A stretch of 64,000 nucleotides of DNA from Eledone cirrhosa (lineage: Eukaryota), in contig OZ024755.1 of assembly GCA_964016885.1 (NCBI GenBank), positions 14,880,001 through 14,944,000 on the forward strand. The letters are read 5' to 3'. Below the pieces are notes generated by a model that was given only the letters and a program-made list of their open reading frames with translations, was not told the DNA's origin and did not search any database. Made by a program: the position numbers and the translations under genes. Shown here piece after piece: positions 1 to 64,000 of the stretch (the first letter of the stretch is position 1; each line of letters starts with the position of its first letter).

Positions 1-31
<31 letters not shown>

Positions 32-1200
32 GTATATATAGATATATATGTATATATAGATATATATGTATATATAGATATATATGTATATATAGATATA
101 TATGTATATATAGATATATATGTATATATAGATATATATGTATATATAGATATATATGTATATATAGATATATATGTATATATAGATATATATGTATATA
201 TAGATATATATGTATATATATAGATATATATGTATATATATAGATATATATGTATATATAGATATATATGTATATATATAGATATATATGTATATATATA
301 GATATATATGTATATATAGATATATATGTATATATATAGATATATATGTATATATAGATATATATGTATATATAGATATATATGTATATATAGATATATA
401 TGTATATATAGATATATATGTATATATAGATATATATGTATATATAGATATATATGTATATATAGATATATATGTATATATAGATATATATGTATATATA
501 GATATATATGTATATATAGATATATATGTATATATATGTATATATAGATATATATGTATATATAGATATATATGTATATATAGATATATATGTATATATA
601 GATATATATGTATATATAGATATATATGTATATATAGATATATATGTATAGATATATATGTATATATAGATATATAGATATGTATAGATATATATGTATA
701 TATAGATATATATGTATATATAGATATATATGTATATATAGATATATATGTATATATAGATATATATGTATATATAGATATATATGTATATATAGATATA
801 TATAGATATATATAGATATATAGGTATATATAGATATATATGTATATATAGATATATATGTATATATAGATAGATAGATATATATGTATATATAGATAGA
901 TAGATATATATGTATATATAGATATATACGTATATCTATATAGATATATATGTATATATGTATATCTATATAGATATATATGTATATCTATATAGATATA
1001 TATGTATATCTATATAGATATATATGTATATCTATATAGATATATATGTATATCTATATAGATATATATGTATATCTATATAGATATACATATATATCTA
1101 TATATGTATATATGTATATATATGTATATATAGATATGTATGTATATATAGATATGTACAGTAGTATATATATATATATACATACATGTACACATATATA
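1..1200. repeat. TA-derived minisatellite, 18-bp unit TATATAGATATATATGTA, decaying rightwards
   Basis: Dozens of exact tandem units are visible directly; translates as (YIDIYV)n in the ORF track. Confidence 0.97.
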
Positions 1201-1521
1201 TATATGCACGTATCGGTTTACCGAACATTTATTATAATGCTCGGTTTGTTTGTTTGTAAACAAACAAACAGCCTGAATTACACCGTACAGTGTTTAGGCA
1301 ACCACGTCACCTTTTTGTTCAACACTGACACATACAATATAGGTATACGATACTGACGATAGCTAATAAGCTTAAAACTAGTACATCGTTCCTGTGTCAG
1401 TGTTGAATAAAAAGGTGACGTCGTTGCTTAAATACTGTACGGCGTAATTCGGGCTGTTTGTTTGTTTACAAACAAACAAACCGAGCATTATAATAAATGT
1501 TCTGTAAACCGATACGTGCAT

Positions 1522-1525
<4 letters not shown>
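1201..1525. mobile_element. Fold-back element in (TA)n, ~130-bp inverted arms around a ~60-bp loop; probable non-autonomous Penelope-like derivative
   Basis: 1201-1332 is the near reverse complement of 1393-1525 (atgcacgtatcggtttac... / ...gtaaaccgatacgtgcat); the loop holds a hammerhead-like motif. Confidence 0.8.
1347..1389 (+). ncRNA. Degenerate type I hammerhead ribozyme
   Basis: acgata-CTGACGA-t-agct/aata/agct-t-AAAA-ctag-TA-catcgt: helix I acgat/atcgt, helix II agct/agct, palindromic helix III actagt; GAAA box mutated to AAAA. Confidence 0.65.
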
Positions 1526-1588
<63 letters not shown>

Positions 1589-2618
1589 TATCCCCCTATT
1601 TCATATCTGGGAATTAGGCAAGAATTCAAGCCCCATTTATAAACCGAGGCAGCTAAACAACACATGTTTTAGATGGCATATATATATAAGCTGATTCCGC
1701 CACCATTTTACCATCGTATATTTTGTCACACATTTCCCGGCTTATATTCCAGTACATACAGTGTATTTTTTTCTGACTGCATAAATATTGATTTAATGAT
1801 CCGTTGCTTTCACCTTTAAGTGATACATATCTGTTGATTGTTCCCCTTTTCTATTTGATTTCCCTTGTCTCGACATTTCTTCATCGACTGTAATTTCCTG
1901 TTTGATAAGGTTTACTTGGATGTGTCCACGTATATCGAGGAACATTCTTCATCACTTTGAAACTGACGTATTTTTGTCGGTGTCTTTACAACACCCCTTG
2001 ACGCTGTCCCACCGGACACAAAATGGGCAATTTTATCTTTATGTTGGAAACGTTTGTAACACAGCAACATTATCCCTGGAGTTTAAGAATCCATCGATCA
2101 ACGCATGAGAATCTGTTATACCTGATACTTTGTGATAACCTCATTTAATCCCTTATAATCACAATAGAAATGATTGGATATTTACTAGATTCTGTAGCTG
2201 CTACCTGCTGCTGCTGCTATAAATAATGTCTAAACTGCTATATGTGGCAGTTTTGACAGTAGATGTCAGTGAACTCTTATTGAAATAAAGCCTTCTATAA
2301 ACTGGAATGCCTCTAGGGTTATTCTTACTTTGCATAGAGAATGCATCTAAAATTAATGTTTCAATGGGAATATACATACATCACGTATGTACACATGTAA
2401 GTTTTCTCATCATTGTCAAAAGACCATGGATTTGACTGAAACATATATGTCGAATGAGTGGTTTTATAGAGTCGTTTTTGTACTTTATTGTTGAGGCGGA
2501 AATGCTGTATAATCAGGTGACGAAGCTAAGGATATTATTAGTTCTACAGGGATGGACAATTGAATTGACACCACTGGGGTGCGAAAATTTGGATGTGAAA
2601 CAGACATGCATCAAGATA

Positions 2619-2682
<64 letters not shown>

Positions 2683-2904
2683 GAATATTCTAACTTCTAA
2701 TCACCTCGGTCTTGTTTTAGAGTATGTTTTTTTTTCTGATTGGCAAACTACAAACCATGATTTAGTGGATCGATCACAATTTATCACTTCAATTTCATAT
2801 TCATGGAAATGGAAATGGAATAAAATTCAAAGTTATAGTTGAAATGAAATACTCACAGGCGCCTGATTAAAAACGATGGACCAACTAAGTCATCTGTGTA
2901 TATA

Positions 2905-3025
<121 letters not shown>

Positions 3026-3231
3026 ATACATACAGATGCGAGAAAAACCACAAACACTCCATCTCAACTCTACTTTCGAAAAGCATAAGAACTGTGAAAC
3101 CGGTAAATGAAACAAATAAATATTCTGAAAAAGACTCCAGTTACACAATTTCGATTTCATCTTTTATCCTTATACTTACACTCGTGTAGGACATCTCATT
3201 TTTTTCCATTTAAAAAAAAACCCTCATTTAC

Positions 3232-3268
<37 letters not shown>

Positions 3269-3989
3269 TTTAATATAGAATTGGCTTCTACAGGACTAGA
3301 ACTATTTCATTCGGGATAAATCATCATATATATATATATTGCATATAAATATTTAGTTTTCACTTATATAAACTAAGCGGGAGATATATTTATAGCGATT
3401 ATGTGTCAAAATGTCGTCTATGGTGGAAGAAATTCCGAATATGGTATTAGGAGACCTGAAAGTATGGATCATCGTTTGTGAATGTTGTTGTTTAGATCAG
3501 ACTTTCTCGATCTAGTTTTCATCTGTCTTTAAACGAACATTTTTGCGACGCCACCTCATTTGTTAACAGAAACCTGTCGTGTCATTATGCTGATATGGAG
3601 GAATTTTTCATCACGGTTAGCATTATATTACAAATTTATGGATTTGAATCACAGTTTTGTGTTTTGCGGAAATGAGGGCAATAATCAGCTAATAACAAGC
3701 GCTACTTTAGAATATAAGATATAAAAACAATTTCAATTTTATTCGTGACCCCTCTAAATGTTTATGTAACCCCTGCTTTGGAATGACCAAGTATTTACAT
3801 TCATATTGATCAGACATATGATCAAGGAATAGTTGTCAGGGAAACCCGAAATTCCAATCAAATTTCTGCCTGAATGATCCTTGAAATGTATGCGATTCAA
3901 ACACGAGATTCTAATCCGGCAGCTCTCGCTTTGCTGTCTACCTCAATATCTAAAAATACTGTGATATATCCCATAGTAGAGATAACGCA

Positions 3990-4285
3990 TTGAAACAAAA
4001 CACTTTAGCAATGCCACTGACTAACATACTAAAGATGCGTGGTTTGATTTCCGTCAAGCATCTGCCTCCATTTTTGTTCGTCTACATAGTGTTGTATTCT
4101 TCAGAAAAACACTTCATTTCACGTTGCTCCAGTACATTCAGCTGAAAATGAGTCCCAACAGTAGCTGGGGGTGTAACCCTGCGGTGGATCGGTGTCCAAT
4201 TCAGAAGGAAGACTTATACTCTCAACGGCACGGAAACCGAGATAAGAACTGGCCTGATGAGCCTCCTTTCTCAAGACAGACTATT
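3990..4285 (+). mobile_element. Old tRNA-derived SINE (family A)
   Basis: Degenerate B box (ggtttgatttcc ~4041), central cacttcatttcacgttgctccagt..cagctgaaaatgagt block also present in the 28-30 kb units, and a taaccctgcg..gaaaccg..gataag..ctgatg tail resembling widespread invertebrate SINE tails. Confidence 0.65.
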
Positions 4286-7200
4286 TTATAGGTAAGTACT
4301 CCCTAACTTATAGTTATCTGCAGTGTGGCAACAATATATTCAAATTTTGATATATAAATACGTATGCACGTTTTAAAAAATATATTTACATATATACATG
4401 TTTAGTCATCTAAACACGCATTCAAATATATTCCAAAATATATCCGCACAATCTCACACATCTAGACACACGCAATGTATATGACTATATAGTTGCCCAA
4501 ACGCCTATATCCCTATGCGTTTGTACTGTTACATATATGTTTATACGTGATAATATTTATCGGCTTCTCAGTGCGTATGAATGTTCATATTACTATAAGC
4601 GAGAGTATATGCACATATAACCACAACTTTACATACATTCATATATCAATAGTCCTTTAAAATATAAATAAATGGCTTTAGAATGTAAATTAGAATTTGA
4701 TGAAAGTTCGGTTTTTACTGCTACGTTTCATCATCCTCATTATTGTTGTTGTTGTTATTGTTATTATTATTATTATTATTATATTCTAGAATTGCCTGAA
4801 TATGTAAATCACTACCATTAGCAGTGTCTGCAAGTTCTCAGGAGCGCTGCTATGTCTTAGATGCTGGGCTTAAAGCTGACAAGCTTGCAGGAATATTGAA
4901 GCGGTAAGATGAAGGGGTGTTGAATGGAAAACATACAAAGAAACAATTAAAAGAAAATCCCATAAAAAAGTACGTGAAAAAAACCGCAAAAACGAAATAC
5001 AAAATCACGGGAACGGCCATTTTTATCCCGTTTTTCTTTCCTTTCAACCATTAGGATTCTGAATTCGAAGTCTTTTTTCTTTTTCTCAGCTATTTTCCGT
5101 CATTTTTGTTTGCGATTTTTTTATTGCGTATTTTTTGTGTACTGTTTACATATTTATTGTTTTTATTTTAATTTTATTACACTCGTGTAGTTGAAAACAT
5201 ATAAAATAATTTAAGGACAAGATAAGACAAGTACAATCAACAAAAAATGTTAATATTCGTTTTGTTTTACAAATTTTGCAATTATATTTTTTACATTAGA
5301 TTCTTCATTTACTTTTTACCACCTTTCTGTTTCTATCACTATTCACCTTCCCCCTTCTTCCTTTCTTTCTGTCACTCACTCTGTCTCTGATTCTGTTTCT
5401 TTTCTTTGTACTTCTTCCTCTTCTTCGTCAGTCGCATCATTCACCTCCCTGTTACGCTAATCAATTCACCTATATAAACATAATATAATCATAAATCAAT
5501 CGGTAACACAAAAATAAAATAATAAATACAACAAATCTAAATCAAAACAAAAAAGAAACCAAAGAAGGAAAGATTGAAAACAAATTAGAGAAGTGAAATT
5601 CCTCGACAAATCCTAATTTAGAAAGAAGTTAAACCATAAGGAAAACAGATTTAAGAAATGTTTATTGAGTTAAGTTTTATATCTCCCAATCTTTTAACCA
5701 TATGATGGAGAGTTGTTGCTTTTTATTAAGCCCTAGGCTAGAAAGTTTTGATATGCCTCGAAACTAGCACAATCCAGTCGTTGTATTAAAATAAGAATCT
5801 GTCCAGAACCACATACATACTCTCAGATAGATTCGTAATAACTGCGGTTAAATTGCTATCAAATGTTGGCGGTAAAAATGTTTTTGTCTATATATTCCAA
5901 GTCTTAATCTAGAATATACAAACCCTCATATATTTAGCATTTCGAAAGATTTTTAGGTTTAATATAGATGTAGTTCTTTTGCTAATTGATGGTGAATATA
6001 CTGGAATTATTTGTCAGGGTGGCCCATATAATGATCAGATGTAATGTATATGTAATCAATTAATTATACATGCACACAAACATACCATATAGGCAGACGC
6101 ATGTACACATCCACAGCACACAGACATGTAAGTATGCATGTATATATGCATATAAGTATGTACGTATGTATTTATGAATGTATGCATGCATGTATGAATG
6201 AATCAATGTATATATATATATTTCGTACGTATGTATGTATATATGCATGTGTGTATGCATTTATGTATGTTAATATGTATGCATCCGTGTAAGTACGTAC
6301 GTATGTAAATATATATGTAGGTATGTATGTGTGATTGTGTATGTGTCTGTCTGAGTTACTTTGCGCCCAAGACGACACACAAATAGTGTTCAGTAAATGC
6401 ACGTGCCCTTCTTCAATGGAAATCCAATAGCAAATTCTAAAGGATTATTTCTGGTGTTGCAAATGGGATGTTGAAATCTCAGTTGACTTGTATATTATAT
6501 TTCATGCGGATGTTATCAAAGACACTCAGTACAGCTCTTTTCACATTGGCAGGGTATGTGAATGTCTGATAAGATTTGAATTCAACTTTTGATTTGCATA
6601 TCAGACAAAGGGTTCTGCACTGTCATGCAGTGTGTATAGCAAGATGAATTCCCATTGCCTTGATGATCACTGCATTTTACGAAGTTAGAAATGTGACTCT
6701 ATTTGTAGAAATTTTCAGATTTGCGACAATTGATTCAACTATTCACTGGTGTTTGTCTACCACAAGACTGATTACTTATCTTTCAGGCGTAAAGAGAATG
6801 CTTCACAAGTCACCGAATGTTACGTCTAAGAGAGTCTTTTCGGATTACATTTTTTCCTTCATTTTTATATAGAAATTAATAACCATTTTCCTCCTTCCAG
6901 ACATGGTTCCTAACCTTTCGAATTCATTTATTATAAGCTGAGATGTTTGTAACATAATTCCAATTTAGTTTCCACTATTGAAACTATCCGTCATCGGCTC
7001 ATTATTTTGTAGAGTGGTCTCAAGGGATATCGATGACATTTACCAGGCAGCGGTTGACACTAACAAGAATCCTCTGAATAAAGAATGAGAACGATGATCA
7101 GAGCATTGTTTGGGTCTTGTACCTAGGTCTACAATGTTGTACATAACAGGCTTTTATCTTTGGAATAATAGTAGCTTAGTATAATGCAAGATTTAGAAGA

Positions 7201-8096
7201 AAACAGAATATGATTATCATCCATATGTAACTTTTCACATTTATACAGAATTATTATTCAAGTTTTGACTTTCTCTTTGTATACTTTTCCCGAATCTTTC
7301 TTTCAATATTTTCAATTAAACTTATATTTGTGCTGTAAATTTTGATTAAAAAAACCGCCTCAAACAGCCATTACTTGTATAAAACAAATGTGTATATACT
7401 ATAATGTTTATATTTATAAACAACAAATCCATCCTAACGTTATATATCACCAGCTTAATAATAAAGGCGTTGGTGGTATTACTCACCACTTTGATTATTT
7501 AGAAAATAATAGGCAATGGATTTCCTTAGAAATATGGTAAGAAAAGGTTTAGAAATATCTATAGATTTCATGTGAAAACAAACTGGCCGTTTATCTATAC
7601 AACGCTTAGTACATTTAAGTTGCCTCAAGCGCCTCTATGTTGCTATCTCCAAAAAGAAAAAAAAACATCGTAAGGTTTTCTCCATAAACGAGAAAGATTT
7701 TAAAGCATTGAAAGGAAAACACTGGTAGTGGTGTTAATTACCGCTATACTTCATCTAGGAACAGAAATAAATTCTTTATTTTATATACCAGGGAAATTCT
7801 ATAATAGATTACAACTGAATCCAGAGTGTATTGACAGGGTTCATTATCAAACAATCCTATTTCTTTCTTTCTTTCTCAGGCATGCTGTTTATGAATATAT
7901 TGTTAAATACAAAGCTTGAAACAAATTCCTCCTGATACTTACAAGAGCGCTTATGGAATTATTCAGTAATACCAATATCCTCTTGTGTCTGATATATATA
8001 TGTATAGAAATATACATTCATATGTATATCTATATACATATATATATTATAAAATAACAGGAGGCTGGACTGGTGTAATTCCTTAAAAGGTTTATT

Positions 8097-8154
8097 ATAC
8101 TATGATCATTTCAATGACCGGGTTCAGTATGAATCCGGTGACATCATCAGGTAT
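8097..8154 (-). ncRNA. Type I hammerhead ribozyme, intact core
   Basis: Minus strand: atac-CTGATGA-tgtc accgg attca tac tgaa c ccggt catt-GAAA-tgatca-TA-gtat, then AATAAA and ~45 nt to a TA tract; helix III is the palindrome atgatcat. Confidence 0.8.
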
Positions 8155-8199
8155 TCAAAATATACCAAAGGAATATAATAGACAAATTCCATAGGGCTG

Positions 8200-10835
8200 A
8201 AAATCAGAGACATGAGGGCGACCGAACAGTTAGCAGCTTCTATCCCGGTCGGCCGCCCTCAAGTCTGTGACACACTGATAGCACATATGAAGCAACTAAA
8301 AACAGTAATATGTGTCACATATAGGACGCCTGATACCCCCAGTCATGAGGATAGCCTCAGTAGCATAGAAGAGGTCCTTGACAAACTCGACCAGGGTCTC
8401 ACCATTCTACTGCTGGGAGACTTAAACCTGCCAAAGGGCCACCTCTTCCCTGGAATGACGTCAATAGAACAGAGACAGACGAAGTTCCTGCTGGCCCTCA
8501 CACACAGGCTGTTCATGGAACAAGCAGTACTCCTCCCAACAAGAGGCGAAAATGTCCTGGACCTCTGTTTTACAAACAACGAAGTGCTCATCCATAATGT
8601 AAAGGTGACTCCAACAATGTTCTTGGATCATAACTTAGTAGAACTAATGATATCTGGTCCGAGAGAACCTACAGAGACACAACCATCAAGAAGCACCGGG
8701 ACGTTATCCAGCCTTAACTTCTACAAGGCTAACTGGAAAAAGATCAAGAGAGAAATCCGGAAGCATACATGGAGCGAAAATACCGCCACACAAGACACCA
8801 AAACTTCATGACAACGATACACACTATATGCAAAAAGGGCCAACAGACACAAACATTTTATTCCTAGAAATAGGAAAATCCTTATGGGACGAAGAACCAA
8901 GCTCTCAAACCAGTTGAATGCACAACAAGAAAACAAAAACAAGAAGGAATCCTATTTGAAACGTGCACTACTTGACACAGCGATTGCACTCAAACTTTCC
9001 CATGAAAATGAGAGGGCAAAGAAAGAAAGCAGGGCCATAGAAAATATTAAAACAAAGCCTAAGGCCTTCTTTAAATTTGCAAAAGAGACTGCCTCGGTAC
9101 ACTGCAAGATTGGGCCACTCTTCCATACAGACGGTTCATTAACCGAGAATCCCCAAGAGATATGTGAAATACTGAACGAACAGTACAAAAGTAGTGTGTT
9201 CACATGTCCACAACAAAGCCAGAGGAGTTATTTGATGCCACAACACTACATGAAGATATGGCGACCATTAACTACATAGACATAACGGAGGAGGATGTGG
9301 TATGCGCCGCAGATGAAATTAGAACAGACTCAGCTGCTGGACTCCCAGTAGTCCTCTTAAAAGCGTGTAAGCGGGCCTTAGCAACTCCACTGAAGATGCT
9401 CCTGGGCTAGCAGTATACTACCCAGGGAGCTGAAAAAAGGCACGATATGCCCTATCCATAATGGAGGTAGTAGAGTGTAGGCCAAAAATTATAGGCCAGT
9501 CTCCCTGACTTCGCATATCAGTAAGGTGATGGAGCGAGTTGTCAGAAAGAAACTGATCACTTTTTTCGAGGAGCATGGCTTTCGCCCAGGAAGAAGCTAC
9601 CTTACACAGCTGCTACATCACAACAACTGCTAGACAGCTCACATGTGGACGTGATATATCTTGACTTTGCGAAGGCCTTTGACAAGGTCGACCACGGAAT
9701 GATATGTCACAAACTACACGGACTCGGCATAACTGGAAAAGTAGGTGAGTGGTTGCATGACTTATTAAAGGACAGAAGCAGCAAACGGGGGCCTTTCAAA
9801 GGAAACATTTATAACAAGTGGAGTGCCCCAAGGGACAGTTCTGCGACCACTACTGTTTTTGGTGGCTCTCTCAGACATTCCCTCTGTAGTACATACAACA
9901 ACATCCCTCACTAGCTATGTTGATGACACTAAGGTAGCACAAGCAATCAAAAACCCGGCTGACGCTACCCTTTTACAACAAGATTTGATGCCATATACAA
10001 ATGGGCGGAAGAAAACATGCAGATTAATGCTGGCAAATTCCAAGCCCTACAATACGAACCTGCAAACACAAATACAGTACAACACAGTTACGCAGGACCA
10101 CGAGGGACCGTTATCCCCGTGTCAAAATCGATACGAGACCTGGGTATAGACATGAGCGATGATGCATCTTTTTCCTCACACATCATGAAAGTGGCGACAA
10201 TGTACAGACGACTCGCTGGCTGGATCTTGAGGACTTTCCGGACAAGAGACCGTGGCACCATGTTGACACTATGGAGGACATTTTTCCTAAGCCGCCTGGA
10301 CTATTGCTCCCTGTTGGTGTCACCCCATAGTGTCAAACTAACCACGGATCATGAGGCGATCCACCAAGGGGATTGCACGATGAAGGAGAAAATCTACTGG
10401 GAGAGGCTAAAATAACTAAACCTCTACTCCTTGGAACGAAGACGTGAGAGATACGCAGTGATCTACATGTGGAAAATCCTGGAGGGACTAGCACCAAATT
10501 TTGGCATTAGGAGCTGGAGCAACCGTTGAACAGGACGTCACTGTGTGGTGCCAAATTTCCCGTCTTCCACATTTAGAATAAGGAGCAGATACTGTAATAG
10601 CCTGGGTTTCAAGGGCCCTCAACACTTCAACAAGCTGCCGAGGGATCTGAGAGATCTGCATGGTGTGGAGGTCGATGTCTTCAAGAAACATCTCGACACC
10701 TTGCTATCCAGGATCCCGGATGAGCCCACAGCAAGGCATAAGCGAAACCTAAGGGCAGCAGCAACAAAATCCCTCTTACACCAGTGGCCAACCAATACAG
10801 GCTGCAGATAAAATGTGTAGCAACAAGGGCGGTAA
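8200..10835 (+). mobile_element. Decayed CR1-group (jockey-like) LINE ORF2: AP endonuclease plus reverse transcriptase, many frameshifts
   Basis: Motifs in correct order: LLLGDLNLP, PTRGENVLDLCFTN, DHNLV; NYRPVSLTS, YLDFAKAFDKVDH, PQGTVL.PLLFL, YVDDTK, RDLGI, YWERLK..L.SLERRR, FKKHLD..L..IPDEP; ends in (TA)n. Confidence 0.93.
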
Positions 10836-10839
10836 AAAA

Positions 10840-10964
10840 AATATATATATAAGTATATACATGTATATATATATATATGTATATATGTATATATATATAT
10901 GTGTATATATATATATGTATATATATACATATATATATATTCATACATTTATATATATATATAC

Positions 10965-11018
<54 letters not shown>

Positions 11019-11125
11019 GTGTGTATATATATATTCATACATATATATGTATATATATATATTACATATATATATTACATATATATATATATATTACATA
11101 TATATATATTACATATATATATTAC

Positions 11126-11178
<53 letters not shown>

Positions 11179-11403
11179 TATACATATATATACATATATA
11201 CATATATATACATGTACATATATATATACATATATATATATACATATATATACATATATATGTATATACATATACATATATATACATATATATGTATATA
11301 CATATACATATATATACATATATATACATGTATATACATATATACATATATATAGATATATATAGACATATATATACATATGTATATATATACATATATA
11401 TAC

Positions 11404-11434
<31 letters not shown>

Positions 11435-11525
11435 CATATACATATATATACATATATATACATATATATACATATATATACATATATACATATATATACA
11501 TATATACACATATATACATATATAC

Positions 11526-11558
<33 letters not shown>

Positions 11559-11565
11559 CATATAT

Positions 11566-11600
<35 letters not shown>
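10840..11600. repeat. (TA)n microsatellite with G then C interruptions
   Basis: Direct inspection. Confidence 0.95.
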
Positions 11601-11742
11601 GATAAATCTACCAAGAGTTTACGGTAGTGTCCAATCCGTATGAAGAACTCAATGTAATCCGGATATCATGGAAAGAAGAGATGCAATGAAAAATCACTTT
11701 CGGTGAAAGATAAACGGAATACAGAGTCAAGATAAAATATTT

Positions 11743-12000
11743 AAAAAATAATGAATAAAACAATGAAACAGTTCCTTATATTAAACAAAAAAAGTTCATT
11801 ATTTAACGATCGTTTCTAGGATATATATGTGTTAGAATTGGCATGCATATTCAACAGATCTATGTACAAAATTATACAAAATTATACAAACTATCAAAAT
11901 TAAATATACATACCAAACACATATATATGCCGTCTTCAGAAATCATTTCTTTTTTTGTTTAATATAAGGAACTGTTTCATTGTTTTATTCATTATTTTTT
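11743..12000. mobile_element. Fold-back element, 52-bp perfect inverted arms enclosing a hammerhead
   Basis: 11743-11794 aaaaaataatgaataaaacaatgaaacagttccttatattaaacaaaaaaag is the reverse complement of 11949-12000. Confidence 0.8.
11798..11946 (-). ncRNA. Type I hammerhead ribozyme with ~115-nt extended helix II
   Basis: Minus strand: atgattt-CTGAAGA-cggcatatatatgtgtt...aacacatatatatccta-GAAA-cgatcg-TT-aaataat; helix III palindrome acgatcgt. Confidence 0.7.
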
Positions 12001-12002
12001 TT

Positions 12003-13822
<1,820 letters not shown>

Positions 13823-13824
13823 TA

Positions 13825-14290
13825 TATTTACGAGGTTTTGCCTGTGCGTGCTATTGTTCTCTACGCTCCACATATGACTTATTATCTTCGTTCATTGCCA
13901 GAGAACGACTCTATGCACCACCTAAGAGAACATTAGTCTACGACCTCTTTTATACCATAAACGTGGTTCTGTCTTTGCGCTTAATTGTTTTTCACCGCTC
14001 CTATTAATGACGTATTATTCGTTTTTTCACGTCCTTTGCCAGCGAACGTTTCCACGAACCAAAGTATCGTCTTCCTGTCTTCCTCCGGTTGCAACGTTTT
14101 TTGAAATATCCAGTTCTGCGTTTACAGATTGACTTTGTTAGTTTCAGAAGATCCAGTTAAGGGTGAAAGCAGCGATTCTTTGCTTAAACTTTAATCTGTT
14201 ATTTAATAAATATTTGCTCTACGGTTCTTATATATTTATCCTTATCGAGCCCTCTTTGGATTTTAGTCTTCAATTTTATTATTATTACTA
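13825..14290 (+). mobile_element. Interspersed repeat end (Penelope-like) with hammerhead remnant; tail related to 56100-56235
   Basis: 14203-14290 (aataaatatttgctcta.ggttcttatata..tttatccttatcgagccctctttg.attttagtcttca...ttattattattacta) recurs inverted at 56100-56200. Confidence 0.7.
14140..14190 (+). ncRNA. Degenerate type I hammerhead ribozyme
   Basis: agttt-CAGAAGA-tcc agttaa gggt-GAAA-gca gcgattctt tgc-TT-aaact; all three helices pair, core U4 changed to A; AATAAA ~15 nt downstream. Confidence 0.65.
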
Positions 14291-20470
<6,180 letters not shown>

Positions 20471-21077
20471 CAGGTCACCAGTTGGTGCTACTGGTAACAT
20501 GTATCCCAGTACAACCTGTCTCATGGTCGGGTCGTTGGCGACTAAACTGGCAACCCCACCAAGGTTTCTTGGTGAGGAGGGTGACTTTGGACATCCTGCA
20601 GGACTAAAAACAAAACCTGTCAAAGGGCAAGGGAGCTCTTAAGAGTCAATAGCCATCCAAAATCACCGGGAGAGATGACCCCTTAGCCTTTGTCAAGGCA
20701 GAATTCTAGGAGAAGGAAAACTCTGATATAACACCTGCAACCCTGATGGTATCCAATGATGTTGACTTGTTCTTCTTTTTGGCAAATATCATCTTGGTTA
20801 AGAGAGTGGGACTGGCTTTGTGCAGTGCCTTTGCTCACTATAAAAGCTTCACAGCACAGGCATTGCTTTATATCTGGAGATCTCTCTACACTTGTCGTCA
20901 CATGGTACCATGGGCCCAGCACTATGTGTCAATAATTGTCACAAGTGTAGTGTTTGTACCAGAGTTTTCAAGTCGCTGGCTGGACTAAAAAGTCACATTC
21001 GTTCAGCGCATTGGTAGGGGTTCTCCTACATGGATATAAAGTAGTGGCCGTACTCGAAAACGAGTTGGCAGCCACCA
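20471..21077 (+). mobile_element. Non-autonomous, internally deleted RTE-clade retroelement (~610 bp), copy 1
   Basis: Highly similar to the inverted copy at 40252-40862; 20937-21017 encodes [26 protein letters not shown], the C2H2 finger typical of RTE ORF2 C-termini; structured 5' leader; no RT motifs in between. Confidence 0.8.
20472..20550 (+). ncRNA. Candidate degenerate HDV-like ribozyme at the element 5' end
   Basis: P1 aggtcac/atggtcg (imperfect), J1/2 hairpin ccagt..actgg, P2 ccagt/actgg, P3-L3 aca-acctgt-ctc (imperfect), J1/4 GG, P4 tcg-ttgg-cga, J4/2 CTAA. Confidence 0.55.
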
Positions 21078-21350
21078 TATATATATATATGTATGTATAT
21101 ATATGTATATATATATATGTATGTATATATATGTATATATATATATGTATATATATATGTATGTATATATATGTATATATATATATGTATGTATATATAT
21201 GTATATATATATATGTATATATATATATGTATATATATATATGTATATATATATATGTATATATGTATATATATATATGTATATATATATATGTATATAT
21301 ATATATGTATATATATATATGTATATATATATATGTATATATATATATGT

Positions 21351-21405
<55 letters not shown>

Positions 21406-21661
21406 TATGTATATATATATATGTATATATGTATATATATATATGTATATATATATATGTATATATATATATGTATATATATATATGTATATATATATAT
21501 GTATATATATATATGTATATATATATATGTATATATATATATGTATATATATGTATGTATATATATATATATGTATATATATATATGTATATATATATAT
21601 GTATATATATATGTATATATATATATGTATATATATATATGTATATATATATATGTATATG

Positions 21662-21698
<37 letters not shown>

Positions 21699-21969
21699 GT
21701 ATATATATATATGTATATATATATATGTATATGTATATATATATATGTATGTATATATATGTATATATATATATGTATATATATATATGTATATGTATAT
21801 ATATATATGTATATATATATGTATATATATATATATGTATGTATATATATGTATATATATATGTATATATATATATGTATATATATATATGTATATGTAT
21901 ATATATATATGTATATATATATATATGTATATGTATATATGTATATATATATATGTATATATATATATG

Positions 21970-22034
<65 letters not shown>

Positions 22035-22251
22035 GTATATATATATATGTATGTATATATATGTATATATATATATGTATATATATATATGTATATATAT
22101 ATATGTATATATATGTATATATATATATGTATATATATATATGTATATATATATATGTGTATATATATATGTATATATATATGTATATATATATATGTAT
22201 ATATATATGTGTATATATATATGTGTATATATATATGTGTATATATATATG

Positions 22252-22289
<38 letters not shown>

Positions 22290-22367
22290 TATATGTATAT
22301 ATATATATGTATATATATATATGTATATATATGTATATGTATATATATATATGTATATATATATATG

Positions 22368-22419
<52 letters not shown>

Positions 22420-22710
22420 TGTATGTATGTATATATGTATGTATATGTATGTATGTATGTATATGTATGTATGTATGTATATGTATGTATGTATATATAT
22501 ATATGTATGTATGCATGTATGTATGTATATGTATGTATGTATATGTATGTATGTATGTATATATATATGTATGTATGTATGTGTACATATATATCTGTAC
22601 ATATGTATGTGTACATATATGTGTATATATATATGTACGTGTGCATATATTTGTATATATATATGTACGTGTGCATATATTTGTATATGTGGACATATAT
22701 ATATACATAG
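21078..22710. repeat. TATG-type microsatellite
   Basis: Direct inspection. Confidence 0.96.
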
Positions 22711-24199
22711 CTTATTCTTCGTAAAAAGATATTTTTTGATTTTGCAGTAGGTCAAGGGATATAACTCTGGCAGGTGTTAGGGCAGTCTTTTACGGGCAAA
22801 TTTTTTTAACGTAGGAATGTCCTACATCCCGAAACGGCTCCCTCATAAGACTAACGTTAGAGTAAGCCATACCAATAACTTATCACGCGGGGACTTTTGG
22901 TTGTAATATTATAGAAAATCGCACTAAGAAAAACGGCCACAATGTTAACTTCACTGGTGATAGTATAGGTAGCTTATATATACATGTTCATATCTATACG
23001 TATATGTATATATGCATATATACATATATATATATATGTTGTTATACTTTGGGAGGGTCATGGGAGGTAAACAAATTCAGAAACGACATATATATATATA
23101 TAATATATATGCATGTATATATATATGTATATACAAATATACACCCATATGTGTATATATATACATACATATACATATATATATATACATACACATATAT
23201 ATATAAATATACAGGATGGTCTGTATTCTCTCTCGTCTATGATTTCACAGTACTTATTTTCATCGATTTCATGGACTTTACTCATTCTTCCTCACATTAC
23301 CATCTTTGTTTGTTTACGTGTCCCAACGACTTTCTTTAGCCGTTGGACGCACCAACCAGTGGTACATGGTCTTTAAATCGATGAAATACCAATGAAGGAG
23401 TAAGTTTATTCATATGTAACCCATTTGCAACCACGCCAAGTTTTCATACATACATATACATGTATATATATAGGGTTTTGTTCGACTTTTCAGAAACACA
23501 CATTTCATATAGATTTTTTTTTCAAAAACACTCATTTCATATAGATTCTTTTTTTCGACTTTTCAGAAACATATATATATATATACACACACATTCGTAA
23601 TAAAATTCTAATTACCAAAATAGGTATATCAAATTCTAAGGTTTGCATCTTATTTCCCGAAACAGATTTACCTGTAATATATATATGTTACCCGCTTGAC
23701 ATAAGTATATTTATTACCATAAAAATTGTTCCGTATATACGTTCAAAATTACTTTATATATATAGAAACGGAATGAGTGAGATAACACACGGAATATTTG
23801 AGACGTGTTATCTCCCTTTCCGTTTCTATATTTTTTTTAAAAAAGTAAATAAAATTTTACCTATAAATATATCTATTTCACTTAGTAGAATTGCGGCTTG
23901 TGCGTGGCGATGCGCGCAACGGCTCGGACGTCGTCGGCTACGTATGTATGTGTCGTTTCCATACTATGTATCCCAAGTTCGAATCGTTGTGGTGTGCACG
24001 TGGCTACGGCGGCTGGGATGTTTGCAGGCTGGCTATATGCTGGCCTGCGTCCTAGACCACGACGAGAATCCGCCTTACCCCCTTTTGCTAAAAAATGTTA
24101 GAATTATCTCCCTTTATTTAACTCTTTTTTCAATTGACTTCCGGTTGTTTGAAAGAAAACAGATTTCTTATGACTATTCAAAATCACATAGATTTATTT

Positions 24200-27100
24200 T
24201 TGAATACACTTATTTCATTTCGACTTTTCAAAAACATACATTTCATATAGATTTTTTTTTCGACTTTTCAAAAACACTCATTTCATATAGATTTTTTTTT
24301 TCGACAACACTCATTTCATATAGAATTTTTTTTCGACTTTTCAAAAACATACATTTCATATAGATTTTTTTTTTCGACTTTTCAAAAACACTCATTTCAT
24401 ATAGATTTTTTTTTTCGACTTTTCAAAAACATACATTTCATATAGATTTTTTTTCGACTTTTCAAAAACATACATTTCATATAGAAATTTTTTTCGACTT
24501 TTCAAAAACATACATTTCATATAGATTTTTTTTTTCGACTTTTCAAAAACACTCATTTCATATAGATTTTTTTTTCGACTTTTCAAAAACACTCATTTCA
24601 TATAGAATTTTTTTTCGACTTTTCAAAAACATACATTTCATATAGATTTTTTTTTTCGACTTTTCAAAAACATACATTTCATATAGATTTTTTTTCCGAC
24701 TTTTCAAAAACACTCATTTCATATAGATTTTTTTTTAGACTTTTCAAAAACATACATTTCATATAGAATTTTTTTTCGACTTTTCTAAAACACTCATTTC
24801 ATATAGATTTTTTTTTCGACTTTTCAAAAACACTCATTTCATATAGAATTTTTTTCGACTTTTCAAAAACATACATTTCATATAGATTTTTTTTTCGACT
24901 TTTCAAAAACATACATTTCATATAGAATTTTTTTTCGACTTTTCAAAAACATACATTTCATATAGAATTTTTTTTCGACTTTTCAGAAACACTCATTTCA
25001 TATAGATTTTTTTTTTGACTTTTCAAAAACATACATTTCATATAGAATTTTTTTTCGACTTTTCAAAAACATACATTTCATATAGAATTTTTTTTCGACT
25101 TTTCAGAAACACTCATTTCATATAGATTTTTTTTTTGACTTTTCAAAAACATACATTTCATATAGAATTTTTTTTCGACTTTTCAAAAACATACATTTCA
25201 TATAGAATTTTTTTTCGACTTTTCAAAAACATACATTTCATATAGAATTTTTTTTCGACTTTTCAAAAACATACATTTCATATAGAATTTTTTTTCGACT
25301 TTTCAAAAACATGCATTTCATATAGAATTTTTTTTCGACTTTTCAAAAACACTCATTTCATATAGATTTTTTTTTCGACTTTTCAAAAACATACATTTCA
25401 TATAGAATTTTTTTTCGACTTTTCAAAAACATACATTTCATATAGAATTTTTTTTCGACTTTTCAAAAACATACATTTCATATAGAATTTTTTTTAGACT
25501 TTTCAAAAACATACATTTCATATAGAATTTTTTTTCGACTTTTCAAAAACATACATTTCATATAGATTTTTTTTCCGACTTTTCAAAAACACTCATTTCA
25601 TATAGAATTTTTTTCGACTTTTCAAAAACATACATTTCATATAGATTTTTTTTTCGACTTTTCAAAAACATACATTTCATATAGAATTTTTTTTCGACTT
25701 TTCAAAAACATACATTTCATATAGAATTTTTTTTCGACTTTTCAAAAACACTCATTTCATATAGATTTTTTTTTCGACTTTTCAAAAACATACATTTCAT
25801 ATAGAATTTTTTTTCGACTTTTCAAAAACATACATTTCATATAGAATTTTTTTTCGACTTTTCAGAAACACTCATTTCATATAGATTTTTTTTTTGACTT
25901 TTCAAAAACATACATTTCATATAGATTTTTTTTTCGACTTTTCAAAAACATACATTTCATATAGAATTTTTTTTCGACTTTTCAAAAACATACATTTCAT
26001 ATAGAATTTTTTTTCGACTTTTCAGAAACACTCATTTCATATAGATTTTTTTTTTGACTTTTCAAAAACATACATTTCATATAGAATTTTTTTTCGACTT
26101 TTCAAAAACATACATTTCATATAGAATTTTTTTTCGACTTTTCAAAAACATGCATTTCATATAGAATTTTTTTTCGACTTTTCAAAAACACTCATTTCAT
26201 ATAGATTTTTTTTTCGACTTTTCAAAAACATACATTTCATATAGAATTTTTTTTCGACTTTTCAAAAACATACATTTCATATAGAATTTTTTTTCGACTT
26301 TTCAAAAACATACATTTCATATAGAATTTTTTTTCGACTTTTCAGAAACACTCATTTTTTTTTTGACTTTTCAAAAACATACATTTCATATAGAATTTTT
26401 TTTCGACTTTTCAAAAACATACATTTTATATAGAATTTTTTTTCGACTTTTCAAAAACATGCATTTCATATAGAATTTTTTTTCGACTTTTCAAAAACAC
26501 TCATTTCATATAGATTTTTTTTTCGACTTTTCAAAAACATACATTTCATATAGAATTTTTTTTCGACTTTTCAAAAACATACATTTCATATAGAATTTTT
26601 TTTCGACTTTTCAGAAACACTCATTTCATATAGATTTTTTTTTTGACTTTTCAAAAACATACATTTCATATAGATATTTTTTTCGACTTTTCAAAAACAT
26701 ACATTTCATATAGAATTTTTTTTCGACTTTTCAAAAACATACATTTCATATAGAATTTTTTTTCGACTTTTCAGAAACACTCATTTCATATAGATTTTTT
26801 TTTTGACTTTTCAAAAACATACATTTCATATAGATTTTTTTTTCGACTTTTCAAAAACATACATTTCATATAGAATTTTTTTTCGACTTTTCAAAAACAT
26901 GCATTTCATATAGAATTTTTTTTTCGACTTTTCAGAAACACTAATTTCATATAGATTTTTTTTTTGACTTTTCAAAAACATACATTTCATATAGATTTTT
27001 TTTTCGACTCTTCAAAAACATACATTTCATATAGAATTTTTTTTCGACTATTCAAAAACATACATTTCATATAGAAATTTTTTTTGACTTTTCAAAAACA

Positions 27101-27370
27101 TACATTTTATATAGAATTTTTTTTTCGACAACATACATTTCATATAGATTTTTCAAAAACACTTATTTCATATAGATTCTTTTTTCGACTATTCAAAAAC
27201 ATACATTTCATATAGATTTTTATTTAGACTTTTCAAAAACATACATTTCATATAGATTCTTTTTTCGACAACAGTAATTTCATATAGATCTTTATTCTAG
27301 ACATTTCAAAAACATTTATTTCACATTGAATCTGTTTTTGACCTTTGAAAAATTAATTTCATATAGATTT
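24200..27370. repeat. 40-bp satellite array (~75 units) CGACTTTTCAAAAACATACATTTCATATAGAATTTTTTTT
   Basis: Exact 40-bp period over long stretches, with recurrent variants (cactcat, cagaaac, tttgac, catgcat); two stray units at 23480-23570. Confidence 0.97.
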
Positions 27371-27864
27371 TTTTTTTTTTTTTACTTATTAAAAACACAT
27401 GTTCTATATAAACTTCTTTCCGACATCAGTTCCCCGATCCAGGCTCTTAACCATGTCGCTAAAGTGCAGGAAAAAAACATTCCTAGCTTCTTTATTTAGA
27501 AACTTCCTATTCACTTACGTTCTTTACAGTCCGTTTTTCTCAGCTTCTTGTAGACTCTTGATTCATTTTTGTCAAAATTAAATGAACACAATTCGTATAT
27601 AATTTGTAAACTTTATTCATTTTTGTCAAATTAAAATTTTCTTTATTCATTTTTGTCAAAATAAAATTTTCTTTATTCATTTCTGTCAAAATAAAATGAA
27701 AATGCTCTTTATTAACAGACACTACGCCATTCCCACTAGTTACGGCAAACAACACAGGATGTGAACTTGAAGGCTGGACATCTGTAAAAAGAAATGAATA
27801 TACGTTATCAATAAAAAAAAATATTAAACTTAATAAAATTCATCCAATTTTGTATTTTATTATA

Positions 27865-28137
27865 TATACATTTTTAATTTCCTCTATTTAAATGTTTCTA
27901 CATTTGGCACAAGGCCAGCAATTAAATAGTACATTACTGGTACTTTATTTTATCGACCCCGTAAGGATGATAGGCAAAGTTAACATTGACAGGATTTGAA
28001 CTCAGATCGAGGTTAACTTTGCCTTTCGGGGTCGATAAAATAAAGCGCCAGTAATGTACTGAGTAATTGCTGGCCTTGTGCCAAATCTAGAAACAATTAT
28101 ATATACATTTAAATAGAGGAAACTAAAAATGTATATG
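27865..28137. mobile_element. Head-to-head inverted pair of truncated family-B SINE 3' halves plus flanks, forming a hairpin
   Basis: tttggcacaaggccagcaatt...tttattttatcgacccc...ggcaaagttaac is mirrored by gttaactttgcc...ggggtcgataaaataaag...aattgctggccttgtgccaaa. Confidence 0.8.
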
Positions 28138-31100
28138 AAGTTTCTTAAAGAAAGAAAATAAGAATGTAGATGAAGTGCATAAAGAAAGAAACTTTTTGTT
28201 TTTTAGGAATGTCAATGACGAAAAAAGAAACTAGGAATGTAAATGTTGCGTACGTTAAAGTTATATCGATCTAATTAACACTAATCAACAGTTTGATTAC
28301 GATATCTAAAAAGAATTCGTTCAAAATTTAAGTCGTCGGGCTTTAAAATCGTGAGTTCGATTCTCAGACGGGACTTTGCGTTGTGTACTTGAACAAAACA
28401 CTTTATTTCCCGTTGCTCCAAATCACACAGTAGCATTTAGTTGGACAACAAAAGGTTTCTTTCTACGTCCAAGAAATGAAGCTGCCTTGCTTCATTGGGT
28501 GTGAAATAAATAAAAATGTAGTTGTATATAGAGGTTTCTTAGAAGGAAAGGTATATTCCTGCTGAGAGAAGGTTTATATATTTTTCTTAGTAGACATTCT
28601 CTAAAAAGAGAAGATAGTAAAACGTATTTTTCTGTCTCAAGAATATCTGCTAGTATTGGCAAGCTTTACTATGTATTCAATAAAGAAAGATCTACAGAAT
28701 GATGTTTATAGAAAGAAATTTTAGTTATACTTCTTAGAAAGTATATATATAGTGTCGAGATGGCTTAGTTTAGTTTCTTAGAAGAGGTAACACTATTTCT
28801 ATGTGTAGTTTGTTTTTTTATTTTATTTAAAATAAAGCATGTGTCGAGAGGTTGTAGATGTTCCAAAAAGCCACATAAGCACTATATCCAAAGTGTGATA
28901 GTTATTGATATAAAGTGTGTATTTAATAAAACGTAAGATAGTTCGAGTGTAGCGCAAAGAAAACATTACATACCTTTATACACGAGGAAAGCAATATCCA
29001 AAATAAATTTTTTTCAACGAACCGGAAGTCAATCGAAAAAAGAGAAGAGTTCCATAAAGCGGAAGAGCAAAAATATACTGGGTAATTGCAGGCCTTGTGC
29101 CAGATGTAGAAACAATTATATATACATTTAAATAGAGGAAACTAAGAATGTATATGAAGTTTCTTAAAGAAAGAAAATAAGAATGTAGATGAAGTGCATA
29201 AAGAAAGAAACTTTCTTTGTTTTTTAGGAATGACACTGACGAAAAAAGAAACTAAGATGTAAATGAATTGTTGAAAAGGAACAAAGAAAGTAAATGAAGT
29301 TTCCTAAGAATGTAAATGGTTCTATGTTACGTAGGTTAAAGTGATATCAATCTAGTTAACACTGATCAACAGTTAATCTTTGATTACGATGATGATATCT
29401 AAAAAGAATTCGTTCAAAATTTAAGTCGGCAGGCTTTATAATCGTGAGTTCGATTCTCAGACCGGACTTTGCGTTGTGTACTTGAACAAGACACTTTATT
29501 TCACGTTGCTACAAATCACACAGTAGAAATTAGTTGGACAACAAAAAATATCTTTCTACGTACAAGAGAACACATGTGTGCGAGAAATGAAGCTGGCACG
29601 CTTCATTGGGTGTGAAAGAAATAAAGATAATAAAAATGTAATTGTATATAGAGGTTTCTTAGAAGGAAAGGTATATTCCTGTAGAGAGAAGGTTTATATA
29701 TTTTTCTTAGTATATAGTCTCTAAAAAGAGAAGATAGTAAAACGTATTTTTCTGTCTCAAGAATATCTAGTGTTGACAAGGTTTACTATGTATTCAATAA
29801 AGAAGGATCTGCAGAATGATGTTTATAGAAATAAATTTTATTTATACTTCTTAGAAAGTATATATATAGTGTCGAGATCTCTCAGCTTAGTTTCTTAGAA
29901 GAGGTAACACTATTTGTATGTGTAGTTTGTTTTTTATTTTATTTAAAATAAAGCATGTGTCGAGAGGTTTAAGATGTTCCAGAAAGACACATAAAATACC
30001 ACTTCACATGAACACAATATCCAAAGTGTGAGAGTTATTGATATAAAGTGTGTATTTAATAAAATGTAAGATAGTTCGAGTGTAGCGCAAAGAAAACATT
30101 ACATACCTTTATACACGAGGAAAGCAATATCCAAAATGAATCTTTTTCAACGAACCGGAAGTCAATCGAAAAAGGAGAAGAGTTCCATAAAGAGGAAGTA
30201 ACTCTAAATAAAGGAAGAGCAAAAATGTACTGGGTAATTGCAGGCCTTGTGCCAGATGTAGAAACAATTATATATACATTTAAATAGAGGAAACTAAGAA
30301 TGTATATGAAGTTTCTTAAAGAAAGAAAATAAGAATGTAGATGAAGTGCATAAAGAAAGAAACTTTTTGTTTTTTAGGAATGTCAATGAAGTGTTGAAAA
30401 GGAACAAAGAAAGTAAATGAAGTTTCCCAAGAAGAAACTAAGAATGTAAATGGTTCTATGTTATGTAGGTTAAAGTGATATCAATCTAGTTAACACTGAT
30501 CAACAGTTAATCTTTGATTACGATGATGATATCTAAAAATAATTCGTTCAAAATTTAAGTGGTCGGGCTTTACAATCGTGAGTTCGATTCTCAGACCGGA
30601 CTTTGCGTTGTGTACTTGAACAAGACACTTTATTTCACGTTACTCCAAATCACACAGTAGAAATTAGTTGGACAACAAAAGAATTCTTTCTACGTACAAG
30701 AGAACACATGTGTGCGAGAAATGAAGCTGCCACGCTTCATTGGGTGTGAAAGAAATAAAGATAATAAAAATGTAGTTGTATATAGTGTTTTCTTAGAAGT
30801 AAAGGTATATTCCTGTAGAGAGATGGTTTATATATTTTTCTTAGTAGACATTATATAGTCTCTAAAAAGAGAAGATAGTAAAACGTATTTTTCTGTCTCA
30901 AGGTTTACTATGTATTCAATAAAGAAAGATCTGCAGAATGATGTTTATAGAAAGAAATTTTAGTTATACTTCTTAGAAAGTATATATATAGTGTCGAGAT
31001 CTCTTAGCTTAGTTTCTTAGAAGAGGTAACACTATTTGTATGTGTAGTTTTATTTTTATTTAATTTAAAATAAAGCATGTGTCAAGAGGTTTAAGATATC

Positions 31101-31345
31101 CCAGAAAGACATAAAATACCACTTCACATAAACACAATATCCAAAGTGTGAGAGTTATTGATATAAACTGTGTATTTAATAAAATGTAAGATAGTTCGAG
31201 TGTAGCGCATAGAAAACATTACATACCTTTATACACGAGGAAAGCAATATCCAAAATGAATTTTTTTCAAAGAACCGGAAGTTAATAGAAAAAAAGAAGA
31301 GTTCCATAAAGAGGAAGTAGCTCTAAATAAAGGAAGAGCAAAAAT
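28060..31345. repeat. Three tandem copies of a ~1.0-1.15 kb unit containing SINE fragments
   Basis: Marker gtaattgc.ggccttgtgcca at ~28063, 29082, 30234; gagttcgattctcagac at ~28353, 29446, 30580; acattacatacctttatacacgagg at ~28963, 30096, 31216. Confidence 0.93.
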
Positions 31346-32079
31346 AATTGCTTGAGCGGTCCAGCATATAGCAAACAGCTCCGGCTGCCGAGGCCGCGTG
31401 CCCTTGATTCGATCTCCCGACACATAGTATGGCCCCGCCATACATAAGTAGGCAATGAAATCCGAACCGTTAAGAGTGTCGCCAGGCGGAGCCACAGTAT
31501 TTCTCATTAAATTAGTCATACTTATAACTAAAATTTTGTTTGTTTGTTTTTTTTAAAATATAGAAGCGGAAAGAAAGCTAGATAACACGCCTCAAAATAT
31601 ATTCCGTGAATTACCATACTCTCATTCTGTTTCTATATATAACGACTGGGAGTCAGAGACGCAGCTCGCGCGCCACCTCGAAGGCCACAATTCAACTGAG
31701 TAGAATACTCATACTTATGGGTACTTTTCACTTTTTTTGTTTAAAAAAAAATATAAACGAAACGAAGGGAAGTCATTCGGTATTCGGAATAAAGATATTT
31801 TAACAAAGAAATTATTAGCGCATTGCTGGTATTATGATGATGAGGGTTTCGATCTCTGAATTTTTTTTTTTCTTTAAATTATGAAATTATATTCATTAAA
31901 AACATCGTCTTGAAACCAACCGACGCACTAACAATTATCCTATGAAAATCTGTATTCCAAACGAATTACCTCCATTCATTTCGTTTATATATATATTTCA
32001 ATGAATAATCACTTACCTCCGTATAGACGATAGTCCAGCAACATTAATGACTTGCTTCTTTCGTCCTCTTATCTGGTAC

Positions 32080-32965
32080 TGACCAGCGTTTAGTTGGCCG
32101 TAGGAAATACTATAAAAATGCTTCTTTGGCCATAGGAGATATATGTGAAGTATATGCTTCTCTCACCCTCTAACCTGCAATTCACCAACTGCGAGGAGGG
32201 TGGTTTTGGTGACCAGGGTTTAGTTGGCTGTAGAGGATCCTACGATAAGTTTACACCCTCTAAGCAGGCACTGATTATAGTTAATTAGCCGTAGGACATC
32301 CTATGGGACGTATGCACTATAAAACTGCTTCTTTGGCTATAAGGGATACTATGTGAAGTATATGCTTCTCTCGCCCTCTAACTTGTAGCTGGCCGTAGGA
32401 AACACTATGGGAAGTATATACTCTAAAACTGCTTCTTTCGCCCTCTGACATTGACCAGGGTTTAGCTGGCCGTAGAGGATTGTACGAGATATTTACGCCC
32501 TTAAAGTCCTTCAATTGCCCTCTCACGGCATTGGCCAGGGCTTAGCTAGCTGTTGAGGTTCCTACGAGATGTTTACACCCTCTAAGCAGGCACCGATCAT
32601 GGTGTAGTTGAACGTAGAGGATCCTATGACAATTTAACGCCCTTAAACTGCTTATTTTGCCATCTAACCTGGCATTGGCCAAGAGGATCCCACGAGAATT
32701 ATGTACTTAAACTGCATCAATCACCCTCTCACTTGGAATTTACCAACTGTGGAGGATGGTGCTTATGTCCCCATCTAACCTGGCATTGACCAAGTGGATC
32801 CCATGAGAAGTATACGTCCTTAAACTGGTCTCTTCACACCCTTAGCAGGCACATACTATGGTTTAGCTGGCCGTAGAGAATCCCACGAGAAGTATACGTC
32901 CTTAAACTGCTTCAATCACACTCTACTCTGGAATTGACCAACTGTGGAGGAGGGTGGTTTTGGTG
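32080..32965. repeat. Degenerate GC-richer minisatellite (variable ~60-80 bp modules)
   Basis: Recurrent tttagctggccgtag, gaggatcc.acgaga, ccttaaactgctt and ctctaacctggcatt motifs in shuffled order. Confidence 0.8.
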
Positions 32966-33049
32966 TGTTACATAGGTATACTTCAAAGGTACTAATTGCT
33001 TACTAGGAGTAGCAGATTGACAATTAACTGCACACATGTAGAGTGGAAA

Positions 33050-33163
33050 TCACCTTCCTCACCAAGTAAACTTGGTGGGGTTGCCGGTTTAGTCGCCGAC
33101 GATCGGACTATGCGACAGGTTCTACAGGGTTACATGATACCAGTAGTACTCAAGAGTGATCCG

Positions 33164-33165
<2 letters not shown>
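33050..33165 (-). mobile_element. Diverged 5' fragment of the RTE derivative, including the HDV-like fold (33084-33162)
   Basis: Minus strand ggatcac...ccctgtagaacctgtcgcatagtccgatcgtcggcgactaaaccggcaaccccaccaag aligns to 20472-20585. Confidence 0.8.
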
Positions 33166-33210
<45 letters not shown>

Positions 33211-34164
33211 TATATATATATATATATAAAGAAACTAAGTATGTATATGAAATTTCTAAGGAAAGGAACAAAGAATGTGAATTTTTTAAAGAAAGAAACT
33301 AAGAATATATATGAAAGTTCGTTCAAAATCTCGTTAAAAAAATTGGTTCAAAACTTCAGTGTTATGGCCAAAACGACAGATCTCAAAAGATTCTAGTTCA
33401 TATTAATAACCAACATATAAAACCCAGCATCATGTGTGACAGGAGTAAGTCCTCCAAAACGAATTTACAACAAAACACGAGAAGATCATGAAGGGAACTT
33501 CAAATATATTATTTACCAAAGTAAAAAGAAATACGCTATTTTTGTGTGTGTGTGTGTGTGGGGGGGGTATTACATTAGAATGTAAGGTATGGCAGAAGCT
33601 AAATAAAACTGGTCAAAATAAAATAAAGTTTTACTTTACCGCTGTAAGATTAGTAAAATCCAAGTGTTTAACGTTTTTTTTATTCACGTTGGAAAACATG
33701 AAGTTCTTCCGCTGGCCATTATATTTTTTCTAAACAGGGTTAATCGAAGTGCACATGTGCAAAAAAGGTAGATATCAATGCGCATGCAGTACTTATTCTG
33801 AATAAGTAAGTGACATGTTTACTACTTTAAAATTCATAGCGAATGTTCTTCTAAACGTTTTTAATTAAACATACAGTATATTGCCAAATATACTATACAT
33901 ACATTCATGTATACATCGCTATTTCAGAACCCCAGTACTAATACCTAATTTTTGCTGAACGGCAATCGTTCTGTTTAATCAGCTCCTGATTATTACTGGA
34001 ATTCTATAAGAATCCAGCTTCTATGATTTTTGGCAAAGACATCGAAGCATGTTGTCTTGATAAAGGTTAACAACGGACGGACTTCTAAATATGTTTAATT
34101 ATACATATAGTATATTGCCAAAAATACTATACACATATATATATATTTTTTTTTGCCTGGCCAT

Positions 34165-34300
34165 TGGTGTAAGAGGGAGTTTCAGTTCTTTTAGCCTCTC
34201 CCAGTAGCTCATCTCCTTCATCGTAACAATTCACTTGGTATAGCTTCGTTCGATTGCCTCAAGCTCCGTCATTAGTTTGATATTATGGGGTGACCACCAA
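34165..34300 (-). mobile_element. Short fragment of the CR1-group LINE
   Basis: Translates WWSPHNIKLMTELEAIERSYTK*IVTMKEMSYWERLKELKL, homologous to 10320-10430. Confidence 0.8.
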
Positions 34301-56235: not shown

Positions 56236-56267
<32 letters not shown>

Positions 56268-56389
56268 GAAGATGAGTAATATTGTAGAACAATAAACTAT
56301 GCATATATCAGATAAGTAGCACTCAACAGTTGGTAGAACTGGTGTATATATTAAAGAAGAAATGAAAAGATGGTTAAAAAAGTTCCATA

Positions 56390-56459
56390 TATTTTATTAT
56401 GCGCATTTCGAAAACAATATCATCCTGGGACAAAAATTGTGTTCTCATCAGATAAAATA
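56390..56459 (-). ncRNA. Type I hammerhead ribozyme, intact core
   Basis: Minus strand: tattttat-CTGATGA-gaacacaat ttt tgtcc ca ggatg atattgttttc-GAAA-tgcgca-TA-ataaaata. Confidence 0.88.
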
Positions 56460-56594
56460 AGGTAACATGATATGAGGTCTAAAAAGACTTTCAACAGGAA
56501 AGTGCAAAGTCTACATATACTCTTATATTTCTGTCATATGTAGACTTTGCACATTCCTGTTGAAAGTGTTTTTAGGCCTCATAATATGCTACCT

Positions 56595-56664
56595 TATTTT
56601 ATCTGATGAGAACACAATTTTTGTCCCAGGATGACGTCGTTTTCGAAATGCGCATAATAAAATA
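56595..56664 (+). ncRNA. Type I hammerhead ribozyme, intact core
   Basis: tattttat-CTGATGA-gaacac...gttttc-GAAA-tgcgca-TA-ataaaata; helix III palindrome atgcgcat. Confidence 0.88.
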
Positions 56665-58353
56665 TATGGAACTTTTTTAACCATCTTTTCATTTATATAT
56701 ATGTGTGTGTATGTGTGCGTGTGTGTGTGTGTGTGCGTGTGTGTGTCTGTGTCTGTGTGTGTGTCTGTGTCTGTGTCTGTGTGTGGGGGTGGGGTGTGGG
56801 GTGGGGGGTGGGGGGGTCTATGTATGTACACAGATATGAATGTGTGGTTTTGTATTTAGATTTTTGGGGCTTTTCTATTTGCGCTCACACAAGATTATAT
56901 TTCCACCCCTCTGAACAATGCAGAATTGATTGCAACAATCCTGGGATTAATATTTTAATGTTAATACGGTTGATTGAAACGCTCGATTAAATCTAAAGTT
57001 CTAACTCGATGTGTTTCTAGGTTTAACATTTAAAACTTCAGTACAAGAGGACTTCAGCTATTATAGCAAGTATTTGAACGTTATTAAACTGATTTAATAA
57101 TGTAGTTGTTCTCTCATCGGAAATCTATCTTTAAAAGAAGTCACGCACAACTGCTGACTTGAAGGGCAGTTTTAATCAATTGCGACTGACTGAGATTTTA
57201 CATAAATGTATGACTACATCTATGTGAATGCCTGCGTATATATACGAGTGTATGTGCCCATATCTATGAGCGTGTATTTACATTGTTAAAGGACATATTT
57301 ACTTTATGTTTCATTCCCAATTCAAATTATATCACCAAAACATGTATATGGTATTTCAATGCACTGCTACAGTCACGTAATAGTAAAATCTTTAGTGAAC
57401 AACATTGCAATTGACACGATGAATATTCTTTAGAAAATCTCTTGAAATAACTTCTAAAAGATTTGCGTTTCCACTTTCGTTTTTACTGTAAACCACACTT
57501 AATTGGACTCTTGTTATTGCTAGTTTAACATTGACGTTACCTTCAGTAGCAGCAACGCCCTATTAATATATTCCGTTGGTCATTACATAGTAGAGCAATT
57601 AGCGTGTTTAATCTCTAGCTGGCCATATAACGACCATTATATCATCGTTAATAAATTATCCTGTTTGATATTCACAGGTTATTTCTCGTAGCTTTGAGCA
57701 TGTGCTGCAACGAACATCTGTAATACTGTTATAGATATTCCACTCACTCACATTATATGTTCCCTCTAACACAACCTGCTCGTAGAATTTAGATAGTTTC
57801 GAGATTTTGCTTCGTGATTAATCTCTTAATTAGTTTAGTTTCGGGGTATTTACACTGGTCAGTGGCATTGCTTGACGGAGTGTCTATTTGTGTAATGTGT
57901 AAGAATACATGTGAATTTTATATATGTAAATGTATGAATATATATATATATATATGGGAGTGTGTATGTACAGATTAAGGTGTTCATGACAGTGTGAAAT
58001 GAAGAGTTCAACGTACTGTTCATATATGTATTGCTTGATATGGCTTTAGGAGAAAACTATTTTTGTCTCTTTATCTAATTAGAATACGTACGCAAGTGTG
58101 AGAAACCTCTACGTGATTACATGTGAGCGAATATGTGATTCTATGTATGTATATAAGAAGGTACAGAAAAATATAGTATTCTAGTAATACATTGATATAT
58201 AATAGCCTTACAATATGAGAATGTGCGTAAATTTTCAGACACATTTCCAATCAAGCTGTTTCCTGAAGGACTGAATCTAATAACCTTAAGAGACATATTT
58301 TAGCAAATTTCACTATTTCAAAAGGCACTACATTATCCTTATTATTATTATCC

Positions 58354-58580
58354 AGGGCAGTGAATTGGTAGTATCGGTAGATGGTCGGGCGCCATGCTTT
58401 GCAGCATAGAGTTACGGCCCTTATGATCTGAGTTCAAATCCCTCCGAGGTTAACTTTGCCTTTCATCATTAAGGGGTCGATAAAATAAAGTACCACGCAG
58501 GCATTGGGTCGATGTAATCGATTTCACCGCCCTCAAAATTGCTGTACTTGTGCCTATATTATTATATTACCATTATTATA
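58354..58580 (+). mobile_element. Family-B SINE
   Basis: Colinear with the 35365 copy, including the B box and ggggtcgataaaataaagtacc. Confidence 0.85.
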
Positions 58581-58584
58581 TTAT

Positions 58585-58912
58585 GATGCCCTGATTAACT
58601 TTTTCAAATTTCATTTGAAAAGGAAAATCGGGGTAGAGAGGGAAGTGCTCTCTACCCAGCATTTTGTTGAAAGATGGCTTTTTTAATGGGCTTTCTCCAC
58701 GATGGTCCTCGGAAGTCTCCCCCCTATTGGGGAATTTTTCATTGTTCTTTTTTGTTACATCCCCTGTTTTTTGTTACATCCCCTGTTTTGGAGTTTTTTT
58801 TACACGCAGAAATGCCCATTTATACCGTCCTGTATTGTCCTGTACTGTCCTTAATGTCTACTTAGTGTAAACCCTTGTGGTTAATAAAGAAAGCATTATT
58901 ATTATTATCATC
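58585..58912 (+). mobile_element. 3' end fragment of a Tx1/L1-type LINE
   Basis: LINFFKFHLKRKIGVEREVLSTQHFVERW resembles YHFRR*VRVERQVLHPSKFAETW on the minus strand at ~59340-59410; pyrimidine-rich UTR, AATAAA and (ATT)n tail. Confidence 0.65.
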
Positions 58913-59049
58913 ATCATCATTAATAGAGAACTCCAAGATGGGAACAACTCATCAGTACTCCACCAACATGCCGAAATATATGTATGTGGGTGTATTTGTA
59001 TACACACATGCACATGTATATATATGCATATATATAGTTAGATAGATAT

Positions 59050-61070
59050 CTTTCTTTATTTGCCACATTACAAGACTTGACGGGGGGGGGTTACATAAAA
59101 ATCATATAACTTTAACATTAATAAATAACAATAAACTATACATAATAAAATAACAATTGAAATCCCGAGTAGGGAGGAACGTTAGTGCAGTGTTGTTTTA
59201 CACCCCATGGATAGAACAACCCTCAACACCAAGAACACTTTTTGTAGGTGTTCCCGTCTTCCCTCTGTTTATCTTCCTCAACCAATAGGTTTATATACAG
59301 AGAACGCCCATTCACTCGGGCCATTTTCACCAAAATCACCCACGTTTCAGCGAATTTACTGGGGTGTAGCACCTGTCTCTCAACTCTCACCTACCTTCTG
59401 AAGTGGTACTTAAAGAAGGGGATAAGTTGTTGTCCGGAGAGAAAGCTGTTTGCCCTCAGTCCTTATTACCTCTTTCGCCATAGCCACCAAACAGAGGAAA
59501 ACCGTCTCTTATTCTTAAATGAAGGCGGCAGGTTGACCCACACGATGGACCCGGCTGACAACTGGATGCGTCCCACACGTGACAGTAGCTGTTCGACATA
59601 ATTCCACAGGTCGGTCACCCATGGGCACTGAACGATTGCTTGCAGAACGGTTTTGATGTCCTGCTCGTATCTTGGACAGGTCCTTTTTACAGGATCTCTG
59701 CCAGGACATCCGTAGCCTGTAGATTTAGTCTCGAACTGGTAGAGCTCGTGGGTATCACTGCCGGGCCAGAGACATCTGAAAGTTACCCATAGGCCCTGGA
59801 CGGAAAGTCCTCCCGAACAGACTGGTCAGTTCGTCCTCCTCGATGCCTAGAGTTTCCCCGAGAACGTCGTCGCATTTATCCTCCACTAATCCCCTATAGA
59901 ATGTCAAAGAGGAGTCTCCACTGATTGCCGTTTCCGCTTGCTAGAGGGCTGTGAGCGCCTGAAGGCACTCAAGGTGCCAGGCACCATTTTCGGTCTTCGC
60001 TTGACCCAGGACTGCACCTCTGTTAGTGAGACGAGTTGTGGAAGAGCTTGTCTCACAAACTACAGCCACACCGATTCACCGGTCAGGAATACCAGGAGAT
60101 GGCGTAGCCTCAGCGCGTGTTTGCGCATCATCAGCCACGGCATGCCCAGCCCTCCGTTAGAAGGGTGTTGACAGCAGATGGATCTCCTCACCGATGGAGC
60201 TTGTTTCTTCCACATGTACTTGAAGATTAGGTTTGAGGTTTTGGCGGGGACAAGGCATGACTGTCAAGCGGTAGTAAATGACGGACGCTATGTAAGTGTT
60301 CACCACCTCCGCTCGACCTGTCAAGGAGAGTTTGCACTCAGCCCACTTCTGGGTGAGTGCAAACACCTTCGCCGTGACCTCGTTCCAGTTCTTGTCCACC
60401 TGGAGGTCAGGACCAAACAAAACCCCGAGTAATTTCACCGGTGCTTCCGTCCAGCGTTTAACGACACTGTCGGAAGGTATGGGTTTGCCTCTCCATGTGC
60501 CGAGCTGCAAACTGACAGACTTGTTTGGGTTTAGTCTTGCTCCTGTCAACGTTTCGTATTCCTGTAATAGGTTGCCGATTACCCGATTTCCGAGGTTTTC
60601 GACACTATTACGGTTATGTCGTGGGCATAGGCCGACGCTGCTTTCCGCAGTCCTGGTTCGATCGGGATGCCCTGCAACAGCTCCAACTTCCGCAATAATG
60701 GCTCGAGAGTCAGTACATACAGAATTGAGGAGAGAGGGCATCCCAGACGGATGGAACACATGATTTGGAATGGCTCCGATAGGTAGCCATTGACCTTGAC
60801 TGCCGAGCAGATGTTGCTGTGCATGGCAGCGATGGTGGTGTGCATTGCAGCCTCTGAAGACGGGATCGAAGCCGGCCGCCTTGAGACCCGCCTCCAACTA
60901 TTGATGGTTGACCCTATCAAATGCCTTAAACTGATCTAAATTGATCACAGCCCCAGCAAAGCCATGTTTTCAACCTTACCTCTCTATAATGTATCGCATG
61001 AGGTGGAGGTTGTCGTGTATGGACCTGGTCGGGATTGAACACGTTTGAGCTCCCCTACAAGGTTCTCGAC
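59050..61070 (-). mobile_element. Decayed, 5'-truncated Tx1/L1-clade LINE ORF2 (reverse transcriptase) with 3' UTR
   Basis: LDQFKAFDRVNH, VKVNGYLSEPF, IRLGCPLSSILYVLTLEPL, SAYAHDIT, GARLNPNKS, VKLLGV, LSLTGRAEVVNTY; frameshifts and stops. Confidence 0.9.
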
Positions 61071-61086
61071 ATGCATATATGTATAT

Positions 61087-61207
<121 letters not shown>

Positions 61208-61994
61208 TATATATGTGTGTGTGTGTGTGGGGGTGTATATGTAACGTTATATGTATGTGCATATCTTTACTATTCGGTGCCGTTTCGCAGCTCACAAATA
61301 TACAAATATACATCTTCCAAGATTAATAAATTCTACAATTCTACGCGGATATAAATCAAAGATTAAATGCTGAAATCTGAATTACATTTCGTGCTTTCCA
61401 CTACTGAGATGATGGCAGAATCATTCATTTAGCTACTTGCATAATATGAGAAGGAAGCATAGCTTATACATTGAAAATGTAACCGAGTAATTGGGTAACG
61501 CCTGCAAAAGGAGAAAACTAAAAGACGCGCTTGAGAATGATAATCATTTTGTATGCATAACGACAATGTTTCTACCTGATTAATTATTTTATATGAAGAA
61601 GGCAGCGCATCGACTCCTTGTTAATATTTAGTAAGACAATATCCTGCGTATTTATGGTTATATTCGTTCTTTTTTGTTTATCGCCGTCATCGTTGTGGTT
61701 CATGTCGATGGGAAATTCATCAAAGTAGAGCTGCTTTCATCTTCATGTCCGTTGATTATAAGCTTTAAGTGGTCTGCATTGATAGATTACTTTCCGGTCG
61801 AAATAGAAGAGAAAGGAATCTCGAAATATGAAAGAAGACTCGAATTAAAGCTATTTAGTAAAAGATACAAAAAATTGTTATTTATTAAAAACCTGATTAA
61901 ATAAAACAACAAAAAGAAGGAATTCATTTGTTTCCTTTTGGGTTATTAAGGTAATAAAAAACAAACCTGATAAAACCGATGGATATCCTGCAAG

Positions 61995-62078
<84 letters not shown>

Positions 62079-62233
62079 GTGTGTTTGTTCGTGTGTGTGT
62101 GAGTGAGTAGGTATATGCATTTATATGTATATATGCATGCATATCGATACAAATCAAAGCTGCAGCTGATCAATAGCGGAATGCGCGTCACCACTCAATA
62201 AACGTTATGAAGACATAACAAATCGTCTTTTTA

Positions 62234-62288
<55 letters not shown>

Positions 62289-62319
62289 ATGTATGTATAT
62301 AATTATAAAAGGACGATAA

Positions 62320-62374
<55 letters not shown>

Positions 62375-62643
62375 AAGAGAGAGGGGGATGTATATATATA
62401 TATATATATATAGGGGAGATGCTCCATGATATATCTTAAATCAAATATCCTGTGAAACACTTTCCTTCACCACTTATGTATTACAGGAATTTAGATCGTT
62501 ATACAATAATGTTGTACTTGTTGTATCATTACCGCTGTATGAGTGTATATGAGAATAACCTTGCACATGACGACGAGAGATTCTTCTATTTAAAAACATC
62601 ATGACAGATGCCGAAGTCAAGACAATAAGGTCAACATAGAGGA

Positions 62644-62698
<55 letters not shown>

Positions 62699-62745
62699 TT
62701 GTATGCATATATATGTGTGCGTGTATGCATATATATGTGTGCGTG

Positions 62746-62796
<51 letters not shown>

Positions 62797-63179
62797 AGTA
62801 ATAGGGAGATGAAAAACATATTTAAACATATTTACTGGAAAACTACTCTTAAATATTTTATTCTACCTTTTGAAAACAACGCGAATGACCTAAAGGCAGG
62901 GAAGGAAGCTGCTTCGTGATATATTTTAAATGGTGGAACATCAAATATCCTATGAAACACTTTCCTTCGCCACTTATCTTTAAGTGCTCCCCCACCCATT
63001 TTCTTTCTTTTCATTCGTTCGTTCACTTCATTAGTTGACAGACTATTAACTAGTATTAAAATTATTTTATTAATGAAGCTACTTAGAGAGCCTATTTTTT
63101 CGGGCATTATATTCATCGATTGCTTCATGTCTTAGAACAAATAAATTAAAATAAAACAATAACAATAGCCATATGCATG

Positions 63180-63435
63180 TGCACAGACACAAACATAAGC
63201 AATCACACTCAAACACACACAAATACACATATACTCACACACACATATATACACACATATATATACACATATACTGACACACACGCACACTTATTCCAAT
63301 GTAAAACATATATAAAATAATAACACACACATATATACACACATATATATACACACACTGACACACACGCACACATATATATTCACACACACACATACAC
63401 ACATATACACATACATACACACACGCACACTTATT
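63180..63435. repeat. CA/TA low-complexity tract with internal duplication
   Basis: acacacgcacacttatt.caatgtaaaacatata occurs twice (~63280, ~63420). Confidence 0.85.
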
Positions 63436-63709
63436 CAAATGTAAAACATATATATAATAATAACTAACTAAATATAAATATATCAATATAAATGAAATTA
63501 ATAATAAAAAATAATAAAAGGAGATTTGGTTAATTTTCCTTTCAATAATACCCCTAACGTATAATTTAAAAAATCGATAATCTCTCAAATGCTTTGTTGC
63601 CATAGTAACATCCTTGCTAGATGTAAATGACGCCGTTATCAAAGTGAATGGAAAGCAGAGCTGAAGTAAATGATGGATTACATATAAGAACAGAAATGAT
63701 TTAAAGAGA

Positions 63710-64000
63710 TAATAATGGCGAGGATGATGATAATAATGCTATTGTTGATGATGATGATGATAGTGATAGTGATAATAATGCTGTTGATAATAATGATGGT
63801 GTTGGTGATATCGATGATGGTGATGATGATGGTGAGTTTGATAATGATGATGATGAGGATGATGAGAGCGGGTATTATTGATGATGATGATGATCATGAG
63901 ATCAATAATGAAGATGATGACAACACATAGGATGTTGATGATAATGTTGGTGATTATGATCACTATAATGATAATGGTGAGAATATTGAGGGTTAACATG
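63710..64000. repeat. Degenerate (GAT)n microsatellite
   Basis: Direct inspection. Confidence 0.93.

Follow-up and report, generated by a model that had tools for sequence, protein, structure and literature searches.

The 64,000-nt stretch of DNA analyzed here (the window) contains a ~610-bp repeat that is best explained, with moderate confidence, as a high-copy, non-coding derivative of an RTE-clade LINE: it would be copied in trans via a 3′ stem-loop into microsatellites, its structured head would not cleave, and its start would be set by Pol II initiation. The short element likely arose when such a LINE lost its interior. An RTE protein likely copies it in trans into TA-rich microsatellites, presumably by target-primed reverse transcription from the 3′ stem-loop, and its transcripts would arise from an internal Pol II promoter. 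The head appears to be a conserved 5′ module for which plain hairpins are predicted instead of the HDV double pseudoknot drawn in a preliminary description of this DNA. That description had taken the element for a bipartite RTE derivative freed from read-through transcripts by an HDV-like ribozyme. The first half of this interpretation is supported; the particular HDV-like fold drawn there, and with it release by self-cleavage in that fold, is not.

Extent, copies and borders of the element

In copy 1 the repeat measures 607 to 610 bp and lies between TA/TATG microsatellites. Its parts and its copies in the window are as follows.

20469..21077, + strand: whole element, copy 1, ~610 bp, 5′-terminal G at 20469 (copy comparison, contig depth, leader alignment)
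20469..20659, + strand: conserved head common to metagenome relatives L004/L007 and L005/L006, 76-84% identity (pattern scan, alignment)
20685..20739, + strand: RTE 5′-UTR motif with the TAGGAGAAGGAAAACTCTGA core, as in Ceph-SINE bodies, RTE-3_BF and AviRTE (PMC5786205 supplement; 80-91% matches in sequence comparisons)
20740..20940, + strand: middle segment, ~200 bp, throughout the family (even depth in sequencing run X1)
20946..21017, + strand: C2H2 zinc-finger stub and stop codon (ORF translation, Pfam)
21044..21075, + strand: 3′ stem-loop, ACTCG-AAAA-CGAGT within GTGGC/GCCAC (folding compared with shuffles)
21078..21400, + strand: (TA)/(TATG)n tail or target microsatellite, with like repeats on the 5′ side (sequence; loose contig ends)
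40253..40862, - strand: copy 2, full length, 23 differences from copy 1 (window self-comparison)
33047..33165, - strand: copy 3, head fragment of a sister subfamily, ~117 nt (window self-comparison, contig variants)

The element had been placed at 20471-21077, and it is present there, with its conserved start 2 nt further upstream, at G20469. Three copies had been compared. Copy 2 is indeed full length (96.2% identity to copy 1 over 608 columns), whereas copy 3 aligns with element positions 15-117 alone (85%), continues as unrelated sequence and is therefore a head fragment. The observations in the preliminary description thus stand in part: the element, the second copy, the finger and the short motifs are there; the pseudoknot order as drawn is at chance level, and leader and finger are not directly joined (see below). 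Since both flanks of the element are TA/TATG repeats, no target-site duplication can be read.

The surroundings are rich in repeats of other kinds. TA/TATG-type dinucleotide runs make up 34% of the window, and a 200-N run (an assembly gap) at 16706-16905 falls within microsatellite. Immediately downstream of copy 3 lies a degenerate short-repeat array (32109-32965), and a tandem array at 28053-31345 consists of about three ~1.1-kb units that are 83-87% alike. Self-complementary, MITE-like stretches occur at 1133-1592, 27864-28136, 49365-49733 and 56360-56694; pieces of the second recur at 35439, 54260 and 58425. A broken LINE of another family (8182-10800, + strand) retains endonuclease (PF14529, E 3.7e-8) and RT (PF00078) remnants in several frames, and a broken RT-bearing LINE at 59469-60935 (- strand) has 42-48% protein identity to elements in metagenome loci L030 and L042.

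Abundance and variation of the family

The element or part of it is present in 20 of 24 listed sequencing runs. In run X1, 19,583 contigs match it, 13,465 of them at least 95% alike; all 30 bins along the element have depth, and among the pieces listed none spans the whole stretch. In this run the summed depth, which is not a copy number, exceeds the depth of single pieces (5-17) by orders of magnitude, and the family is therefore very abundant. Copy comparison and run X1 depth together describe a dispersed multicopy family of uniform structure. Depth is low in runs X7 (11 contigs) and X20 (2 contigs), and run X24 yielded no match; these three runs are uninformative on host range or horizontal transfer.

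Loose contig ends at both element borders in run X1 are TA/TATG repeats. Some copies start internally (20666, 20675, 20712) beside microsatellite, as expected of 5′-truncated LINE-type insertions. A sister subfamily with the same TGTCAGGTCAC start accounts for 161 contigs (agreement 0.62), and long divergent pieces stop near 20627. The leader of copy 1 equals the majority sequence of the run, where no listed variant before 20631 exceeds 50%.

Resemblance of the body to bipartite RTE elements

As in bipartite non-autonomous RTE elements, the 5′ part of the element contains a stretch homologous to the RTE 5′ UTR, there is no endonuclease or RT coding region, and the 3′ tail is microsatellite-like. 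Bipartite RTE elements are very likely transcribed by Pol II (PMC5786205). The TAGGAGAAGGAAAACTCTGA-core motif also matches SINE copies in animal contigs within two bacterial assemblies (74-100% over 21-68 nt). These metagenome assemblies (G001 and G002; L021-L044) hold long contigs with many tRNA-CORE-RTE SINE copies that match the Sepioth-SINE1 text of PMC5786205; the SINE-rich contigs are likely host-animal contamination, and they have only the RTE motif in common with the element.

The middle segment gave no match in the Pfam, protein or sequence comparisons made. A 92-codon open frame (20710-20985, + strand) is kept in copies 1 and 2, has no Pfam or database match and is probably due to chance. 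The zinc-finger stub is as described earlier: a 22-letter peptide starts at 20946, passes the Pfam zf-C2H2 cut-off (25.7 versus 25.2 bits) and ends at a stop codon at 21015. It is likely the end of the parent ORF. Pfam found neither an RT nor an endonuclease domain in the four element peptides (12 peptides were scanned in all), in agreement with the earlier statement that no RT lies between leader and finger. The structured leader had also been said to join the finger directly. This is not so, since ~390 bp separate them, including the RTE 5′-UTR motif and the ~200-bp middle.

The 3′ stem-loop is more stable than expected (z = -3.55; 1 of 200 shuffles is equally stable) and is likely to serve as the recognition signal for the RT. 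An autonomous RTE could well end in such a finger, stem-loop and tail. When protein sequences were searched with the finger stub and with the 92-aa middle frame, no homologue emerged, which is weak evidence; a profile-free search with the finger returned multi-finger proteins only, the best 150 matches all having at least three matched stretches and none an RT-like motif. With the partner not found in these searches, we infer an RTE origin of the 3′ end from resemblance. An octopus RTE with a C2H2 finger, a feature called relatively rare in RTE, has its microsatellite beginning at the ORF end (PMC9115989).

Two other origins are very improbable, namely a Pol III SINE and descent from a non-RTE LINE such as an R2-type element with an N-terminal zinc finger. 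A lone C2H2 finger is not clade-specific and would suit a non-RTE parent. Against this, the RTE 5′-UTR motif is present and the finger ends 60 nt from the microsatellite tail. As for Pol III, the element contains no tRNA gene and, by comparison with a consensus, no A or B box, so that the tRNA-like head of a Pol III SINE is missing; it also has internal T-runs at 20776 and 20965. That the element is a non-autonomous bipartite RTE derivative and not a Pol III SINE, as first proposed, is thus supported by the motif, the finger stub, the lack of an RT domain and of A and B boxes, and the multicopy family.

A conserved head with a fixed start and different bodies

Of nine collection scans, the metagenome scan alone yielded true relatives of the head. 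The pattern scan there gave six loci, of which four are true relatives (two independent: L004/L007 and L005/L006) and two are chance matches. These two, L002 and L003, lie in an ammonium-transporter-like gene; L001, L008-L020 and L045-L055 were rejected as chance matches as well. A sequence-only model of the head found no further copy in 27 sources or 2 assemblies. Five leaders (copies 1-3, L004 and L006), four of them independent, were available for comparison.

All five leaders begin with GTC(A/G)G(G/A)TCA, so that the conserved 5′ boundary is G20469. The boundary letters are GTCAGGTCA in copies 1 and 2, L004 and L005/L006, and GTCGGATCA in copy 3. Heterogeneous 5′ ends extending upstream had been named in advance as grounds for abandoning the ribozyme; they are not what the five leaders have.

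The metagenome relatives share the ~190-nt head (76-84%) but carry other bodies, and the same head thus stands on at least three different ones: that of the element, that of L004 and that of L005/L006. The element in L004 (1431-1742), ~310 bp long, combines this head with a BovA-type RTE motif (by eye) and a tail of CAA repeats; it is another short RTE derivative, in animal DNA that looks different. In L005 (1590-1700, - strand) and L006 (1-45), which represent one locus, the head is immediately preceded by tRNA-like sequence whose B box is 56 nt upstream. This arrangement may be a composite SINE or a simple insertion; in the former case, cleavage at the first G of the head would deprive that SINE of its promoter. 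Exchange of 5′ ends among RTE elements has been reported in plants (bioRxiv 2022.11.04.512097), and the head described here would have been exchanged between RTE lineages in a similar way.

The HDV-like fold first proposed

The motifs on which the ribozyme was first proposed (CCAGT/ACTGG, tcg-tYgg-cga and CTAA, with its C at 20542) are all present. Their nested double-pseudoknot order as drawn occurs no more than by chance. With HDV descriptors written from the HDV layout in strict, medium and relaxed versions, the strict and medium versions gave 0 matches in the three copies. With the relaxed ones, 10 and 12 of 150 shuffles equaled the best score of the leader, which itself came from a fold other than the one proposed; the latter surfaces only if mismatches in P3 are allowed. 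Rfam gave 0 gathering matches in the window, and its 37 matches at E ≤ 10 for the locus include no ribozyme family, whether HDV, twister or another; for L004 and L006 it gave one match, again to none of these families.

That this fold (P1 GGTCAC/ATGGTC, P2 CCAGT/ACTGG, L3 ACCTGT) is an active ribozyme is highly unlikely. Across the five leaders 79.5% of its 78 cells are paired. Its best parts are P4 (15/15 cells), which together with the C-N-A-A junction is invariant in 5/5 leaders, the core of P1 (21/23 cells) and a P2 with 5/5 Watson-Crick pairs in copies 1 and 2; the spacing from P2 to GG is also within 1-2 nt of the HDV norm. The junction C can, in addition, pair with G20531. P2 as a whole is paired in 84% of cells and has mid-helix mismatches in copy 3, L004 and L006, a kind of defect that is frequent in R2 ribozymes (PMC3774820). 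P3 is paired in 5/15 cells (33%; ACA/TCA register, five leaders) and has at most two of three pairs in either register, so that a 3-bp P3 closing L3 forms in neither. Instead of 6-7 bp from the first base of the element, P1 in the majority sequence has 5 bp including two G-U pairs and starts 3-4 nt inside G20469; as drawn, it depends on letters private to copy 3.

Failure of the consensus to form P1 and P3 was to count against the proposal. It does fail at P3, and P1 persists as the 5-bp helix just described. Copy 3 has letters that make P1 better, and copy 2 has letters that do so for P3, but none of these is among the listed variants of at least 4% in run X1. A minority G at 20508 or 20513 would be expected under CpG correction, and neither is among the listed run X1 variants. 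Position 20548 is C in 11% of depth there, with no listed change at 20508, its partner in the proposed P2. This P2 also has a nested-fold probability of 0.0 in all five leaders, in a model that is blind to pseudoknots. Covariation in this register amounts to one pair, which is at shuffle level for four independent leaders.

The cut had been predicted within ~3 nt of the element border. It is near the border but 3-4 nt inside the conserved 5′ end, and cutting there would cost the element the GTC retained in all five leaders. With P3 at 5/15 cells and P2 broken in 3/5 leaders, this fold is largely refuted.

A possible alternative HDV-ordered register

HDV-like or twister ribozymes have been reported at RTE 5′ ends (PMC5786205, PMC3774820, PMC8501958), which raises the prior for self-cleavage. 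The head could then be an active, non-canonical HDV-like ribozyme in another register, which would cut at the first base of the element and free it from read-through transcripts. We regard this as possible but doubtful. The register consists of P1 GTCAGGT/ACCTGYY from G20469, a J1/2 hairpin, P2 CTGGT/ACYGG, P3 GTA/TAC, L3 WCCCAG, P4 and CTAA, with 85.5% of 110 cells paired in the five leaders. It thus has a P1 of 7 nt from the terminal G (with 1-2 mismatches), a 3-bp P3 with a CC loop, and a 5-bp P2 after CTAA, by a descriptor fitted post hoc. The P2 core is 5/5 paired in all five leaders and tolerates the T/C change at 20548. In its loose form the descriptor fits 5/5 leaders and 42-77 of 3000 shuffles (1.4-2.6%); in its tight form it fits 2/5 leaders (copy 1, L006) and 2-8 of 3000 shuffles (0.1-0.3%), rates that are optimistic, since the sequences were already known when the descriptor was written. 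Cleavage in this register would fall on the conserved 5′ end, in line with reports on RTE ribozymes, and both mismatches and unusual L3 spacing are tolerated in R2 ribozymes (PMC3774820).

In HDV-like folds, P2 stacks on P3 and cleavage occurs at the first base of P1 (PMC4908430). The alternative register departs from this layout: 5 unpaired nt separate P2 from P3 in all five leaders, and without this gap 0/5 fit. L3 is 6 nt long, P1 contains a fixed U-Y mismatch, and GG is 4 nt away. No two-sided change supports the register, no Rfam HDV-clan match was obtained, and a competing TACTGG/CCAGTA hairpin is favored. In its boldest form, this reading would make the head a portable module, swapped between RTE lineages of different animals, and a new HDV-like variant (5-nt P2-P3 insert, 6-nt L3) cutting at G20469 and switched off by TACTGG/CCAGTA refolding; this combination is unlikely, though not negligible. 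If the register does cleave, the HDV fold would be wider than thought, in that P2 and P3 would not have to be contiguous, and descriptor searches may be missing RTE ribozymes.

It is also conceivable, but improbable, that the head is a relic of an HDV-like ribozyme of the parent LINE, one that no longer cuts and is kept as a promoter, protein-binding site or translation switch. HDV-like pieces do occur in order (CC loop, short P4, CTAA, ACYGG), and misfolded inactive ribozymes with a switch to a non-ribozyme fold have been reported for trypanosomatid short elements (PMC4035085). However, the window and the metagenome relatives, whose heads are 76-84% identical, deviate from the HDV core in the same ways, and recent decay therefore seems an unlikely cause of the deviations.

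A predicted nested hairpin fold of the head

A multi-hairpin nested fold, predicted without covariation, fits the head best. Its helices CAGGT/ACCTG, TACTGG/CCAGTA, GTCGG/CYGGC and GTCG/CGAC are paired in 95 of 100 cells, compared with 79.5% for the fold first proposed and 85.5% for the alternative HDV register; both the nested model and the alternative register were derived from the sequences on which they were scored. The predicted features are as follows.

20469..20520, + strand: candidate 5′-terminal helix GTCAGGT (20469-75)/ACCTGTC (20514-20), core CAGGT/ACCTG paired in 24/25 cells, no two-sided change
20476..20487, + strand: small hairpin of variable sequence, CACC-AGTT-GGTG with other letters in L004 and copy 3 (by eye; MFE of copy 1 and L004)
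20489..20511, + strand: hairpin TACTGG/CCAGTA with an 11-nt loop, using the P2 strand of the fold first proposed (alifold; 28/30 cells)
20526..20551, + strand: hairpin GTCGG/CYGGC enclosing GTCG-NNGG-CGAC and a TAAA bulge, containing CTAA with C20542 (leader alignment pairing)
20557..20574, + strand: hairpin CACCAAG/CTTGGTG (run X1 variants)

The nested model pairs C20542, the proposed catalytic C, in 4/5 leaders. Alifold recovers TACTGG/CCAGTA and none of P1, P2, P3 and P4 of the fold first proposed; it pairs the 20526-20551 region otherwise than the nested model does. In single-sequence folding the CAGGT/ACCTG helix has a probability of at most 0.09, and TACTGG/CCAGTA one of 0.40-0.75 in 4/5 leaders and 0.0 in L004. 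There are no two-sided changes in the nested model, and 0/18 shared helices have one, in a set of four independent leaders that is too small to decide between models.

In the last hairpin, the loop ends 20564/20567 vary at matching frequencies in run X1 (G..T in the reference, T..A at 20/19%, C..G at 5/5%; mostly unphased), and copy 3 has T..A together at these positions. Matched first and last letters of a 4-nt loop are also seen in CUUG-type tetraloops. This variation is a hint of selection on RNA structure. Three further arrangements were rejected: a terminal helix of 20472-79 with 20580-87, which fits the three window copies and loses its partner strand in L004 and L006; a pseudoknot of 20496-500 with 20523-27, compensatory by eye on a hand-fitted alignment, which failed the helix search; and an HDV variant with a hairpin in L3, for which no P1 partner was seen by eye.

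Because plain hairpins and not the drawn HDV fold are predicted for the head, the fixed start at G20469 likely comes from transcription initiation.

Comparison with known systems

Earlier work has described bipartite RTE elements and connected them with 5′ ribozymes and Pol II (PMC5786205, PMC7245038). The closest class is that of bipartite, ORF-absent non-autonomous RTE LINEs (RTESINE1/2, WALLSI3, MAR4_MD, RTE-N2_Lch and Bov-A; PMC5786205), which like our element combine an RTE 5′-UTR part, a 3′ part and a microsatellite tail and have no ORF and no small-RNA head. The element differs from those treated there in being longer (610 bp) and in keeping a C2H2 stub and a ~200-bp middle. The Ceph-SINEs (OegopSINE, Sepioth-SINE1; PMC5786205) share the RTE 5′-UTR motif of 20685-20739; they carry tRNA and CORE heads instead, and the head of the element is unmatched in the two assemblies bearing such SINEs. 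The motifs of this head were not found in the PMC5786205 supplement. The literature searched, that supplement included, showed no such head, nor any HDV-like fold in which P2 and P3 are separated by an insert. The family itself may already be catalogued in Repbase or Dfam.

Short derivatives headed by ribozymes are known as well (PMC3414825, PMC4035085, PMC6765202). The R2 SIDEs (PMC3414825) and the trypanosomatid NARTc, RIME and SIDER elements (PMC4035085) are likewise short LINE derivatives that have lost internal sequence and start with a structured 5′ end, and the mechanism first suggested for our element has already been described for them. Their heads fit the HDV fold, and cleavage has been assayed for several of the trypanosomatid ones, whereas the head studied here has no canonical register and belongs to another clade. 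With RTE HDV-like ribozymes such as drz-Agam-2 (PMC4908430) it shares the 5′-terminal position, a J1/2-type hairpin, and a short hairpin followed by CTAA and ACYGG; it lacks their stacked P2-P3 with a 3-bp P3 directly before P1′, and it has no Rfam match. The RTE Perere-3, with twister T-variants (PMC8501958), resembles the element in clade and in having a structured 5′ end. A twister fold was rejected here: no twister family is among the Rfam matches, although T-variants may escape the model, and TAA and GAGGG are present but could not be arranged in the twister order.

The element thus adds one high-copy bipartite RTE derivative to a described class, and a ribozyme annotation is corrected. 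What makes its head interesting is conservation between this genome and metagenome contigs that look unrelated, with a fixed first base and on different bodies. Should the alternative register cleave, the head would offer an inexpensive way to test by what means the 5′ ends of RTE elements are defined.

Follow-up and report, generated by a model that had tools for sequence, protein, structure and literature searches.

A 335-nt hairpin at positions 56360–56694 of a 64,000-nucleotide stretch of the Eledone cirrhosa genome (hereafter the window) is best read as two 5′-truncated 3′ ends of a Penelope-like retroelement (PLE), lying head to head in a (TA)n microsatellite, likely derived from one insertion and carrying hammerhead ribozymes that are predicted to be trapped in duplex. 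We put the probability of this reading at about 0.88. Sequence comparison assigns both arms to the 3′ end of a PLE family, and the locus is a retroelement scar of a common kind, probably dead.

The inverted repeat is formed by two 159-nt arms (56360–56518 and 56536–56694) that are 94% complementary, with 9 mismatches between them and 17 nt separating them. A motif scan recovered in both arms, outward from the centre, an 8-bp A-U helix I, CTGATGA, a long helix II, GAAA, a palindromic ATGCGCAT helix III and a UA site. The C3 positions of the two hammerheads are 56603 (+) and 56451 (−), and from the sequence cleavage is predicted after A56656 on the plus strand and, by symmetry, after 56398 on the minus strand. 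The inverted hairpin with two complete, outward-pointing cores described in the original prediction is therefore real, and each core is of type I with the palindromic, dimer-type helix III of Penelope hammerheads, as had also been proposed. Folding of the 335 nt gave a single hairpin of −236.8 kcal/mol (z −33), and none of 100 shuffled sequences was as stable; an Rfam scan of the window at the gathering threshold returned no match.

The two arms do not end alike. What had been described as a 17-bp loop (56519–56535, +) proved to be the right arm's own element sequence: other copies match hairpin query positions 159–335 contiguously with 94–96% identity, so the 17 nt are the 5′ extension of that arm, unpaired in the hairpin, with the junction at 56518/56519. 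The same 17 nt also stand upstream of the arm in copy L017. To the left, the element reaches beyond the hairpin via a 97-nt tail (56263–56359, −), which adjoins the left arm only and shows 92.9% identity with the 97 nt immediately behind the pLTR in copy L063. The tailed left arm (56360–56518, −) is a 5′-truncated element 3′ end, or pLTR, 90.8% identical to that of the long L069 copy; its type I hammerhead (56390–56459, −), found by the motif scan, is the less damaged of the two and has helices I and II in its predicted fold. The right arm (56536–56694, +), recognized from the inverted repeat and the motif scan, is likewise a 5′-truncated 3′ end, without a tail, and its type I hammerhead (56595–56664, +) has an intact core and a damaged helix II. 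On the left the structure is bordered by the (TA)n target microsatellite (56238–56264), as family ends are elsewhere, and on the right by a (TA)n/(TG)n microsatellite (56695–56786); a target-site duplication is not readable in these flanks. Among open frames of at least 90 AA in the window, a size at which short exons would be missed, inspection by eye revealed only decayed RT-like LINE pieces, namely LINE-like endonuclease and RT fragments at 8182–10808 (+) and 59469–60935 (−).

The arms belong to a large family. A DNA search of the species' own genome (3.0 Gb) yielded 80 matches from the 40 scored of 2020 candidates; about 30 places matched nearly the whole hairpin and 10 matched query positions 159–335. 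A 36-nt stretch of the hammerhead has at least 511 exact matches in the genome and a 30-nt stretch of the tail, taken just left of the hairpin, has 606, with no match for either reversed control. Wider flanks were examined around ten family places, and the stretch corresponding to 56263–56359 was common to most hairpins, on one side only and with (TA)n outside it. In tandem copies this tail lies between the hammerhead region and the 5′ end of the ORF; in the partial tandems L063 and L066 it runs on into that end. Copy L017 reads, in order, (TA)n, tail, inverted 3′ end, junction, truncated RT-endonuclease ORF, 3′ UTR and hammerhead. Its ORF retains, in broken frames, a YRDD RT fragment followed by a YIG-bearing domain, and all family ORFs that were read are broken. 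An Asn-rich stretch lies between RT and endonuclease at L017:4400–4650 and may be compared with the N-rich inserts in rotifer Penelope ORFs (PMC3846280).

The family RT fragment retrieved 15 homologues of 671–833 AA (best E 3e-91), and these full-length proteins share both the RT and the GIY-YIG-like parts. The succession of RT and GIY-YIG that marks EN+ PLEs is thus found in family copies outside the window, where the Pfam GIY-YIG match itself is weak (E 0.0095–0.011, below cut-off); a PDB search using homologue P0002 gave no match. Type I hammerheads occur in the pLTR of family copies besides those of the window, and tandem and inverted pLTRs with a one-sided tail, the arrangement characteristic of PLEs, are present in the family, the inverted arrangement in L017, L064 and L069. 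Two other structures were seen in the same material: a near-perfect 4.4-kb palindrome (97.7%) at L060:1030–5401, bounded by more diverged subfamily ends with a tail on one side, and, in L061, L062 and L084, internal 5′ inversions that leave the 3′ end in single copy, resembling those of L1 twin priming.

Within the PLEs, sequence motifs make the Hydra clade the likely home of this family. That clade is described as having DKT, a CxCX5C linker, no CCHH pair, CxxC and CxH around the conserved E and N, and (TA)n targets (PMC8557442). The linker is present as CNCPIRTNC in L017, L020 and L068; DKT replaces DKG, as SDKT in L069 and L066 and as SNKT in L063; a single Cys, and no CCHH pair, lies between the LVY and YIG words; CNLC precedes the E and CNH follows the N. 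By inspection, the window flanks and most family loci show insertion into (TA)n. The placement is likely rather than proven because the RWK motif is matched in part: an N-terminal RLRW is followed by I in L063 and by V in L066, the two Eledone copies read, whereas Hydra elements have RWK (PMC8557442) and the homologues RWK or RWR.

The mirror layout is frequent in the family. Our first sample comprised 45 loci from the first matches to the hammerhead 36-mer on C1 (C1 total, 62). The inverted partner spanned the hammerhead in 12 of these, was partial in 4, was a tail stub only in 8 and was missing from 21, so that 24 of the 45 loci had an inverted end; in none was there a tail on both sides. 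Such sampling is biased towards loci with two hammerheads, which have two chances of being matched. The second sample consisted of the first 100 listed of the 606 tail matches. An inverted 3′-end partner lay within 1.4 kb in 57 of these 100 tailed copies and no partner was found within that distance in 43; two whole hammerheads were present in 17. When a tail was sought on the partner in the 57 pairs, none (0/57) had one. Junctions in these pairs, classed approximately from BLAST ends, overlapped by 1–4 nt in 17, were blunt in 5, had a gap of 1–30 nt in 21 and lay far apart in 14. The 5′ ends of the tailed arms are scattered, some falling inside the tail and others as far as hundreds of bases into the element. 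The tail-less arm extends further 5′ in 43 of the 52 partners that reach the 3′ end (it is shorter in 7 and level in 2), a count inflated by tail-only stubs, which make it true by construction. The 16 hairpins most like that of the window have 15 distinct centres; the exception is a pair, L010 and L016, which lie 51 kb apart with an identical centre. As the junctions differ, the hairpin has not been amplified as a unit and was probably formed anew at each insertion. In one hairpin, L014:1500–1839, both arms share changes absent in the other 15, pointing to a separate subfamily or to arm-to-arm conversion.

PLEs typically carry an inverted, 5′-truncated copy and a tail on one side (PMC8557442), and we propose the following origin for such a structure. 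The RT-endonuclease of the element would nick both strands of a (TA)n target, and each nick would prime reverse transcription on the element RNA. A distal start would yield the tailed arm and a proximal start the tail-less arm; both cDNAs would stop early, and their ends would be joined, often via a few shared bases. The hammerhead would be carried along as part of the pLTR, and the inserted copy would later decay, probably neutrally. The two-primer step is inferred from patterns seen in the genome and from in vitro work on a different clade, Poseidon, in which the purified PLE protein, a predicted dimer, cuts and extends both target strands, and reverse transcription starts at two sites with the tail as the interval between them (PMC11167929). 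In its full form, with a dimeric RT-endonuclease priming two opposite-strand cDNAs at one (TA)n from RNA starts 90–100 nt apart and with their ends joined, the proposal is tentative, and we rate its chances a little below even.

Several features of the window and the family agree with it. Two starts on opposite strands, as proposed, would account for a tail never being found on both arms and for the tail-less arm often reaching further 5′. Both arms of the window carry C at 56690, a letter present in 3 of 108 arms, and such a shared rarity would suit one RNA template. Each arm also has sequence that the other lacks, the tail on one side and the 17 nt on the other, so neither is a simple fold-back copy. 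Family-wide, the tail asymmetry favours two separate priming events over fold-back. If the two-primer reading is true, the both-strand, two-start result obtained in vitro (PMC11167929) would be tied to genomic inversions and self-priming would be displaced as the main PLE inversion route; our literature search, subscription papers aside, found no paper making that link.

Self-priming is the explanation favoured for head-to-head PLE inversions by Arkhipova 2013 (PMC3846280). It keeps the PLE origin and derives the inversion from snap-back, with one cDNA or antisense template folding back at a short palindrome and serving as its own template, and we regard it as rather unlikely here. Seven of the first 100 listed tailed arms (L111, L178, L168, L147, L051, L011 and L073) begin at offset −122/−123, at a CATATG palindrome that lies some 122 nt 5′ of the cut and is likely a truncation or fold-back hot spot; L111 and L178 have short local fold-backs there, and the left arm of the window terminates about 2 nt from this site. 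Sister arms are also closer to each other than arms of different copies, differing by 3.6% on average in 26 pairs (half of them selected by likeness to the window, and with L007 missing from the pair table, probably via an 88% identity filter) vs. 5.5% in 1514 between-copy comparisons, which fits the two-primer model too. Yet a fold-back of the tailed strand cannot give sequence lying 5′ of its own end, and the tail-less arm does lie further 5′, by 17 nt in the window and in 43/52 of the pairs. Nor can a fold-back of the tail-less strand give the tail without a further template switch. Two-primer insertion and self-priming may both operate. That the hairpin is no more than an assembly or library fold-back we consider to have a negligible probability. 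Perfect palindromes are a known long-read artefact, and public reads, which match family-wide at 90% likeness, included none across the window junction. Against this stand the 9 mismatches between the arms, the tail on one arm and the 17-nt extension on the other, and the recurrence of the layout at dozens of loci with different junctions; the palindrome is, as originally argued, no library fold-back.

Mobility of the hairpin itself, as a MITE-like or retrozyme-like unit amplified as a palindrome, is highly improbable. Near-complete matches to the 335 nt exist at 30 or more places, and L010 and L016 share one centre, as such a unit would predict, but 15 centres among 16 hairpins, a tailed arm with the variable 5′ end noted above, and asymmetric ends with one tail in place of terminal inverted repeats all speak against it. 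A MITE, with its fixed centre and symmetric termini, was rejected on the number of centres and the one-sided tail. A non-LTR retrozyme was also rejected, as retrozymes are tandem direct repeats (bioRxiv 10.64898/2026.07.22.740005) and the hairpin is an inverted pair with one copy per strand. We also consider it very unlikely that the locus has been co-opted as an auto-inhibited ribozyme or as a source of dsRNA for ADAR or Dicer. A read-through transcript would, by fold prediction, form a duplex of about 159 bp, the catalytic cores are intact in both arms, and rotifer PLE copies yield small RNAs (PMC3846280). The arms, however, differ from each other at 9/158 positions, whereas the left arm differs from the other-chromosome copy L017 at 6/158; they have drifted apart and were not kept matched. 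Changes in the right arm hurt helix II, and 17 of the first 100 listed tailed copies have the same layout. Across 183 arms, substitution rates in GAAA (2.1%) and in helix III with UH (3.3%) are similar to that of the 3′ flank (2.7%), columns 77–112 being left out because many loci were chosen by exact match there and the rates are biased. The special auto-inhibited ribozyme of the original prediction thus found no support, and the locus is a by-product of PLE insertion like many others.

Rare letters number 6 in the right arm vs. 3 in the left, and one of the former, C56638, gives an A-C mismatch in helix II. The right arm, which had been named for assay, is the more damaged of the two, and the ranking of the hairpin as the best candidate in the window for retained activity found no support. 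Fold probabilities, which are equilibrium predictions without tertiary contacts or protein, gave for the left arm alone a pairing of 0.24–0.28 in helix I and 0.41–0.67 in helix II, and for the right arm alone 0.004–0.005 and at most 0.002, respectively. On either strand of the complete hairpin, helices I and II had a predicted pairing of 0.000, in agreement with the earlier expectation that the long duplex would prevail over ribozyme folding. The outward orientation of the arms implies that, in a read-through transcript of either strand, the antisense arm is synthesized before the sense ribozyme, which would pair with it on emerging; with only one sense hammerhead per read-through transcript, no cis dimer can form. 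A transcript starting at the hairpin centre would escape antisense-first pairing, and a locus transcribed through would be a possible ADAR or Dicer substrate. Single minimal hammerheads (min-HHRs) of PLEs showed no cleavage and dimers low cleavage (PMC4209133), and the PLE ribozyme is reported to be protein-dependent and dispensable for in vitro insertion (PMC11167929).

Arm starts were examined for a footprint of in vivo cleavage. None of the first 100 listed tailed arms starts within 2 nt of the cut site, where chance alone would place about 1.7 given that 40 of them begin no more than 60 nt from it; the count of 0 indicates no cut-site enrichment and is no proof of depletion. A search for an ADAR footprint in integrated copies showed no excess on the sense strand (A>G 35/5885 vs. 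T>C 60/7522).

Other repeats in the window were recorded alongside the hairpin. A type I hammerhead at 36604–36853 (core +36756) has a 63-nt stub, 36604–36666 / 36791–36853, that is 100% complementary, (TA)n flanks and a tail-like stretch on its right; by sequence it probably represents a sister PLE family built in the same way. At 49441–49641 a hammerhead core (+49545) lies within an 84% inverted repeat with 93-nt arms 15 nt apart, probably the 3′ end of a PLE accompanied by an inverted fragment. A 130-nt unit is directly duplicated (99%) between (TA)n/(TG)n tracts at 55824–56083, and three diverged copies (75–82%) of a short repeat, which may be SINE-like, occur at 54298–54700 and 58418–58562, two of them inverted 131 nt apart.

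Opposite-strand hammerhead pairs are already published: truncated PLEs have been given as the source of dual min-HHRs lying 100–700 bp apart on opposite strands (PMC4209133). Only one point here is mildly new, the tail asymmetry seen across the family, and a statement of it as evidence on how PLEs insert was not found in our literature search. Mirror-image hammerheads are to be expected in animal genomes from PLE insertions, which is a warning for ribozyme scans. The family provides a large natural sample for the question of how inverted PLE ends form, and its long hairpins could feed RNA editing or small-RNA pathways where transcribed.

In L1 twin priming, two primers act at one target and the products are joined by a microhomology-type join. 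The proposed Eledone insertion would be alike in both respects; the two differ in that the segment inverted by twin priming is internal and the 3′ end stays single, whereas the Eledone arms both copy the same 3′ end. The min-HHRs of PLEs (PMC4209133) share with the Eledone hammerhead the type I topology, a long helix II, the G10.1-C11.1 pair and a palindromic helix III suited to dimers, and differ from it in that the Eledone hammerhead lacks the extra nucleotide between A9 and G10.1 and has a longer (8 bp) helix I. Non-LTR retrozymes, as described in bioRxiv 10.64898/2026.07.22.740005, are likewise non-coding, PLE-derived and equipped with a type I hammerhead, but they are direct tandem repeats with hammerheads able to dimerise in cis, in contrast to the inverted Eledone pair with one sense hammerhead per strand. 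With the Hydra-clade PLEs of PMC8557442 the family shares the C-terminal GIY-YIG-like domain, (TA)n targets and a hammerhead near the 3′ end, and Penelope-13_HM of that clade (supplement of the same paper) also has an inverted copy, truncated at its 5′ end, whose hammerhead lies on the opposite strand. The Eledone tail is longer (97 nt vs. the 30–40 bp quoted for PLEs in PMC8557442), as is the longest copy read (about 3.3 kb vs. ‘generally <3 kb’ for Hydra PLEs). Its hammerhead, with a long helix II bearing a large loop and an 8-bp all-A-U helix I, is unlike every Hydra row of File S2 (PMC8557442), Hydra-1_oBim included, and the family therefore appears to be unlisted in that file. A similar arrangement is found in Adineta vaga Penelope (PMC3846280), in which head-to-head copies are also accompanied by a tail on one inverted pLTR and by an unequal inverted copy; in the window the long arm, too, is a pLTR fragment, and only the two inverted ends remain.
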